Positions 1 through 64,000 are shown, counted from the stretch's first letter. The stretch: 64,000 nucleotides of DNA from Candidatus Zixiibacteriota bacterium (GCA_050117845.1 JASFLY010000003.1:24851-88850), one strand, 5' to 3'. A program made the numbers and translations. The notes: generated by a model from the letters alone, not told the origin.

Positions 1-1200
1 TAACGCGGGACCGTGGACGCGAACTTCTCGACGAAGAAAGGCCGCTCGGGCCGGGGGCCGACGACGGACATGTCCCCCTTGAGGACGTTGATGAACTGGG
101 GGATCTCGTCGAGCGACGTACGGCGGAGAAAGCGCCCCAGGGGCGTCACGCGGTCGTCGTTCTCGGTGGCGAAAACCGGCCCCGTATCCGCTTCGGCGTT
201 GTGGCGCATCGACCGCAGCTTCATAAGTTCGAACGTTCGGCCGTCCTGCCCCACCCGCTCCTGGCGGTAGAACGCCGGCCCGGGCGACGTGAGTTTCACC
301 AGAATCGCCGCCAGGCCCCACACCGGCGCCGACACGATTAAAAATGACGCCGAGAACACCACGTCCATTAAGCGTTTGAGGAATCGGTTGAAGCCGGTGA
401 GCCGAAATTGTTTCAACGCGAAGACCGGTACGCCCAGCGCTTCGTCCGGGTGAACCTTCGTCGCCATGAGCTCCAGCGTCGACGGGAGGATGCGAACGTC
501 GATACCCTTAAGGTCGCACTCCAACACAAGGTCGAGCAGTACCGGGTCCGGCACGTCGCTGCCGAAAAAGACAACTTCTATTTTCTCCCGGGAGACGACG
601 TCGAAAAACTCCTCGAGTTCCCCCAGCACGTTGCATCCCTTGACCGCGCCGCCGTTCCCGTTCTTCCCTGAGTTGCCGGAGGGTATCACGCCGACGAAAT
701 AGTAGTCGCTCGCGGGGCCACCCAGTAAGCGGCGGCTGAGTTCGTTGGCGGCGACGGACGTTCCCACCACGAGCGTCCGCTTGGCCCCCACGCCCCGTTT
801 CAGCAGGTAATCGCGGAAGCGGACCACGGCCGCCCGGGCCAGGCCGATGCCGACGAAGGCGAAGGCCGCCGCTACCAACAGGACCAAACGCGAATAGGAA
901 AAGCCGCGGTAGATGAAGCCTAGCGCGCCTAAAAAGACCGACCCCAGAAGAACGCCGCCGAAGAGCGCGAAGATGGTGTCCCAGCCGAAGCTCCGGCCTC
1001 GCCGGCCGTAAAGGCCCAGCGCCTTGAAGACGACGAGCCACAGGACGATAACCACCGGCAAGGGATAGAGGTACGGCTCGAGCGTGGGCGCCCCGATGCC
1101 CGGCGGCAACGGCAACACGGTGAAGCGGAAAAAATACGCCCCCACCAGCGCCGTGGCGATAACGGCGACGTCCGTGATTACGAGTATCAGCGTAAACAAC
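1..1200 (-). CDS. Polyprenyl-phosphate sugar phosphotransferase (WbaP/CpsE-like bacterial sugar transferase); 3' end runs off the window
   Basis: The reverse-strand translation read from ~1200 towards position 1 is recognisably this family throughout. It begins with hydrophobic TM-rich segments (…LILVITDVAVIATALVGAYFFRF…), then a central region, then the C-terminal catalytic domain (…SPGPAFYRQERVGQDGRTFELMKLRSM…TGPVFATENDDRVTPLGRFLRRTSLDEIPQFINVLKGDMSVVGPRPERP…). The ORF is absent from the track because no stop falls inside the window. The start is a TTG/GTG near 1198–1200, directly downstream of the upstream gene's stop at 1218. Confidence 0.8.
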
Positions 1201-1217
1201 TAGGTAGTACCCCGGTC

Positions 1218-4200
1218 TTACGGCAACGGCGCCGGCGCGAGAATGATTTCCGTTTTTTCAATCCGGTCAACTTCCCGGCAGAACTTAACGAATTTCTTGT
1301 AGTCGCCCGGCGATATGTCGCCCTGGTCGATGAACAGGTGCCGCTTGATCGTCAGTTCGTCCCCTTCCGCCCCCAACTCCAGAACGTACTCCGACCCCGG
1401 CCCGCGGATGCGGCCGGAATCCGGCATATAGTCTATTTCGTAACCGGCCGGGATTTTTACGCGCACGTCGTCGATCCAGGCCTCCGGCCTTTCGATACGT
1501 AGCGGGTAGTTGCGCTTCTCGGCCGTGATAAACACTTGCGCCAACGTGAACTCGTACGGCACGACGCGCACGGCGAGGTTGTCGCCGCGCGTCCGAGCGA
1601 AATTCGGGACCCGCCCCTCGAAGTTCAGGGCGAACTCCCCCTTCAAATCGAAGAGGTTGTCGAAGCTGTACCCGTCTATCGTCGCCGCCGCGAATATCTG
1701 CGAGAGGCTTATCTCGACGTTGGATTCCTGCTCCTCGGGATTGGTGAAGCTCTCCCGATACGCGCCGCGCAAGCCCCGGTATATCCGCCGCCCCGCGAAT
1801 TTCGCAGCGCCGCCGTAATCGAGCTCCAGCTCGAGTTCCAGGCCGATGCTGTCCTTCTCGAAGGGCGCCGCCGGCACCCGGCCCATCTCGTATCCTTGGT
1901 CGTCCACGATGAGCGCCGGTTTGCCGTACGCCGTCGTCCATACGTCGCCGAACGAAAAGGTGTCGAGCAGCGGGTCCGCGAAGGTTCCCTCCGACCCCAC
2001 CGTCGGGAAGTAGACCAGGACGGTATCGAAGATCTCGGGGGTAACCACGTCCCACTCCCCCTTCGACCCGCCGGTCCCCACCAGCGCCAGCTTGGCGTCG
2101 ATGCCGAGGCGGCGGCACAGTGCGACGATGAGTACCGCCCTGTCCACCGTCCGGCCGCGGCCGCGGAACGCCGTCACGCGGGCGGACGACGGGTAGTACA
2201 CGCTGCCGCCCGAACTCTCGATGCTGCTCACGACGTGGTAATAGACGGCGGCGGCCCGGCCCGCTTCGTCCTTCGGCAACTCGACGGTCCGTAACCGTTT
2301 TTCCAGGAACTCGTCGAAGCGGAATTTCCCGAAAAGCTCGCCCCGATACCACTCGCCGACGGTGTCGACGTCCTCAAAGGTGGTGACGCGGACGTACGGC
2401 GCGTACGCGTCCTTCGAGGGCATCATCGGTTCCTCGACGATGGGCGGCATGTCGCGCCGCTCGAAGAGGTAGGCCGTCCGGCCTTCTCCCCGTATCTTTT
2501 TCGGCTTGAGGCGTTGGTTCGCCACGTCGAAGGTCAACCGGTCCTTCGCCGGAGAATCGTCCGGCACGACTACGGCGTAGCGCGTCCACAAAAGCGCCTC
2601 GCCGAGTTCGGCCATATAGAAGGGCTGGGAATAATACTGGAGCAGGTTGAATATCATCCGCCGGTCGATGTTGAGGTCGTACGCGACCTCCAGCACGGCG
2701 CCCGGGACGACCCGCTCCATCGAGATGGCCTTGTACCCGCTCGTATCCTTAATGGAAACGGCGTCGACCACTTCCCCGTCCGGGAGGTGCGTACGGGCGT
2801 CGATTATCTCGGTGCCGCGGCCCGACATTACCGTTATCTCGCCCCAGCGTTCCCGCCCGGCGTCGTTCATTATTTTTATTAAATTATGGTTCGTCTCCCG
2901 GAACGAGTAGTCCGGATTGACGTAAACCACCGTCTGGTCGAGCAGCATTGCCGTATCGGCCTGGGGGTAATCCTCCGGCCCCACGTCGCGCTTCGCGAGC
3001 TCCGCGCCGTCGACCGTGAGAGCCCGGGACACCGCGTCCGGCTCAATGGCCCCTTCCCGCTCCAGGTACAGACGCGTCCGGTAATCGCCGGCGTCGAGCG
3101 CCAGCGCCTCTCGCAAGGCCGCGAACCCCTCGTCCCGCAGGCCGAGGCCGCAAAGGTAATAACCGCCCTGGCGCCGCAGCTCCGACGAGCGGGGCAGCAT
3201 CGCCGCTCCCTTCGCGAACCACTCCCGGGCCGCGTCCTCGTTTCCGCGACGGGCCGCCAGGTCCGCCAGCCCCAGGTACGCGTCCTCGTTGTACGGCTCG
3301 AATTCGAGAACGGTCCGGTACTGGCGTTCGGCCGCTTCCATATCGCCGCGGAAGAGGTACACTTCGGCCAGGAGGGCCCGGACGCCGGCGTCGTTCGCCT
3401 TGTACTCCGTATACTTCTCGTAGTACTCCGCCGCCCGGTCGGTATTGTCCTTATCGTAATAATAACCGGCGAGCGCCAACAGGGCCCGGTAAGCCCCGGG
3501 ATTCAGGGCCAGGGCGCTTTTGGCTTGCCGGTTCAACTCCGCTTCCCAACCTTCCCGGGAAGCGATGTCCACGAGGCCGCACACCGACGAAACGTACGCC
3601 GGCTCCTCCCGCAAGGACTCCCGATAATAATCGACGGCCTCCTCGCGCTTGCCCTCGTACGACGCGAACACGGCGAGTTCCTCGATGGCCACGACGCACG
3701 CGGGGTCCTCCGCCCGGGCCCGCCGGAGCTGGGACTTCGCCCCGGCCAGGTTGTACTCGCCGCCGGACAGGATGCGGCCGTACGCCCCGGCGACGTAGAA
3801 CAGCGCGCACGCCGGAGCCGCCGACGTCGCGGCGTTCACTTTATCGATGCCGGCCAGGTACGACCCGACGGTAAAATCGTCGAAGCCGGCATAGAAGTCG
3901 GCCATCGGCCCGTCGCCGTCGTCGCCGTCCTCCGTGTCGAGCGGGACCGCGGGCGCGCCGGCGGCAGCCATATCCGCCGCGTCGGCCGTGACGTTCGCCG
4001 GCGTGGCGCCGTCGGCCTTAAGCACCCGGGCCTTGAATATCCAGGCGCCGTCGGTGCTGTAAACCGGGTCGTTGTTCTGCAGCGTTTTTATGAGGAGACG
4101 TTGCCGCCCTCCGTTCGTCTTGAAGCGGCAACGGTAGAGCGTGCGGGCGGGGCCGTCGGCCGGATGGTTAGTCATGACCTCGACGCCGCCCAGATAGGCC

Positions 4201-5012
4201 CGGAACCAATCGTCGCCCTGAATCTCGAGCCAGAACTCCCCGGCCGGGAGGTCGAACGTGGTGGTGGCGTACGCCACGCCCATATTGAAGCCGAGCGCGC
4301 CGCCGACGTTAATGGCGCCGAAACGGGAATCGACCGGCCGCCACCCGTCCTCTCCCGCCGTAACCTCCGGCGACGCCGTGAAGGCCTTCTCCGGCCCGAA
4401 GGCGTGGTCGACGTCGGCCAGGCCATATTCGTTGTAGACGCCGCACACGGAGAAATCCATCAGGTACCCGCGCTCCCGGGCCCACGCCTTGGCGTCGTCC
4501 CAGCGGCCGTACTGCAAGAGCAGCGATTCCGCCACCCGACCCGCCGCGTCGCGCGTGGCCGCCGGGCAATCCGGCCGCCGCGCGAGCGCCAGTAAAAAGT
4601 CGGGCGTCTGGGCGTACGCCGGAACGATGCCGTCGAAGAAGCGCAAGGTCGAGATAAGCGCGACCGCGGCTTCCCCGTCCGGGTAGAGTTCCAGGTATTG
4701 TTGCCACCGCTCGTAGGCCCGCGGCATCCGACCCCGCGAGAAGTCGAGCCAGGCCGCGCCCTCGAGCGTCGCCGCGTCTTCGGCGTCGGCCGCGAGCGCC
4801 CGTTTGAAGTACCCTTCCGCCGCGTCCTCGTCGCCGGTGAAAACCATCGCCAGCCAACCGGCCCGGGACCACTCCCCGGCGGCCGCGGCGCCGGCCAGCG
4901 CCGCCGGGGCTTCCCCCGCCGAACTGACGCCGAGGAATTCGTCCGTCACGCCCAGCGCCGGTACGGCGCCCGCGAACGCGCATATCCATATAATTAAGGA
5001 ACGTAATCTCAT
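1218..5012 (-). CDS. Large secreted TPR-repeat protein with a C-terminal transglutaminase-like (DUF3857 / TGase core / DUF3858-type) region
   Basis: 1264-aa ORF with an N-terminal signal peptide (MRLRSLIIWICAFAGAVPALG). The N-terminal half has tandem TPR-like repeats (…AEYYEKYTEYKANDAGVRALLAEVYLFRGDMEAAERQYRTVLEFEP…). The C-terminal half has a transglutaminase-like cysteine-protease core pattern (…VLIVALCRRLGIDAKLALVGTGG…). It is tightly coupled to the downstream sugar transferase. Confidence 0.7.
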   Translation of the reverse strand: MRLRSLIIWICAFAGAVPALGVTDEFLGVSSAGEAPAALAGAAAAGEWSRAGWLAMVFTGDEDAAEGYFKRALAADAEDAATLEGAAWLDFSRGRMPRAYERWQQYLELYPDGEAAVALISTLRFFDGIVPAYAQTPDFLLALARRPDCPAATRDAAGRVAESLLLQYGRWDDAKAWARERGYLMDFSVCGVYNEYGLADVDHAFGPEKAFTASPEVTAGEDGWRPVDSRFGAINVGGALGFNMGVAYATTTFDLPAGEFWLEIQGDDWFRAYLGGVEVMTNHPADGPARTLYRCRFKTNGGRQRLLIKTLQNNDPVYSTDGAWIFKARVLKADGATPANVTADAADMAAAGAPAVPLDTEDGDDGDGPMADFYAGFDDFTVGSYLAGIDKVNAATSAAPACALFYVAGAYGRILSGGEYNLAGAKSQLRRARAEDPACVVAIEELAVFASYEGKREEAVDYYRESLREEPAYVSSVCGLVDIASREGWEAELNRQAKSALALNPGAYRALLALAGYYYDKDNTDRAAEYYEKYTEYKANDAGVRALLAEVYLFRGDMEAAERQYRTVLEFEPYNEDAYLGLADLAARRGNEDAAREWFAKGAAMLPRSSELRRQGGYYLCGLGLRDEGFAALREALALDAGDYRTRLYLEREGAIEPDAVSRALTVDGAELAKRDVGPEDYPQADTAMLLDQTVVYVNPDYSFRETNHNLIKIMNDAGRERWGEITVMSGRGTEIIDARTHLPDGEVVDAVSIKDTSGYKAISMERVVPGAVLEVAYDLNIDRRMIFNLLQYYSQPFYMAELGEALLWTRYAVVVPDDSPAKDRLTFDVANQRLKPKKIRGEGRTAYLFERRDMPPIVEEPMMPSKDAYAPYVRVTTFEDVDTVGEWYRGELFGKFRFDEFLEKRLRTVELPKDEAGRAAAVYYHVVSSIESSGGSVYYPSSARVTAFRGRGRTVDRAVLIVALCRRLGIDAKLALVGTGGSKGEWDVVTPEIFDTVLVYFPTVGSEGTFADPLLDTFSFGDVWTTAYGKPALIVDDQGYEMGRVPAAPFEKDSIGLELELELDYGGAAKFAGRRIYRGLRGAYRESFTNPEEQESNVEISLSQIFAAATIDGYSFDNLFDLKGEFALNFEGRVPNFARTRGDNLAVRVVPYEFTLAQVFITAEKRNYPLRIERPEAWIDDVRVKIPAGYEIDYMPDSGRIRGPGSEYVLELGAEGDELTIKRHLFIDQGDISPGDYKKFVKFCREVDRIEKTEIILAPAPLP

Positions 5013-5095
5013 ATTATCAATCCGGCCTTACGCCGTCCTCAACCGCGTAACTTGCGATTTTACGATAACGTGAAGTCCCCGGCAAGGAAATCCGC

Positions 5096-6520
5096 TCAGT
5101 GACGTTTGTGGTCCGCCTCGAATACTGATTGTTCCTTGGCGATTTCAAGTATAGCGTCGCGGCTCTCTCCCCCGGCCACGTGCCGCGCCGCCAAAAGGCC
5201 CATCTTTATCGAATGGTCCATATTGTTGTAACGAAAGAGGCCGCCCCGACCGATGGTCAACAGGTTCTCGATGGGCCACACGAAATCCAGGACCGCCTTG
5301 AGCTTCCGTTTGTAGTCCACGTCGTATATGGGATACGAGTACTCGTCGTAGGAAGAGCCGTACTCCTCCACGTCGTCGGCCAGGTCCAGGTCCACGGCCG
5401 CGAGGTCGGCCAAGCAAATCTCTTTCACTTCCTCGTCCGACATGCGCCACTTCTCGTCGCCGGCGGTGCAGGCTATCTCGAGTTCCACCGCGCACTTCCC
5501 CGGCGGACACAGCGACGGCGACCAGTTGCGCAGATCCTGGACGCGGAAGAAGAAGTACTTCCGCTCGGGGATGTATATCCACGTATTGTCTGTTATCTCC
5601 GGACGGTCGACGACCAGGTTCAGGAAGCGCAGGCCCCGGAATTCCATTCGGCCCGCGGCCTCCGCGGCGTCCCGGTCCGCCGGCCTGATCATCTCGACCA
5701 GCCGCGGAAGCGGCGCCGTCGAAACGACGAAGTCGGCGGCCTCCGTCTCTTCCCGGCCGTCCCGGACGAACGAAACGCCGGTAACGCGGCCGCCCTCGCG
5801 GTTCACGCCGACCGCCCGGGCGCCGAGCCGCACCTCGGCCCCGGCGCTCCGCGCTCGTTCCGAAAGTTTTTCGAAGATCCGGCCTATCCCTCCCGGCGGG
5901 TAATGGAACTGCGTGGCGTAGGTCTTGGGTTGCTCTTTCTTCAGCTTCAATAAGAGGAGCAGGACGTCCCAGAGGTTTAACAGCGAGATACGTTGGGCGG
6001 CCCAATCCGCGGAAATCTCGCTCGGCGGCCGGCCCCAGAGCTTCTCGGTGTAGGGGCCGAAATATATGTCGTAGAGGGCCCGGCCGAATCGGTTCACGAC
6101 CCAGTCCTCGAACGATACGTCCCTGCGCGGGGCCAGCTTCTGGCGGGCCGTGGCCCCGAGATAATCCACGCCCGCCCGGAGCGTCGTGAACGGATTCATC
6201 CGCAGGAGGAGGTTCTTGAAATCCAGCGGATACGCGAAGTTCTTGCCGCGGAGGCGGATGGTGCTCTTCCGGTGCCGAACCTCGAGTTCGCCCCCCATCA
6301 GGTCGAAGACGAAGTCCCGGACCTCGTCGTCCCTGGTGATGAAGCGGTGGCCGCCCAGGTCGAAGGTCGCGCCGGCGAAGGATACGGTCCGGCACAGGCC
6401 GCCTACCCGGTCGTGGTCCTCGAGCACCAGGACGTCGAGGCCGGCGGCCGCCAGACGGTCCGCCGCCGTCAGGCCCGCCGGCCCGGCCCCGATTACGATT
6501 ACGCTTTTGGGGGACGTCAA
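5096..6520 (-). CDS. FAD-dependent oxidoreductase (amine-oxidase / UDP-galactopyranose-mutase-like NAD(P)/FAD-binding family)
   Basis: N-terminal Rossmann dinucleotide motif VIVIGAGPAGLTAADRLAAAGLDVLVLE…RVGG; 474 aa; first gene of the minus-strand operon with the TPR/TGase protein and the sugar transferase. Confidence 0.8.
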   Translation of the reverse strand: MTSPKSVIVIGAGPAGLTAADRLAAAGLDVLVLEDHDRVGGLCRTVSFAGATFDLGGHRFITRDDEVRDFVFDLMGGELEVRHRKSTIRLRGKNFAYPLDFKNLLLRMNPFTTLRAGVDYLGATARQKLAPRRDVSFEDWVVNRFGRALYDIYFGPYTEKLWGRPPSEISADWAAQRISLLNLWDVLLLLLKLKKEQPKTYATQFHYPPGGIGRIFEKLSERARSAGAEVRLGARAVGVNREGGRVTGVSFVRDGREETEAADFVVSTAPLPRLVEMIRPADRDAAEAAGRMEFRGLRFLNLVVDRPEITDNTWIYIPERKYFFFRVQDLRNWSPSLCPPGKCAVELEIACTAGDEKWRMSDEEVKEICLADLAAVDLDLADDVEEYGSSYDEYSYPIYDVDYKRKLKAVLDFVWPIENLLTIGRGGLFRYNNMDHSIKMGLLAARHVAGGESRDAILEIAKEQSVFEADHKRH

Positions 6521-6566
6521 CGTTGAGTTCCTATAAATATCTTTCCGGAAAGGCTTCTTTTAATCT

Positions 6567-6998
6567 TTACCCCTCGGCCCCGCCTTCTTCCTCGTACTTC
6601 ACGACGTCGACCTCGGCCTTCAGCGCGGCCACCTCGCCGCCCATCTGCATCGGCAAATACTTGGACTCGAAGGTCAGGCCGGAGGTATTGCCGTTGGGCG
6701 GGACCATCTCGGCGATCTCGAAGTCGTGGCTCTCGATAATCTCGTTATTGTCGTCGACCAGCCGGATGTACAAGGTCCCCATCCACGGGTAGGATGACCC
6801 GTTGCGCGCGCTGATGGTCCACTTGTAAACATCTCCCTCTTCCGATACGTCGTCTATCGTAATGACGTAATGGGCCGCCACCGCCGTCGCCACCAGGTCG
6901 GCTCCGCTTATCGGCGGCTTCGGTTTGGACCCGCAGCCGGCCAGCGCGAAAGAAAGGCCCAACGCCACTACTACCGCAATCCCCGTAATCTTTCTCAC
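6567..6998 (-). CDS. Hypothetical lipoprotein
   Basis: Signal peptide plus lipobox (…VVALGLSFALAGCGS…); 143 aa; no recognisable domain. Confidence 0.55.
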   Translation of the reverse strand: MRKITGIAVVVALGLSFALAGCGSKPKPPISGADLVATAVAAHYVITIDDVSEEGDVYKWTISARNGSSYPWMGTLYIRLVDDNNEIIESHDFEIAEMVPPNGNTSGLTFESKYLPMQMGGEVAALKAEVDVVKYEEEGGAEG

Positions 6999-7028
6999 CG
7001 GGATACCTCCGTCGTTACCGGTTCACGT

Positions 7029-9377
7029 TTAAAATTCGACGCCGAGCATGGTCGCCGCGGCTCCGGGGACCCGTTCCCAGAAGCTGTCCTCGGGGGTAAC
7101 GTATTCCACGGGCGCGTCGGCGGCGAGTTTGCCGTGTATACGGGCGTACTTCACGGCCTCGGCCAGGCCGCCGAGTTCGTCCACGAAACCCAATTTCCGG
7201 GCGTCTTCCCCGGTATAGATCCGGCCTCCGGCCAGTTCGTCCAGGCGGGCCGGCTCTATCCCCCGGGTCTCGGCGACGACGCCCTTGAAACGCTCGTACA
7301 TGTCGTCGGATATCCGCTGGGCCCAGGCCCGTTCCTGTTCCGTCCAGAGGCGGTGGTAACTGAGCGCGTCGACGTGCTCGCCCGATTTGACCGGGACCCG
7401 CGTTATGCCGTATTTTTTATAAAACTCTTCCAGCGACGGCTTCCCCATTACTACGCCGATAGAGACGGCCAGGGTTGCAGGGTCGGCGAAGATGCGGTCC
7501 GCGCCGCAGGAGATGAAGTACCCGCCCGAGGCGGCGATATCCCCCATCGACGCCACGACCAGCTTGCCGGCCTCCCGGCACTTCACCACCTCGTCGTATA
7601 TGGCCTCGGACGCTATGGCCGAGCCGCCGCCCGAGTTGATCCGCAGGACGATGGCCCCGACGTCCGGGTCCTTGCGCGCGGCCCGCAACTGGGCCACGAC
7701 CGTGTACTCGCCGATGGTCCGGCTGCCCCATAGTATCGAGCGCCGGCTGCGGCCGGTTTCGATGCTGCCCTCCGCGATGATGACCCGCACCGACTTCGGT
7801 TCGCCCCAGCGCCGCTTCCACGGTTGGCGCAGCGATATCTCGCCGAACGAGACCTCGTCCGCATCCCTGCCTGCGTCGCGGGCGACCACCGCCCGGACGT
7901 CCTCGTAGCGCGCCACCTCGTCAATCAGGCCCGCGTCCCGGCACTCGAAGGCCGTCATCGGTTCCCCCTCGCACAACTCCCGAAGCCGGCCGGCGTCGAT
8001 ACCGCGGTCCTCGGCCACGGCCCAAAGGAATTGCTCGTAAACGCCGTCCACCAGCTTCTGCACAACCTCTTTCATCTCCGGCGACGGCTCGTCGGCTATC
8101 TGGTGGAACAGCCCCTTAACGTCGCCTGAAGTTATAAAGTCCCACTCGACGCCGAAGCGCTCGGTCAGGTCGGTTATCCGCCACATCGTCATATAGGTCC
8201 CGACGCCGCCGAAGAAGCCGTTCGTCGGCATAACGATAACGTCCGCCGCCGACGCGATGTAATAACCCTGCGGCCGGTGAACCACCTCGACGTACGCGTA
8301 GACTTTTTTCCCGGCCCGCCGGACCTCGTATATCGCCGTCCGGATTTCCTGCGCCAGGCCCGTAATGCCCGGCGTGAACCCGGCGCTAACGTCGCCTATG
8401 CGCAGTACGACCGCCTTGACCTCCGGGTCGTCGCGGGCCGCGTTCAAGCGGCGGATTATATCCCGGCCGCTCTTCCGACCCGAGCCCAGAAGCGAGAAGC
8501 CGGAACCGCTCTCGGCCAGGCGCCCTTCTATAACAATCTCGCGGTACTGATCGCCGCAAAGGAAAACCGAATCCTTGCGCTCGAGGTTGAATCCCAGGCC
8601 CGCGCTGTCCGCCTGGTACTCGAGGTCCTCGTCCAGCCGGGCGTTGTAGTCGAAGCTCCCGTAACCGAAACCGAAGGTCACGCCGGCGCCGACGTTCTTG
8701 TCGTCGTCCGCGCTGAACCCCAGCTTCACGCCGTCGACTATTTCCAGGTCCAGGCCGCCGCGGTAACTAATGTCGCCAAGCTCGTCGCCTTCCCGCCACC
8801 CCGCGTCACAACTGAGCGTCAGCCGCTCCCAGAAGGGCCGGACGCCCACGGCGGCCACGTAGGTCCGCCTCTCGGTCTGACGCAGGAACCGCGGCTCGTT
8901 GAGGTTCCGGCCTACCGCCGCGAGGGACAGGTAGGGACTCGGCCGGGCCATGACGCCGGCGTCGACGGTCCAGGCCGACGTTAAGTAAGGCTTGGACGCG
9001 GCGAGGCGATTCACACCCAAACCCATGCCGAAACCCCGATACACGGGACCGCCGAAGGTCCAGGAAAAGCGACTGTTTTTAATATTGTCGTCCGGGAAGC
9101 GAGCCGCGTCATAAGCGAAACCGCCTATAAGCGTATCGAAGTAGAGATGGTAATTCCTCCGCCCCAGGTTCTGAATGTTACGGGAGAAGTAGCAGTTGAA
9201 ACCGTGGCCCGCGGCCAGGCCCGCCGGGTTAATGGGAACGCTCATCGCGTCGTCGGCCACCGCGGCCGATCCCCCCGCGCCGTAGGCCGGTGGCTCCCAG
9301 TACGAATAAACGTCGAAGGCCTCCGCCACCCCGGCGAGGCAAATCGCGGTAAAAACCGCCGCAAATTTATTAAACAT
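7029..9377 (-). CDS. sppA: Signal peptide peptidase SppA (protease IV, 67K type, two S49 domains) with an extra N-terminal ~260-aa beta-barrel-like domain
   Basis: The C-terminal ~520 aa carry two ClpP/crotonase-fold S49 domains, with a Ser nucleophile motif (…MGDIAASGGYFISCGADRIFA…) and the paired domain (…AVVLRIGDVSAGF…). The N-terminal region after the signal peptide shows the alternating hydrophobic pattern of an OM beta-barrel (…GFSADDDKNVGAGVTFGFGYGSFDYNARL…). Confidence 0.8.
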   Translation of the reverse strand: MFNKFAAVFTAICLAGVAEAFDVYSYWEPPAYGAGGSAAVADDAMSVPINPAGLAAGHGFNCYFSRNIQNLGRRNYHLYFDTLIGGFAYDAARFPDDNIKNSRFSWTFGGPVYRGFGMGLGVNRLAASKPYLTSAWTVDAGVMARPSPYLSLAAVGRNLNEPRFLRQTERRTYVAAVGVRPFWERLTLSCDAGWREGDELGDISYRGGLDLEIVDGVKLGFSADDDKNVGAGVTFGFGYGSFDYNARLDEDLEYQADSAGLGFNLERKDSVFLCGDQYREIVIEGRLAESGSGFSLLGSGRKSGRDIIRRLNAARDDPEVKAVVLRIGDVSAGFTPGITGLAQEIRTAIYEVRRAGKKVYAYVEVVHRPQGYYIASAADVIVMPTNGFFGGVGTYMTMWRITDLTERFGVEWDFITSGDVKGLFHQIADEPSPEMKEVVQKLVDGVYEQFLWAVAEDRGIDAGRLRELCEGEPMTAFECRDAGLIDEVARYEDVRAVVARDAGRDADEVSFGEISLRQPWKRRWGEPKSVRVIIAEGSIETGRSRRSILWGSRTIGEYTVVAQLRAARKDPDVGAIVLRINSGGGSAIASEAIYDEVVKCREAGKLVVASMGDIAASGGYFISCGADRIFADPATLAVSIGVVMGKPSLEEFYKKYGITRVPVKSGEHVDALSYHRLWTEQERAWAQRISDDMYERFKGVVAETRGIEPARLDELAGGRIYTGEDARKLGFVDELGGLAEAVKYARIHGKLAADAPVEYVTPEDSFWERVPGAAATMLGVEF

Positions 9378-9466
9378 ATGGCAACCCCTTGTATAATAAC
9401 GATTCGCGGTATAGTAGCTTAATATCGGCCTTTCCGCAAGCCGTTACCGCGACTAAAAAGACCCAA

Positions 9467-9505
9467 AAAACCCATTTCCCTTGACTTAAACCCGGTCGGA
9501 TAATA
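9467..9505 (+). promoter_or_regulatory. Putative sigma70-type promoter for smpB (TTGACT-17-TATATT)
   Basis: cccTTGACTtaaacccggtcggataaTATATTtc, about 30 nt upstream of the smpB ATG at 9535. Confidence 0.35.
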
Positions 9506-9534
9506 TATTTCTCCCAAGAAGTGAAGAGACTAAA

Positions 9535-9969
9535 ATGGATAAAACCGTCGCATCCAATCGTCGTGCGAGGTACGACTACGAGATTTTGCAGACCTACGAG
9601 GCCGGCCTGGTACTCGCCGGCGCCGAGGTCAAGTCGCTTAGGGGCGGCCGCTGTTCACTGGGGGACTCCTACGCCGCCCCCGATAACGGCGAAATATATC
9701 TCCACAACCTCCATATCCCGCGCTACGACAAGAGTTCGGCCGACGCCCTCAATCCCCGGCGCCGCCGGAAACTCCTCTTCAACCGGGGGGAGATTAACCG
9801 CATTATTCGGGCCGTGGAGCAAAAGGGCGTTACGCTCATACCGTTAAAAATATACTTCTCGGGACCCTACGCCAAGGTCGAAATCGCCCTCGCCCGGGGC
9901 AAAGCCAAATACGACAAAAGAGCAAAGATCCGCGAGAAAGACGAGGACAAGCAAAATTGGGAACGTTAA
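9535..9969 (+). CDS. smpB: SsrA-binding protein SmpB
   Basis: 144 aa with the canonical SmpB sequence (…IASNRRARYDYEILQTYEAGLVLAGAEVKSLR…NLHIPRYD…RRRKLLFNRGEINRI…). Confidence 0.95.
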   Translation: MDKTVASNRRARYDYEILQTYEAGLVLAGAEVKSLRGGRCSLGDSYAAPDNGEIYLHNLHIPRYDKSSADALNPRRRRKLLFNRGEINRIIRAVEQKGVTLIPLKIYFSGPYAKVEIALARGKAKYDKRAKIREKDEDKQNWER

Positions 9970-11207
9970 AACATATCGCATCGGGTCGCCGCGTAATCTC
10001 CCGGGCATTGTTGTGGGGAATATCTCTCGCCGTAACGGCGCCCGGCCTGGCGGCCCCGGCCGGCGCGGCCAACCGCGTCACCGGCATGACCGTCCGCAAC
10101 TACACCGACTACACCGCCGTCATCGTCAAACTCGAAAAGCCTGCTTTATTTAAAGTGAGTAAAACGAAGGACGGCCGCCTGGCCCTCATCATCGACGACT
10201 GCTCGGTATCGCCCTCGGCCGCCAAGTTGACCGAACCCGTGGGCGTCGTCGCGAAGGTCACCTCCGCCACTTCCGACAACCGGGCCTATATTTACGTAAC
10301 GCCGAGCAAAAGCGCCAAGAACTACGAGGGGAAATCCCTTAAAAACCCGCCGCAGATATTCTTTAAAATTTATAAAAAAGCCGGAACCACCAAGCCGACG
10401 ACGAAACCCGTAACCAAACCCGACGTCGAACCGGCGACGGAGAAACCGGTGGTCGCGGCCAAGGGCGAATTCCCCGTCTCGGCCCGCGAGATGGAAGCCG
10501 ACAAAACCCCCACGAAGATCGATACGATCTGCATCGACCCCGGCCACGGGGCCCACTTCTCCGGGGCGGAAGGCCCGACCGGCGTCCTCGAGAAGGACGT
10601 CAACCTCGAGATATCGCTCCGGCTGGCCCGGCTCCTGCGGGACAAATTGGGCGTACGCGTCGCGATGACCCGCATCGACGACAGCCACGTCTACATGCGC
10701 GACCGTACCGGCCTGGCCAACGCCATCAACGCCGACCTATTCATCGACGTCCACAACAACGCCGTCCTCAACTCCAAGGTGCGGGGGACGGAGACGTACT
10801 TCCTCTCCGAGTCCCGCAACGACTGGGAACGCGCCGCCACCATCGCCGAGAACCAGGACTACCTGGCCGAGAACCCCAACTTCAGCGCCGACCCGGGAAG
10901 CCTGAACTTCCTTTTGTCGATGCTCGCGCAGAACGAGTACCTGCAGGAATCGTCGGAGTTGGCCCACCTCGTCCAGGCGCGGATGCTGGCCAAGCTCGAA
11001 CTCCGCGACCGGGGCGTGAAGCAGGCGCCGTTCTTCGTCCTCGTGGGTTGCGAGATGCCCTCTATCCTGGTCGAGATAGCCTTCATCTCCAACGCGACCG
11101 AGGAGAAGCTTTTGACCGACCCGGCCTGGCAGCAAAAAGCCGCGGAAGCCATCTATGAGGGCATCAAGGCGTACAAGGACGCCTACGAGAAAAAGATGGC
11201 TAACTAA
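9957..11207 (+). CDS. N-acetylmuramoyl-L-alanine amidase (AmiC-like, N-terminal AMIN domain, Pro/Thr/Lys-rich linker, amidase_3 domain)
   Basis: Signal peptide; AMIN-like domain (VTGMTVRNYTDYTAVIVKLEKPALFKVSKTKDGRLALIIDDCSV); linker TTKPTTKPVTKPDVEP; catalytic domain ICIDPGHGAHFSGAEGPTGVLEKDVNLEISLRLARLL…DLFIDVHNNA…ETYFLS. Confidence 0.85.
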   Translation: MGTLKHIASGRRVISRALLWGISLAVTAPGLAAPAGAANRVTGMTVRNYTDYTAVIVKLEKPALFKVSKTKDGRLALIIDDCSVSPSAAKLTEPVGVVAKVTSATSDNRAYIYVTPSKSAKNYEGKSLKNPPQIFFKIYKKAGTTKPTTKPVTKPDVEPATEKPVVAAKGEFPVSAREMEADKTPTKIDTICIDPGHGAHFSGAEGPTGVLEKDVNLEISLRLARLLRDKLGVRVAMTRIDDSHVYMRDRTGLANAINADLFIDVHNNAVLNSKVRGTETYFLSESRNDWERAATIAENQDYLAENPNFSADPGSLNFLLSMLAQNEYLQESSELAHLVQARMLAKLELRDRGVKQAPFFVLVGCEMPSILVEIAFISNATEEKLLTDPAWQQKAAEAIYEGIKAYKDAYEKKMAN

Positions 11208-11228
11208 CGCCGCCGAACGGCAGTTTCT

Positions 11229-12293
11229 ATGACCGTACTCGAAATCGTACTCGCCGTCGTGGCCGTGGTCGCCCTGGCCGCCGCCGCGGCCATGTTCTTC
11301 TCCACCCGCGGCGCCCAGCGCCGGCTGGAGGACAACCTGGCCCGCGCCCGGGAACTGAACGCCACCGCGGCCGAAATGGCCGCGTTCCGCCAGGCCGTGG
11401 ACAACCGCCTCGACAGCGTATCGAGCCTCTTCGCCAACGCCTCGAACGCCATCAGCCAACAACTCGCCTCCGCCTCCGACACCGTATCGTCGGTGCATCA
11501 GGGCATCGGCGAAATCCGCGAGTCTTCCACCCGCGTCATCGAACTCAGCCAGAACATAAAGAAGCTGGAAGACATCCTTCGTCCCCCCAAGACGCGGGGC
11601 ATCGTCGGCGAGGTCCTTCTGGAAAACGTCCTCTCCCAGGTCCTGCCCGCCAAGCAGTTCCGGCGGCAGTACCCCCTGGGCGGGACTTTCGTCGACTTCG
11701 CCGTAATCATCGGAAACAAATTCGTCCCGGTCGACTCCAAGTTCCCGCTGGAGAGTTTCGAGCGCATGATTCGGGCCGACGAGGGCGAACGTGCCGGCCT
11801 GCGCCGCGACTTCGTCCGGGCGGTTAAAAACAAAATAGACGACATCGCCGCCAAATACATCCGTCCCGACCTCGGCACCTACGACTTCGCGCTGATGTAC
11901 CTGCCGTCCGAGAGCGTGTACTACGAGACGGCCGTGACCGACGGCGACCTCTTCGATTACGGCGCGGCGAAGAAAGTGTTCCCGGTTTCGCCAGCGACCA
12001 TTTACGTCTACCTGGCGACGGTGGCGATGGGCCTGCGGGGGATGGCGCTGGAAGGCCGGGCGGCCGCGGTGGCCGCCGAACTTAGCCGCCTGGGGGACGA
12101 ACTCGGCAAGTTCCAGGAGCTCTTCCGCGTCACCGGCAAGCACCTCCGCGACGCCGCGAACAAGTACGACGAGGCCGGCCGCGCCCTGGGCACCTTCCAG
12201 GACCGCCTCGCCGCCGCCGGCAAACTCGGCGAGGGCGAGGAGGACGGCGCTCCGGCGCCGCTCCCGGCCGACGAAACGGGCCTCTTCGATTAA
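11229..12293 (+). CDS. rmuC: DNA recombination protein RmuC
   Basis: N-terminal TM helix, coiled coil, and the conserved RmuC C-terminal region (…GEVLLENVLSQVLPAKQFRRQYPLGGTFVDFAV…VPVDSKFPLESFERM…FALMYLPSESVYYE…). Confidence 0.85.
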   Translation: MTVLEIVLAVVAVVALAAAAAMFFSTRGAQRRLEDNLARARELNATAAEMAAFRQAVDNRLDSVSSLFANASNAISQQLASASDTVSSVHQGIGEIRESSTRVIELSQNIKKLEDILRPPKTRGIVGEVLLENVLSQVLPAKQFRRQYPLGGTFVDFAVIIGNKFVPVDSKFPLESFERMIRADEGERAGLRRDFVRAVKNKIDDIAAKYIRPDLGTYDFALMYLPSESVYYETAVTDGDLFDYGAAKKVFPVSPATIYVYLATVAMGLRGMALEGRAAAVAAELSRLGDELGKFQELFRVTGKHLRDAANKYDEAGRALGTFQDRLAAAGKLGEGEEDGAPAPLPADETGLFD

Positions 12294-12299
12294 ACGTTT

Positions 12300-12932
12300 A
12301 TGGCAAAAAAGAGCCCCAACCGATTCTGGAAATGGACGGCCGCGGCGATAGTGGCCGCGGCGACGCTCGCGCTTATTTGGAGCGCTTATCGCTACCGGAA
12401 CGAGCTCCTGGCCGGCCTCGCGCCAGCAGGGGAGGAAGGCACGGCCGAAACCGCGGCGGCGACGGGAGAATCCGAAGCGGCCGACATCTACTTCGCGGAC
12501 GCCGAGTACACCGAACTCGTGGCCGAAAAGCGCGAGGTGGCGGCGACGGAGACGCCCGAGGAACGCGTCCGCCTGGTCGTCGCCGAGCTTATCGCCGGGC
12601 CCCGGTCGGCCGAGCTGTCCCCCACCCTTCCCTCGCAGGCCAAGCTAATATCGGTGTTCCTGCAAGACGGCGTCGCCATCCTGAACTTCGATAAAAACAT
12701 CCAGTCGGACAAGTTCGGCAGCACCGGCGAGCTGTTCGCCGTCAACTCCCTCTATGAAACGGTGACCGCGAACGTCGCCGGCGTGGACGGCATTCAGATA
12801 CGCATCGAGGGCCGGCGGGCGAATACCCTCACCGGCGACGGCGGCCACGTGGCCGCGGGCTTCCCGGTCTACGGCGAACTGGGCCGCTACGTATCCCCGC
12901 CGCCCACCTCCTCCCGGGAGTCCTCCGAATGA
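12300..12932 (+). CDS. GerMN domain-containing membrane-anchored protein
   Basis: N-terminal TM helix followed by a GerMN-like region (…RLVVAELIAGPRSAELSPTLPSQAKLISVFLQDGVAILNFDKNI…); 4-nt overlap with murI. Confidence 0.55.
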   Translation: MAKKSPNRFWKWTAAAIVAAATLALIWSAYRYRNELLAGLAPAGEEGTAETAAATGESEAADIYFADAEYTELVAEKREVAATETPEERVRLVVAELIAGPRSAELSPTLPSQAKLISVFLQDGVAILNFDKNIQSDKFGSTGELFAVNSLYETVTANVAGVDGIQIRIEGRRANTLTGDGGHVAAGFPVYGELGRYVSPPPTSSRESSE

Positions 12933-13750
12933 GCGCCTCCGCCCCCATCGCGATATTCGATTCCGGCGTCGGCGGCCTTACGGTCGCCCGCGAGATAAAC
13001 CGCGCCCTCGAAGGCGAGGAGCTAATTTATCTCGGCGACACCGCCCGCGTCCCCTACGGCTCCAAATCGCCCGCCACCGTACGGCGCTTCGCCGGCGAGT
13101 GCGTGGAGTTCCTACTTCACTTCCGGCCCAAGCTCGTCATCATCGCCTGCAACACGGCCTCCGCGACCGCGCTGGAATTCCTGGACAGGAACGTTGACGT
13201 GCCGATGCTCGGCGTAATCGAGCCCGGCGCGCGCGCCGCCGTGGGCGCGACCGACCTCCGTCGCGTCGGCGTCATCGGCACGCGGGCCACCGTGGCCAGC
13301 GGCGCCTATACCCGGGCCGTGGCCGCCCTCGACGACGCCGTCGAGGTCACGAGCCGGGCGTGCCCGCTCTTCGTCCCCCTCGTCGAGGAGGGTCGGCTGG
13401 GCGGCCCCGTCGTGCGGGAGATAGCCCGGGAGTACCTGGCGCCTCTGCTGGAGCGCGAGATAGACACGCTCATCCTCGGCTGCACCCACTACCCCGCGCT
13501 CAAGCCGGTCCTGGCCGAGGTCGCCGGCGCCGCCGTGACGCTGATAGACTCCGCGGAAACGATGGCCACGACCGTGCGCGAGGTACTCGCGGCCCGCGGC
13601 GAGGCCCGGCCCCGGGCCGAGACTCCGCCCGCGCCCCGCTTCTTCGTAACCGACATTATCGACGAATTCGAACGGGTGGGCGGGATAATCTGGCCCGACA
13701 TGTCGGGGAAGATAGAACGCGTGGAAATCGGGCGCGCGTCCCTGCATTGA
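12929..13750 (+). CDS. murI: Glutamate racemase MurI
   Basis: IAIFDSGVGGLTVAREI…LIYLGDTARVPYGSKS…IIACNTASATAL…LGCTHYP; both catalytic Cys motifs present. Confidence 0.9.
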   Translation: MSASAPIAIFDSGVGGLTVAREINRALEGEELIYLGDTARVPYGSKSPATVRRFAGECVEFLLHFRPKLVIIACNTASATALEFLDRNVDVPMLGVIEPGARAAVGATDLRRVGVIGTRATVASGAYTRAVAALDDAVEVTSRACPLFVPLVEEGRLGGPVVREIAREYLAPLLEREIDTLILGCTHYPALKPVLAEVAGAAVTLIDSAETMATTVREVLAARGEARPRAETPPAPRFFVTDIIDEFERVGGIIWPDMSGKIERVEIGRASLH

Positions 13751-13761
13751 GGCCCCATTTC

Positions 13762-15153
13762 ATGGACGCGAAACGGCCTAAGACGCTGTACTGGTTATGG
13801 GGACTCGGGGCATTCGGTATCGCGGTTACGGCGGCGGCCACGGTCCTCGACCCGCCGTCGCTTCGGCTCGAGATGGCGGCCCCGATAGCGGTATTCGCGG
13901 CCGCGGCGTTCCTCTCCGGGATTTACCAGGTCCGCCTTACCTCGGCCTCCGTATTCTCGCTGTGCGCGGCGGCTTTCGCCGGCGCCGTCCTGGCCTTCGG
14001 TCCCGTCATCGGCGCATGGCTGGCCGCCGGCGTCGACCTCCTGATAACGGTCGCGGACCAGCGGCGCATAAAGCGCGGCCTCGCGGCCCCGGCGCCCGCC
14101 GACATCGCCCCCGGCCGGGTCGTCATCAACACCGGCCTCAACGCGCTGATGTTCCTCGCCGGCGGTTACGCTTATCGGGCGGTGGCCGGAGAAATGCCCG
14201 TAAGCGAGATAACGCCTCTCACCGTGGCGGGCATCGTGGCCTTTCTGGCGGCCCGGATGGTCGTCATCCAGGTCTACCACGCGATAATCGGGGCGGTACG
14301 GGGGACGCTCTCCATTCGTTCCGCGCTCCGCGATATCCGTAGCACCTTGACCTTCGACGTGGCCCTGTACCCCGCGGCCCTCGTGCTGGCGCTGTTGTAC
14401 GCCCACGGGATGCTATGGGGGTTGGCCCTCGCCGGGACGTCGCTCGTCCTAGCGAGCGTTCTCCTCCAGCGTCAAACGCGCCTCGACCTCGTCGTGAAGC
14501 GATACGTATCGCCGGCCAAGTCGTCCGAAATTCTGGACAACCCGTACGAGTTCCTGCGCGCCGAGCGCCGTGATATCAGCATCGTCTTCGCCGACCTCCG
14601 CGGCACCACCGGCATAAGCCAGCGCCTCCCCGCTGCGGACATGCTCGCGCTCTTGAACGCGTTCCACCGGACGATGATAGACGAGGTCATCCGGGCCGGG
14701 GCGACCGTGGACAAGATTATGGGGGACGGCCTGATGATACTGGTGGGCGCGCCGATTAGGGAAGAGAACCACCCGGCGAAGGCGGTGGAACTGGGGATCG
14801 CGCTCCAGCGGGCGTACCGGGGAGTGCGGCGCGACCTCGAAGGCCGGGGCCTCCCGGCTCCGGGTATGGGCGTAGGCGTCGCGACCGGCGAGGTCGTAAT
14901 TGGGAACGTGGGGTCGGAGATGCGGCTGGACTACACGGCCATCGGGGCCGCGGTCAACGTTTCGTCCAAACTCTGCGCCGCCGCGGCCGATACTGAGATC
15001 TTGATTACCGGCGAGTGCCGCCGTCGGGTGGAAGAAGCCATGGCCGCCGGACGGGCGTCGTATTTGAAGGATATCGAATTTGAAGGACTGGCGCCGCTGG
15101 CCGTGGCCGGCCTGGCCGAACCCATAGAGGCCGTCCGGGCCGTGTACGCTTGA
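13762..15153 (+). CDS. Membrane-anchored class III adenylate/guanylate cyclase (N-terminal polytopic domain plus C-terminal CHD cyclase domain)
   Basis: The true start is the ATG at 13762 (MDAKRPKTLYWLWG…); the track ORF from 13360 is an upstream extension overlapping murI. About 6 predicted TM helices, then a cyclase domain (…ISIVFADLRGTTGISQRL…KIMGDGLMILVGAP…VGVATGEVVIGNVGS…). Confidence 0.8.
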   Translation: MDAKRPKTLYWLWGLGAFGIAVTAAATVLDPPSLRLEMAAPIAVFAAAAFLSGIYQVRLTSASVFSLCAAAFAGAVLAFGPVIGAWLAAGVDLLITVADQRRIKRGLAAPAPADIAPGRVVINTGLNALMFLAGGYAYRAVAGEMPVSEITPLTVAGIVAFLAARMVVIQVYHAIIGAVRGTLSIRSALRDIRSTLTFDVALYPAALVLALLYAHGMLWGLALAGTSLVLASVLLQRQTRLDLVVKRYVSPAKSSEILDNPYEFLRAERRDISIVFADLRGTTGISQRLPAADMLALLNAFHRTMIDEVIRAGATVDKIMGDGLMILVGAPIREENHPAKAVELGIALQRAYRGVRRDLEGRGLPAPGMGVGVATGEVVIGNVGSEMRLDYTAIGAAVNVSSKLCAAAADTEILITGECRRRVEEAMAAGRASYLKDIEFEGLAPLAVAGLAEPIEAVRAVYA

Positions 15154-15163
15154 TAGCGCGGAT

Positions 15164-15574
15164 TTATTCTATTACAAATTCGTGGCTGACGTCGCAAGCC
15201 TTAGAGAGCATGGCGTACGCGCCGCAATACTTCTCCACCGACAGGCGCACAGCCTCGGCTACGTCCTTCTCTTGCAGGTCCGTACCGCGGCAGTAGTATT
15301 TAACGCGAATACCGGTAAAAACGCGCGGGTGCTCCTCGGCCCTGTCGGCCTCGACCTCGACGCGAAAGTCCGTCAGGCCCGTCCGTTTTTTCGTAAGTAT
15401 TGACGCCACGTCCATGCCGGTGCAGCCGCCCAGGCCGATGAGAAAGAGCTCGAGCGGCCGCGACCCGGCCTCGAGGCCGCCCAGATTAACCGGCCCGTCC
15501 ATGGGCACCCAGTGGCCGGAATCAGCTTTACCGATGAAGGATAATCCCTGTACGCGATAAACTTCCGCTTTCAT
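15164..15574 (-). CDS. osmC: OsmC family peroxiredoxin
   Basis: 136 aa; …LELFLIGLGGCTGMDVASIL…YCRGTDLQEKDVAEAVRLSVEKYCGAYAML… with the two conserved Cys. Confidence 0.8.
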   Translation of the reverse strand: MKAEVYRVQGLSFIGKADSGHWVPMDGPVNLGGLEAGSRPLELFLIGLGGCTGMDVASILTKKRTGLTDFRVEVEADRAEEHPRVFTGIRVKYYCRGTDLQEKDVAEAVRLSVEKYCGAYAMLSKACDVSHEFVIE

Positions 15575-15620
15575 TCAAACCTCCTGCCGTCGCCGGCGTA
15601 AGTTACGGATAGGAGTAGTT

Positions 15621-16385
15621 ATGTCGAAAGAAAAAGCTCGGCCCGACGGCCGTCGCCCGGATCAACTCCGGCCTGTAAAAATCACCCGCGGGTATCTGAT
15701 GCACCCGGAAGGGTCCTGCCTCATCGAGGTCGGCGATACGAAGATAATCTGTACCGCCTCCGTCGAGGCCGGCGTCCCCAACTGGATGGACGGCGGCGGC
15801 CGGGGCTGGGTAACGGCCGAGTATTCTATGTTACCTCGGGCTACCCATTCAAGGTCTTTCCGCGAAGGCCGGACCGCTCGGCCGCCGGGGCGGACGATGG
15901 AGATCCAGCGGCTCGTGGGCCGCTGCCTCCGGGCGGTCACCGAACTTCCCGCGCTGGGCGACCGCCGCGTCACCATCGACTGCGACGTCATTCAAGCCGA
16001 CGGGGGCACGCGGACCGCCGCCATCACCGGCGGGTACGTCGCGCTGCACGACGCGCTCGCCAAGGTCGGCATTAAAACCGCCGAGGGAAACCTGCCGCTC
16101 CGCGATACCGTCGTCGGCGTTTCGGTGGGCATCGTGGCCGGCGAGCCGCGCCTAGACCTGCCCTACGCCGAGGACCGCGACGCCGCCGTCGACATGAACT
16201 GCGCATTCACCGGCGAGGGGCGCATCGTCGAGATTCAGGCATCCGCGGAGGAGCGGCCTTTCAGCGACGCCGAGTTCGAGAAGCTACTCGACCTGGCCCG
16301 CCAGGGGGCGGCGCTCCTTACGCGGCTCGTCAAACAACTCTTCGACCGGGACCTCCCCTCCATCAGGACCCACGACGGAACGTAA
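15621..16385 (+). CDS. rph: Ribonuclease PH
   Basis: …RPDQLRPVKITRGYLMHPEGSCLIEVGDTKIICTASVE…GWVTAEYSMLPRATHSR…GRTMEIQRLVGRCLRAV…DCDVIQADGGTRTAAITG…. Confidence 0.9.
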   Translation: MSKEKARPDGRRPDQLRPVKITRGYLMHPEGSCLIEVGDTKIICTASVEAGVPNWMDGGGRGWVTAEYSMLPRATHSRSFREGRTARPPGRTMEIQRLVGRCLRAVTELPALGDRRVTIDCDVIQADGGTRTAAITGGYVALHDALAKVGIKTAEGNLPLRDTVVGVSVGIVAGEPRLDLPYAEDRDAAVDMNCAFTGEGRIVEIQASAEERPFSDAEFEKLLDLARQGAALLTRLVKQLFDRDLPSIRTHDGT

Positions 16386-16398
16386 CGGCGGCCCGACG

Positions 16399-17469
16399 AT
16401 GCCCTACCCCTTTTCCTTCGAGGTTGAAGCCGAACGCGACGGCGCCCGCGCCGGCGTTTTAACCACTCCCCACGGCCGCATCCCCACGCCGGCGTTCATG
16501 CCGGTGGCCACGCAGGCCGCGGTCAAACTCCTCTCCCCGGACGAACTCATCGCGGCGGGTACGAGCATCCTCGTCGCCAATACCTACCACCTCCACCTCC
16601 GGCCGGGGGAGGACGTCGTCGCGGGCCACGGCGGCCTGCACGAGTTCATGGCCTGGCCCGGGGCCATCCTCACCGACAGCGGCGGCTTCCAGATCCACTC
16701 GCTGGCGTCGCGGCGGGAGCTGGACGACGACGGCGTTACGTTCCGCTCCCACGTCGACGGCCAACTGCTTCGCCTCACGCCCGAGATAGCGACCCGTATC
16801 CAGGAGGACCTGGGGGCCGACCTGATAATGGCGTTCGACTACTGTACCTCCTACCCCACGGGCCGGGAGGAAGCGGCCCGCGCGGTGGACCTCACGACGG
16901 CGTGGGCGGAGCGTTGTCTGCGAGCCCACGGCTCCCCCCACCAGCGTCTGCTGGGCATCGTGCAGGGGGCGGTATTCCGTGACCTGCGCGAACGGAGCGC
17001 CGCGGCGCTCGTCGACATGGGTTTCTTCGCGTACGCCATCGGCGGCCTCTCGGTCGGCGAGGACCCGGCCCAAACCGCGGAGTACGCCGCCTTCACTGCC
17101 TCCCTACTTCCGCGGCACAAACTCCGTTATCTGATGGGGGTGGGACGGCCGGAGGACATGACCCGGGCCGTCGCCGCCGGAATCGACCTCTTCGACTGCG
17201 TCGTGCCGACGAGGGAGGCCCGCCACGGCACGGCCATCACACCCGAAGGCCGGATGAACCTGCGGCGGGCGGAGTTCCGGGCGGACGAGAGGCCGGTGGA
17301 CGAGAATTGCTCGTGTTACACCTGCCGCCGTTTCTCGCGGGCGTACCTCCGCCACCTCCTCATGGCCGGGGAGCATTCGGCCGGCCGTCTGCTTTCCCTC
17401 CATAATATTTATTTCCTACAGCATACGCTGGCGTGCCTGCGCGCCCGCATTACCGGAGAAAACGTTTGA
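16399..17469 (+). CDS. tgt: Queuine tRNA-ribosyltransferase
   Basis: …GVLTTPHGRIPTPAFMPVATQAAVK…ILVANTYHLHLRPG…LTDSGGFQ…YAIGGLSVGE…Zn-site CSCYTCRRFSRAYLRHL. Confidence 0.9.
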   Translation: MPYPFSFEVEAERDGARAGVLTTPHGRIPTPAFMPVATQAAVKLLSPDELIAAGTSILVANTYHLHLRPGEDVVAGHGGLHEFMAWPGAILTDSGGFQIHSLASRRELDDDGVTFRSHVDGQLLRLTPEIATRIQEDLGADLIMAFDYCTSYPTGREEAARAVDLTTAWAERCLRAHGSPHQRLLGIVQGAVFRDLRERSAAALVDMGFFAYAIGGLSVGEDPAQTAEYAAFTASLLPRHKLRYLMGVGRPEDMTRAVAAGIDLFDCVVPTREARHGTAITPEGRMNLRRAEFRADERPVDENCSCYTCRRFSRAYLRHLLMAGEHSAGRLLSLHNIYFLQHTLACLRARITGENV

Positions 17470-17501
17470 CCCCGCCGCCGGGAACCTTTACAATATAGGC
17501 G

Positions 17502-18452
17502 ATGAAGCTTTTAATCGCGACACTAGTATTGTTGTTTATCGGCGCCGCGTACGCCGACGTTTGGATCGGCGTCGACGGGGGCCTCCGGCACTACTCGTAC
17601 GACGGCGAGTACATAAGGAGTTTCGACAGCTACCGCCGTCCCATCTCGCTGGTCCTCGACGCGGAGCGGAACCGCCTCTGGTTCCTGGACGCCTACGACT
17701 ACAAGCTGGTCTGCTTCGACGTGGAGGAGAAACGGGAACTACTGAGCGTCCCCAAGGTCGCCCACGCCCCGGCCATCGCCGCCGGCGACCTACGGATCTA
17801 CATGTTGGAGAAGCGGCCTTTCGAACCGTCCATCTCGGTCGATCCCAGCGACGGGTCGGTATGGATCGCGGATTTCTACGGCCACGAGGTGGCCCGGATC
17901 GACCTCGACGGCAACGAGATATTCCGGTCGGCCTCGTTCCACGAGCCGTTCTCCATCGCGACGCTGGGTGACTGCAACGCCTGGGTATCCGGCCGCATCC
18001 GAACCTTGACCCTTATAAGCCCGACCTGCGAAACGCTAAACAACCTCTCGGGCGTGAACGAAGCCCGCGCCCTGGCGTACGACGCGGCGCAGGATTTGGT
18101 GTGGGTAGCGGACTACCGCAACAACCGCGTCTTCGCGATAAACCGGGAAGGCCGGCTGAAAAAGAGAATCCCCGGCGTCGAACTGCCGGAGAAGCTGGCG
18201 GTGGACGAGGAACGAAGCACGGTGTGGGTCGCGACCAATTACAACGGTATAATAAAGATCTCGTCCGACAAGGAAGAGATAACCGCCACCATCCCCGAAC
18301 CCGATAGCGTCGTCGCGTTGGATATCGACTCGGAAGGCCGCCTGTGGGTGGCCTACGATAAAGCCGAAGAAGTAACCTGTTACTCGCCCGAGGCCGAAGA
18401 CGTCGTCACGATACGGCGCGTTAAAGGCGTGGTCGGCATCGCCGCCGAATAA
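17502..18452 (+). CDS. Secreted beta-propeller repeat protein (NHL/SMP-30-like), hypothetical
   Basis: Signal peptide, then repeated ~40-aa units with recurring patterns (…RLWFLDAYDYKLVCF…, …SVWIADFYGHEVARIDLDG…, …LVWVADYRNNRVFAINREG…, …TVWVATNYNGIIKI…, …RLWVAYDKAEEVTCY…). Confidence 0.5.
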   Translation: MKLLIATLVLLFIGAAYADVWIGVDGGLRHYSYDGEYIRSFDSYRRPISLVLDAERNRLWFLDAYDYKLVCFDVEEKRELLSVPKVAHAPAIAAGDLRIYMLEKRPFEPSISVDPSDGSVWIADFYGHEVARIDLDGNEIFRSASFHEPFSIATLGDCNAWVSGRIRTLTLISPTCETLNNLSGVNEARALAYDAAQDLVWVADYRNNRVFAINREGRLKKRIPGVELPEKLAVDEERSTVWVATNYNGIIKISSDKEEITATIPEPDSVVALDIDSEGRLWVAYDKAEEVTCYSPEAEDVVTIRRVKGVVGIAAE

Positions 18453-18490
18453 AAAACGGCCCGGGAGGAACGCCCCGGGCCGCTTTAACA
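18451..18490. terminator. Bidirectional rho-independent terminator between convergent genes
   Basis: aaaaaaCGGCCCGGGaggaacgCCCCGGGCCGcttta: GC stem flanked by an A-run on one side and a T-tract on the other. Confidence 0.5.
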
Positions 18491-18501
18491 GCCTGCCTAC
18501 G

Positions 18502-19179
18502 TTACCAACTCCACTCCAAGTGATATTGCTCGCCCGGTTTCATCCGGCCCACGTGCCACTCCAGCGTCGACCGGTCGGCCGCCAGCGCGAGTTCCGCCGG
18601 CCTCGCGTCCCGACCCTCCGACTTCACGTACGCCTTCGACGAATGCGGCAACCTCTCCGGCGGGAACTCCACGCGGAAGACGACGTCGTCCGTAGGGTAA
18701 TCCCCCACGAACATGAACGAGACGTCCTCGCCCGGGAAGGCGTCGTAAATGTTATAGGCCACGCGGCGCGACACCGCCTTCCCCGGCTCGAGCGGCGGTT
18801 TGAATACTACTTTAATAATGTAATACTTGCCTACGCTCATCCGTTCGCCGATTTCGCCCGGCGACACGTCGAAGTCGTCCAGCCGTCCCCGCGTAAAGAG
18901 ATTCCGGTCGCGTATGTCCGCCAGCGGCCGGTGCAGCGGGACCAACTCCTGGACCTTCTCGAAGTGGGCCACGTTTCCGGCCCCGTCGAGGATCTTCAGT
19001 CGCAACTCGGCGCTTTTAATCTTCAGGTAGCTACGCTGGAAGGTCAGCGCGGCCCAGATCACCGCGGCCACCATAAAGACGGCCAGCGCCACGCCGGGCC
19101 ATATCCAGCCCAATACGAAGCAGATTACGCTCGCCACGGCGAACGCGGCAACGAATATTAATTTGACCGGATTCTTCAC
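18502..19179 (-). CDS. Hypothetical membrane protein (two N-terminal TM helices)
   Basis: 225 aa; MKNPVKLIFVAAFAVASVICFVLGWIWPGVALAVFMVAAVIWAALTF… then a soluble domain; no family recognised. Confidence 0.45.
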   Translation of the reverse strand: MKNPVKLIFVAAFAVASVICFVLGWIWPGVALAVFMVAAVIWAALTFQRSYLKIKSAELRLKILDGAGNVAHFEKVQELVPLHRPLADIRDRNLFTRGRLDDFDVSPGEIGERMSVGKYYIIKVVFKPPLEPGKAVSRRVAYNIYDAFPGEDVSFMFVGDYPTDDVVFRVEFPPERLPHSSKAYVKSEGRDARPAELALAADRSTLEWHVGRMKPGEQYHLEWSW

Positions 19180-19191
19180 GTCACTCGCTCC

Positions 19192-20223
19192 TTAATATAT
19201 GAACATGGCGTCGCCGTACGAGTAGAACCGGTAGCCCTCTCGGACCGCGGCGCCGTACCATCCCAGAACGTTTTCCACGCCGCCGAACGCCGCCACGAGC
19301 GCCAGAAGGCTCGACCGCGGCAGGTGGAAATTCGTCAACAGCGCGTCGACGACTTTGAACTTGTAGCCGGGGTAAATATAGAGGTCCGTTTCCCCCCGGA
19401 ACGGGCCGACCATGCCGGCCTCGTCGGCCGCGGTCTCGAGGGCCCTTACGGCCGTCGTCCCGACCGCGACGACGCGGCGATGCTCGAGTTTCGCGGCGCT
19501 AATGGCCCGGGCCGCGGACCGGCTGATACTCATCTCCTCGCGCTCGACGTGGTGCTCCTCCAACGAATCGCCCCGGATGGGCTTGAAGGTCCCGTACGAG
19601 ACATGGAGGGTGATCTCGACTACCTCGACGCCCCGCTCCTTTATCCCGTCCAATATTTCCCGGGTGAAGTGCAGGCCCGCGGTAGGCGCCGCCACCGAAC
19701 CCCGGCGCCGCGCGTAGACCGTCTGGTAACGGCCCACGTCCTCCTCCGTCGGGCCGTCGGGCCTTTTAATGTACGGCGGCAGCGGCACCTTCCCCGTCTC
19801 GTCGACCACGGCCTCGACGTCGTCCGCCCCGTAGAACTCGACGACGCGCTCGGGCCCCGCCAGGACGCCGACGACCTCGGCGTGCAGGCCGTCCTCGCCG
19901 AATGTGAACCGCGCGCCCACGTCCGCCCGCCGGGCGGGGCGAGCCAAAACGCGGTAACGGCCGGGGGCCAGTTTGCGGAGGAGCAGCAGTTCGCCGTCGC
20001 TATCGCCGACGCGGCCCAAAAGGCGCGCCGGGTAAACCGACGTGTCGTTCAGGACCAGTACGTCCCCCTCCGCCAAAAGTTCCGGGAACTGGGCGAAGGA
20101 ACGGTGCTCCGGTTCGCCGCCGTCGCGGCGGCAGGCCAGAAGGCGGGCCCGGTCGCGCTCGGGCGCCGGCTGTTGGGCGATGAGGTCTCGGGGAAGGTCG
20201 TAGTCGATAATCTCGGTTTTCAT
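19192..20223 (-). CDS. queA: S-adenosylmethionine:tRNA ribosyltransferase-isomerase
   Basis: MKTEIIDYDLPRDLIAQQPA…PLPPYIKR…YQTVYA…GSVAAPTAGLHFT…VAVGTTAVRALE…LTNFHLPRSSLLALVAAF. Confidence 0.9.
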   Translation of the reverse strand: MKTEIIDYDLPRDLIAQQPAPERDRARLLACRRDGGEPEHRSFAQFPELLAEGDVLVLNDTSVYPARLLGRVGDSDGELLLLRKLAPGRYRVLARPARRADVGARFTFGEDGLHAEVVGVLAGPERVVEFYGADDVEAVVDETGKVPLPPYIKRPDGPTEEDVGRYQTVYARRRGSVAAPTAGLHFTREILDGIKERGVEVVEITLHVSYGTFKPIRGDSLEEHHVEREEMSISRSAARAISAAKLEHRRVVAVGTTAVRALETAADEAGMVGPFRGETDLYIYPGYKFKVVDALLTNFHLPRSSLLALVAAFGGVENVLGWYGAAVREGYRFYSYGDAMFIY

Positions 20224-20343
20224 AAGCCAGAAGGGATAATAACATAGGAGCGGCGGCCGTTAAAGGTAAAACCAGAAAAAGGTTAAACTTGCGCCCGGTT
20301 TATACCGGTGCTACTATGACCGAACGCTTGGAGAGGTATATCT

Positions 20344-21219
20344 ATGGTTAATTCTATGACGGGATTCGGTCGGGGCGAGGCCCCTTACGGCGACGGCGTC
20401 ATCGTCGTCGAGGTCACGACCGTAAACAGCCGGCACCTCGACGTCACCGTCCGGGGCCTCCGGGAATACGGCTCGCTCGAGCTGGACGTGCGGTCCCGCG
20501 TCGGCGAACGGCTGGGCAGGGGCAAAGCCCACGTCACGGTGGCCGTCCGGGGCACCTCGGCCGGGACCAAACGCGTCGTCTCCCACGTCGACCTGGCCCG
20601 GGAATACGTCAACGAATTCGAACGGCTGCGCTACGCCGTCGGCCTCAAGGGAAACCTCCCGCTGGAGGCGTTGACCTCCCGGGACGATTTCCTCACGATA
20701 GAGGAAGATACGGACGACGGCGCGCTGGGGGAAGGGGTCCTGGCCGCACTCGACGCCGCCCTCGGCCGCGTCTCCCAGATGCGGGCCGCGGAAGGCGAAA
20801 AGCTGGCCGCGGACCTTTCGGAGCGGCTCGAACGTTTGGGCAAACTCTACGACGACGTGGCGAGCCGGGCCCCGGAAGTGGCGGTCGCCTACCGGGACCG
20901 GCTGCAGGCGCGGATATCCGAGCTGACCGACGGGGCCGGCCTGGATCCCGGCCGCCTGGAAAACGAGACCGCCCTCTTCGCCGAACGCTGCGACATCAGC
21001 GAGGAGATAGTCCGGAGTCGGGCTCACGCCAAGGCGTTCGCCGACGCCCTCGGCGGCGACGGACGGGCGGGAAGGCGCCTCGACTTCCTCGCGGTGGAGC
21101 TGAACCGCGAGGCCAACACCATCGCCGCCAAGGCCCAGGACGCCGGCATCGCGTCCCTGGCCATAGAAATAAAAGACCTGCTCGAGCAGATCCGCGAGCA
21201 GGTGCAGAATATCGAGTAG
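20344..21219 (+). CDS. yicC: YicC/YloC family stress-induced protein
   Basis: N-terminal MTGFGRGE motif, …VEVTTVNSRHLDV…, and C-terminal …LAVELNREANTIAAKAQD…IKDLLEQIREQVQNIE. Confidence 0.85.
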   Translation: MVNSMTGFGRGEAPYGDGVIVVEVTTVNSRHLDVTVRGLREYGSLELDVRSRVGERLGRGKAHVTVAVRGTSAGTKRVVSHVDLAREYVNEFERLRYAVGLKGNLPLEALTSRDDFLTIEEDTDDGALGEGVLAALDAALGRVSQMRAAEGEKLAADLSERLERLGKLYDDVASRAPEVAVAYRDRLQARISELTDGAGLDPGRLENETALFAERCDISEEIVRSRAHAKAFADALGGDGRAGRRLDFLAVELNREANTIAAKAQDAGIASLAIEIKDLLEQIREQVQNIE

Positions 21220-21231
21220 TATTAACCGGCC

Positions 21232-22419
21232 TTAATATTTCCTGACGGCCGCGACGGACCTGATAACCTCGTCCCAGGCGCGGCCGTGTACGTCCCAGGT
21301 ATACTTCTGTTCGACGGCCTGCCGCCCCCAGCGGCCGTACTCCTCACGCAGTTTCTCGTCCCGCAACAGGCGCGCCACGGCCGCCGCGAATTCGGCCGGT
21401 TCGTCCGCGACGATAAAATCGCGCCCCGCCACCAGGTCCATCCCCTCCACGCCCCGCGTCGTGCAAACCACGGGCAGGCCCGCCGCCATCGCCTCTATCA
21501 CTTTCATCTTCATCCCCGCGCCGAGGCGCATCGGGCACACCGACACCTGGCAGCGCCGTAAATAAGCCTTCATGTCCGGAACGGCTCCGGTAACGACGAC
21601 GCCCTCCCGCCGGGCCAACGCCCGCACTTCGCCGGTCGGGTTCTTGCCCACGATATGGAACGTGGCCTCCGGCACCGCGTTCCTCACCCGGGGGAATATC
21701 TCGTTTGCGAAGTAAGCCGCAGCGTCCGCGTTCGGCGGGTAGTCCATGACGCCCGAAAAAACTATCGAGAACGGCTCCCGCGATACGCCCTCGTCGGCGG
21801 CGACGTCCGTCCCGAAGGGGGCGTAGTAAACGGGAAGGCCCGGGCAAAGCTCACCGATGACCTCCGCGTCGCGCCGGGCCACGAGGACGCACGCGTCGTA
21901 CCGGCCGTACGTCCGGCGCTCGTAACTTTTAACCTTCCAATATTGCAGGAGGAAATAGAGGGAGGCGGCGGGGTTGAGGCGCAGGCCCAACTGGCGCTTG
22001 TAGTACAGGGACGTGGCGTCGAGCGGCGCGATTATCTTCGGCGTGTTCTGTACGTCCACGGTATACTGCGCCATGTTGATGTGGCCGCCGATGATGACGT
22101 CAAAATCCCGGCGCCGCAGGAGTTTCCCCAAAGCCGCCGCGAAGTCCCGGTTCCGGTAGAGCAGGACGCCGAACGGCCAGATGGTCAACATACTCCATAA
22201 TCGCCGCAGGAGGGTCTTGTCGAATTCGTGGGGGACGAGGACGAGTTCCCCCACCATATCCCGGACGACCGCGATATCCTCCGGGGCGTCGCCCGAGGTC
22301 ATGGCGAGCATCGTAACGTCGTGCTCGGGCCGGAAGCGCCGCAATAAATTATACACCACCGCCCGGTTCGAATCGGTCGGAGGATAAGGGACTTCCGAGG
22401 CAATAATGAGAATCTTCAC
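21232..22419 (-). CDS. Glycosyltransferase family 4 (GT-B fold)
   Basis: 395 aa; MKILIIASEVPYPPTDSNRAVVYNLL… and a C-terminal GT1/GT4 motif (…VSVCPMRLGAGMKMKVIEAMAAGLPVVCTTRGVEG…). Confidence 0.8.
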   Translation of the reverse strand: MKILIIASEVPYPPTDSNRAVVYNLLRRFRPEHDVTMLAMTSGDAPEDIAVVRDMVGELVLVPHEFDKTLLRRLWSMLTIWPFGVLLYRNRDFAAALGKLLRRRDFDVIIGGHINMAQYTVDVQNTPKIIAPLDATSLYYKRQLGLRLNPAASLYFLLQYWKVKSYERRTYGRYDACVLVARRDAEVIGELCPGLPVYYAPFGTDVAADEGVSREPFSIVFSGVMDYPPNADAAAYFANEIFPRVRNAVPEATFHIVGKNPTGEVRALARREGVVVTGAVPDMKAYLRRCQVSVCPMRLGAGMKMKVIEAMAAGLPVVCTTRGVEGMDLVAGRDFIVADEPAEFAAAVARLLRDEKLREEYGRWGRQAVEQKYTWDVHGRAWDEVIRSVAAVRKY

Positions 22420-22524
22420 GGTTATCCCGGGTCCTTCACCTTTTTTATTATAGAACGTTTCGCCGACAAAAACAAGTCGCGGTAGTTGACGCCGCCCCTC
22501 GGACCACGCTACGCGGGCGATGCA

Positions 22525-22552
22525 TGAAAAAACCCGGCTGCCAGCCGGGCGT
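22525..22552 (-). terminator. Rho-independent terminator after the small minus-strand gene
   Basis: On the + strand: aaaaaaCCCGGCtgccaGCCGGGcg. On the minus strand the hairpin is followed by TTTTTT. Confidence 0.5.
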
Positions 22553-22575
22553 ACTTTCGTTCGGCCTGACGGCCG

Positions 22576-22902
22576 CTATTCCTCCTCGGCCCACTCTTCC
22601 AGAAACTTTGCTATGAGGTCCTTTTCCTCCCGGTCGACGCCGCGCTGCTCCTCGGCCGTAATGGGGACCAGCTCCCCCTCCTGGAGTTTGGTGATCATCA
22701 GGTCGTGCTGGCTCCGCATCAACTTCCGTACTTTTTCGACCCGGTCCGCGCCGGCGATGGCTCCCACGACCTGCTTCGCCCGGGCCACGACGGCCCCGCC
22801 CTTGAAGACGAGGGTTACGAGGTTGTCGCCGACGTTCTCGGTCTGGATATGGTAGCGTTCACCGCCGACCGTAACTTCGCAATTAAGGCCTTGCGTTATC
22901 AT
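22576..22902 (-). CDS. Hypothetical small protein (108 aa), downstream of obg
   Basis: Packed directly after obg (20-nt overlap) and followed by a terminator; no domain recognised. Confidence 0.4.
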   Translation of the reverse strand: MITQGLNCEVTVGGERYHIQTENVGDNLVTLVFKGGAVVARAKQVVGAIAGADRVEKVRKLMRSQHDLMITKLQEGELVPITAEEQRGVDREEKDLIAKFLEEWAEEE

Positions 22903-23875
22903 AGGCTTTTACGGCTTCCCACAGAGCCACCTTTAATTCCTCGACGCCGGCCCCGGATACGGCGGAAGTCGCTATCACGGCCTTGCCGGCCGCTCCGCCC
23001 AGGGCCGCCGCTATACCTTCGTCGTGCGGCAGGTCCGTTTTATTCGCGATGACGATTACGACTCGCGATACCAGTTCTTTTTTGAAATTCTCTATCTCGG
23101 CGACGACGGTTTCGAAGTCGCGCACCGGCGACTCGCCCGAAACATCCACCACGACCGCCAGCGCCTTCGCCCGTTCCACGTGCCGCAGGAAGTCGAGGCC
23201 CAGGCCCCGTCCTTCCGCCGCCCCCTCCAAAAGGCCCGGCACCTCTATTACGGCGTAGGTCTGGGCCGCCGAATATTCCACGATGCCCAGCTGGGGAGCC
23301 AGCGTCGTGAAAGGATACGGCGCGACCCTGGGATGGGCGGAACTTAGCGCGGCGAGAACCGACGATTTCCCGGCGTTGGGGGGCCCGATGAGCGCGACGT
23401 CGGCTATTAGCTTCAGCGTCAGCCGCAGGCGGCGCTGTTGGCCCGGACCACCGTCCTCGGCGTAGCGGGGAACCTGCATCGTCGGCGTGGCGAAATGGGA
23501 ATTGCCCCGGCCGCCTCGGCCTCCCCGGGCCAGGAGGACCTCTTCGGACGCCGCCGCCACTTCTCCCACGACGGAGCCGCCGTCGTCCTCGATGACGGTC
23601 CCCGGCGGGACCCGTATCCATTTATTCTCCCCGGCGGCGCCGGTACGCTTCCTTCCGGCCCCGTCTACGCCGCCGTCGGCCGCGACGAGTTCAACACCCG
23701 CCAGGTGGTTCAGCGTGCGGAGGCCGCCGTGGCCCACTGCGTATACCGAGCCGCCTCGGCCGCCGTCGCCGCCGTCCGGGCCGCCCCGGGGGACGAACTT
23801 CTCCCGGCGGAAGGAAACCGCGCCCCGGCCGCCGTCGCCTCCCCGCACTTCCAGCTCCACTTCGTCGATAAACAC
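22883..23875 (-). CDS. obg: GTPase Obg/CgtA
   Basis: Obg glycine-rich N-domain (MFIDEVELEVRGGDGGRGAVSFRREKFVPRGGPDGGDGGRGGSV…) and GTPase domain (ADVALIGPPNAGKSSVLAAL…PFTTLAPQLGIV…VANKTDL). Confidence 0.9.
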   Translation of the reverse strand: MFIDEVELEVRGGDGGRGAVSFRREKFVPRGGPDGGDGGRGGSVYAVGHGGLRTLNHLAGVELVAADGGVDGAGRKRTGAAGENKWIRVPPGTVIEDDGGSVVGEVAAASEEVLLARGGRGGRGNSHFATPTMQVPRYAEDGGPGQQRRLRLTLKLIADVALIGPPNAGKSSVLAALSSAHPRVAPYPFTTLAPQLGIVEYSAAQTYAVIEVPGLLEGAAEGRGLGLDFLRHVERAKALAVVVDVSGESPVRDFETVVAEIENFKKELVSRVVIVIANKTDLPHDEGIAAALGGAAGKAVIATSAVSGAGVEELKVALWEAVKAYDNARP

Positions 23876-23968
23876 AATAAACCCGGGGAGCCGAAGCGCG
23901 TGGTCGTTTGTGCGCTAATCAACCCGCCGGGGTATCGTTGGAACTCCAATTAACGGTTCGCGTGCCTG

Positions 23969-24223
23969 TTACGAAGCGGGAACGACGTGTACCTCGCGCC
24001 GGTTCCTGCGCCGCACGAATTCCACCCGACCAGTTACCGTCGCGAATAAGGTATAATCTCTCCCCATGCCGACGTTCTCGCCGGGGTAATAGCTGGTGCC
24101 GTGCTGACGAACGATAATGGAGCCCGCGGTAACGGGCTGGCCGCCGTACGCCTTGATGCCCAGGCGCTGGCCGGCGCTGTCGCGGCCGTTGCGGGAGGAA
24201 CCACCTGATTTCTTGTGAGCCAT
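23969..24223 (-). CDS. rpmA: 50S ribosomal protein L27
   Basis: [69 protein letters not shown]. Confidence 0.95.
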
Positions 24224-24261
24224 GTCGACCTCCGGCGCTCCGGAAAACGCGGGCCGGAACG

Positions 24262-24576
24262 CTAGGACTTCGTTACGGACAATACCTTGAGAACCGTATA
24301 CGGCTGCCGGTATCCCCGTAAGCGCCGGTAGTTCTTACGACGCTTGAATTTAAAAACTTCGACCTTGGGTCGCCGCTCGTGAGCCACGACCTCGGCGGTA
24401 ACGCGCGCGTTCGGGACCAGCGGCGTACCCACTTCGGCGCCTTTGTCGTCGCCGAGCAGGAGTACTTCGTCCAGCTCCACTTGCGCGCCTACGTCAACGT
24501 TCATCAGATCGACGGCGACCAATTCGCCTTCGCTCATCCGGTATTGACGGTTTCTATTTCGTACCAATGCGAACAT
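24262..24576 (-). CDS. rplU: 50S ribosomal protein L21
   Basis: [52 protein letters not shown]…[26 protein letters not shown]. The track start at 24582 (MIM…) is probably 2 codons too long. Confidence 0.9.
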
Positions 24577-24639
24577 AATCATCCTTAGGTTAGCGTGTTT
24601 TTTAACATATTAGGATGATAATGTCAAGAGTTCTTTCGG

Positions 24640-24672
24640 CCCGCGTACTATATATTATACCATAAGCGGGGG
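24640..24672 (-). promoter_or_regulatory. Putative rplU-rpmA-obg promoter with an extended -10 (TGgTATAAT) on the minus strand
   Basis: The minus-strand reading …gcttaTGgTATAATatatag… lies about 70 nt upstream of the rplU start. A second TTGACA sits nearer the start. Confidence 0.35.
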
Positions 24673-24874
24673 CATCATTTCCAAAGCCGGAAACGAAAGG
24701 GGCCGGCGACGGCCCTGCGAAAAACCGGCCTCAATACCTCTTACGTTAAAAGGTAGACCGCCGATTTAACACTGGTTATAATGAAACACCCCCGCGGGAG
24801 TTATTACTAAACGTTCCGTCCGGGTGAAACAACCTGAAGGCCGTTTCTATCGAAGCTCCGGATTTTTTTTTTGC

Positions 24875-24904
24875 TTGACAAGGAAAATCCCTTTCTATTA
24901 TAAT
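24875..24904 (+). promoter_or_regulatory. Near-consensus sigma70 promoter (TTGACA-18-TATAAT) with an upstream T-tract, driving the lipoprotein/LysM pair
   Basis: ggattttttttttgcTTGACAaggaaaatccctttctatTATAATgc; the predicted transcript carries a ~100-nt leader before the ATG at 25015. Confidence 0.6.
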
Positions 24905-25014
24905 GCTGAGCCAAGGAGCAAGCCCAAAGTACAAACGCTTTGGAGCAAGGAAATCATAAATATTACCGGATTACCGAGCTTACACAGTCCCTCGAAGGGA
25001 GGTGAATCGCCAGG

Positions 25015-25335
25015 ATGAAAAAGGCCATTATCTTCAGCGTCATTGGAGCTTTCATTCTTGGCTTCTTAGCCCTCGGTTGCGGCCCGAGCAAGGAATTGCT
25101 CGACGCGTACTACGACGCGAAAATGAAGAAGCAGGAAGGCGAAGACCGTCTCGCCAAAGCGAAATCTGCCAACGAAGCTTACAAGGCTGAGTTCGACAAG
25201 GCCGTCAAGAAGATCGACGAGCTTCGTGCGCAGCACAAAGACCTTCACGAGAAACGCAACAACATCGAGAAGGCTCGCGGAATGAAAATCACGCCGTTGC
25301 TCCACGGCGCCGAGAAAGAACCTACTTGGGAATAA
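25015..25335 (+). CDS. Small coiled-coil lipoprotein (106 aa), hypothetical
   Basis: Signal peptide plus lipobox (…AFILGFLALGCGPS…). The mature part is Lys/Glu/Ala-rich with heptad-like character (…AKMKKQEGEDRLAKAKSANEAYKAEFDKAVKKIDELRAQHKDLHEKRNNIEKAR…). Local GC is ~48% against a ~66% background. Confidence 0.6.
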   Translation: MKKAIIFSVIGAFILGFLALGCGPSKELLDAYYDAKMKKQEGEDRLAKAKSANEAYKAEFDKAVKKIDELRAQHKDLHEKRNNIEKARGMKITPLLHGAEKEPTWE

Positions 25336-25421
25336 GCTGAATTTTAGCCCGGCACGTAATTAATAACACCCATACGAAGCCGTGGCTTAAAAATACTCCT
25401 CAAGGAAAGGGGTGTTAACGG

Positions 25422-25898
25422 GTGAAAAAGGCTGTCTTAGCTTTAGCGGTCTTCGTGCTCACGGTCGCCCCGTTCGCTTTGGCCCAGGATTACGACGCGC
25501 TTAAGCGCGAAGTCAAAATGAACGAAGGCGCCGGCGAAGGCGATATAAACGCGCAGATCCAAAGCCGCCTTGACGATGCCGCCCGGCTGAACAAAGAGGC
25601 CGAGGGTGTCGAGTTCGAGAACAAGGCGCTCGAAGGTAAAGTAATGAAGGTCCAGAAGGTACACGACTTCTGGAAGACGCTAATCGGCGAAGATCAGGCG
25701 TTCCTCAACAAATGGGCGGAGCGCGAAGGTGATCACGTCGTAGTCGAGGGCGAATGCCTCTGGATGATCGCGGGTATGGAATACGGCCATCCCTACTACT
25801 ACAAATGGCCGCTTATTTATAATGCCAACCGCGACCTCATCAAGGATCCGGACCTCATTTATCCTGGCTGGAACCTCAAAGTTCCCGCGATGCAGTAA
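25422..25898 (+). CDS. Secreted LysM domain protein (158 aa)
   Basis: GTG start after RBS aaggaaagggg; signal peptide [23 protein letters not shown]; C-terminal LysM (…[49 protein letters not shown]). Confidence 0.7.
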
Positions 25899-25920
25899 TC
25901 ATCGATCACGGTTATAAAAG

Positions 25921-25951
25921 GGCAGTCGGCTTAAACGACTGCCTTTTTTTT
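25921..25951 (+). terminator. Strong rho-independent terminator after the LysM gene
   Basis: GGCAGTCGgcttaaaCGACTGCCtttttttt. Confidence 0.7.
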
Positions 25952-25966
25952 AGCCCCTTACGTTAT

Positions 25967-26420
<454 letters not shown>

Positions 26421-26422
<2 letters not shown>

Positions 26423-26448
26423 AAAAACGGCCCGGACGGGCCGTTTTC
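26421..26448. terminator. Bidirectional terminator between dtd (+) and cca (-)
   Basis: aaaaaaaCGGCCCGgacGGGCCGtttt. Confidence 0.55.
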
Positions 26449-26470
26449 GATATCTCCTACTCCCCCAAGT

Positions 26471-27865
26471 TCAGGCGGACTTCTCGCGCAACAACTCGAG
26501 TAGTCGTTCGCGTTCATTGAGGGACTGATCCTCCAGCACGCGCTCGAGCAGATATCCGAGTGCTTCGCCGACGGCCGGCCCGGCCGCGATGCCGAGTTCG
26601 GTCATCACGTCGTGGCCGTTAACGGCGAGGTCCTTCTCCGTGAACGCCTCTTCCCGGGCAATGGCCTCGTTTATGCGGCGCTCCAGCGCCCGGAGGTACG
26701 CCGGGAAGCCGTAATTCGTCCCGTTCCCGAACCAGTCAGCGATGCGCAGGTCGAAGAGGTCCGCGATGTTCTCCCGGCCGACCTTACGGATGAAACGCCG
26801 CACCGCCGCGTCCGTCCACTGCGAAGTGTACCCGAACATATGGTGGTAGACGAGGTGCAGGACGTGGTCCCGGTCCTTCTTGCTGAAACGGAGGCGGTTC
26901 ATAATGTCGCGGGCCATACGCCGGCTCACGGCCTGGTGATTGTAGAAGGTCACCCGGCCTTCACGCACGACCCGGGTCCGGGGCTTGCCTATGTCGTGCA
27001 GCAAAGCCGCCAGCCGCACGAGCGGTTTCTTCGCGGGCGCGGCGTCGCAGGAATAGAGGGCGTGGGTATAGACGTCGTGCGCGTGGAATTCGTTCTGGGT
27101 AACGCTGTACCCTTCCAGGAGTTCGGGTACGGAGAGTTCCAAAAGGCCGGTTTCCCGCATGAGGTCGATGCCGTACGAGGGCCGCTCGGCCGTCGCGAGC
27201 ATCTTCATTAGTTCGCCCCGTACGCGTTCGACCGCGACCATCCGGACGCGCTCCAGCACTTTCGGTATGGCTTGGAGGGTTTCGGCTTCTATCTCGAATT
27301 CGAAGCGCGCCGCGAGCCGGATCGCCCGTAGCGGCCGCAGGCCGTCCTCGCGGAAACGCTCCTCCGCGTTCCCCACCGCCCGCACGATCCCCTGCTCGAA
27401 GTCCTCGACGCCGCGGTATAAATCTATGAACTCGTCCTCGAGCGGGTCGTAGGCGAAGGCGTTGAAGGTGAAATCGCGACGGCTGAGGTCCTCTTCCACG
27501 GCGGCCGCGTACGTCACGTCGTCCGGGTGTCGGGCGTCGCCGTATTTCCCGTCCCGGCGGAACGTCGTCACCTCGTACTCGCCGGCCTTGCCCAGGACCG
27601 TAATAGTGCCGTGCTTTATCCCGGTGGGCGCGGTACGAGGGAACAGCTTCCGCACCTCCTCCGGCCGGGCGTCCGTGGCCACGTCGAAATCCTCCGCCGG
27701 CAGGCCGGCTAGCAGGTCGCGCACGCCGCCCCCCACGAGGTACGCGCGCTTCCCCACGGCCTTCAAGGCCGCGACAAGCTCCCGTACCTCGGAGGGAATA
27801 CCTTTCAGGTTCGCCCGGTCCAGCCGGTACTTGGGTTTCGCCTTCTTTTTGGTCTTTGCCGCCAT
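26471..27865 (-). CDS. cca: CCA-adding tRNA nucleotidyltransferase with HD domain
   Basis: N-terminal polymerase-beta-like head (…AYLVGGGVRDLLAGLPAEDFDVATDARPEEV…GTITV…TFRRDG…), C-terminal HD (…AALLHDIGKP…). Confidence 0.85.
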   Translation of the reverse strand: MAAKTKKKAKPKYRLDRANLKGIPSEVRELVAALKAVGKRAYLVGGGVRDLLAGLPAEDFDVATDARPEEVRKLFPRTAPTGIKHGTITVLGKAGEYEVTTFRRDGKYGDARHPDDVTYAAAVEEDLSRRDFTFNAFAYDPLEDEFIDLYRGVEDFEQGIVRAVGNAEERFREDGLRPLRAIRLAARFEFEIEAETLQAIPKVLERVRMVAVERVRGELMKMLATAERPSYGIDLMRETGLLELSVPELLEGYSVTQNEFHAHDVYTHALYSCDAAPAKKPLVRLAALLHDIGKPRTRVVREGRVTFYNHQAVSRRMARDIMNRLRFSKKDRDHVLHLVYHHMFGYTSQWTDAAVRRFIRKVGRENIADLFDLRIADWFGNGTNYGFPAYLRALERRINEAIAREEAFTEKDLAVNGHDVMTELGIAAGPAVGEALGYLLERVLEDQSLNERERLLELLREKSA

Positions 27866-28246
27866 TTATCCCAACGCGATCGCGAATGCCATCGCGTATT
27901 CCCGCTCGTGGCTTATGGTGACCATAACGCTCGTTATGCCGCGTTCCGCCGCCAACTCCGCGGCCACGCCGCCGAGTTTGACCTGCGGCCGGTTGCCGTC
28001 CGCGTGGACTTCTATGTCCCTGTACGCCATGCCCCCCGGCACCGCCGGCGAGAGGGCCTTGACGACCGCTTCCTTGGCCGCGAAGCGGCCCGCCAGAGCG
28101 CCGGCGAAGTCGACGCGGGCCATGCAGTACTCCCGCTCCTCGGGAGCGTACAGCCGCTCCAGGAAACGCTCGCCGAAGCGCTCGTACGCCCGGGCGACGC
28201 GTTTTATCTCTATCAGGTCGGCCCCTATGCCAAGTACCGCCGTCAT
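27866..28246 (-). CDS. acpS: Holo-[acyl-carrier-protein] synthase
   Basis: The true start is [17 protein letters not shown]… at ~28246 (ATGA overlap with the pdxJ stop); the track ORF to 28549 is a spurious Arg/Gly-rich extension. …[11 protein letters not shown]…[14 protein letters not shown]. Confidence 0.85.
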
Positions 28247-28971
28247 GGCGCCTCGGCCCGCGCCTCGCGCATCAGCGCGAGCATCCGCCGCGTGGCTTCT
28301 TCCAAGCCGTCGAAGACGGCCCGGGCCACGATGCTGTGGCCGATGTTTAGCTCCTCCAGTTCCGGAATCGCCGCCACCGGCTTGACGTTGAAGTAATTGA
28401 GGCCGTGCCCCGCGGCCACGCGCAGGCCCGCCGCCGCCGCGACCCGGGCCGCCGCCGCCAATTCCCCCAGCCGCGCCGCGACCTCGGCCGGGCCGGCGTT
28501 GGCGTACGCGCCGGTATGCAGTTCCACCGCCACGGCCCCAACCTCGCACGACGCCGCGACCTGCTCCTCCGACGGCTCGACGAAGGTACTAACCGGTACG
28601 CCGCCGTTCGCGAGTTCCGCGACGACGTCTTTGAGCCGGCCTACGTTACCCGCCACGTCGAGGCCGCCCTCGGTCGTCAATTCCTCCCGGCGCTCCGGCA
28701 CCAACGTAACGAAGGTCGGTTTGTACTTCAGCGCCATGGCCACCATCGCGCCGGTGGCCGCCATCTCGAGGTCTATGCCGGACGCCACGGTACGACTCAT
28801 TACGTCTAGGTCCCGCTCCTGGACGTGACGCCGGTCCTCGCGGACGTGGATGGTGATGTGGGCCGCGCCGCCCCGTTCCGCGGCGAACGCCGCGGCCACC
28901 GGGTCGGGCTCGAAGGTCTGGCGGGCCTGTCGGAGCGTGGCGACGTGGTCGACGTTTACTCCCAACCTCAT
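28243..28971 (-). CDS. pdxJ: Pyridoxine 5'-phosphate synthase
   Basis: [19 protein letters not shown]…PDPV…HLREDRRHV…. Confidence 0.9.
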
Positions 28972-29816
28972 GGATTCTCCTCGAGTTCGCTATTCCCCGG
29001 CAACGGTACCGTCGTCCGTTCCCGCCGGGAGAAAGTTATATATTCCTCGTATCCCGCGTCGCGGGCGAGTTCCACCGCCCGGGCGAATTCGTGCCCCACT
29101 TCATCGGGCCGGTGGGCGTCCGAACCGAACGTTACGGGTATCCCGGCCTCCCGGGCCCGCCTCAACAGGTCCGGCCGCGGATATATCTCGCCCACCGTTT
29201 TCCTGAGGCCGCCCGTATTTATTTCCATTACCATACGCGCCGCCGCCACCGCCGCCAGGGCGGCGTCCTCGGCGTCGGTCACGTCGTCCTCGGGGAAACG
29301 GCCGAACTTCTTCGGTATGTCCGGATGCCCCCAGACGTCGTACAGGCCGGTCCGGGCCATATCCGCAACCAGGCCGTAGTAGTCGCGATAAAGCGCCGTC
29401 ATGTCGGCCCGGCGGTATCGTTCCAGGCCCCGGCTGTCGTCGAAGGGCCAATCGCCGATCCAGTGCACCGACCCGTAGACGTAATCGAACGGCAACGGCG
29501 CCAGGACCTCCGCCAACCGGCCCTCCTGCCCTGGGATGTAGTCCGCCTCCACGCCCAGGAGTATAGGCGCTCCCGCCTCCTCCCGGACCCGTAAAACGTC
29601 CTCGACGTAAGCCGGCAACTCCTCGTACGGCATCGCGAGCTCGGGGTCGGCCATGGAGGGGTCGAGAAACGGAAGGTGGTCGTTGAAACCCACTCCGGCC
29701 AAGCGAGCGCCGGCCGTCGCATATTCGGCCAGCGTTCCCTCGGCGTGGCCGCAACGCGCCGTATGGACGTGATGGTCGACCGGGAGCCGGCCGCCGGACC
29801 GGGCGCTACTCACCAT
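28968..29816 (-). CDS. PHP-domain histidinol-phosphatase family protein (HisK/HisJ type)
   Basis: Metal-binding PHP motifs (…[15 protein letters not shown]…, …[11 protein letters not shown]…, …[12 protein letters not shown]…, …[14 protein letters not shown]…). Confidence 0.75.
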
Positions 29817-30450
29817 CCTCCTCTATCTCCTCGTCGTCGAGCGGCGGGAACTCGTCCGCCGGAAGGTCTTCCGGCCCCCCCTCGTCCGTCGTCCCCTTTT
29901 CATCGGACTTCAGGTAATCGTCGATAAGTTTCTTGACATCCAGACCCTCGTACCCTTCACCCCGTATCTTCTTCATTACGGCGCCGTACAGCGCCGGGGC
30001 GACCTTGACGACGTGCGGCCCCAAAAAGCTGCTTCCCAGGTCCCGTTCAAGTTTCGGGAAAAACGGGAAGAGCGCTAGAATGAGCGCCACGACGCTCGCG
30101 AAGATAATGCCCCGGGCCGCCCCGAACGCGCCCCCGGCCAGACGGTCGAACCAGCCCACGAAAAGGCGTTTCGCCCCCTTGTGGAGTACGTGCCCCAACC
30201 AACTTACGCCGGCCGCGATGACGCAGAACACGACGGCGAACGCGATTAAGTTCCCCATCCCCGGCTTGGCGTCCAACCACCCCTCGACGCTCCACCCCAG
30301 CGCCTCGTACGACCGGAGGCCGGCGAAGAGACCCAGAATAATGCCGCCCAGGTTGAATACCTCCCGGAGGATACCGCGCCGGAGGCCCATTACGCAATTC
30401 GCGGCGACGATTATCGCGAGTACGACGTCGACCCAGTTAAGGCTTCGCAT
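29806..30450 (-). CDS. cvpA: CvpA family membrane protein
   Basis: MRSLNWVDVVLAIIVAANCVMGLRRGILREVFNLGGIILGLFAGLRSYE…; 4 TM helices and an acidic C-terminal tail. Confidence 0.7.
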   Translation of the reverse strand: MRSLNWVDVVLAIIVAANCVMGLRRGILREVFNLGGIILGLFAGLRSYEALGWSVEGWLDAKPGMGNLIAFAVVFCVIAAGVSWLGHVLHKGAKRLFVGWFDRLAGGAFGAARGIIFASVVALILALFPFFPKLERDLGSSFLGPHVVKVAPALYGAVMKKIRGEGYEGLDVKKLIDDYLKSDEKGTTDEGGPEDLPADEFPPLDDEEIEEDGE

Positions 30451-31043
30451 CCGACTTCCTCGCTTGGCGTAAGTAGTAGTGCTTGATCTCGGCCCACGAG
30501 CAGGCTTCGGTCTGTTCGTTCTCGAGAACGCGGGGGCTCCCCGAACCGGTCTTGTCGGTCAGGCCGACGATAAGCCAGGGGGCGTCGGCGTCCGCCCGGC
30601 CGAAATCGAAAATGACGTCGCCGCGGGCGTAAAAGCAGAAAGTGGGCTCGCGCCACACGCGGACGCGCACGTCCATCGGCAGGGACGAAAATGAGGTCGC
30701 CCCCTCCCGTGGCACCCCCACGGCTTCATCCTTCGTAACCATCTCGAAAACGATGTGGAAGGCCTCCGCGAATAGGGCCCGGCTCGCCTCCATCTCCTCG
30801 TCGTAACCCCAGCGCTCCGGGAAGCCGTCCGGCGGATTCTCGACGCGCGCTTCGAACGCGCCCGGGGAAAACAGGGCGGCGTACGCCTCGAAGTCCGGCG
30901 CATTGTAAGCCAATTTTAATGTATACAGGGTAGCGGCGGGCGTGGGGACGGACTTCTTCGGAGGCGGCGGGGCCGGGCCGCCGCAGGACGCCGCGAACGC
31001 GGCCGCGCCCAACGCCGCGCCGAGACGCAAAGCGTTCCGTATC
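30437..31043 (-). CDS. Hypothetical lipoprotein (~200 aa)
   Basis: The real start is probably the GTG giving MIRNALRLGAALGAAAFAASCGG… (lipobox). The upstream 340-aa track ORF is a spurious Arg/Gly-rich extension overlapping thiDN. Confidence 0.5.
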
Positions 31044-31044
31044 A

Positions 31045-32412
31045 CTAAAGCCTTCGAGATATCGCTACCGCCCGACGCACGACCTCGATGGCGTCGCGCC
31101 CGAAGAGCCGCACCATCGGTTCCTTCCCGACGGCCCCGCAGTCGTATACCACGTCCGGCACGGCCTCGTTTCCCCCGGCCGCCGCCCGGCCGACGCCCCA
31201 TTGCAGCGTCGTCCCCTCGGCGGAGGCGTCTTCCTCCGGCTCGTCGCCCCGGTCGAAACTCGCCATCCGATAACCCAACTCCGAACAGGCCGCTATAACG
31301 TCCTCGCCGTAACGGACGTTCATGGCCGCCCGGTACGACGGGTCGTATTTCATCACCGTCTTCACCGCCCGGGCCATATGGCCGCTGGCGCCGAAGGCCG
31401 GGTGGCCGTACGATTCCACGCCGTGGTTTATCCGGATTATCCTGCCCGGCACCGCGCATATCTCGCTTTCGTCGTGTGCCGTCGGGAGGGCGTAAACGAT
31501 ATTGGTTCCGACCTCCGGTATAAGCTTGTACGTATTGGCCGCCGCGCTGAAGATGTTAACGGCGCGCGCGACGTTATTGTATACCCGCCAGCGTTCGGCG
31601 TCGTCGAACACGGCCGCCGTCCGGTTCGGGACCCGTACCCCGGTCCCCGGTGCGTACGCGGCCGCCACGGCCGCCGTCGCGTATTCCTCGGCCTGCTGGA
31701 ACGCCGCCATGAGGTCGAGCCCCTGGGCCATGTATCCGGCGATAGCGGCCGCTATCAAGCAACCCGTGCCGTGGATATTCCCGGCGACGCGGGTCCGCCG
31801 GTATTCCCGCATCTCGGAACCCGTGAATAAAATGTCCGCGACGTCGCCGTCGCCGCCGTCGTCGCCGATATGGCCGCCGGTCGCCAGGACCGCGGGGCCG
31901 TAACGGCTCTGGAATACGCGAACCTGCGTCCGCAGTTCCCCCTGGTTCGCGGCCGGTTGGTCACCGATGAGGCTCGCGAGTTCGAGCGTGTTCGGCGTGA
32001 CGAGCGTTACCCGGGGCAACACCACGTCGCCGAATATCTTTTCCGGAACTCCCTCATACAGGGGCTGGCCGTTCCCCGCTACCGTAACGGGGTCGAATAC
32101 GACAGGCACGCCGGCGTCAAGCCATCGCGTTAGGTACGGGTCGAGCGCGTGGACCAGCACGTCCGAGGCCAACATGCCCAACTTGACGGCACCGACGTCG
32201 ACGTCCTCGAGGAGCGCGTCGAGTTGCGCTACCATGTCACGTTCGGCGACGGCCCCGAAACCGGATACGCCGCGCGTACTCTGGTACGTCAAAGCCGTCG
32301 CGACCGAGACGCCGTGAACGCCGATTACGGCGAAACTGATACAATCCGCCGTTATGCCGGCCCCGGTGGAGGGGTCCAATCCGCCGATAGCCAAAGCGAC
32401 TTTCCTACTCAT
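31045..32412 (-). CDS. thiDN: Bifunctional hydroxymethylpyrimidine/phosphomethylpyrimidine kinase ThiD fused to a C-terminal ThiN-type thiamine-phosphate synthase-like domain
   Basis: N-terminal ThiD (…VALAIGGLDPSTGAGITADC…HGVSVATALTYQ…VKLGMLAS…); the C-terminal ~190 aa (…LIPEVGTNIVYALPTAHDESEICAVPGRIIRINHGVESYGHPAFGASGHMARAVKTVMKYDPSYRAAMNVRYGEDVIAA…) resemble archaeal ThiN. Confidence 0.75.
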   Translation of the reverse strand: MSRKVALAIGGLDPSTGAGITADCISFAVIGVHGVSVATALTYQSTRGVSGFGAVAERDMVAQLDALLEDVDVGAVKLGMLASDVLVHALDPYLTRWLDAGVPVVFDPVTVAGNGQPLYEGVPEKIFGDVVLPRVTLVTPNTLELASLIGDQPAANQGELRTQVRVFQSRYGPAVLATGGHIGDDGGDGDVADILFTGSEMREYRRTRVAGNIHGTGCLIAAAIAGYMAQGLDLMAAFQQAEEYATAAVAAAYAPGTGVRVPNRTAAVFDDAERWRVYNNVARAVNIFSAAANTYKLIPEVGTNIVYALPTAHDESEICAVPGRIIRINHGVESYGHPAFGASGHMARAVKTVMKYDPSYRAAMNVRYGEDVIAACSELGYRMASFDRGDEPEEDASAEGTTLQWGVGRAAAGGNEAVPDVVYDCGAVGKEPMVRLFGRDAIEVVRRAVAISRRL

Positions 32413-33577
32413 CCGCGTCTCCCTCGCTTTCGGCCGTACCGGCCTTCACGACGGCCTCGCCCCCTTCTTCCGCCGCTTTCTTCTCGTACTCCTCGAAAAC
32501 CTCGTCGGGTATCAATAAATCAGCGTCTTCCGGTATCTCGACGACTTTAAGCTTACTCCCGTCGACGATATGAATGGGCATCTTATCGCTCCCAAGGTAA
32601 TTGTAAGGATCGACCGGAACGCCGTTGATGCGGACCTCGTAGTGAAGGTGGCTGCCGGTCGCCAGGCCGGTAGCCCCGACGCGACCGATTATATCGTTCC
32701 GCTCGACCCGGTCCCCTTTCTTGACGTCGGCGGTCGACAGGTGGCCGTAGCGAGTCGTGAAACCGCCGCCGTGGTCCAGGAAAATTACCTGGCCGTAATA
32801 GGGATACGGCCCGGCCGTCGTTACTACGCCCTCCGCCGGGGCCCGTACGGCCGTTCCCAGAGGCGCCGCTATGTCGAGGCCCACGTGCACGCGGCCTCGC
32901 CACCGGCGGGCGCCGAAGTACGACGTTATGACGCCCGTGACAGGCGTCATGTCGGGCACGTCGGCCAAAAGCGACTTGCGCCGTTCCAACAAGCGCCGCA
33001 GGACCAGGAACTCCTTTTCGCAGCCGCGGCAATCCAGGTACAACTGGGACTCGTGCCGCCGGGCCTCTAGGCCGAAGCGTTCCTCGTCGAGACGATACAA
33101 GGCGTCAAAATAATCCGCTTCCGTTAACGCCGGCCCGCCGGAGCCCAATTCCTTGGCCGATTTCGCGTCCAGCTTGAACCCGGCCATTATTCTGAGGTCG
33201 GTGTAAAACTTGTCCAACCTCTTGAGCGCGGCGTCAAGCTCCTCGACGCGCAAGGCGTAATCGTCGCGTTCTTTCTGTACCTCGAAACTGAGTTTGGATA
33301 TAACCTCGTCGCGGCGCGCGATTTCGGTAGTAAGGTCGGCGTTCGTCGCCTCGAGGTCCCGGTTGCGCTCGAAGGTAGGGTTTACGGCCTTTTCCATGGC
33401 CCGGAAATTGTAATACAGGGTGACCGCAACACCCGTTACGGCCGCCGTTGTGCATAATATGAACGCCAGTCCCGCGACGATGATATGGCGATGGAGGTAT
33501 ATCGACCGGGATCGCCCCGAGGAATGCGAACATATCATCAACGTATAGTCTCTTTTAAACATATCGCTACCGTCCAA
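32405..33577 (-). CDS. M23 family metallopeptidase (TM anchor, coiled coil, LytM domain)
   Basis: …GVHVGLDIAAPLGTAVRAPAEGVV…VIFLDHGGGFTTRYGHLS…SHLHYEVRINGVPVDP. Confidence 0.8.
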   Translation of the reverse strand: MDGSDMFKRDYTLMICSHSSGRSRSIYLHRHIIVAGLAFILCTTAAVTGVAVTLYYNFRAMEKAVNPTFERNRDLEATNADLTTEIARRDEVISKLSFEVQKERDDYALRVEELDAALKRLDKFYTDLRIMAGFKLDAKSAKELGSGGPALTEADYFDALYRLDEERFGLEARRHESQLYLDCRGCEKEFLVLRRLLERRKSLLADVPDMTPVTGVITSYFGARRWRGRVHVGLDIAAPLGTAVRAPAEGVVTTAGPYPYYGQVIFLDHGGGFTTRYGHLSTADVKKGDRVERNDIIGRVGATGLATGSHLHYEVRINGVPVDPYNYLGSDKMPIHIVDGSKLKVVEIPEDADLLIPDEVFEEYEKKAAEEGGEAVVKAGTAESEGDADE

Positions 33578-33643
33578 TATAGGACGTAAATTCTACCAGA
33601 AAGCGGCCGTTAAATCAACGGCGCAGCCGGCCGCCGGCCGGTT

Positions 33644-33673
33644 AAAAAAACCCCGGCGCCGGGCCGGGGTTTG
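33644..33673 (-). terminator. Rho-independent terminator at the 3' end of the nuo operon
   Basis: On the + strand: aaaaaaaCCCCGGCgccggGCCGGGGttt. On the minus strand the hairpin is followed by TTTTTTT immediately after the nuoN stop. Confidence 0.55.
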
Positions 33674-33686
33674 GGATTCCTGGGAA

Positions 33687-35207
33687 TTATATTACGGGTA
33701 TGGCGAGAAGCAGAGGTTCGATAGCGCCTCGGGCCCAGGTTACGAGCAGGTGCGGCCAAACGCCGAGGAGAAGCGTGAACAGGACGCAAATCAACAGGAC
33801 CACCGCCGCCGCCGCGGGAACGCCCCGCACGTCCTCGCCCTCGCCTTTGTCGAAGTACATCGGCTTCAATATACGGGCGTAGAGGAAGAGCGCGGCCACA
33901 CTGGCCAGTATCGCGACGACCGCCAGGAAGATGTAGTTGCCGGCGACGAGCGCGGCCAGTATATAGAATTTCGCGAAGAACCCGGCGAGGGGCGGTATCC
34001 CGGCCAGGGCCAGAAGGAATACCGACAACGCGACGGCGAGCAGCGGGTGCCGCCGTCCCATGCCGGCGTAACTATCGAGGTCGTACTTGCCCGTAACGTG
34101 GCCTATGACGGCCACCGTGCCGAAGGCTCCGACGTTCATCGCCGCGTAAAGGGCGAGGTACACCAGAACCGACGAGAAGCCGATAGCCGTATCGGCGACG
34201 ATGCCGAGCAGAACGAAGCCGGCGTGGGCGATGGAGGAATACGCGAGTATGCGCCGCACGTCCTTTTGTACGATACCGATGACGACGCCGAAAACCATCG
34301 ACGCGATAGCGAGAGCCCCGAGGTATTTCGTCCAACCACCGTAGACCATGTTAAGCGGCCCGTGCAACGCCAGGACCAACCTCATTATAACGGCGAACCC
34401 GGAAGCCTTTGAAGCGACCGACAGGAACGCCGCTATCGGCGTGGGCGCGCCCTGATAGGCGTCGGGGGCCCACATGTGGAAGGGCACCGCCGAGATTTTA
34501 TAACCCAGGCCAACGAGGATAAGGGCGAACGCCAGGAAGATGAATCCGGCCGGCATCGTGGCCGCGGCACCGGTAGTCGGCGCCAGGACGGACAGGCAGC
34601 TCCCCGCCCCGCAGAACCATTCCACGTGGGGCAGGTTCTGCGCGATAACGCCCAGGTCCGTGGACCCGCTCATCCCGTAAAGGAGCGTGAATCCGAGCAG
34701 CATCACCGCCGAGGCCACGGCCCCATAGAGGAAATACTTGAGGCCCGCCTCCGCGGAGAAACGGTCGCCGCGGAGGTATCCGACCAGGACGTAGGAAAGG
34801 ATACTCGAGAACTCGATGGCGACGTAGATAAGGATGAGGTTGGTGGAGGACGCCATGAAGGCGACGGCGCAGGTAACGAGCATCAAAAGCGCGTAGTATT
34901 CCGGCCGGTCCCGGTCGCCGAGCGGCCCGTAGCCGGCCGACAACAGCGCCACCAGCGCGAGCGTCGCCGTGAATATCACCGTAAAGACCACGAAGAGGGG
35001 GTCGACGGTCAACGCCCCGAACCAGGAGGTCGCGGGTCGGACCCAGAGCCATATCGCGGCCGCTGCCGCCGCGGCGGCCACGACGACCGTGTAGTAGGGC
35101 GCCACGGCCCCGGCGAAGCGCCGCGACATAAGGCCGATGCAGACCAGCAACATCGCGCCGCCGGCGAGGATCATATGGGGCGAAAGGCTAAGCCAGTTGA
35201 ATTCCAT
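33687..35207 (-). CDS. nuoN: NADH-quinone oxidoreductase subunit N
   Basis: 506-aa polytopic antiporter-like subunit with NuoN-type sequence; last gene of the operon. Confidence 0.9.
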   Translation of the reverse strand: MEFNWLSLSPHMILAGGAMLLVCIGLMSRRFAGAVAPYYTVVVAAAAAAAAIWLWVRPATSWFGALTVDPLFVVFTVIFTATLALVALLSAGYGPLGDRDRPEYYALLMLVTCAVAFMASSTNLILIYVAIEFSSILSYVLVGYLRGDRFSAEAGLKYFLYGAVASAVMLLGFTLLYGMSGSTDLGVIAQNLPHVEWFCGAGSCLSVLAPTTGAAATMPAGFIFLAFALILVGLGYKISAVPFHMWAPDAYQGAPTPIAAFLSVASKASGFAVIMRLVLALHGPLNMVYGGWTKYLGALAIASMVFGVVIGIVQKDVRRILAYSSIAHAGFVLLGIVADTAIGFSSVLVYLALYAAMNVGAFGTVAVIGHVTGKYDLDSYAGMGRRHPLLAVALSVFLLALAGIPPLAGFFAKFYILAALVAGNYIFLAVVAILASVAALFLYARILKPMYFDKGEGEDVRGVPAAAAVVLLICVLFTLLLGVWPHLLVTWARGAIEPLLLAIPVI

Positions 35208-35220
35208 AATCGTACGCCGC

Positions 35221-36705
35221 TTACTTGAGCGCCATCATAAAGCGCGAGAGTTCGGACAGCGCCGGGTCCATTAGCTTTATCAGGATCGACGGGTAAACGC
35301 CGATAAGAACCATAAGTATCATGAGCGGGATGACGGTCACGAGTTCGCGGAAATTGATGTCCGGCAGGTCCGCCCAGCGCTCGTTCAACTTGCCCAGGAA
35401 CATCCGGCGGATGGTCCAGAGGAAATACCCCGCGGTGATGACGATGCCCGCGCCGGAGATTATAACCAGCACCGGGTATACGGGGAAGGCGCCGGCCAGA
35501 GACAGGAACTCGGACACGAAGCCGGACAGGCCGGGCAGGCCGAGCGAGGCGAACATCGTGAACGACATGATGCCGACGTAAACCGGTACGCGAACCGCCA
35601 GGCCGCTGAAGGCCTCGATTTGCCGGGTGTGGGCGCGGTCGTAAAGGACGCCCACCAAAAGGAACAACGCGCCCGTGATGATGCCGTGGTTGACCATCTG
35701 CATCATGGCGCCGTTGAGGCCCGTGGGCGTCATGGCCGCGGCGCCGAGCAGCACGAAGCCCATGTGGCCCACCGACGAGTACGCGATGAGCTTCTTCAGG
35801 TCCTTCTGCGCCATTGCGACCAGTGAGCCATATACGATGTTAATCACGCCCAATATCGCGAGGGGCCACGAGAACCAGTGCGCGCCCGTCGGCAATATGG
35901 GGTACGAGATGCGCAATAGGCCGTACCCGCCCATCTTCAGGAGGACGCCGGCCAGCAGGACCGATATCGCGGTCGGCGCCTCGACGTGGGCGTCGGGCAA
36001 CCACGTGTGGAACGGGAAGACAGGCACTTTAATCGCGAACCCCACGTATAAGGCCAGGAAGACGATAATCTGGAAGGTCCGGACGAAGTTCCCCTGCTGA
36101 CGCATGAGTTCCAGCATGTCGAAGGTGTGCGGCTGGGACGTGAAGTAGAGCGCCAGTATCCCCAGGAGCATTATTACGCTCCCCAGCAGGGTGTAAAGGA
36201 AGAACTTGATGGCGGCGTATTCGCGGCGCTGGCCGCCCCAGATGCCGATGAGGAAGTACATCGGCACCAGCATGACTTCCCAGAATACGTAGAACAGGAA
36301 GAGGTCCAGCGAGACGAACACGCCGAGCATTCCGGCCTCGAGCAGAAGGTACAGCGCGAAATATTCCTTAATGCGTTCTTTAATCGAAAAAGAGGCGATG
36401 GCGGCTAAAACCGATAACAGCGTCGTAAGGATAAACAGCGGCATCGAAAGGCCGTCGATGCCGACGTGGTAAAAGATGTTTATCGACGGAATCCACTGAT
36501 GGATCTCTTCGAATTGCATGGCGCCGGTGATGCCCGGGTCGAACGCCGTCAGGGCCCAAATGGAGAAGCCCAACGCCACGGCGGTAAACGCCACCGCGGT
36601 TGCCCGGATGCCGTTCACCCATCGTTCGGGCAACAGCAACACCACCACCATACCCACGACCGGGGTAAATACGGTTACGGTTAATATGGGAAACGCCATC
36701 GCCAT
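35221..36705 (-). CDS. nuoM: NADH-quinone oxidoreductase subunit M
   Basis: 494 aa; …FYVFWEVMLVPMYFLIGIWGG…HTWLPDAHVEAPTAISVLLAGVLLKMGGYG…. Confidence 0.9.
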   Translation of the reverse strand: MAMAFPILTVTVFTPVVGMVVVLLLPERWVNGIRATAVAFTAVALGFSIWALTAFDPGITGAMQFEEIHQWIPSINIFYHVGIDGLSMPLFILTTLLSVLAAIASFSIKERIKEYFALYLLLEAGMLGVFVSLDLFLFYVFWEVMLVPMYFLIGIWGGQRREYAAIKFFLYTLLGSVIMLLGILALYFTSQPHTFDMLELMRQQGNFVRTFQIIVFLALYVGFAIKVPVFPFHTWLPDAHVEAPTAISVLLAGVLLKMGGYGLLRISYPILPTGAHWFSWPLAILGVINIVYGSLVAMAQKDLKKLIAYSSVGHMGFVLLGAAAMTPTGLNGAMMQMVNHGIITGALFLLVGVLYDRAHTRQIEAFSGLAVRVPVYVGIMSFTMFASLGLPGLSGFVSEFLSLAGAFPVYPVLVIISGAGIVITAGYFLWTIRRMFLGKLNERWADLPDINFRELVTVIPLMILMVLIGVYPSILIKLMDPALSELSRFMMALK

Positions 36706-36739
36706 TGCCTCCTACAAGGAATCCTCGCGCCGGCCGCCC

Positions 36740-37333
36740 TTACGGCATACCGGCGAATTTCTCCAATTCTTCGGCCTCGGCCTGCGAGCCGTACGCCGGG
36801 ACCGTGCCCGGCGCCAGCGCGGAATAAACGTACGCGGTGCCGAGGCTTGTCTTCGCCTCGCCGAGCCGGCCCAAATGATATTGCGCCCGGCCCAGGAGGT
36901 GCAGCGCCGCTATCGCCCGGATGGTCTGCGGATAGGCGGCGACGAGCCGTTCGGTTTGCGACGCGACGGTTTCGTAATCGTCGGCCTGTAAGGCCGTTAC
37001 GATATCCTCGTACAGCGCGTCGAGTTCGGGCGGTTCGGGAGGTATCATTTCGAGGTAACGAGTGGCCTTCTCGTCGTCGCCCCGGGCGTCCTCGAGCTGG
37101 CTCAGGACGTAATAGGCCATAAAGCAACCGTCGTCTTCGGCGGCCGCGCGCTCGAAGTTGTCCCGGGCGCCCTTGACGTCGCCCTCGCTTATAGCGTCGT
37201 ACCCCGCCCAGAAATAAGCCCGGCACTCGGCGTCGGCCGAGATTATTTCGGGGAACGGTAATTCCTCGGCCGCGGCGAAACCGACGGCCAGAAACACGCC
37301 AAGTACGAGAGTCGTTAAGTTTCTCTTCAACAT
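36740..37333 (-). CDS. Secreted TPR-like protein (197 aa), hypothetical, embedded between nuoL and nuoM
   Basis: Signal peptide MLKRNLTTLVLGVFLAVGFAAA, then TPR-like helical repeats; 34 nt from nuoM and 4 nt from the upstream hypothetical. Confidence 0.55.
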   Translation of the reverse strand: MLKRNLTTLVLGVFLAVGFAAAEELPFPEIISADAECRAYFWAGYDAISEGDVKGARDNFERAAAEDDGCFMAYYVLSQLEDARGDDEKATRYLEMIPPEPPELDALYEDIVTALQADDYETVASQTERLVAAYPQTIRAIAALHLLGRAQYHLGRLGEAKTSLGTAYVYSALAPGTVPAYGSQAEAEELEKFAGMP

Positions 37334-37337
37334 ATTC

Positions 37338-37910
37338 TTATAGGGCTTTAACTCGGAAAAAAAACGCCGTTTCGCCCTCTCCCGTTTCGGCCGCTTTCAC
37401 GTCGAAGCCGTCGAACGACCAATCCTCGTCCTCTTTCGCGGCCGGAACCACGACGTGAGTCGCTCCGCGGGAAGCCGCCGCCGCCTCGAACCCGGCCATC
37501 AGCGCCTTGAGATCGTTATCGCCGACGCACGGGGCCGCCGCCGCGGCGAGGAGGTAAACCGGCCTTCCCTCTATTCCGGCCCCCTCAAGCACCGCCGGGG
37601 CCCAACCCCCGGTCGGCATATGCGCTCCCCCGAAAAGCCTCGGTCCCGGGGAGCGCCAGGGACGCCGTCGCTTCAGCCACTCCAACGGGGCGCCGGCGTC
37701 GGTCGTTCCGCAAATGACGCCCACGACTTCCGAACCCTCAAGCCCCGCCGTTCCCACGGTGAAGTCGCGATTGGCGTACGCGTCGTAAAACCGCTTAAGT
37801 ACGCCTCGGCCGCCCTTCCCCCGGTAACACCAAACCCGCCCTTCGCCATGGAGCTCCGCGGCTCCCCGGAGATGCGACCGATTTAGCGCGACCAGCCTCA
37901 TCTCCACCAT
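37338..37910 (-). CDS. Hypothetical protein (190 aa), possibly GNAT-like fold; embedded between nuoL and nuoM
   Basis: The ATG start abuts the nuoL stop, and the gene is tightly packed in the operon. The composition is partly Arg/Gly-rich, so the call rests mainly on operon packing. Confidence 0.4.
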   Translation of the reverse strand: MVEMRLVALNRSHLRGAAELHGEGRVWCYRGKGGRGVLKRFYDAYANRDFTVGTAGLEGSEVVGVICGTTDAGAPLEWLKRRRPWRSPGPRLFGGAHMPTGGWAPAVLEGAGIEGRPVYLLAAAAAPCVGDNDLKALMAGFEAAAASRGATHVVVPAAKEDEDWSFDGFDVKAAETGEGETAFFFRVKAL

Positions 37911-39842
37911 CTACAGCAGCACGAACGCGGCCACGAGAATGGCGACGACGCCGCACGCCAGGACTATTAAATATTCCTGAACGTAACCGGTCTGGACGCG
38001 CCGGAACACCTTGCCGAAGCCCTGCGTAATCCAACCGGCGAAGTTGACCAGGCCGTCGACGACGGCGAGGTCGAACCAGCCCTTGAAGCGGGCCCACAGG
38101 ATAGTCAATTTGGCCGAGCCGTTCACGGCCCCGTCTATGACATAGGTGTCGAAGAGGCCCCACATCCGGGCGAAAACGATAGTCCCCTTGACGAAGAGGA
38201 AGTTATACACCTCGTCGAAGTAGTATTTGTGTTCGAGGACGGTCGCCACCGGCCGGAAGGTCTTGTAAATCTTCTCCACCGGGAACAGCTTGCGTTTGTA
38301 CAAGGCCCAGGCGAGCGCGATGCCGCCGAGCGCCAGCACGAGCGACGCGCCCATCGCGGCGTAGTTTACGCCGTGGTGGCCGTGGCCGTGCATCTCGAAA
38401 CCGGCCCACCCGGCGAAACCGGGCCCCACGCCGGGGATGCCTATCCACCCCGCGACTACCGCGAGGACGCACAGGAACACCATCGGCCCGACCATGCTCA
38501 CGGGCGACTCGTGCGCGTGCGACGCCTTCTCCCGCGGCGAGCCGGTGAAGGTCATGAATATCGCCCGGAACATGTAGAACGCCGTCAGGAAGACGGTGAA
38601 GAACGCGGCGAATATCAGGTACCAGCCGCCGTGGCCGGCAACGGCCGAGAGTATTTCGTCCTTGGAGAAGAAGCCCGAAAGCGGCGGCACGCCCGCCAGC
38701 GCGAGCGACGCGACGACGAAGGTAATCGCCGTCCCCTTCATCTTGCCGCCCAGGCCCCCCATCTCGCGCATGTCGTTGGTGTGGCAGGCGTGGATGACGG
38801 AGCCGGCGCCGAGGAACAGCAGCGCCTTAAAGAAGGCGTGCGTGAAGAGGTGGAAGATGCCGGCGGCCGCGCTGCCGCAACCGAGCGCCAGCATCATGTA
38901 GCCGAGCTGGCTGATAGTGGAGTACGCCAGGACGCGTTTGATGTCCACCTGGACCACGGCGATGGTCGCCGCCATGAGGGCCGTCGTCGCGCCGACGTAG
39001 GCCACGACCTCCGAGGCCTGGCCGGCGGCCATGAATATGGGGAACGACCGCGCCACGAGGTAAACGCCGGCGGCCACCATCGTGGCGGCGTGGATGAGGG
39101 CGCTGACGGGCGTCGGGCCCTCCATCGCGTCGGGCAGCCAGACGTGTAGCGGGACCTGGGCCGATTTGCCGACGGCGCCCGCGAAGATGAGGAGCGCGAT
39201 GGCCGTTATCATCGCCGGGGCCAAGGCGCCGTGTTCCACCAGGCCGAAGACGCTCGCGAAGTGGAATGTCCCCGTAACCGCGAACATCAGCAGTATGCCG
39301 ATAAGGAGGCCCACGTCGCCGAGACGCGTGGTGATGAAGGCCTTCATGCCGGCGTTGGCCGCCTCCGGCTTTTCGAACCAGAAGCCGATGAGGAGATAGG
39401 AGGTAAGGCCGACCAGTTCCCAGAAGATGAACGCCTGGAGGTAGTTGTTCGCGAGGACCAGGCCCAGCATCGCCATCGAGAAGAGGTTGAGGTAGGAGAA
39501 GTAGCGGCCGTAGAGCTTGTCGCCCTTCATGTATCCGGTCGAGTAAATGTGGACCATGAAGGACACGGTGGCGACGACGACCGCCATGATGCCGCCGAAG
39601 CGGTCCAACTGGTAACCGAAGGCCAACGTCACGTCGCCGAGCTGGAGCCACGTGAACGAGAAGTCGCCGCCCTCGCCCAACAGAATACGGACGAGCAGCG
39701 TCACGGCCGCGGCGAACGATACTCCCAGCGCCGCAATGGGCGCGATGGCCGCTTTCGGTTCGCCGAGTCGCTTGCCCCAGAACACGGCGATGAGGAACCC
39801 GACGAGCGGGGCGAAGTTAACTATTAATGCCAGCCAGACCAT
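37911..39842 (-). CDS. nuoL: NADH-quinone oxidoreductase subunit L
   Basis: 643 aa; …HLFTHAFFKALLFLGAGSVIHA…, with the long C-terminal extension typical of NuoL. Confidence 0.9.
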   Translation of the reverse strand: MVWLALIVNFAPLVGFLIAVFWGKRLGEPKAAIAPIAALGVSFAAAVTLLVRILLGEGGDFSFTWLQLGDVTLAFGYQLDRFGGIMAVVVATVSFMVHIYSTGYMKGDKLYGRYFSYLNLFSMAMLGLVLANNYLQAFIFWELVGLTSYLLIGFWFEKPEAANAGMKAFITTRLGDVGLLIGILLMFAVTGTFHFASVFGLVEHGALAPAMITAIALLIFAGAVGKSAQVPLHVWLPDAMEGPTPVSALIHAATMVAAGVYLVARSFPIFMAAGQASEVVAYVGATTALMAATIAVVQVDIKRVLAYSTISQLGYMMLALGCGSAAAGIFHLFTHAFFKALLFLGAGSVIHACHTNDMREMGGLGGKMKGTAITFVVASLALAGVPPLSGFFSKDEILSAVAGHGGWYLIFAAFFTVFLTAFYMFRAIFMTFTGSPREKASHAHESPVSMVGPMVFLCVLAVVAGWIGIPGVGPGFAGWAGFEMHGHGHHGVNYAAMGASLVLALGGIALAWALYKRKLFPVEKIYKTFRPVATVLEHKYYFDEVYNFLFVKGTIVFARMWGLFDTYVIDGAVNGSAKLTILWARFKGWFDLAVVDGLVNFAGWITQGFGKVFRRVQTGYVQEYLIVLACGVVAILVAAFVLL

Positions 39843-39845
39843 ATC

Positions 39846-40454
39846 TTATTCGTTCTCCAGGGGGGCCTCGGCCCCGCCTTCGGGGGTATTGTTATCCTGT
39901 CCCGGATGGATTCTTAAAGACCGTTCAAACGACCTTATCGGTTCCGAGGTATCGCCCTCCGGCGCGATTGGGCGGAAAACCTCGACCCGATATAGCGTTC
40001 CGTTAACCGTCAAGAATAACGCGGTTACCCGGCGCGGCTCCTCCCCCTTCGTTATATAATCCACTCGAACGCCGTCCTGAGCGCCTATCCGGGCGAGGTC
40101 TTCTTCGGTTAAAAGCCCGGCCCGGGCCTCGAACGCTTTATCTATCCCTCGGCGCCGCTGGTACAGGCCGGCCGCTATAACCGGCGTCTCGTACGTCACG
40201 TTTCGGGCGGTGATTAAGAACTCCAGCCCCGCGTAAGGCCCGTCGGCCCAAAATAAACGGAGAACGCGGGTCGTACTACCCGGCGCCGGAGCCGGCGTTT
40301 CCTCTTCGTAACCGGCCGGCACGTCGAACGAAACGCCCAGATCGTCGCTTCGGTACGGTGGGGTTTGTTCCACGGCGTACGCCGGGGCGCAAGGCGCCGT
40401 AACCGCACACAAAGCCGCGGCCGCCGCGGCCGTCTTTATCCACCCACCCGTCAA
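39846..40454 (-). CDS. Secreted hypothetical protein (202 aa) embedded between nuoK and nuoL
   Basis: Signal peptide MTGGWIKTAAAAAALCAVTAPCAPAYA; 3-nt gaps to nuoK and to nuoL; no domain recognised. Confidence 0.5.
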   Translation of the reverse strand: MTGGWIKTAAAAAALCAVTAPCAPAYAVEQTPPYRSDDLGVSFDVPAGYEEETPAPAPGSTTRVLRLFWADGPYAGLEFLITARNVTYETPVIAAGLYQRRRGIDKAFEARAGLLTEEDLARIGAQDGVRVDYITKGEEPRRVTALFLTVNGTLYRVEVFRPIAPEGDTSEPIRSFERSLRIHPGQDNNTPEGGAEAPLENE

Positions 40455-40457
40455 ACC

Positions 40458-40769
40458 TTAACCGCGTAACTCGCGGAGGTCGTCAATGGCGACGGTCCCC
40501 CGCGACCGGTATATTGCCAATATCAACGCCAGCCCCACGACCGCCTCGGCCGCGGCGACGGTAATAACGAAAATCGAGAACACCTGGCCGTCCAGCATCG
40601 CCGGCCCGTAAATCCGGTCGAACGTAACCAGCGCCACGTTAACGGCGTTCAGCATCAGCTCGATGCCCATGAGTATGCCGATGGCGTTGCGCCGGGTCAG
40701 GGCGACCAGCAGGCCGATGCCGAAGAGGAGCAGCGAAACACCCAGGAAATGAAGCGGCGTGATAGCCAT
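40458..40769 (-). CDS. nuoK: NADH-quinone oxidoreductase subunit K
   Basis: 103 aa, 3 TM helices; …GILMGIELMLNAVNVALV…. Confidence 0.9.
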   Translation of the reverse strand: MAITPLHFLGVSLLLFGIGLLVALTRRNAIGILMGIELMLNAVNVALVTFDRIYGPAMLDGQVFSIFVITVAAAEAVVGLALILAIYRSRGTVAIDDLRELRG

Positions 40770-41278
40770 TATTTCCGCTCCTCCTTACGGGCCAGGACGA
40801 TAGCGCCGATGAGAGCGCCCAGAAGCAAGAGAGAGATTACCTCGAAAGGCAACAGGTACGTGGAGAGGAGGGCCGAGGCCAACGCCTCGATGGCCCCCTC
40901 GCCGTCCGGTACGGCCGCCAACGGCGGCAGGTCCACCTTCCACATAACCAGGGCCGACGCGGCCGCGAGCGCCAGGAGGACCGGTATCGCGGGCAAAATC
41001 GCCCGGGTGTACTGCTTGACCCGGCGGGAAGTTATCCGCTGGGTCAACATTACGGCGAAAAGTATCAGCACGGCGATGGCGCCCACGTAAATCAGAACCT
41101 GGACGCCCGCCAGGAACTCCGCCCCCAAAAGGACGAAGAGCGAGGCCACCGCGCACAGCGCCAGTATCAAACTCAGGCCGGCGTGGAAAAGGTTGCGCAG
41201 GAACAGCACGCCCAGCGCGCTCAGGAGCGCGACGCCCGCGACGCCGTAAAAAGCTATTATATAAATCCAATCGGTCAT
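40769..41278 (-). CDS. nuoJ: NADH-quinone oxidoreductase subunit J
   Basis: 169 aa polytopic protein with NuoJ-like sequence. Confidence 0.85.
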   Translation of the reverse strand: MTDWIYIIAFYGVAGVALLSALGVLFLRNLFHAGLSLILALCAVASLFVLLGAEFLAGVQVLIYVGAIAVLILFAVMLTQRITSRRVKQYTRAILPAIPVLLALAAASALVMWKVDLPPLAAVPDGEGAIEALASALLSTYLLPFEVISLLLLGALIGAIVLARKEERK

Positions 41279-41299
41279 TTTCTCTATACCCGGGCGGTT

Positions 41300-41830
41300 T
41301 TAAACGTCGTCGGGTTCCATCCATTCCACTACGTAACGGTTAACTTCGGCGTTTTCGGCTCGATTGTCCAGGACCGTAACTCGCACGTTTAAGGCCCCGA
41401 GACCCGTGAAGCCCGCCGTTAAAACGCCCCGAATGAATTCGACGCTTCTAATAATCGAGGAATCTTTAATAACCAAACGGCCCGGCCTGTATTCTTCGAC
41501 GACGTATTCCCCGGTCCCCGGTCCCCGCACGAAATGGGGATATACGCTCGCTACCTTCTCGGCGAAAGCCCCCGTCGACGTTATACCCAATTCCCTAAGT
41601 TCGGACGTTACTACGTTGGTCAACTCGTTGCCCATAATAACCAACGCCTGCGGCGATATATGTTCGAGTAAGTATTCTAACGTCGCGACGTACGGCTCCC
41701 CTTCATACCACCCGTTCGGGTCGAACTCCCTTTCGAAATATCCCCCCAGGTCGGGCCTTACGATATCCGCGATATGGGGAAATACGTTTTTTATACCCTG
41801 GTATAAAGCGCCCCGGACTTCGATTGCCAT
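41300..41830 (-). CDS. Paralog 1 of a tandem family of ~175-aa cytoplasmic proteins of unknown function
   Basis: MAIEVRGALYQGIKNVFPHIADIVRPDLGGYFEREFDPNGWYEGEPYVATLEYLLEHISPQALVIMGNELTNV…FAEKVASVYPHFVRGPGTGEYVVEEYRPGRLVIKD…LNVRVTVLDNRAENAEVNRYVVEWMEPDDV. The ATG is directly preceded by GGAGG; the track extends the ORF to a GTG at 41881. Confidence 0.6.
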   Translation of the reverse strand: MAIEVRGALYQGIKNVFPHIADIVRPDLGGYFEREFDPNGWYEGEPYVATLEYLLEHISPQALVIMGNELTNVVTSELRELGITSTGAFAEKVASVYPHFVRGPGTGEYVVEEYRPGRLVIKDSSIIRSVEFIRGVLTAGFTGLGALNVRVTVLDNRAENAEVNRYVVEWMEPDDV

Positions 41831-41973
41831 CCTCCTCGCTGCGTGTTTACCGTAACCGTCCCCCCGCCGGAACCGGCCCACGCCGACGTACGCCCGGGCT
41901 ATTAAAATATCACTTGTTACACAATACTACCTCCCGCCTCTATCCGCGCGTTACCGTAAAAATCTCGACGCTA

Positions 41974-42504
41974 TTAATCGTCGTCGGTTTCCAGCCACTC
42001 CACGAGGTACCTATTCGCTTCCGCACCCGAAGCCCGGTTGTCCAGCAGGATAACCCGCACGTTCAAAGCCCCGAAAACGGAAAAAGTCGCCGCCAGAACT
42101 CCCCTCGTAAATTCGGCGTTCGAAATAATCGAAGACTCCCTCACCACCATACGGCCCGGACGATATTCCTCAACGAGCCATTCACCTGTTTCGGGGCCCC
42201 TTACGAATCGGGGATAGACCTGACCTACTTTTTCCGCAAACGTTCTGATCGACGTTATCCCGAGGTGCTTGAGTTCCTCGGCTATTATGCTAGTTAATTC
42301 CTTCCCCAAAATAACTATCGCTTGAGGCGATATGCGTTAGTATAAATACTCCAACGCCGCTATGTAATACTCCCCTTCATACCACGCGGCCGGGTTGATT
42401 TCACCCTCGAAATGTTTTCCCAACTCGGGCGGTAAAATTTCCGCGATATCGGGAAAAACATTCTTCACACTCTGTAGCAAAACCCCCAAGACCTCGATAG
42501 CGGG
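41974..42504 (-). pseudogene. Paralog 2 of the same family, with an in-frame TAA
   Basis: The C-terminal 111 aa are a track ORF (MGKELTSIIAEEL…YLVEWLETDDD). The upstream in-frame translation reads …PAIEVLGVLLQSVKNVFPDIAEILPPELGKHFEGEINPAAWYEGEYYIAALEYLY*RISPQAIVILGKELTS…, where the conserved LEH is replaced by Y-stop-R (TAA at ~42337–42339). No ATG precedes IEV. Confidence 0.5.
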
Positions 42505-42649
42505 CCACCTCGCTGTTCGTTTACTTCTTCATCCGCTCCAGCAAGTATCGGCATGTCGCACCGGCTCAAGCCCAGCCGTAACACCCCCTATACGCTTCCC
42601 TATCACCCCCCGTGTTTCCCGCCGCCGATTCCGCCCCCACCGAACGCTT

Positions 42650-43180
42650 TTACTTCCCGTCGGCCTCGATCCATTCCACCAGCAACCGGTTATACTCCGC
42701 GCCCTTCGCCCTTTCGTTAAGAACCGTGATCCGGATATTTACGGCGCCGAACACGTTAAACAAAGCTTTTAATACACCCAGTACGAAACTAATATTCCAG
42801 ACTATTCCGGTTTCCCTTACTACCATTCTTCCGGGACGGTACTCCTCCGGAAACCACCCGCCGGCCCCCGGGCCCCGTACGAATTGGGGATAAAGTTCGG
42901 CCACTTTCTCCGCGAAGTCCCGCGTCGTTTTAATCCCCGTCGCCCACATCATCGCCTTCCCCACTTCGGTCAACTCGTTCCCCAACAACACCATTGCCTG
43001 CGGCGAAATGTGTTCCAGCAAGTATTCCACCGCCGCTACGTACGGTTCACCCTCATACCACGCGGCCGGGTCGATTTCTCTTTCGAAGTATTCCCCGAGT
43101 TCCGGCGGCACTATTTCCGCGATATGAGGGAATACGTTCTTTATTGCCTGGTAGAATACGCCCCGTACTTCGATTTCTGC
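42650..43180 (-). CDS. Paralog 3 of the same family; the conserved N-terminus lacks a canonical start codon
   Basis: Full in-frame similarity runs from AEIEVRGVFYQAIKNVFPHIAEIVPPELGEYFEREIDPAAWYEGEPYVAAVEYLLEHISPQAMVLLGNELTEV… to …EYNRLLVEWIEADGK. The track ORF starts at an internal GTG (VPPELG). The paralog-4 stop lies immediately upstream, and an aaggggg SD-like element sits 5 nt before an ATC codon. Confidence 0.5.
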   Translation of the reverse strand, partial: AEIEVRGVFYQAIKNVFPHIAEIVPPELGEYFEREIDPAAWYEGEPYVAAVEYLLEHISPQAMVLLGNELTEVGKAMMWATGIKTTRDFAEKVAELYPQFVRGPGAGGWFPEEYRPGRMVVRETGIVWNISFVLGVLKALFNVFGAVNIRITVLNERAKGAEYNRLLVEWIEADGK

Positions 43181-43195
43181 CCCCTTTCGCGTGCG

Positions 43196-43720
43196 CTACG
43201 CCATTATCCACTCCATCAGGTAACGGTCGGCCCCGCCTTCCCCGCTCCGCGTATCGATCATTTCGACGCGGATGTTATAAGCTCCCGTAGATTCCAAAGC
43301 CCGCCGCACTATTCCGACGCAAATATCGGGCTGTGCGAAGTCGCCGTCGTAACGCAATATCGACCGGCCTTCGCGGTATTCCTCCAACGTCCAGCCGCCG
43401 CCCTCTCCCCTAACGAATTCGCGGTATACGTCGTTAACCTTTTCCATGAAGTTACGCGGCGTATTAATCCCCAACTCCCGCAACTGCGACTCGAAAAGGT
43501 CGATAAGTCTCGTGCCCACCAGGGCGTTAACGGTCGGGGACATGTGCTTAATTAAATACTCCCGCGCTCGCAGGTACAAGTCCGCCGAATACCAACCGTC
43601 GGCCTTTACTTCCCGGAACAACTTGGCGAGCTCCGGGTCGACGACGTCCCCTAGATGCGGGAATACCCCTTTCACCATAAGGTATAAGACTCCGCGGACT
43701 TCGATTTTGGGCGTCATCAT
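43196..43720 (-). CDS. Paralog 4 (most divergent) of the same family
   Basis: MMTPKIEVRGVLYLMVKGVFPHLGDVVDPELAKLFREVKADGWYSADLYLRAREYLIKHMSPTVNALVGTRLIDL…FMEKVNDVYREFVRGEGGGWTLEEYREGRSILRYD…YNIRVEMIDTRSGEGGADRYLMEWIMA; RBS ggggag 8 nt upstream of ATGATG. Confidence 0.6.
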   Translation of the reverse strand: MMTPKIEVRGVLYLMVKGVFPHLGDVVDPELAKLFREVKADGWYSADLYLRAREYLIKHMSPTVNALVGTRLIDLFESQLRELGINTPRNFMEKVNDVYREFVRGEGGGWTLEEYREGRSILRYDGDFAQPDICVGIVRRALESTGAYNIRVEMIDTRSGEGGADRYLMEWIMA

Positions 43721-43814
43721 CGCGATAGCTCCCCAGGTCGATAGTACCGACGCACGATACCAGGCCGCCTCGCCTCTCCGCTCCTATTCCCGCTCCGGCG
43801 TCCCCCCTTACCCC

Positions 43815-44276
43815 CTATTTCTTAAACTCCGGCTCGAGCTGCCGGGATAACAGCTTCGGTATATCGTACACCAATTCGCGTTTATCGTAAACCGATATCT
43901 CGTATTCCGGAATCATCGCCAGCGCCTCGAAGTTGCACACCTCGACGCAGAGGCCGCAATAGATGCACAGGCCGAGGTCGACGACGTAATCGTCGACGAT
44001 GAAGCCCTTGACGCCTTCTTCCTTGTGGCGGCGGAGCGTGATGCACGCGGCGGGACAAACCCGCAGACACTGGCCGCACGCCGTACACTTGTGGCCGCCG
44101 TCGTCGCCGGGCACCATCGCGAGGCGTCCCCGGAACCGCGGCCACTGCTCGAAGCGCTTCTTCGGATACTGAATAGTAACCGAACGCCGGAGCATGTGTT
44201 TGGTCGTCGTGACCATGCCGATAAAGAGCCACCACGTACCTTTGATTACCCGACCTATGGCGCGAAAAATAATCAT
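43815..44276 (-). CDS. nuoI: NADH-quinone oxidoreductase subunit I (2x[4Fe-4S] ferredoxin)
   Basis: Two CxxCxxCxxxCP motifs (CTACGQCLRVCP and CIYCGLCVEVCN). Confidence 0.9.
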   Translation of the reverse strand: MIIFRAIGRVIKGTWWLFIGMVTTTKHMLRRSVTIQYPKKRFEQWPRFRGRLAMVPGDDGGHKCTACGQCLRVCPAACITLRRHKEEGVKGFIVDDYVVDLGLCIYCGLCVEVCNFEALAMIPEYEISVYDKRELVYDIPKLLSRQLEPEFKK

Positions 44277-44280
44277 ACGT

Positions 44281-45309
44281 CTACATGAGGACTATTATTA
44301 AGCCCGTTATTATCAAATTCAGGAACGCGAGCGGAAGCAGGAACTTCCACGCGAACGACATCAACTGGTCCACTCGAATCCGGGGATACGTCCACCGGAA
44401 GAACATAAGCAGAAGGACGATGGCGAACGACTTGAGCATGAACCAAACTTCGCCCGGCAATACCGGCCCGTGCCACCCGCCCAGGAACAGCGTCGTCGCG
44501 ATGGCCGCGATGAGGAACATATTGGCGAACTCGGCGAGGAAGAACATCGCGAACTTCATGCCCGAGTATTCCAGGTTGAAGCCGGCGATAATCTCCTGCT
44601 CCGCTTCCGGGATGTCGAACGGCGTCCGGTTCACCTCCGCCGTGGCCGCGATGACGTAAATAACGAACGCCAGCGGCTGATAGACGATAAACCATATCGA
44701 CTTCTGCGCGTCGACGATGGCGCCCATCTTCATCGTCCCGGCGAGCATTATGACGCCCAGCACCGAAAGCACCAGCGGCACCTCGTACGATACGAGCTGG
44801 GCCGCGGAGCGGAAGCCGCCGATTATCGAATACTTCGAGCCGGACGCCCATCCCCCGCAGATGATGGCGATGACGTTGATGGTCGTAATCGCAAAGAGGA
44901 AAAGGACGCCGATATTGAGGTCGCGAATAATGGCGCCGTCGCCGAAGGGAATGACGACGAAAGCGACGACGGTGGGCGCGAAGGCCAGGAACGGGGCGAT
45001 GTTGAATACCGGCCTGTCGCAATCGCGGGGCGTGGTGTCCTCTTTCTGGACCAGCTTCAGCGCGTCCGCGACGGTCTGGATGGAGCCGTGCCAGCCCGTG
45101 CGCATGGGCCCCAGCCGCTGTTGGATGTGGGCCGAGACCTTTCGGGTGAGCCAGATGAGGAAGAGGACGAGGAGCGCGATGAAGGCCGCAATCAGAATGG
45201 CGTGCACGACCATCTGGGCCGCCGGCACGAACCAGCCCGGCAGGCCGTAACGGGTTACGACGCCGATCCACCATTCGTTGAGCCAGGATAGTATGGGGTG
45301 AATTATCAT
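44281..45309 (-). CDS. nuoH: NADH-quinone oxidoreductase subunit H
   Basis: 342 aa; …IQQRLGPMRTGWHGSIQTVADALKLVQKED… with NuoH/ND1 motifs. Confidence 0.9.
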   Translation of the reverse strand: MIIHPILSWLNEWWIGVVTRYGLPGWFVPAAQMVVHAILIAAFIALLVLFLIWLTRKVSAHIQQRLGPMRTGWHGSIQTVADALKLVQKEDTTPRDCDRPVFNIAPFLAFAPTVVAFVVIPFGDGAIIRDLNIGVLFLFAITTINVIAIICGGWASGSKYSIIGGFRSAAQLVSYEVPLVLSVLGVIMLAGTMKMGAIVDAQKSIWFIVYQPLAFVIYVIAATAEVNRTPFDIPEAEQEIIAGFNLEYSGMKFAMFFLAEFANMFLIAAIATTLFLGGWHGPVLPGEVWFMLKSFAIVLLLMFFRWTYPRIRVDQLMSFAWKFLLPLAFLNLIITGLIIVLM

Positions 45310-45326
45310 AACGTACGCGCCTGCGC

Positions 45327-46442
45327 CTAGCGGTCCACGTCCGGCAGAATAACGTCCAGCGAGCCGAAGATGGGCACGATGTCGGCCAGGTAAACGCCCC
45401 GCAACAGTTCCGCGATCATCGAGAGGTTGTTGAACGACGGCGTCCGGAGCTTGTAACGGTACGGCTTATTTTCGCCTTCGGAAACGAGGTACAGGCCGTA
45501 GTCGCCGCGGGGCGACTCGACGCGGACGTAAACCTCGCCCGCCGGGACCTTGGGGAACTTCGATATCTTCTCGGCCTGAACCGGCCCTTCCGGCAGGCCC
45601 TCCATACATCGTCTTATAAGGTCGTGCGAGGCGCGCATCTCGAGAATGCGGGCCTGGTAGCGGTCGTAGCAGTCGCCGTTCTTCAAAACTACCGGCTTGT
45701 AGCCGACCTCGCCGTACGCCTCGTACGGGAGATTGGACCGCACGTCGAAGTCCACGCCGGAGGCCCGGAGGTTCGGGCCGGTCCAGCCGTAGTTGACGGC
45801 CCGGGCGCCTTCCACCGTGCCGATGTTCTTGGTCCGGGCCAGGAATATCTCGTTCTCGTTGAGGATGCGGTCGTAGTCGTCCAGCCGGCCGGGGAACACC
45901 TTGATGAACTCCTCCACCATGGTGAAGAAGGAATCCGGCAGGTCCTCCGCGACGCCGCCGAACCGGGCGTAGTTGAAGGTCATCCGCTGACCGGTCGTCA
46001 TCTCCAACAGGTCCATCGCCAGCTCGCGCTCGCGGAAGCCGTAGAGGAAGGGCGTCACGGCGCCCAGGTCGAGCGCGAAGACGCCGAAGTAAATGGCGTG
46101 GGAGGCTATTCGGCACAGCTCCATCGTTATGGTCCGGATGTACTGCGCCCGCCGCGGCACCTCTATCTCCATCAGCCGCTCGACCGCCTGGCAATGGGCG
46201 ACGCCGCAGAAGATGGAACTTAAGTAGTCAATGCGGTCCGCCATCGGCAGGAACTGGATGTAGAGGCGGTTCTCCGCCATCTTCTCCATTGAACGATGGA
46301 GGAAACCGATGTGCGGCTCGCAGTCGACGACGCGCTCGCCGTCCATCGTGAGGACCATGCGGAAGACGCCGTGCGTCGACGGGTGCTGCGGGCCGACGTT
46401 GACCTCGAACTCTTCCGTGGTGTATATCGTATCGGTGGCCAT
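45327..46442 (-). CDS. nuoD: NADH-quinone oxidoreductase subunit D
   Basis: …FEVNVGPQHPSTHGVFRMVLTMDGERVVDCEPHIGFLHRSMEKMAE…. Confidence 0.9.
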   Translation of the reverse strand: MATDTIYTTEEFEVNVGPQHPSTHGVFRMVLTMDGERVVDCEPHIGFLHRSMEKMAENRLYIQFLPMADRIDYLSSIFCGVAHCQAVERLMEIEVPRRAQYIRTITMELCRIASHAIYFGVFALDLGAVTPFLYGFRERELAMDLLEMTTGQRMTFNYARFGGVAEDLPDSFFTMVEEFIKVFPGRLDDYDRILNENEIFLARTKNIGTVEGARAVNYGWTGPNLRASGVDFDVRSNLPYEAYGEVGYKPVVLKNGDCYDRYQARILEMRASHDLIRRCMEGLPEGPVQAEKISKFPKVPAGEVYVRVESPRGDYGLYLVSEGENKPYRYKLRTPSFNNLSMIAELLRGVYLADIVPIFGSLDVILPDVDR

Positions 46443-46457
46443 AGAAACGGGGAGCCT

Positions 46458-46952
46458 TTACTTCCCGGGTTTAACGTCCGGGAACGGGATGTAGTCCTCG
46501 TTCGTAAAGTCCTTGAGGAGCGGGTGGCCGGTGAAGCCCTCCGGCGTCAGGAGGCGCGTCATGTTCGGGTGCCCCTCGAAGGTCACGCCGAAGAGGTCGA
46601 AAACCTCGCGCTCTAGCCAGTCCGCAGCGGCGTAAAGGTGCGTAACCGTCGGGACCGCGGCGCCGGCCCGGGGGACGTCCGCCTTCACCATGAACTCGTG
46701 CTGGTGCTCGTACGAGAAGTACTGGTACACCAGCGTTATCTTCTCGTCCTCCGGGTAGTCCACGGCGCTGATGAACATTAGGAAGTCGCACCCAAGGCCG
46801 GCTTCATCCTTGAGGAAGCGGGCCACCCGGGCGAGCGAGGCCGGCTCGACGCGAACGAAGGGTAACATCCCCTCGCCGTTCACTTCGACGACGGCGTCGC
46901 CGAACGTCTCCTTAAGCCTCGCGGCGATTTTATCGAAAGCGGCGTTACTCAT
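46458..46952 (-). CDS. nuoC: NADH-quinone oxidoreductase subunit C
   Basis: The real start is the ATG at ~46952 (MSNAAFDKIAARLKETFG…); the 338-aa track ORF is a spurious upstream extension. Confidence 0.85.
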   Translation of the reverse strand: MSNAAFDKIAARLKETFGDAVVEVNGEGMLPFVRVEPASLARVARFLKDEAGLGCDFLMFISAVDYPEDEKITLVYQYFSYEHQHEFMVKADVPRAGAAVPTVTHLYAAADWLEREVFDLFGVTFEGHPNMTRLLTPEGFTGHPLLKDFTNEDYIPFPDVKPGK

Positions 46953-46999
46953 ATTTAAACGGTAAAAATTACGCACACGTGAGACGGGGAAAACCCGGT

Positions 47000-47581
47000 T
47001 TACTTCTGTTCCAGCCGATCCAGAATCCAGCGGCCGTCGTTCCGGCCTTCCGGCGCTTTCTCGTCCGGGAAGTTGCCGAACGCTTCTACCAGGCTCTCGC
47101 CCTTTATTTTTTCCTGGAGCTTGAGGCAGCCGTGCATCAGCGCCTCGGGGCGCGGCGGGCAACCGGGGACGAATACGTCCACCGGGATTATCTTGTCGAT
47201 ACCCTTGAGGACGCTGTAAGCGTCGTAGTAGAAGCCGCCGCCCGATATGGCGCAGGAGCCCATCGCGATGACGTAACGCGGCTCGGCGAGCTGCTCCCAG
47301 AGGCGGCGGATGCGGGGGGCCATCTTGAGGGTGATGGTCCCGGAGATGAACATCATGTCGGACTGACGGGGCGTGGCCCGGAACATCATGCCGTAGCGGT
47401 CGAGGTCGTAGCGCGAGGCCCCGGCGGCCATCATCTCGATGGCGCAACAGGCCAGGCCGAAGATCATGTACCACACGCTCGACGCCCGCGACCAGTTGAG
47501 AACCTTCTCGGTACTCATCGTCAACAAGCTGCCGCCCGGCAGCTTCTCCCAGTAGACGGGGAGCTTCGCGATTACGCCCAC
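47000..47581 (-). CDS. nuoB: NADH-quinone oxidoreductase subunit B
   Basis: …[27 protein letters not shown]…MGSCAISGG…[11 protein letters not shown]…; conserved cluster-N2 cysteines. Confidence 0.9.
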
Positions 47582-47937
47582 TTCAGGGCCCCTTTCCGCC
47601 AGGCGTAGGCGAGCGCGATAAGCAGTATCCCGATGAATACCATCATCTCGACGAAGGCGTACAGGCCCAACTTCTTCGCCGCTACCGCCCAGGGCAAAAG
47701 AAAAGCCGCCTCGACGTCGAAGACCACGAACGCCAGGGCGATCAGATAAAAGCGAACGTTATACTGGACCCAGGCGGTACCCCGGGTCGTTTCGCCGCAC
47801 TCGTAAATATCGCGCTTCATGCGGCTCGGCCGCTGGGGGCGAATGAACCAAGCCCCAATCAGCGCGGCGGCGACAAAGAACAGGCCGAACCCTATAAAGA
47901 ACGCGACGAACGCGTAATCCGTCAGCAAACGTAACAC
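47572..47937 (-). CDS. nuoA: NADH-quinone oxidoreductase subunit A
   Basis: 121 aa, 3 TM helices; …[43 protein letters not shown]…. Confidence 0.85.
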
Positions 47938-48009
47938 CTCACTAGATTTTAATCACTCGATAACACAGCTCCAGGCCGAAGTCAAGCTTTTTGTGATTAT
48001 CGGCACGGA

Positions 48010-48038
48010 TTGACCCGTGCGGCCCCTCGTGCTAATAT
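48010..48038 (+). promoter_or_regulatory. Consensus-like sigma70 promoter (TTGACC-17-TAATAT) overlapping the annotated 5' end of the radical SAM gene
   Basis: ggaTTGACCcgtgcggcccctcgtgcTAATATacgatg. The predicted TSS at ~48045 is adjacent to an in-frame GTG at 48047; the track GTG at 48017 lies inside the spacer. Confidence 0.5.
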
Positions 48039-49195
48039 ACGATGGCGTGTCCGACATCCTACATTATGTAAAAAAAGTCGCCCGGCGCTCGCCGGGCGAA
48101 GTCCTCCGGGAGGCGGCCAAACGAAGCCGCGTCGCCCTAAAACTGGAGCGGCCCCTAGGCCGCGGCCGGGCCCTCTCGCCGTACGCCGTCAGCTTCTGGG
48201 TCACCCGGCGCTGCAACCTCCGGTGCGATATGTGTTGGGTCGAGCAGTCCCGCGAACTCGAGGGCGACGGCTACCTCCTGTCGGAAAACGAGCTGAATTT
48301 GTCCGAGTTGACCGGCGTGGTGGACGACCTGGCGCGGCGCTGGCGACCCCGCATCGGCATCACCGGCGGCGAGCCCTTCGTCCGCCGCGACACGCTCGAC
48401 TTCATCCGGCACGTCAAAAACCGGGGCCTACGCTGCGGCGTCAACACCAACGGGACCTTCCTCGCCCGCGACGCCGAAGAGCTGATCGAGGCCGGCCTCG
48501 ACAGCATCATGGTCTCCGTGGACGGTCCGCCCGCCGTCCACGACCAACAGCGCCGCGTCCCCGGCACCTTCGTAAAAACGAAGGAAGGCATCGACGCCCT
48601 GCTGGCCGCCCGGGGCCGGGCCGGCGCCGGCCGGCCCTACGTCAAACTCACCTGCACCGTCACGAACGCCAACGTCGACGCGTTGGCCGACATACCCGCG
48701 CTCTTCACCGACCTCCCGCTCGACGAGTTCACGTTCCAGCATCTCTGGTTCACCGAGGCCGAGACCGCCCGGGCCCAACGAAAACTCTTCACCGAAATCT
48801 TCGGCCAGGACACGACGTACCTGGAAGGCTTCGTCTCGCCGGAAATCCCGCCGGTGGACGTGGGTCGGCTCCGGGGCGCGGTCGAGGCCGTCGCGAGAAA
48901 GAGCTGGCCCTTCCCCGTTAACTTCTATCCGGCGCTGGGGCCGGACGAACTGGGCCCCTTCTACGAGGACCCGCGGCACGCGTTCCGCCGGTCCTGTTTC
49001 TCCCGCTGGCTCCGCGTGGACGTACTGCCCGACGGCACCGTCACGCCCTGCCTCGGCCTGGCGGTGGGAAACGTACGCGAAAAGCCGATAAACGAAATAT
49101 GGAACGGCCCGACTTTCCGCCGCTTCCGCCGCGAGCTGGGCCGAAGAGGAACCTTTCCCGGCTGCGAACGATGTTGCGGTTTATTCAGTGATTAA
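48017..49195 (+). CDS. Radical SAM protein with C-terminal SPASM/twitch Cys-rich domain (true start probably the GTG at ~48047)
   Basis: CxxxCxxC motif (…FWVTRRCNLRCDMCWVE…), a GGEP-like motif (…IGITGGEPFVRRD…) and a C-terminal Cys cluster (…VTPCLGLAVGNV…FPGCERCCGLF). Confidence 0.8.
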   Translation: MRPLVLIYDGVSDILHYVKKVARRSPGEVLREAAKRSRVALKLERPLGRGRALSPYAVSFWVTRRCNLRCDMCWVEQSRELEGDGYLLSENELNLSELTGVVDDLARRWRPRIGITGGEPFVRRDTLDFIRHVKNRGLRCGVNTNGTFLARDAEELIEAGLDSIMVSVDGPPAVHDQQRRVPGTFVKTKEGIDALLAARGRAGAGRPYVKLTCTVTNANVDALADIPALFTDLPLDEFTFQHLWFTEAETARAQRKLFTEIFGQDTTYLEGFVSPEIPPVDVGRLRGAVEAVARKSWPFPVNFYPALGPDELGPFYEDPRHAFRRSCFSRWLRVDVLPDGTVTPCLGLAVGNVREKPINEIWNGPTFRRFRRELGRRGTFPGCERCCGLFSD

Positions 49196-49210
49196 CGCCT
49201 AAAAGACGGC

Positions 49211-49239
49211 TTGAAGCGAACGGCGGGCCGTGTTAATAT
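49211..49239 (+). promoter_or_regulatory. Sigma70-type promoter (TTGAAG-17-TAATAT) for the first GT-C-like gene
   Basis: ggcTTGAAGcgaacggcgggccgtgtTAATATcc, with the same TAATAT -10 as the rSAM promoter; ~70-nt leader to the ATG at 49318. Confidence 0.45.
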
Positions 49240-49317
49240 CCTCGCCTAACTCCGGCCTCCAAGTCCCCCGGGCCGGCCGAATACCCAACCCTTTTACCGC
49301 TCATTACCGCCGAAGTT

Positions 49318-50928
49318 ATGGACGATAACAAACGCGAACGTAACGACCGCATACGCTTATGGGCCGGGCGCCTGGCGCCGGCCGGAGCGTTCGCCTTCAA
49401 GCTGGCCGTATCGCTGGGCTTCCTCGTATATTACGTCCGGCACTTTAAACGGATAATGTACATCGCCGACGGCCCCGGCCGCGGCATCGAGGCGTACACT
49501 CTCGCCTACGCCGGGTTCGACCTCTTCCCCCGGCACCAGTTCCCGCCGCTGCCTCTTTGGATATGGTCGGGCCTGTTGAAGATTTGGCCGGACATTTACT
49601 TCACCGGGACGGCGATGAACATCGTCGCCGGCTGCGGCATCGCCCTCTTCCTTTACCTCCTGGGGCGGCGCCTGGCCGGGCCGTTGGCGGGAGCGGTGGC
49701 GGTAATCGCGTTCACCTTCTCTCCCGTTCACCACAACCTGACGGTCACGATGGGCATGGCGGAGCCGGTCTTTTACTTCTGGCTCGTGGCGGGCGTGTTC
49801 TTCGCGGCCCGGGCGGAGGCCGGCCTGCGGGGCGCGGCGGGCGCGGCCTTCTGCTTCGCCGCCGCGGCGCTCAGCCGCTATGAGGGTACGGCCTTCCTCA
49901 TCCTGTACTCGGCCTATCGCCTCTTCCGCCACCGGCCCCGGACGGTCCTGGCCTGGGTCCTCTACTTTATCCCGCTCGCCGTCGCGGGCGTCTTCGTGGC
50001 CCACAAGGGCCTCCAGCCCAGCCACGCGGGTTTGTGGCCGGCGCTCGCCGGCGTCCGCGCCGACACCTCGGCGGTCCTTTCCAACCCGACGTGGTACCGG
50101 CGCCTGGGTTACGGCGTATACCGTTTCCTCTTCGACGGCCGCGCCACGGCCGTACTGGCCTTCGCCGGTGCGATTCTCGTCTTCCGAAAAAAGTGGCTGC
50201 GCGCCGACCGCTTCATGATCTGGCTGGCGTGGGCGCTTATCTTCACCGCCCTCACGGCTATCGCCGTCATAGTCGGCCTGGGCTTCTGCCCGGAGCGCTA
50301 CTTCGCCACGCCGCTCATGCTCATCTTCCCGTTCGCCGGCCTGGCCGTGGTGGAACTCGTCCAGTTCGTAAAACCGCCCGCGAAGGCCGTCAAGGCCGTC
50401 GTCGTGGGCGCGATCCTAATCACGTCGCTCTACGTCACGGCGCGATGGGATTACGTGATAATCAAGCCCGGATACGGCTTCCCCGGCCCCTGCAACACCC
50501 GACCCGCCTTCGCCACCGAGACGGCCCTTCGGCTCCGGGAACTCTGGCGCGGCGGCCGGCTCGGCCCCCAGGAAGTCGTGCTGATAGAAATCGGCGAACC
50601 GGGTTCGACCGGCTCGTGGCGTTTCGAGGAATACCCGTTGCGGGCCTTCAGCGACCACCCCCTGCACTTCCTACGGGAGACGGAATCCGAGCTGACGCCG
50701 GAGCTCGATTACCTCGTACCGCTCCTGCGCGAGAACGACATGCGTATCGCGATCGTTTGTAGCGATACGAACCGGGAGCTTCTGCGCCGGCACTACGACG
50801 AAATCCTCCCGGACGCCGTCATATACGACAACCCGACGCAGACCATAGTGGTCCTACGCGAGAGGTGGGAAAAGATACCCGACTTCGCGTCCCGTATTTG
50901 CCCGGACGAAGTCACGGTATACGAATAG
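49318..50928 (+). CDS. Polytopic membrane protein, putative GT-C-fold glycosyltransferase (ArnT/PMT-like), copy 1
   Basis: 536 aa. About 11 predicted TM helices fill the first ~350 aa, then a soluble C-terminal ~180-aa domain. It is paralogous to the next gene, with shared blocks (…YIADGPGRGIEAYTLAYAGFDLF…FSPVHHNLTVTMGMAEP…ALSRYEGTAFLILYSAYRLFRHRPR…GYGFPGPC…). Confidence 0.55.
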   Translation: MDDNKRERNDRIRLWAGRLAPAGAFAFKLAVSLGFLVYYVRHFKRIMYIADGPGRGIEAYTLAYAGFDLFPRHQFPPLPLWIWSGLLKIWPDIYFTGTAMNIVAGCGIALFLYLLGRRLAGPLAGAVAVIAFTFSPVHHNLTVTMGMAEPVFYFWLVAGVFFAARAEAGLRGAAGAAFCFAAAALSRYEGTAFLILYSAYRLFRHRPRTVLAWVLYFIPLAVAGVFVAHKGLQPSHAGLWPALAGVRADTSAVLSNPTWYRRLGYGVYRFLFDGRATAVLAFAGAILVFRKKWLRADRFMIWLAWALIFTALTAIAVIVGLGFCPERYFATPLMLIFPFAGLAVVELVQFVKPPAKAVKAVVVGAILITSLYVTARWDYVIIKPGYGFPGPCNTRPAFATETALRLRELWRGGRLGPQEVVLIEIGEPGSTGSWRFEEYPLRAFSDHPLHFLRETESELTPELDYLVPLLRENDMRIAIVCSDTNRELLRRHYDEILPDAVIYDNPTQTIVVLRERWEKIPDFASRICPDEVTVYE

Positions 50929-51005
50929 CGCGCCCCCGCCGGGAACGGCGGCGGGCACGGCACAAGTAGGAAGGGATCGTAGTTACGCACACCGAGAGGG
51001 AAGCG

Positions 51006-52610
51006 GTGCATTCCCGGAAGAAAACGGAGTGGTTGGGTCGGCTCGCGCCGTGGGGATTCTTCGCCCTTAAAATCCTCGTATCCATCTATTCCCTCCACCG
51101 GTACATGCCCCACTACCTAAGGTTGACCTATATCGCCGACGGGCCGGCCCGCGGCATAGAGGCCTTCAACCTGGCGTACGGCGACTTCGGCGTTTTTAAA
51201 ACCTACCAATTCCTGCCCATGCAGATATGGCTCTGGGCGGGCCTCCTTAAAATATATCCCGACGTTTATTGGACAGGGACGGCGCTGAACGTCGCGTTCG
51301 CCGCCGGCACGACGGTCCTCCTTTACCTCCTGGGGCGCGAACTCGCGGGGCCGGCGGCCGGGGCGCTGGCGGCCGTCCTCTTTATCTTTTCGCCCGTGCA
51401 CCATTGCCTGACCATCTCGGAGGGGATGGCGGAAAGCATATTCTTCTTCTGGAACGCCGCCGGCATATACGCCGCGGCCCGGGCGGCGCGGGAAGGACGC
51501 GGCGAGTGGGTGGCCGGCCTCTGCTTCGGCGCCGCCGCCCTGACGCGCTACGAGAGCGCGGCCCTGCTCATCCTCTACTCGGCCTACCGGCTGTTCCGAG
51601 CGCGGCCGCGGAGCGCCGGCGGGTGGCTGCTCTGGGCGGCGCCTTTGGCGGCCGTGGCCGTTGTACTGGGCCACAAGGCCATGCTCGCCGCGCACGTGGG
51701 CGTTCGTCACGACCTCGCCGGCGTCAAGGGCGACAGCGAACTCGTACTGCCCGGGGCGTTGTGGTACGAGCGGGTCGCCTACGGCCTGACGCGCGTCTGG
51801 CGGGACGGCCGGGTGTTCGGCCTCCTGGGCGCCGCCGGCTTCTTCCTCGTTTGGCTGCGCGGCATACGCAACGAAAGCCGGCTCCTGATATGGGGCGGCC
51901 TCGCCGCCCTGCTGGTCGGCGTATCGACCGTATTCGCGGTAGTCGGCCTGGGCCTGGGGCCGGAGCGGCACTTCTCCATCATACTGATGTTCTTGTTCCC
52001 CTTCGCCGGCCTTACCGTCACGGAGGCGTGGCGCCGGGCGCGGGGCCTCGCGTTAAAAATCGTCCTGATCGTATTATTGGCGGCCGCCGGCGCTTACACC
52101 GTTTATTTCGACTCGGCCATCAAGGACTACGGTTACGGCTTCCCGGGGCCATGTTACTCCTGCATGACCGTGGACGCGGAGCTGGCCCTCAAGCTCCGGG
52201 ACCTCTGGCGCTCGGGGGAACTCGGGCCGGACGAGATAATATATATGGAACAAAACGACGGCAATTTCAGCAACTACCCGATCCAGGCGTACAGCAACCG
52301 GCCGCGGAACTTCTACGTCAGCCCCGCCTACCAGTCGGAACGGGACCTCTGGTACCTCGATTATATAATGGAGACGAACGGGTTCCGCGTCGCCATATTC
52401 GTGAACGCGGTTACCCGCCACCAGTTGAAATCCTTCTATCGGGCCCTGGGAAAGAAGTACGTCATCTACGAAACGCCGGCCCACTCGCTCGTCGTGCGGC
52501 GCGACGGATGGCCGCGCGGCCTCCCCGATTTCCGGTCGGCCCGCCACCCCCGGCAATCCCGCGTAGTCGACTACGGCTCGCCCGACGCCGTAATAAAAAG
52601 GACGCCCTGA
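51006..52610 (+). CDS. Paralog of the preceding putative GT-C-fold membrane glycosyltransferase, copy 2
   Basis: 534 aa with the same architecture and blocks (…YIADGPARGIEAFNLAYGDFGVF…FSPVHHCLTISEGMAES…ALTRYESAALLILYSAYRLFRARPR…GYGFPGPC…). Confidence 0.55.
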   Translation: MHSRKKTEWLGRLAPWGFFALKILVSIYSLHRYMPHYLRLTYIADGPARGIEAFNLAYGDFGVFKTYQFLPMQIWLWAGLLKIYPDVYWTGTALNVAFAAGTTVLLYLLGRELAGPAAGALAAVLFIFSPVHHCLTISEGMAESIFFFWNAAGIYAAARAAREGRGEWVAGLCFGAAALTRYESAALLILYSAYRLFRARPRSAGGWLLWAAPLAAVAVVLGHKAMLAAHVGVRHDLAGVKGDSELVLPGALWYERVAYGLTRVWRDGRVFGLLGAAGFFLVWLRGIRNESRLLIWGGLAALLVGVSTVFAVVGLGLGPERHFSIILMFLFPFAGLTVTEAWRRARGLALKIVLIVLLAAAGAYTVYFDSAIKDYGYGFPGPCYSCMTVDAELALKLRDLWRSGELGPDEIIYMEQNDGNFSNYPIQAYSNRPRNFYVSPAYQSERDLWYLDYIMETNGFRVAIFVNAVTRHQLKSFYRALGKKYVIYETPAHSLVVRRDGWPRGLPDFRSARHPRQSRVVDYGSPDAVIKRTP

Positions 52611-52639
52611 CGGGCGCCCGGCGTCGGCGTAGGATTAGC

Positions 52640-53389
52640 TTATTGTTCGACCGCGGCCTGCGGCATTCCCAAATGCACCAGGCCCAGGTTCATAAAGCCG
52701 TTCACGATTTTCAATAGGTACAACTGGTCGTCGATGTTCAGCCGCCGGGCCATATCCCGGATGGTCAACCCCTGTTCGGCCAGGTGGAGAATCTCCCGCT
52801 CCATGGAGGAGAATTCGTAGTCGCCGCGCAACAGCTCCGCCAGCGGCCTCGTCTCTTTGTGGATAACGAGATCCACCGACGGGATCCTCCGGCTGATACG
52901 CTTGTAGTCGTCCATCCTCTTCGTCGATTCCATCACGAGTTCCGTAACCGAGATGGAGACCGTTATGTCCTCGTCGAGGCGGTAGGGCGTAAGCTCGTAG
53001 GTGAACGTCCCGTCCTCGATCAGGAACATGTCGAAGAGTTTTATTTTAATTTTACGTTGGATGAAGTCGACCAGCGTCTCCCGGCCTATCGTCCCCCGGT
53101 GCAGGAGGAAAGTGCCGAAGCGGGGCTTCTCGGCGCCGGAGTCCTCGTATTCGCGCAGGGCCCGCGTCAATTGCTCGCGCTTGATGACGCCGGCGTTCAC
53201 GAGATCCTCGCCGAGGGGCGCGTATTTCTTGCTGGAATCGGCGTAAATTACGAAGCCGTCGTCGAAGTAGGTGCGATACCAAACGCCGAATTCGTCGTCC
53301 ACCGTCAGGATGCAGGTCCGCCGGCCCAGTTGGACTATCTGAAACAGGTCCACTAACGTCAGGTCTCGTACGTTGCCGATTACCGCCAT
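52640..53389 (-). CDS. DUF4388 domain-containing protein
   Basis: N-terminal MAVIGNVRDLTLVDLFQIVQLGRRTCILTV… matches the DUF4388 signature (GxLxxxxLxDLLQxL…tGxL). Confidence 0.5.
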   Translation of the reverse strand: MAVIGNVRDLTLVDLFQIVQLGRRTCILTVDDEFGVWYRTYFDDGFVIYADSSKKYAPLGEDLVNAGVIKREQLTRALREYEDSGAEKPRFGTFLLHRGTIGRETLVDFIQRKIKIKLFDMFLIEDGTFTYELTPYRLDEDITVSISVTELVMESTKRMDDYKRISRRIPSVDLVIHKETRPLAELLRGDYEFSSMEREILHLAEQGLTIRDMARRLNIDDQLYLLKIVNGFMNLGLVHLGMPQAAVEQ

Positions 53390-53588
53390 AAGTCAAGGCC
53401 GCCTCGTTTGGAAACGCCGTTGCGCCGGTGAAACGAAGTTATGTCGTTTTTCATTATAACAATGAGGCCCTTTCCGGTCAAGCGAACACAACTATAAGGG
53501 GAACGCCGGTTCCGCTTGACCGAAACGCCGTTATCGGTTATATTCTCCACAACGAAGCTCTTTTCGGCTCTTTCCACCGAGGTGCGAT

Positions 53589-54803
53589 ATGGGAAACGAC
53601 GGACCCCAGCTCTCCGCCCGGGCGGCCGCCCTGCCGGCCTCGCCCATCCGCAAGTTAATACCGCTCGCCGACGGCGCCAAAAAGCGGGGCGTTCACGTGT
53701 ATCACCTCAACATCGGCCAGCCCGACATCCCGTCGCCCGAGGCATTCCTCCGCGCGCTGGGGGAATTCCCGGAAAAGGTAATCGCGTACGGCCGCTCCGA
53801 AGGGGAACCGCCGCTCCGGGAGGCCTACCGGGAATACTACGGCCGCTTCGGCCTCGACCTCGCCGTCGAGAATATCATGGTGACGACCGGCGGCTCCGAA
53901 GCCCTGCTCTTCGCGTTCTTCTGCGTCGCCGCCGCGGGCGAAGAGGTAATCGTCTTCGAGCCCTTTTACACCAACTACAACGGCTTCGCGGACGTCGTGG
54001 GCGTTAAGTTCAAGCCGCTCGCGACCGAGCCCGGCAGCGGCTACCACCTCCCCGCGCCGGACGCGATCGAGGCCGCCATCGGCCCCAAGACCCGGGCCAT
54101 CGCCCTCTGCAACCCCAACAACCCCACCGGGACCGTTTACGGCGACGACGAACTCCGCGCCGTCGCCGAGCTGGCGAAACGGCACAACCTCTTCATTATC
54201 TCGGACGAGGTGTACCGCGAATTCGTTTACGACGGCCTGACCCACACGTCGATGCTCTCCTACCCCGACGTGGCATCCCGCGTCGTCGTTACCGATAGTC
54301 TGTCGAAGCGCTTCAGCGCCTGCGGCGCGCGCATCGGCTGCCTGGTTTCGCGCAACGCCGAATTCATGGCCGCGGCGCTCAAGCTCGGCCAGGCCCGCCT
54401 CTCCCCGCCGGTGGTGGAGGAGTTCGCGGCGACCGCGGCCCTACGGCTCGCGCCGTCGGAATACGTCGAACCGATGATCGCGGAATTCGCCCGGCGCCGA
54501 GACGTCGTATACGGCGCGGTGGCCGACATGCCGGGCGTTCTGGCCTACAAACCGTCGGGCGCTTTCTACATGGCTCCCGAGTTCCCGGTGGACGACGCCG
54601 AGAAATTCGTGTCCTGGATGCTCACGGACTTCGAGCACGAGGGCGCGACCACCATGCTCGCGCCGGCGAACGGCTTCTACGCCACGCCGGGCGCAGGCCT
54701 GCGGGAGGCGCGTATCGCGTACGTCCTCAACGAAGGCGACCTGGGCCGGGCGATGACTTGCCTGGCCGAGGGCCTGAAACAATACCCGGGGCGGAGTTCC
54801 TAG
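53589..54803 (+). CDS. Pyridoxal-phosphate-dependent aminotransferase, class I (aspartate/aromatic aminotransferase family)
   Basis: …NIMVTTGGSEALLFAFFCVAAAGEEVIVFEPFYTNY…ALCNPNNPTGTVY…ISDEVYREFVYDG…SLSKRFSACGARIG…. Confidence 0.85.
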   Translation: MGNDGPQLSARAAALPASPIRKLIPLADGAKKRGVHVYHLNIGQPDIPSPEAFLRALGEFPEKVIAYGRSEGEPPLREAYREYYGRFGLDLAVENIMVTTGGSEALLFAFFCVAAAGEEVIVFEPFYTNYNGFADVVGVKFKPLATEPGSGYHLPAPDAIEAAIGPKTRAIALCNPNNPTGTVYGDDELRAVAELAKRHNLFIISDEVYREFVYDGLTHTSMLSYPDVASRVVVTDSLSKRFSACGARIGCLVSRNAEFMAAALKLGQARLSPPVVEEFAATAALRLAPSEYVEPMIAEFARRRDVVYGAVADMPGVLAYKPSGAFYMAPEFPVDDAEKFVSWMLTDFEHEGATTMLAPANGFYATPGAGLREARIAYVLNEGDLGRAMTCLAEGLKQYPGRSS

Positions 54804-55223
54804 GTGGCCCGGCCGGACAAAACCCTCCCCGAGGGCACGACCTTCCGCGGCGAGAAGCTGAACGCGAAAGATAAAGCCCTGCTCGCCGCCGCCGAAGCGG
54901 ACGACCTCAAGGCGCGGGACATCGTCGTTCTCGACGTCCGGGAGTTCCCTTCGCTGGCCGAGTACTTCGTAATATGCACCGGCGACACCAAGCGGCACCT
55001 CCGCGGTATCGCCGGCCGCCTGAAGGACGCTGCCGACGAGCACGACTTCGCCGTCCATCACACCGAGGGCCTCGACATGGCCCGGTGGATACTTGTGGAC
55101 CTCAATAACGTCGTCGTCCACATCTTCGACCCGGAAGCGCGGAACCATTACGAGCTCGAGCGCCTCTGGGGCGACGCGGCCCGCGTCCCCTTCGCCCCTC
55201 CCCAACCCCCCGGAAAAAAATAA
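54804..55223 (+). CDS. rsfS: Ribosome silencing factor RsfS (Iojap family)
   Basis: …KARDIVVLDVREFPSLAEYFVICTGDTKRHLRGIAGRLKD…ARWILVDLNNVVVHIF…; the real start may lie downstream of the first in-frame start. Confidence 0.8.
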   Translation: MARPDKTLPEGTTFRGEKLNAKDKALLAAAEADDLKARDIVVLDVREFPSLAEYFVICTGDTKRHLRGIAGRLKDAADEHDFAVHHTEGLDMARWILVDLNNVVVHIFDPEARNHYELERLWGDAARVPFAPPQPPGKK

Positions 55224-56851
55224 TGACCGCCGACCTGCAAACACTCCTCGAACAGGCGCTCGCGGAGGCGAGCGCCGATATGGCGCCGGGCGAGGCCGAG
55301 TTCACGGTCCCCCCCGACGCCGACCACGGCGACCTTTCGACCAACGCCGCGCTCGTCTTCGGCAAGAAACTCGGCGTCAAGCCGCGCGACCTGGCCGGCG
55401 CCATCGCCGAAGCCCTCAAGGCCGCGCCGGACGCCGCCGCGGTCGAGGTCGCGGGGCCCGGATTCGTCAACGTACGCCTGGCCGACGAGGCGATTTTCGC
55501 CGCAGCCTCCCGGGCCCTCTCGGAAGGCGACGACTACGGCCGGAGCGACGTGGGCCGGGGCGCCCGGGTGCAGGTCGAGTTCGTCTCCGCCAACCCCACC
55601 GGCCCGCTCAACGCCGTGAACGCCCGCGCCGCCGCCTACGGCGACGCCCTCGCCCGCCTCCTCGAGTTCACCGGCCACGCCGCCGCCCGGGAGTTCTACG
55701 TCTGCGACGTGGGGACGCAGATGGACCTGCTGGCCCAATCGGTCCGGGCGCGGATGCTGGAACTGAGAGGCGAAGCGGCGGAACTGCCGGAGGGCGGCTA
55801 CCGTGGCGAGTACGTCGTCGACCTGGCCCGGCAGCTATCCGAAGCCGGGGCCGTCTCGCCGGGCGACGACGACGGCCGCATCGCCGCCGCCGCCGCCGAG
55901 GCCGTCGTGGCCGGCCAGCGCGCCGACCTGGGGAGTTTCGGCGTCGAATTCGACGAGTGGTTTCCCGAATCGTCGCTCTATCCCGACGCCGTGGCCCGGG
56001 CCCGGAAGCTGTTGGCCGAACGGGCCGCGACCTACGAGAAGGACGGCGCCACGTGGCTGCGGACGACGGCCGCGGGCGACGACGAGGACCGCGTAATCGT
56101 CCGGGCCGACGGCAGGCCCACCTACTTCATGGCCGACGTCGCCTACCACCTGGACAAACACGAACGAGGCTTCACGAGGGTCATCGACGTCCTGGGCCCC
56201 GACCACCACGGCCACGTGAAGAAACTCCACGCCATGGTGGAACTGCTGGGCCTGCCGGCCGACTGGCTGGAGGTCGTCATCTGCCAGCAGGTGAATATGC
56301 TGGAGGGCGGCGAGAAGGTCAAGATGTCGAAACGGGCCGGCGCCCTGGTCACGATGCGCGAGGTCCTGGAGCAGATAGGCACCGACGCCGCGCGCTTCTT
56401 CTTTTTAATGCGGACCCCCCCGGCCCACCTCGACTTCGACCTCGAGCTCGCGCGCAGCCAGACGCCGGATAACCCGGTGTACTACGCCCAGTACTGCCAC
56501 GCCCGCGTCGAGAGCGTCCGGCGGGAAGCGGGCGAAGACATGGCGAACGCCTCCCCCCAAGACTTCGACGCCGCCGAACTACCCCTCCCCGAGGAACGCC
56601 TTCTCGCCCGGACCATCTGGGAGTTCCCCGGCTTCGTCGAAGCCGCGGCCGCCCGCCGCGAGCCCCACCGCCTGACGGCGTACGCCGGCCGGCTGGCCTC
56701 CCTCTTCCATAATTATTATCACCACCACCGCATCCTCCAGGCCGACACGGCGGGCCAGGCCCGCGCCCGGCTCTTCCTCGCCCGGGCGGTGGGCCGGACC
56801 ATGAAAAACGCGCTCGGCCTGTTGGGCGTGAGCGCGCCGTCCCGCATGTAA
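55223..56851 (+). CDS. argS: Arginine--tRNA ligase
   Basis: …VEFVSANPTGPLNAVNARAAAYGDAL… (class I HIGH-like) and …KMSKRAG (KMSKS); 542 aa. Confidence 0.9.
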   Translation: MTADLQTLLEQALAEASADMAPGEAEFTVPPDADHGDLSTNAALVFGKKLGVKPRDLAGAIAEALKAAPDAAAVEVAGPGFVNVRLADEAIFAAASRALSEGDDYGRSDVGRGARVQVEFVSANPTGPLNAVNARAAAYGDALARLLEFTGHAAAREFYVCDVGTQMDLLAQSVRARMLELRGEAAELPEGGYRGEYVVDLARQLSEAGAVSPGDDDGRIAAAAAEAVVAGQRADLGSFGVEFDEWFPESSLYPDAVARARKLLAERAATYEKDGATWLRTTAAGDDEDRVIVRADGRPTYFMADVAYHLDKHERGFTRVIDVLGPDHHGHVKKLHAMVELLGLPADWLEVVICQQVNMLEGGEKVKMSKRAGALVTMREVLEQIGTDAARFFFLMRTPPAHLDFDLELARSQTPDNPVYYAQYCHARVESVRREAGEDMANASPQDFDAAELPLPEERLLARTIWEFPGFVEAAAARREPHRLTAYAGRLASLFHNYYHHHRILQADTAGQARARLFLARAVGRTMKNALGLLGVSAPSRM

Positions 56852-56871
56852 AGGGGCAGTTAAGGAGTGAA

Positions 56872-58488
56872 TCAGGACCCGCGGCCCGCCGCGGGTTTTA
56901 GTTTTACGCCCGGCTCAACGAAGACGACCTCGCCGCCGCGCGGGAGAACGCGCCCCGCGGGCCCCTTGGCCCGGCGGACGTGGCGCCGCTCGACGACGAT
57001 GACCGGGACCAGGCCCGAGTGCTTATCGCCGGAGTAGAAGGCCGCCAGCGCCGCCGCCTCTTCCACCGTGCGGCGCGGCACCGGCTTATTCTTGTCGTCC
57101 CGACGTATCACGACGTGCGAACCCCGGGCCTGCTCCGCGTGGAGCCACAGGTCGTGGGGCCGGGCGACCTTGAAGGTAATCTCGTCGTTCTCGGCGGCGC
57201 TCCGGCCTACGATGACGAGTAAGCCGTCGGACGACAGGAAACGCCGACCGGGACCCGATTGAACCTTGCCCGCCGACTTCGCGGCCGGCCCATCGTCCTC
57301 CCGCCAGGGCTCTAGTTCCTCGAGCGACGTCGCCTCCCGCAGTTCCGCGAGTTCCGCCCGGGCTTCGGCCAGTTCGCCGTCGAGCGCCGCGAGCCGTTCG
57401 GCCACGGCCTCCACGCCCCGTTTGGCCCGCCGGTACTTTTTGAAGAGCCGTTCCATATTCTCCGCCGGCGACAGGTCGGCTTGCAACTCTATTTCAAGGT
57501 CGCCGCCGCCGTACGGATCCGGCAAGGTCACGGAGGGCATGCCGCGGCGAAGCGAGGCCAGGTTGTACTTCAACGCCTCCCCCATCCTCCTGTAATCCTC
57601 ATATTGGCCGTACTCGTCGCGGCGCCGCTCCAGCTCGCGGCGCTGGCGCTCGAGCCGCTTCACCCGGGTCGCGAGGCGCCGCTCCGCCGCCCGCCGTTCG
57701 TCGTCGAAACGCGAGGCCGTCTCGTTCTCGGCGTAAGCGTACGCCACGGCCTCGTTGACGCCGTCGAAACGCCGCACCTCGGCGGCGTCGGCGTCGAACA
57801 ACGGCCCCGCGTACGGCCGCCACGTACCGTCCACAAGCACGGCCGCGGGGGCCGTCTCCCCGGCGGCTACACGGGCGAAGGCTCCGAAACGCTCGGCCGC
57901 GTGCTCTTCCGTCCCGCCGGCGACTATCCACCGCGCTACGAGGGGAGACATATAAGCCACGCCGCGGGAGAGAGCCGCGGCGCCTTCTTCGACCAGGTAC
58001 GGCCCCGGGCCCTCGGCCGCCGCGTCGGCCGCGGCCTTGCGGCCCCGGTCGCCGGGCCAGGGGTACGGTTCCCCCACGGGGAGTTTCCGGCCGGCCAGGC
58101 ATTCGGCCACGGCGTCGCCCTCCAAAACGAAGACGCCGCCGGCCCGGCCGAAGAACTCCGCCACTACCCGGCGCGCCCCCCCCGGCCCCCCCTGCCCCGC
58201 GACGTCGATTATCAATATGCGGTCGTCGTACCACTGGCGGAATTCGACTATCCGGGCGTCCTCCAAAGACGACCGGACGCGCCCCCGCCTGCCGCTCCGT
58301 ATCTCCTCGGCGAAAAACGCGGCCCCGCCGTCGCCCGGGGCGAGCGTCAACGTACGGCGGTTGCCGTCCGCGGCCGTAAGGGCCAACGCGACCGGCGCCT
58401 CCGGCAAACGGAAAACGCCTACCACAGCCGAGCCGGCCAGGGCCGAATTTAATTCGGGGAGTAAAACCGATAAGGTTAGCTCATCCAA
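56872..58488 (-). CDS. rqcH: NFACT-family ribosome quality-control protein (RqcH / FbpA-like) with C-terminal NFACT-R (DUF814)
   Basis: 538 aa; central coiled coil; C-terminal …DLWLHAEQARGSHVVIRRDD…. Confidence 0.7.
   Translation of the reverse strand: MDELTLSVLLPELNSALAGSAVVGVFRLPEAPVALALTAADGNRRTLTLAPGDGGAAFFAEEIRSGRRGRVRSSLEDARIVEFRQWYDDRILIIDVAGQGGPGGARRVVAEFFGRAGGVFVLEGDAVAECLAGRKLPVGEPYPWPGDRGRKAAADAAAEGPGPYLVEEGAAALSRGVAYMSPLVARWIVAGGTEEHAAERFGAFARVAAGETAPAAVLVDGTWRPYAGPLFDADAAEVRRFDGVNEAVAYAYAENETASRFDDERRAAERRLATRVKRLERQRRELERRRDEYGQYEDYRRMGEALKYNLASLRRGMPSVTLPDPYGGGDLEIELQADLSPAENMERLFKKYRRAKRGVEAVAERLAALDGELAEARAELAELREATSLEELEPWREDDGPAAKSAGKVQSGPGRRFLSSDGLLVIVGRSAAENDEITFKVARPHDLWLHAEQARGSHVVIRRDDKNKPVPRRTVEEAAALAAFYSGDKHSGLVPVIVVERRHVRRAKGPAGRVLPRGGEVVFVEPGVKLKPAAGRGS
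56878..56905 (+). terminator. Rho-independent terminator for argS, embedded in the last codons of the convergent rqcH
   Basis: CCCGCGGcccgCCGCGGGttttagtttt. Confidence 0.5.
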
Positions 58489-58548
58489 ACGTGAAATCCT
58501 TCGCTTTAACCTTGACTTTCGCGCCGGGGCGGCCGATAATTACGGCGT

Positions 58549-58911
58549 ATGGAAGCGTTATTCGACGTGCTGGACTACTTCACCTACGGTATCGCCATCG
58601 TCGGCGGCCTGCTGGCGATCCTCTGGATTTTTAATAGTACCATTAAGGAACGCCGGGGCGTAGAACGCCGCGCGGCGCGGGTGCGAAACCCCGCGTTCGA
58701 ACGCATCCTGACCCAGGGCGCGTTACTCCAGCGTCTCGGCTTCAGCACGGCCTCCGTCGCTACCGGCGTCGCCATTCTCTGGTTCGCCCGGGGTTATTAT
58801 AACAAATACCACGTCAACGTCGCGACCGCGTACTTTTACGTGGCCGCGGTTCTTATCGGCATTGGGGCCATCGGCGTTATACTATGTTTACTCTTCCGAA
58901 ATAAGGAGTGA
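58549..58911 (+). CDS. Small hypothetical membrane protein (120 aa, ~3 TM helices)
   Basis: Hydrophobic segments (…YFTYGIAIVGGLLAILWIF…, …VATGVAILWF…, …YVAAVLIGIGAIGVILCLLF…); no other ORF explains this interval. Confidence 0.4.
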   Translation: MEALFDVLDYFTYGIAIVGGLLAILWIFNSTIKERRGVERRAARVRNPAFERILTQGALLQRLGFSTASVATGVAILWFARGYYNKYHVNVATAYFYVAAVLIGIGAIGVILCLLFRNKE

Positions 58912-58915
58912 TAAT

Positions 58916-59827
58916 ATGAAAAAGATATCCGTAATTATATCAGCCATACTCGTCGCTACCGCCCTTTTGTTCTGGGGCTGCGGTACGACCGACCAACCCA
59001 CCGTCAAATGGCTGAGTTCCATGGAAGAGGGTAAAGAGAAGGCGACATCGGAGAAGAAGCACCTCCTCGTATATTATAGCGCCGACTGGAGTAAGATGTC
59101 GGAGCGGTTCGAGGACGACGTCCTGGACGACGCCACGGTCGAGGAAAAACTGGCCGCCGACTTCATAGCGGTCCACATCGATTCCGACGTGGACGAGGAG
59201 ACGCCGGTCGCGTACAACGTAAACGCCTTCCCCACTACCATCTTCTATACGCCCACCGGCGAGGAGGTTACCCGGGTCGTGGGCGCGGTCCCGGCCGAGG
59301 AATTCGCGAAACTGGTGGACGACATTGTGGCCGGGAAAGTCGAGACGTTGGTGCAGCTCCTGGCCCGCGAGGAGGCCAACCCGGACGACCTGAAACTCGC
59401 GTACGAGATAGGGACGATGTACGTCGAGACGGGCCGGCCGGAGAAAGCCCGGTCCCGCTTCGATAAGGTCATCGCGGGCGACGCGGAGAACGGAACCGGC
59501 CTCGTCCCCGGCGCACTCCTGCAACGGGGTTTCATCGACCTAATGGCCCCCAACGCGGAGGGCGCGATTCCGGCCTTCAACGAGGTCATAGAGAAATACC
59601 CCGATTCCCCGGAAGCGGTTAAATGCTACCTCTACCTGGGCGACGCCGACCATCTACTCGACGACGTTGAGGGAGCCGTAGAAGCCTACCGTCACGTCGT
59701 CGAGGCTTACCCGGATTCCCCGGAGGCGGAAGAGGCCCAACGCAAACTGACGAAGCTTACGATGTTCGAGGATACCGTGGAAGCTTTCGCCCAGGGTCCC
59801 GAGACGGCGGCCGGCGAAGGCAAATAG
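58916..59827 (+). CDS. Lipoprotein with thioredoxin-like fold lacking the CxxC active site, plus C-terminal TPR-like repeats
   Basis: Strong RBS aaggag 8 nt before the ATG at 58916. The signal peptide and lipobox are within MKKISVIISAILVATALLFWGCGT. The thioredoxin-like block (…HLLVYYSADWSKMSERFEDDVLDD…AFPTTIFY…) has SKMS where CxxC is expected. TPR-like helices follow (…YEIGTMYVETGRPEKARSRFDKVIAGD…). The track ORF from 58862 is a spurious 18-codon extension. Confidence 0.6.
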   Translation: MKKISVIISAILVATALLFWGCGTTDQPTVKWLSSMEEGKEKATSEKKHLLVYYSADWSKMSERFEDDVLDDATVEEKLAADFIAVHIDSDVDEETPVAYNVNAFPTTIFYTPTGEEVTRVVGAVPAEEFAKLVDDIVAGKVETLVQLLAREEANPDDLKLAYEIGTMYVETGRPEKARSRFDKVIAGDAENGTGLVPGALLQRGFIDLMAPNAEGAIPAFNEVIEKYPDSPEAVKCYLYLGDADHLLDDVEGAVEAYRHVVEAYPDSPEAEEAQRKLTKLTMFEDTVEAFAQGPETAAGEGK

Positions 59828-59849
59828 GACGGCGGTAAAGCACGCGAAA

Positions 59850-59883
59850 ACAAAAAGCCGACCCGCGGGGCCGGCTTTTTTAC
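59850..59883. terminator. Bidirectional rho-independent terminator between convergent genes
   Basis: aaaacaaaaaGCCGacCCGCGGGgCCGGCttttttt. Confidence 0.55.
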
Positions 59884-59894
59884 TTGTAAGATTG

Positions 59895-60824
59895 TTACGC
59901 CGGGCTACCGGCCGGTTTCGGCCGTCGTATGGACTCCGGTTCGCGCAGGATGAAGTAGCGCGGATTAACGGGGATGCCGTCCTTGATAACCTCGTAATGG
60001 ACGTGGGTGCAACTCGAGCGGCCGGTGCTCCCCACGTACCCGATGACCTGACCCCGTTTCACCTCGGATCCGACGCGTACGGCGTTCCGCATATTATGGG
60101 CATAGCGGGTAACGTAGCCGCTGCCGTGGTCTATCTGGACCGTCAGGCCGTAATGCTCCTCCAGGCCCGCCGCCGTTACGACGCCCGCCGCCGTCGCGAC
60201 GACGGGAGTGCCGCGCGGCGCCGCGACGTCTAGGCCCGCGTGCATCTCCACCCTTCCGGTGAACGGCGACACGGTGTTGCCGAAGTCCCGGTATAGCCAG
60301 CCCTGGCAGGGCATAATGGACGGCACGACCTCGAGCAGGCCCGGGTCCTCGTCGAAACGCGTGCTGACCTTACCCAGGTTCTCCTCGAGCCGGGCGACGC
60401 GTTCGGCGACGCCGTCGAGCGTCCCCGCGTTATCCAGTTCCTCGTATACCAGCAGGTCTTCGGGGTCCCGGACCTCGTGGAGGCGATGTTCGCGCTCCAG
60501 GAGTTCGTATTGGCCGCCGACCTCCTCGACCTTGACGTCGAGTTCGTCGAGACCCTTTTCCATCACGTCGAGCTTGTAACTCTCCTCGCGCTCCCGCTTC
60601 TCGTACGCGCCGAGCTGGGAAAGTTTTATAACGTTTTTCCAGTAATCGGAAACCATCAAACCCGCCGCCACGAGAACGGCAAGCGTCCCCGATACCAAAA
60701 ACACGAGCACGATGACGTGGACGAGGAGGTTCCGGCTCCGGCCGCCGCCGTGCGGAACGATCATCACGTTCATCCGGCCGCTCTTGGCGCGGGCCGATTT
60801 ATTCTTGTCCTTCTTCTTAAACAT
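59895..60824 (-). CDS. M23 family metallopeptidase (second copy in the window)
   Basis: TM anchor and coiled coil, then …HAGLDVAAPRGTPVVATAAGVVTAAG…TVQIDHGSGYVTRYAHN…THVHYEVIKDGIPVNP. Confidence 0.8.
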   Translation of the reverse strand: MFKKKDKNKSARAKSGRMNVMIVPHGGGRSRNLLVHVIVLVFLVSGTLAVLVAAGLMVSDYWKNVIKLSQLGAYEKREREESYKLDVMEKGLDELDVKVEEVGGQYELLEREHRLHEVRDPEDLLVYEELDNAGTLDGVAERVARLEENLGKVSTRFDEDPGLLEVVPSIMPCQGWLYRDFGNTVSPFTGRVEMHAGLDVAAPRGTPVVATAAGVVTAAGLEEHYGLTVQIDHGSGYVTRYAHNMRNAVRVGSEVKRGQVIGYVGSTGRSSCTHVHYEVIKDGIPVNPRYFILREPESIRRPKPAGSPA

Positions 60825-61073
60825 GGAGTTAACCCGCGTATTTTACCGAAAAACCGCCGGCCGGTCAAGGTCAATCCGTAGCCCGCACGGGCCGGTAAGC
60901 CCTTTCTTTGCCGCTGTGGACGCCGCTCCGCGTCGGCCGCCGCGGGCTCCGGGCGCCTCCTCGCGCGCTGCGGGGTCGCCCTCCGCACTGTAGTCGACGC
61001 CGGACCTACCGTTCGCGGGACGGGGATTATCGCCCGTCGGGCCAACGGGTACCAGCACTCGATAATACGAGTT

Positions 61074-61820
61074 CTATTGGGGGGGGTTAGGCCGACCCGC
61101 CAGCGTTTTTTTCTTCCGCCGCAGACGCAATACGCCCAGGAACGCGGTCAATATCTCCGTGCGGGAAAGGTTGGATTGGCCTCGCCGCCGGTTAACGAAA
61201 ACGGTCGGCACGTCGGCGAAGCGGCAGCCCCGGAGGTAAAGTTGGTAGGCTATCTCGCTCAGGACGATGTACCCGGACGCGTCGATCAACGAGGGGTCGA
61301 GCGCCTCCACCGCCGACCGTCGGTAGCAGCGGTATCCGTTGGTGTAGTCCGAGATGGGAATGCGCAGGAAAAAGCGGGCGTAGAGGTTGGCCAGTTTGCT
61401 AAAAAAGCGCCGGGTCCCGGGCCAATTCTCTATGCGGGAATCCGGCAGGTAGCGCGACCCGACGACGACGTCCGCCGCCGCCACCGCATCGAGGAATAGC
61501 GGCAGCTCCTCCGGCCGGTGCGAGAAGTCGGCGTCCATCTCGAAGAAGAGGTCGTAATCCCCCGGAAGGCCGCGTGCGAAGCCGGCCAGCACCGCTCCCC
61601 CCCGGCCGCCCTTGCCCTCCCGGCACAGCACGTCCATGCGGCCGGGGAACTCCGCCGCCACGGCCTCGGCCGCCGCGGCCGTGCCGTCCGGCGAGTTATC
61701 GTCCACCACGAGGACGTCAGGCCGCTCCGGCCTCTCCAACAGGACCCGACACAAGGCGGGGACGTTATCGTGCTCGTTATACGTCGGAATAACTACGAGG
61801 ATGCGAGGCGCCATTATCAC
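61074..61820 (-). CDS. GT2-family polyprenyl-phosphate glycosyltransferase (Dpm1 / polyprenol monophosphomannose synthase-like; ArnC-like)
   Basis: MIMAPRILVVIPTYNEHDNVPALC…VLVVDDNSPDGT…GKGGRGGAV…FEMDADFSHRP…; 248 aa with no C-terminal TM helices. Confidence 0.8.
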   Translation of the reverse strand: MIMAPRILVVIPTYNEHDNVPALCRVLLERPERPDVLVVDDNSPDGTAAAAEAVAAEFPGRMDVLCREGKGGRGGAVLAGFARGLPGDYDLFFEMDADFSHRPEELPLFLDAVAAADVVVGSRYLPDSRIENWPGTRRFFSKLANLYARFFLRIPISDYTNGYRCYRRSAVEALDPSLIDASGYIVLSEIAYQLYLRGCRFADVPTVFVNRRRGQSNLSRTEILTAFLGVLRLRRKKKTLAGRPNPPQ

Positions 61821-61838
61821 CGTTCGCCCGGCGGCCGC

Positions 61839-63065
61839 TCAGCGGCCGGCGATAAACTCGTCGAAGAGGCCGACGACGTAATCGGCGTCGTCGTCCGTTA
61901 TGTTCTGGTGACAACCGATGTAGAAACCGCGCGAGCCGACGTACTCGGCCCCCGGGAAATCTCCCTCGCGGTGCCCCATCCATTCGTACGCCGGCTGTTG
62001 GGTGGGGATGGCCCCGAAGGCCGGCCTGGTCTCGACGCCGTGCTGCTCGAGATACTTGGTCAACTCGAAGCGCTGGAAGGGCGCCCCTTCCCGGACGACG
62101 ATGGGATAGCAGAGGGGGCTTATCTCCTCGCCCTCGGCGGGACGGAATAGCTTCAGGTATTCCTCGTACCGGACCAGCCGCTCGTTGTAATATTCCAGGC
62201 GGGCGCGCCGGGCCCCGACGATGTCGTCCATCAACGCGACCTGCTCGACGCCCAGCGCCGCCTCCAGCTCGTTCATCTTGCTGGAGAAACCGACGCGTTC
62301 GAAGTGGAAGCGAATATCGGTGTTGTCACCGTATTTGTAGCGGAGGGGGCAATAACTGGAGTCGACGTTGAGGACGCAGACCTTGCAATCGCAGGCGCGG
62401 CCGTGGGCGCGGATACTCCGGCAGAGGCGGGCCAGGTCGGCGTCGTCGGTTATGACCATGCCGCCCTCGCCCGTCGTCAGGATATGGGCCACGTAGAACG
62501 AATAGGTGGCCATGGCACCGAAGGTCCCGACGAGGCGGCCTTTGTAGCGGGCGCCGTGGGCCTCGGCGGCGTCCTCGATGAGCGTCAGATTATGGCGCCG
62601 CGCGACGTCCATAAGCTCGTCCAGCGGCGCCGGCCGGCCGAAGTTGTGCACGGCCATAATCGCGCGCGTCTTCGGCGTTATGGCGGCCTCGACGGCGGCG
62701 GGGTCGAGATTATAACTATCCGGGTCCACGTCCGCGAAACGGGGCGTCAGGCCGGCGTGCAGGACGGCGTTCGCGACCGAGATAAACGTGAGGGCGGGGA
62801 CCACTACCTCGTCGCCCCGCCGGGCCCCGGTCTCGAGCAGCGTCGCGACGGCGACGGCGTCGGCGTCGGTCCCGGTCGAGACCGCGATGCCGTACTGCAG
62901 GCCGTGGTACGCCGCGAAGGCGTCCTCGAATTCCTGGACGTATTTGCCGCCCGAAATCCGGCCCCGCGTCAGGGCTTCCATTACGCGTTTTTTCCCGTCC
63001 TCGCCCACGGCCACGGTGCCGACGGAGATGCGGCGCTCGGGGGCGGGCACCTTTTTTTCGACCAT
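61839..63065 (-). CDS. DegT/DnrJ/EryC1/StrS-family PLP-dependent sugar aminotransferase (ArnB-like) with a Cys-rich insertion
   Basis: …GKYVQEFEDAFAAYHGLQYGIAVSTGTDA…, the catalytic-Lys region …SFYVAHILTTGEGGMV…, and an unusual insert …AHGRACDCKVCVLNVDSSYCPLRYKYGDN…. Confidence 0.85.
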   Translation of the reverse strand: MVEKKVPAPERRISVGTVAVGEDGKKRVMEALTRGRISGGKYVQEFEDAFAAYHGLQYGIAVSTGTDADAVAVATLLETGARRGDEVVVPALTFISVANAVLHAGLTPRFADVDPDSYNLDPAAVEAAITPKTRAIMAVHNFGRPAPLDELMDVARRHNLTLIEDAAEAHGARYKGRLVGTFGAMATYSFYVAHILTTGEGGMVITDDADLARLCRSIRAHGRACDCKVCVLNVDSSYCPLRYKYGDNTDIRFHFERVGFSSKMNELEAALGVEQVALMDDIVGARRARLEYYNERLVRYEEYLKLFRPAEGEEISPLCYPIVVREGAPFQRFELTKYLEQHGVETRPAFGAIPTQQPAYEWMGHREGDFPGAEYVGSRGFYIGCHQNITDDDADYVVGLFDEFIAGR

Positions 63066-63177
63066 AAATTACCCTCGTGGAATCGGAATGTAAAACGGCG
63101 TCGGCCTGCGACGTACTACCGTAAAAAAGTAGTCCCGGTAAAGCTTTTAGGGGGCGAACGGGCCGGGGCCGTTTTAA

Positions 63178-63206
63178 TTGACGCTCAAATTGACGAATGC
63201 TATAAT
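63178..63206 (+). promoter_or_regulatory. Consensus sigma70 promoter (TTGACG-17-TATAAT) for folK-panB
   Basis: aaTTGACGctcaaattgacgaatgcTATAATgtatcataaaatacaattATGATG. Confidence 0.55.
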
Positions 63207-63224
63207 GTATCATAAAATACAATT

Positions 63225-63731
63225 ATGATGCGCGATAAAATAAATGCTTTCCTGGCCCTCGGTTCGAACGAGGGGGACCGTCTCGCGAATATCGACGCGG
63301 CCGAGTCCGCCGTAGCAAGCGCCTCCGGGATTTACCTCGACCGGTCGTCGCCCACGTACGAATCCCCGGCGGCCGAACCGTGCGAGGGGCAGCCCGACTT
63401 CCTCAACCGCGTACTGGCCATCGAGATCTGGCTCACGCCACGGGAGCTGCTCACGACCTGTCTCGATATCGAAAATAAGCTGGGCCGCGACAGAGGAAAA
63501 GAGGGCGACCCCCACGTGATAGACGTCGATATCCTGCTTTTCGGCGACCTTATCCTCGACGAAGCGGACCTCAAAATCCCGCACGAGGCCCTGGCGCGCC
63601 GGCCTTTCTTCCTCAAGCCCCTCGCCGACTTGACCGGAGACATCATCCTCCCCGGCTACGGCGTATCCATCAACAGCCTGCTGGCTGGACTCGCGCCGTA
63701 CGAGTTGACGCTTTTCGAAAAGAAATACTAA
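63225..63731 (+). CDS. folK: 2-amino-4-hydroxy-6-hydroxymethyldihydropteridine diphosphokinase
   Basis: …AFLALGSNEGDRLANIDAA…RSSPTYES…GQPDFLNRVLAIE…RWGPRVIDVDILLF-like block (HVIDVDILLFGD). Confidence 0.85.
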   Translation: MMRDKINAFLALGSNEGDRLANIDAAESAVASASGIYLDRSSPTYESPAAEPCEGQPDFLNRVLAIEIWLTPRELLTTCLDIENKLGRDRGKEGDPHVIDVDILLFGDLILDEADLKIPHEALARRPFFLKPLADLTGDIILPGYGVSINSLLAGLAPYELTLFEKKY

Positions 63732-63733
63732 AT

Positions 63734-64000
63734 ATGAATAAAACTACCGCCGCCGATATTATCAAACTCAAGCGCGATGGGAAACCCGTGGTATGCCTCA
63801 CGGCGTACGACTACCCCACCGGCGCCGTCGTGGACGAGGCCGGCGTAGACCTTATCCTCGTCGGCGATACGGTGGGAATGGTTGTCCAGGGCCGCGAGAA
63901 CACGCTGGCCGTCACGGTCGACGAAATGGTCTACCACGTCGCCATGGTCAAACGGGCGACGGAGCGGGCGATGCTCGTGGCCGATATGCCGTTTATGTCC
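63734..64000 (+). CDS. panB: 3-methyl-2-oxobutanoate hydroxymethyltransferase, N-terminal part (runs off the window)
   Basis: MNKTTAADIIKLKRDGKPVVCLTAYDYPTGAVVDEAGVDLILVGDTVGMVVQGRENTLAVTVDEMVYHV…. Confidence 0.85.
   Translation, partial: MNKTTAADIIKLKRDGKPVVCLTAYDYPTGAVVDEAGVDLILVGDTVGMVVQGRENTLAVTVDEMVYHVAMVKRATERAMLVADMPFMS

Follow-up and report, generated by a model that had tools for sequence, protein, structure and literature searches.

BlsE is the cytosylglucuronic acid C5 decarboxylase of the blasticidin S pathway (PDB 7VOB/7VOC) and acts on a nucleobase-attached sugar. MoaA, DesII and viperin act on nucleotides or sugar nucleotides. In ArnC/ArnT, GtrB/GtrC and DprE/Emb-Aft, a lipid-linked sugar is made or remodelled in the cytoplasm and is then transferred in the periplasm by a GT-C enzyme. 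In HpnI/HpnJ and calditol synthase, a glycosyltransferase is combined with a radical SAM enzyme that remodels a lipid-bound sugar, the logic of a glycosyltransferase and radical SAM pair (PMC13459092). In the literature on radical SAM, Twitch or SPASM proteins with glycosyltransferases, polysaccharides or Zixibacteria, no description of a radical SAM gene paired with GT-C genes of the kind reported here was found.

The locus occupies positions 48010-52610 of the window, the 64,000-nt stretch of DNA analysed from a Candidatus Zixiibacteriota bacterium, and consists of a radical SAM gene followed by two tandem GT-C paralogues. The pairing is real and uncharacterised, and its two parts are not always found together. 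A radical SAM gene ahead of a duplicated polytopic pair had been described in the sequence-only reading; ORF coordinates and Pfam matches confirm this arrangement. The features are as follows.

48010..48038, plus strand: promoter of the radical SAM gene, TTGACC-17-TAATAT with TGn extended -10 (promoter scan)
48017..49195, plus strand: radical SAM enzyme with truncated SPASM (Twitch-like) C-terminal domain (Pfam, conserved cysteines, AF2)
49211..49239, plus strand: promoter of the GT-C pair, TTGAAG-17-TAATAT with TGn extended -10 (read from the sequence)
49318..50928, plus strand: GT-C fold glycosyltransferase, paralogue 1, 536 aa, PMT_2 family (32.4 bits; AF2 fold)
51006..52610, plus strand: GT-C fold glycosyltransferase, paralogue 2, 534 aa (PMT_2, 35.6 bits), with no promoter of its own
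52600..52619, strand unassigned: GC-rich hairpin between the convergent GT-C 2 and DUF4388 genes (terminator scan)

The radical SAM protein matches Radical_SAM (E=8e-20) and SPASM (E=8e-14, 52 bits) in Pfam. The cluster motif CX3CX2C (C66/C70/C73) and GGEP (G117-G118-E119-P120) are invariant in 30 homologues. The cluster motif, the GGE motif and the match of the AF2 model (pLDDT 92.9) to radical SAM structures place the protein in the Radical SAM superfamily (PF04055). A SPASM domain, which holds two auxiliary clusters, is defined by the seven-cysteine motif CX9-15GX4C - gap - CX2CX5CX3C - gap - C; a Twitch domain is a shortened version of it, in which a single set of about four cysteines ligates one auxiliary cluster. 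Despite the Pfam SPASM match, the seven-cysteine motif is absent. Conserved C-terminal cysteines are five (C327, C345, C383, C386, C387), and the protein ends 5 residues past CxxCC, the family's signature at this end being FPGCxRCCGLFSD. Number and spacing of the cysteines fit Twitch, a type to which the best-ranking fold matches (BlsE, SkfB and MoaA) belong. NF033640 scores 67.8 bits (cut-off 170). On these five cysteines the enzyme is Twitch-like, with one predicted auxiliary [4Fe-4S] cluster; of its earlier designation as a SPASM radical SAM enzyme, the radical SAM part is retained and the full SPASM domain is not. Ahead of the core the AF2 model has only ~55 residues in three helices without beta-sheet, hence no RRE. 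A helical insert is present at ~245-330.

No NCBIfam equivalog, housekeeping families included, is reached by the radical SAM protein. All scores are far below cut-offs; the top partial matches (AhbD, AhbC, NirJ, MoaA) are 4- to 7-fold below them and cover the radical SAM core only. NCBIfam maturase models are likewise all below cut-off, and neither an RRE/PqqD-like domain nor an adjacent precursor gene, the marks of RiPP maturases, is present. The intergenic gaps contain no plausible or conserved precursor-peptide ORF; their lack of one had been noticed from the sequence and is borne out by an ORF search. Since RRE and precursor ORF are both lacking, the RiPP reading of the gene is rejected. 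The single auxiliary-cluster cysteine set, the missing RRE and the missing precursor ORF suggest a radical SAM enzyme of small-molecule type.

BlsE, the closest characterised relative, is the best PDB match of the radical SAM protein by sequence (E=1.7e-13) and of its model by fold (Foldseek E=4e-16, TM 0.72 normalised to BlsE); MoaA, DesII and viperin are among the next fold matches. GGEP is common to BlsE and the radical SAM protein, as is the unusual CxxxCxMC cluster motif (PMC3715490). The protein differs from BlsE in its low identity (~20%), in its score with the equivalog TIGR04466 (60.6 bits against a cut-off of 400), in the helical insert and in the five conserved C-terminal cysteines. 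The context of BlsE is a nucleoside-antibiotic cluster, whereas that of the gene described here is one of envelope glycosyltransferases. The spacing C-x17-C-x37-CxxC presumably resembles the BtrN pattern; none of the NCBIfam equivalogs of BtrN, MoaA and DesII is matched.

The annotated GTG start codon (48017) lies within the promoter of the radical SAM gene. Counted along the annotated ORF, homologues begin at residues 11-14, which puts their starts 8-13 nt past the -10. Because of the overlap, the true start is probably GTG 48047, a putative leaderless start. The same -35/-10 pair and spacing are found in 10 related loci, with a varying spacer sequence. In 7 related loci the first GT-C gene is preceded by the GT-C promoter at the same position and spacing, again with a varying spacer; in one of the relatives (L018) this promoter is copied along with each tandem GT-C duplicate. 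No promoter-like site is found in the 77-nt gap before GT-C paralogue 2, whose GTG start has a GAGAGGGAAG ribosome-binding site ahead of it. The radical SAM gene and the GT-C pair are transcribed separately, each from its own promoter. The two matching promoters pointed out earlier are real and conserved but do not indicate special co-regulation: they follow this genome's general extended -10 sigma-70 consensus, of which the window has 6 sites where 0.5 would be expected, and so mark no private regulon. The radical SAM gene and the divergent nuoA have a common promoter region with a CRP/FNR-like palindrome, conserved in 11 loci. The hairpin at 52600-52619 carries its T-run on the minus strand; the scan scores it as terminator of the DUF4388 gene, which lies on that strand, and it reaches into the final codons of GT-C 2. 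Neither Rfam nor tRNA scanning of the window gave a match. A low-GC stretch at 24-26 kb contains only ribosomal protein genes (L21, L27) and genes of small secreted proteins.

Over 523 residues the two GT-C paralogues share 43% identity (E=2e-125). Both exceed the gathering score of 26.1 bits for Pfam PMT_2 (PF13231), which completes the HMM classification proposed with the sequence-only reading: a Pfam SPASM match without NCBIfam equivalog for the radical SAM protein, PMT_2 for the membrane proteins. Orthologues of paralogue 1 are 65-75% identical, those of paralogue 2 (L008, L010, L016, L068) 62-73%. The AF2 model of paralogue 1 (pLDDT 82, pTM 0.85) has roughly 10-11 TM helices by eye and a C-terminal alpha/beta domain at ~395-536, in agreement with the earlier estimate of about 11 TM helices and a soluble C-terminus. 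Its best 28 PDB fold matches are all GT-C enzymes at probability 1.0, including STT3/AglB/PglB, ArnT, ALG9/12, AftA and Pmt4, with TM-scores of ~0.55-0.57 to STT3 and ArnT. Scores, paralogue identity and fold search together substantiate a GT-C-like paralogous pair. A transporter reading of the membrane proteins is rejected, transporters appearing in the fold search only at E>0.1.

The label 'ArnT/PMT-like' holds at the level of fold and PMT_2 family and not for membership in GT39 proper, ArnT or oligosaccharyltransferases. For GT39, PF02366 gives 20.6 bits against 22.7 with paralogue 2 and no match with paralogue 1; no MIR match is obtained, and the loop-1 motif is A-D-G-P instead of DE. ArnT (GT83) and named bacterial GT-C equivalogs of NCBIfam give no match at E<=0.01 with either paralogue, and searching PDB sequences with a profile of the GT-C alignment retrieves no GT-C at E<=1. 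STT3/AglB/PglB, the top-ranking structural matches, differ in sequence (11-16% identity), in having a much larger C-terminal domain and in the oligosaccharyltransferase motif WWDXG, of which neither WWD nor WW occurs in either paralogue. Five residues of catalytic type, D51, R55, R187, E189 and R327, do not vary within the family or among relatives as distant as E ~1e-8. D51 stands just past TM1, is invariant in 23 family members and 10 distant relatives, and by the positive-inside N-terminus would lie on the periplasmic side. Among 1.84 billion representatives only 10 are found at E<1e-30, the next relatives reaching <=135 bits; a second word-indexed search with the GT-C profile added nothing to the same 39 clusters. 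The family is confined to Zixibacteria and Coatesbacteria and stands sharply apart from all other GT-C enzymes.

ArnC/ArnT, GtrB/GtrC and DprE/Emb-Aft likewise have the GT-C fold with a conserved Asp opening the first external loop. The likeness extends to adjacent GT-C paralogues and, in sister loci, to an added membrane-anchored GT2; the remodeller here would be a radical SAM enzyme, whereas theirs are NAD- or FAD-dependent. The full set of three Gtr/Arn components is not found within the window, a membrane GT2 being present in L011, L055 and L070. Neither a homologue of the sister-locus GT2 genes nor a polyprenyl-phosphate sugar synthase is present in the window, and 44-60 kb has no flippase-like gene; the absence of synthase and flippase weakens the proposal of polyprenyl-phosphate-sugar-dependent transfer. 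HpnI/HpnJ and calditol synthase differ in context, no hopanoid or archaeal lipid genes being found here, and the sister-locus GT2 scores 26-30 bits with HpnI against a cut-off of 310.

In this genome of Zixibacteria/Coatesbacteria type, the locus represents one configuration of a variable island of cell-envelope glycan genes. By comparison of relatives, the island is bounded by nuoA and the DUF4388 gene. It contains 0-4 GT-C copies and, in some relatives, a membrane GT2 and a second radical SAM gene; every gene gained or lost is a glycosyltransferase or radical SAM gene. About 13 instances of the island, all in the same lineage, combine radical SAM and GT-C genes. In L055, L070 and L069, of a sister lineage, five genes (radical SAM, membrane GT2, second radical SAM, GT-C and GT2) are packed into one tight operon, their junctions overlapping or 12 nt long. 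Two lineages keep the radical SAM gene but not GT-C, and in two the situation is the opposite. The former state is seen in L022 and in L011, which has only a GT2. GT-C genes occur without the radical SAM gene in L056/L064 and L059, where it has been deleted (a decayed -35 remnant is left in L056/L064), and alone elsewhere in L057 and L065-67. Recurrent co-location thus speaks for the coupled module that had been proposed, and L022, L011, L056/L064, L059 and L057 speak against obligatory coupling. Within Zixibacteria/Coatesbacteria the pair lies in a conserved synteny block of nuo, radical SAM, GT-C, DUF4388, aminotransferase, RsfS, ArgS and NFACT genes; conservation of the adjacency in so long a block is weak evidence for function.

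Outside this lineage, more distant radical SAM homologues (29-45% identity) adjoin GT4, GT9, GT2 or Wzy-like genes: GT4 and GT9 in L004, L019 and L006, the last also with GT2 plus Wzy_C, and GT4 in L020, L007, L023 and P0050. The GT4 and GT9 partners are orthologous to each other across these loci. L014 and L015 have no glycosyltransferase neighbour; in L015 the homologue lies beside ferredoxin-domain genes. Radical SAM alignment A2 was too divergent for retrieval of loci and the narrower A3 was used; L025-L054 (Streptococcus and other weak genome-scan matches), in which only the radical SAM core aligned, were left out. A GT4 gene of the window itself (21232-22419) was considered as an orthologue of the radical SAM-adjacent GT4s and rejected (~25% identity over partial length). 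The neighbourhood comparison suggested with the sequence-only reading thus finds GT4, GT9, GT2 and Wzy_C beside homologues in other phyla, and their recurrence ties the radical SAM family to glycan synthesis rather than to peptide or cofactor maturation. That reading is overall partly upheld: GT-C identity and a glycan neighbourhood stand; special co-regulation, a full SPASM domain and obligatory coupling find no support. Neither of the outcomes named with it as refuting, membrane proteins that classify as transporters and a radical SAM protein that groups with a housekeeping family, is observed.

The preferred reading, held tentatively and with slightly less than even confidence, has the radical SAM enzyme working in the cytoplasm on a sugar precursor, which it remodels, and the GT-C enzymes transferring a lipid-linked sugar onto an envelope acceptor. 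It is presumed that both act in one pathway; the substrate, chemistry, donor and acceptor are likewise presumed. A cytoplasmic Twitch-type enzyme with one radical SAM cluster and one auxiliary [4Fe-4S] cluster would generate a 5'-deoxyadenosyl radical and remodel the sugar while nucleotide- or lipid-linked on the cytoplasmic side. Candidate reactions are C5-type decarboxylation, epimerisation or dehydrogenation, as in BlsE, DesII and BtrN. The GT-C paralogues would face the periplasm and transfer a polyprenyl-phosphate-linked sugar to the envelope acceptor, with the invariant Asp51/Arg55 motif just past TM1 as putative catalytic loop. A bolder version, speculative and considered unlikely, makes the Twitch radical SAM enzyme an oxygen-independent step that produces an unusual donor sugar, for example a pentose by radical C5 decarboxylation of a hexuronate, or an epimerised sugar, for cytoplasmic GT4/GT9 enzymes in some phyla and, once loaded onto a polyprenyl phosphate, for the lineage-specific GT-C enzymes in Zixibacteria/Coatesbacteria. 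If true, the ArnA-ArnT or DprE1/2-Emb/Aft logic would have an anaerobic equivalent here, and radical SAM and GT-C enzymes would for the first time be joined in a pathway.

It is possible, though doubtful, that the genes are neighbours without a shared pathway, the nuoA-DUF4388 site being permissive and variable and the two enzymes acting independently. Separate promoters, a promoter likeness that reflects the genome-wide consensus, and loci with only one of the two parts (radical SAM alone in L022 or with only GT2 in L011; GT-C alone in L056/L064, L059 and L057) agree with this, as does the L055/L070 operon, in which the tight partner of GT-C is a different radical SAM protein. Against it, radical SAM homologues adjoin glycosyltransferases again in unrelated contexts and phyla, and all genes that come and go at the island belong to these two classes. 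Action after glycosyl transfer, with the radical SAM enzyme remodelling a glycolipid head group, e.g. by ring contraction to a cyclitol, and GT-C extending or using the lipid, is improbable. Such contraction is proposed for HpnJ and calditol synthase, and radical SAM modification of lipid sugar head groups has precedent (PMC13459092). A GT2 with C-terminal TM helices and weak HpnI- and HpnB-like matches adjoins the radical SAM gene in L011, L055 and L070; its best NCBIfam matches, however, are MftF-like and all below cut-off, the HpnI score is less than a tenth of the threshold, and no hopanoid or other lipid-synthesis genes are nearby. Among the PDB structures compared by fold, those nearest to the radical SAM enzyme act on soluble nucleosides or nucleotides.

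A service to nuo (complex I) or to a tetrapyrrole or molybdenum cofactor pathway, with GT-C adjacency incidental, is quite improbable. The divergent promoter region with nuoA and its CRP/FNR-like palindrome in 11 loci would suit such a role, as would the partial AhbD, AhbC, NirJ and MoaA matches and the ferredoxin-domain neighbours in L015. Those matches are, however, confined to the core at 4- to 7-fold under cut-off, homologues outside the lineage lie near glycosyltransferases and not nuo genes, and L056 and L059 retain the nuo operon after loss of the radical SAM gene. Highly improbable is a peptide or protein maturase of RiPP or anaerobic sulfatase-maturating type, with a small peptide or the adjacent membrane proteins as substrate. 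The Pfam SPASM match and the presence of SkfB, SuiB and CteB among fold matches are in its favour; opposed to it are an N-terminal extension of three short helices in place of an RRE, gaps without a precursor ORF, a single auxiliary-cluster cysteine set, and neighbours across phyla that are glycosyltransferases of three folds and not peptides, proteases or transporters.

The two components come from familiar superfamilies, but for neither is a close relative characterised. No curated equivalog covers the radical SAM family, which nevertheless recurs beside glycosyltransferases in several phyla. The natural variation of the island (0-4 GT-C copies, GT2 present or absent, second radical SAM gene present or absent, radical SAM gene lost) provides ready-made comparisons for the link between the two. 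If radical SAM and GT-C enzymes act together, as in the preferred reading, radical chemistry would be added to the supply of lipid-linked sugar donors, and the pair would offer a handle on the envelope glycans of uncultured candidate phyla.

The stretch has a GC content of ~64%, and its best named homologues suggest a source genome of Zixibacteria/Coatesbacteria type. The nuo operon, on the minus strand, ends with nuoA; a divergent radical SAM gene, two genes for polytopic membrane proteins (GT-C 1 and GT-C 2) and a DUF4388/PatA_N gene follow. Beyond the last lie, in that order, genes for an aminotransferase, a 139-aa ORF, ArgS and an NFACT protein. The sequence-only reading had located and described the radical SAM gene and the two membrane protein genes correctly.

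Features of the region (window coordinates)
41300-41881, 41974-42309, 42650-43111, 43196-43720, minus strand: tandem paralogous ORFs between nuoJ and nuoI
47572-47937, minus strand: nuoA
48010-48038, plus strand: promoter of the radical SAM gene, TTGACC-17-TAATAT, TGn extended -10
48017-49195, plus strand: radical SAM gene, annotated ORF
49211-49239, plus strand: promoter before GT-C 1, TTGAAG-17-TAATAT, TGn extended -10
49318-50928, plus strand: GT-C 1, Pfam PMT_2
51006-52610, plus strand: GT-C 2, Pfam PMT_2
52640-53389, minus strand: DUF4388/PatA_N gene, convergent to GT-C 2
54804-55223: 139-aa ORF, at the position where relatives encode RsfS

The four tandem ORFs (41300-43720, ~110–190 aa) occupy a stretch of lower GC (0.55) and strong negative GC skew. 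Two of them (41300-41881 and 43196-43720) have no Pfam match. Relatives have none or one such copy here, in one case with a faint match to DUF2378. The DUF4388/PatA_N protein matches, below threshold, the MshEN-type c-di-GMP-binding motif (31.7 bits vs 38) and the C-terminal part of NfrB, a glycosyltransferase activated by c-di-GMP; its gene borders the variable island in all relatives.

The radical SAM gene product matches Radical_SAM and SPASM in Pfam. The family keeps C66/C70/C73 and GGEP without exception. The C-terminal domain is a truncated one, whose only cysteines are C327, C345, C383, C386 and C387, all conserved, and the chain stops 5 residues past CxxCC. The earlier assignment to SPASM radical SAM enzymes stands as to radical SAM but not as to a full SPASM domain; judged from sequence, these five cysteines fit a Twitch-like domain with a single auxiliary cluster and not the SPASM motif of seven cysteines. 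No NCBIfam equivalog is near (best 105 bits vs a cut-off of 525). The AlphaFold2 model is confident (pLDDT 92.9) and predicts an N-terminus of three short helices, without an RRE. Among solved structures BlsE is the best relative, both by sequence and by fold. This radical decarboxylase works at C5 of the glucuronic acid in cytosylglucuronic acid, and the family shares its unusual CxxxCxMC motif (PMC3715490). By fold, SkfB, SuiB, MoaA, DesII and viperin rank next.

Both membrane proteins pass the PMT_2 gathering score of 26.1 (32.4 bits, paralogue 1; 35.6 bits, paralogue 2) and are 43% identical to each other. An AlphaFold2 model of paralogue 1, built from 23 homologues (pLDDT 82, pTM 0.85), predicts ~10–11 transmembrane helices and, at the C-terminus, an alpha/beta domain of about residues 395–536. 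Its Foldseek matches in the PDB are all GT-C glycosyltransferases at ranks 1–28, each with probability 1.0, namely STT3, AglB, PglB, ArnT (TM 0.57), ALG9/12, AftA and Pmt4. Transporter identity is excluded, transporters appearing only at E>0.1. D51 and R55 (motif YIADGPxR, directly after TM1), R187, E189 and R327 are invariant across the family and retained in 10 distant relatives. An acidic residue in external loop 1 is a hallmark of GT-C enzymes, and this pattern fits it. Neither protein matches NCBIfam, PF02366 stays under its cut-off, no Pfam MIR domain is found and the WWDXG motif is absent, which places both apparently outside the narrower GT-C families tested. A word-indexed search returned ~40 clusters, every one from the Zixibacteria/Coatesbacteria lineage. 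HMMER, run exhaustively against 1.84 billion representatives, found 10 proteins with E<1e-30; after these come generic PMT_2 proteins at ≤135 bits. By these searches the family is small and isolated.

Position and spacing of both promoters are preserved, the spacer sequence varying, in 10 related loci for the first and in 7 for the second, and in one locus (L018) every tandem GT-C copy has its own GT-C promoter. The two are real promoters. The near-identity that had been noted between them does not indicate special co-regulation: the architecture TTGNNN-N14-TGnTAnnnT occurs at 6 sites in the window vs 0.5 expected, each preceding a gene, and so reflects the general sigma-70 consensus, not a private regulon. 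GT-C 2 lacks a separate promoter and presumably shares a transcript with GT-C 1. The radical SAM promoter overlaps the annotated GTG start (48017). In all relatives (L001, L003, L008, L010, L017, L018, L024, L055) the start codon lies 8–13 nt past the -10 hexamer, so that the mRNA would be leaderless or nearly so; the true start in the window is probably GTG 48047, in frame, with ATG 48042 out of frame within 48038-48047. The nuoA promoter and the divergent radical SAM promoter flank a CRP/FNR-site-like palindrome, TGTGA-N6-GCACG (47992-48007), which 10 related loci retain together with a longer conserved block (GAAGTCAAGC-TTTTGTGAT...). It may serve both complex I and the radical SAM gene as a regulator site.

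Synteny among relatives extends over the whole of the nuo–NFACT block, so adjacency of the radical SAM gene (R) and GT-C genes (types C1 and C2) alone says little. Relatives differ in what they carry from nuoA to the DUF4388 gene.

Island content in the window and related loci (L numbers; R2, second radical SAM gene)
R, C1, C2: window, L010, L016, L063
R, C1: L003/L013
R, C2: L008, L058, L068
R, C1, two C2: L001, L061
R, C2, C1, C2: L062
R, three C1, C2: L018
R, membrane GT2: L011
R alone: L022
C1, C2 without R: L056/L064 (decayed copy of the -35 region left), L059
R, GT2a, R2, GT-C, GT2b, junctions overlapping or 12 nt: L055, L070, fragment L069
Solitary C2-like gene at other sites: L057, L065-67

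The window's GT-C paralogues are 62–75% identical to their own orthologues vs 43% to each other; the duplication is therefore old, with differential loss and re-duplication after it. In L056 (4878-5300), where R is absent, the nuoA-proximal conserved block is kept, ATTAAC replaces the TTGAC -35 and the -10 is gone; the remnant is the scar of a radical SAM gene deletion. A sister lineage has a tight five-gene operon at the island site (L055 3637-9501; L070 3550-9506; L069), encoding a radical SAM enzyme, a membrane GT2 (MftF-like, under cut-off), a second, distinct radical SAM/SPASM-like protein, a GT-C protein and a soluble GT2.

Outside the lineage, radical SAM homologues (29–45% identity) have very different surroundings, and GCxRCCGLFSD is a C-terminal signature common to those above ~38%. 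The order is GT4, R, GT9 and methyltransferase, adjoining mreB, in L004/L005 and L019; GT4, R, GT9 with GT2 and Wzy_C genes in L006; two GT4 genes upstream of R in L007; R then GT4 at the P0050 locus; GT4 then R in L020; and GT4, R, another radical SAM gene and a sulfotransferase in L023. The GT4 and GT9 partners are mutually orthologous among these loci. At two loci, L014 and L015, the homologue has no glycosyltransferase gene beside it. Window positions 17502-22419 (NHL/SGL protein, QueA, YicC, GT4) partly mirror the P0050 locus, where YicC and a GT4 flank the homologue; the GT4 of the window (21232-22419) is not an orthologue of R's GT4 partners in L004, L006, L019 and L020.

The region is best supported as a variable envelope-glycan island. 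Recurrent glycosyltransferase neighbours of three different folds are the strongest evidence for a role of the radical SAM enzyme in glycan synthesis. Such neighbours do not fit maturation of a peptide or a cofactor; peptide maturation and a nuo- or cofactor-linked role are minor alternatives. The intergenic gaps hold no credible precursor-peptide ORF, as the sequence-only reading had stated. Glycolipid head-group remodelling of the HpnJ or calditol synthase kind (PMC13459092) is likewise minor. The main rival, co-location of radical SAM and GT-C genes with no shared pathway, is rather unlikely. It is favoured by the separate promoters and by loci in which each occurs without the other; for the same reasons, linkage of the two in this genome is proposed tentatively, as a possibility a little short of even. 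Under the envelope-glycan reading, the radical SAM enzyme, as a cytoplasmic protein of Twitch type, would remodel a sugar precursor, nucleotide-linked (given BlsE, DesII and MoaA-like relatives) or lipid-linked, and the GT-C paralogues would move a lipid-linked sugar to an envelope acceptor. With its membrane GT2, the L055/L070 operon provides the component that a lipid-linked donor pathway needs and that is missing from the window.

No description of the pairing was found in searchable literature, nor a curated family for either component; the proteins belong to known superfamilies, of which they are new and divergent members. The pairing would vary a known scheme: remodelling of a sugar donor in the cytoplasm, then its transfer by GT-C enzymes in the periplasm. 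With its mechanism a proposal and its coupling not strict, the island is a plausible, testable lead in uncultured phyla.
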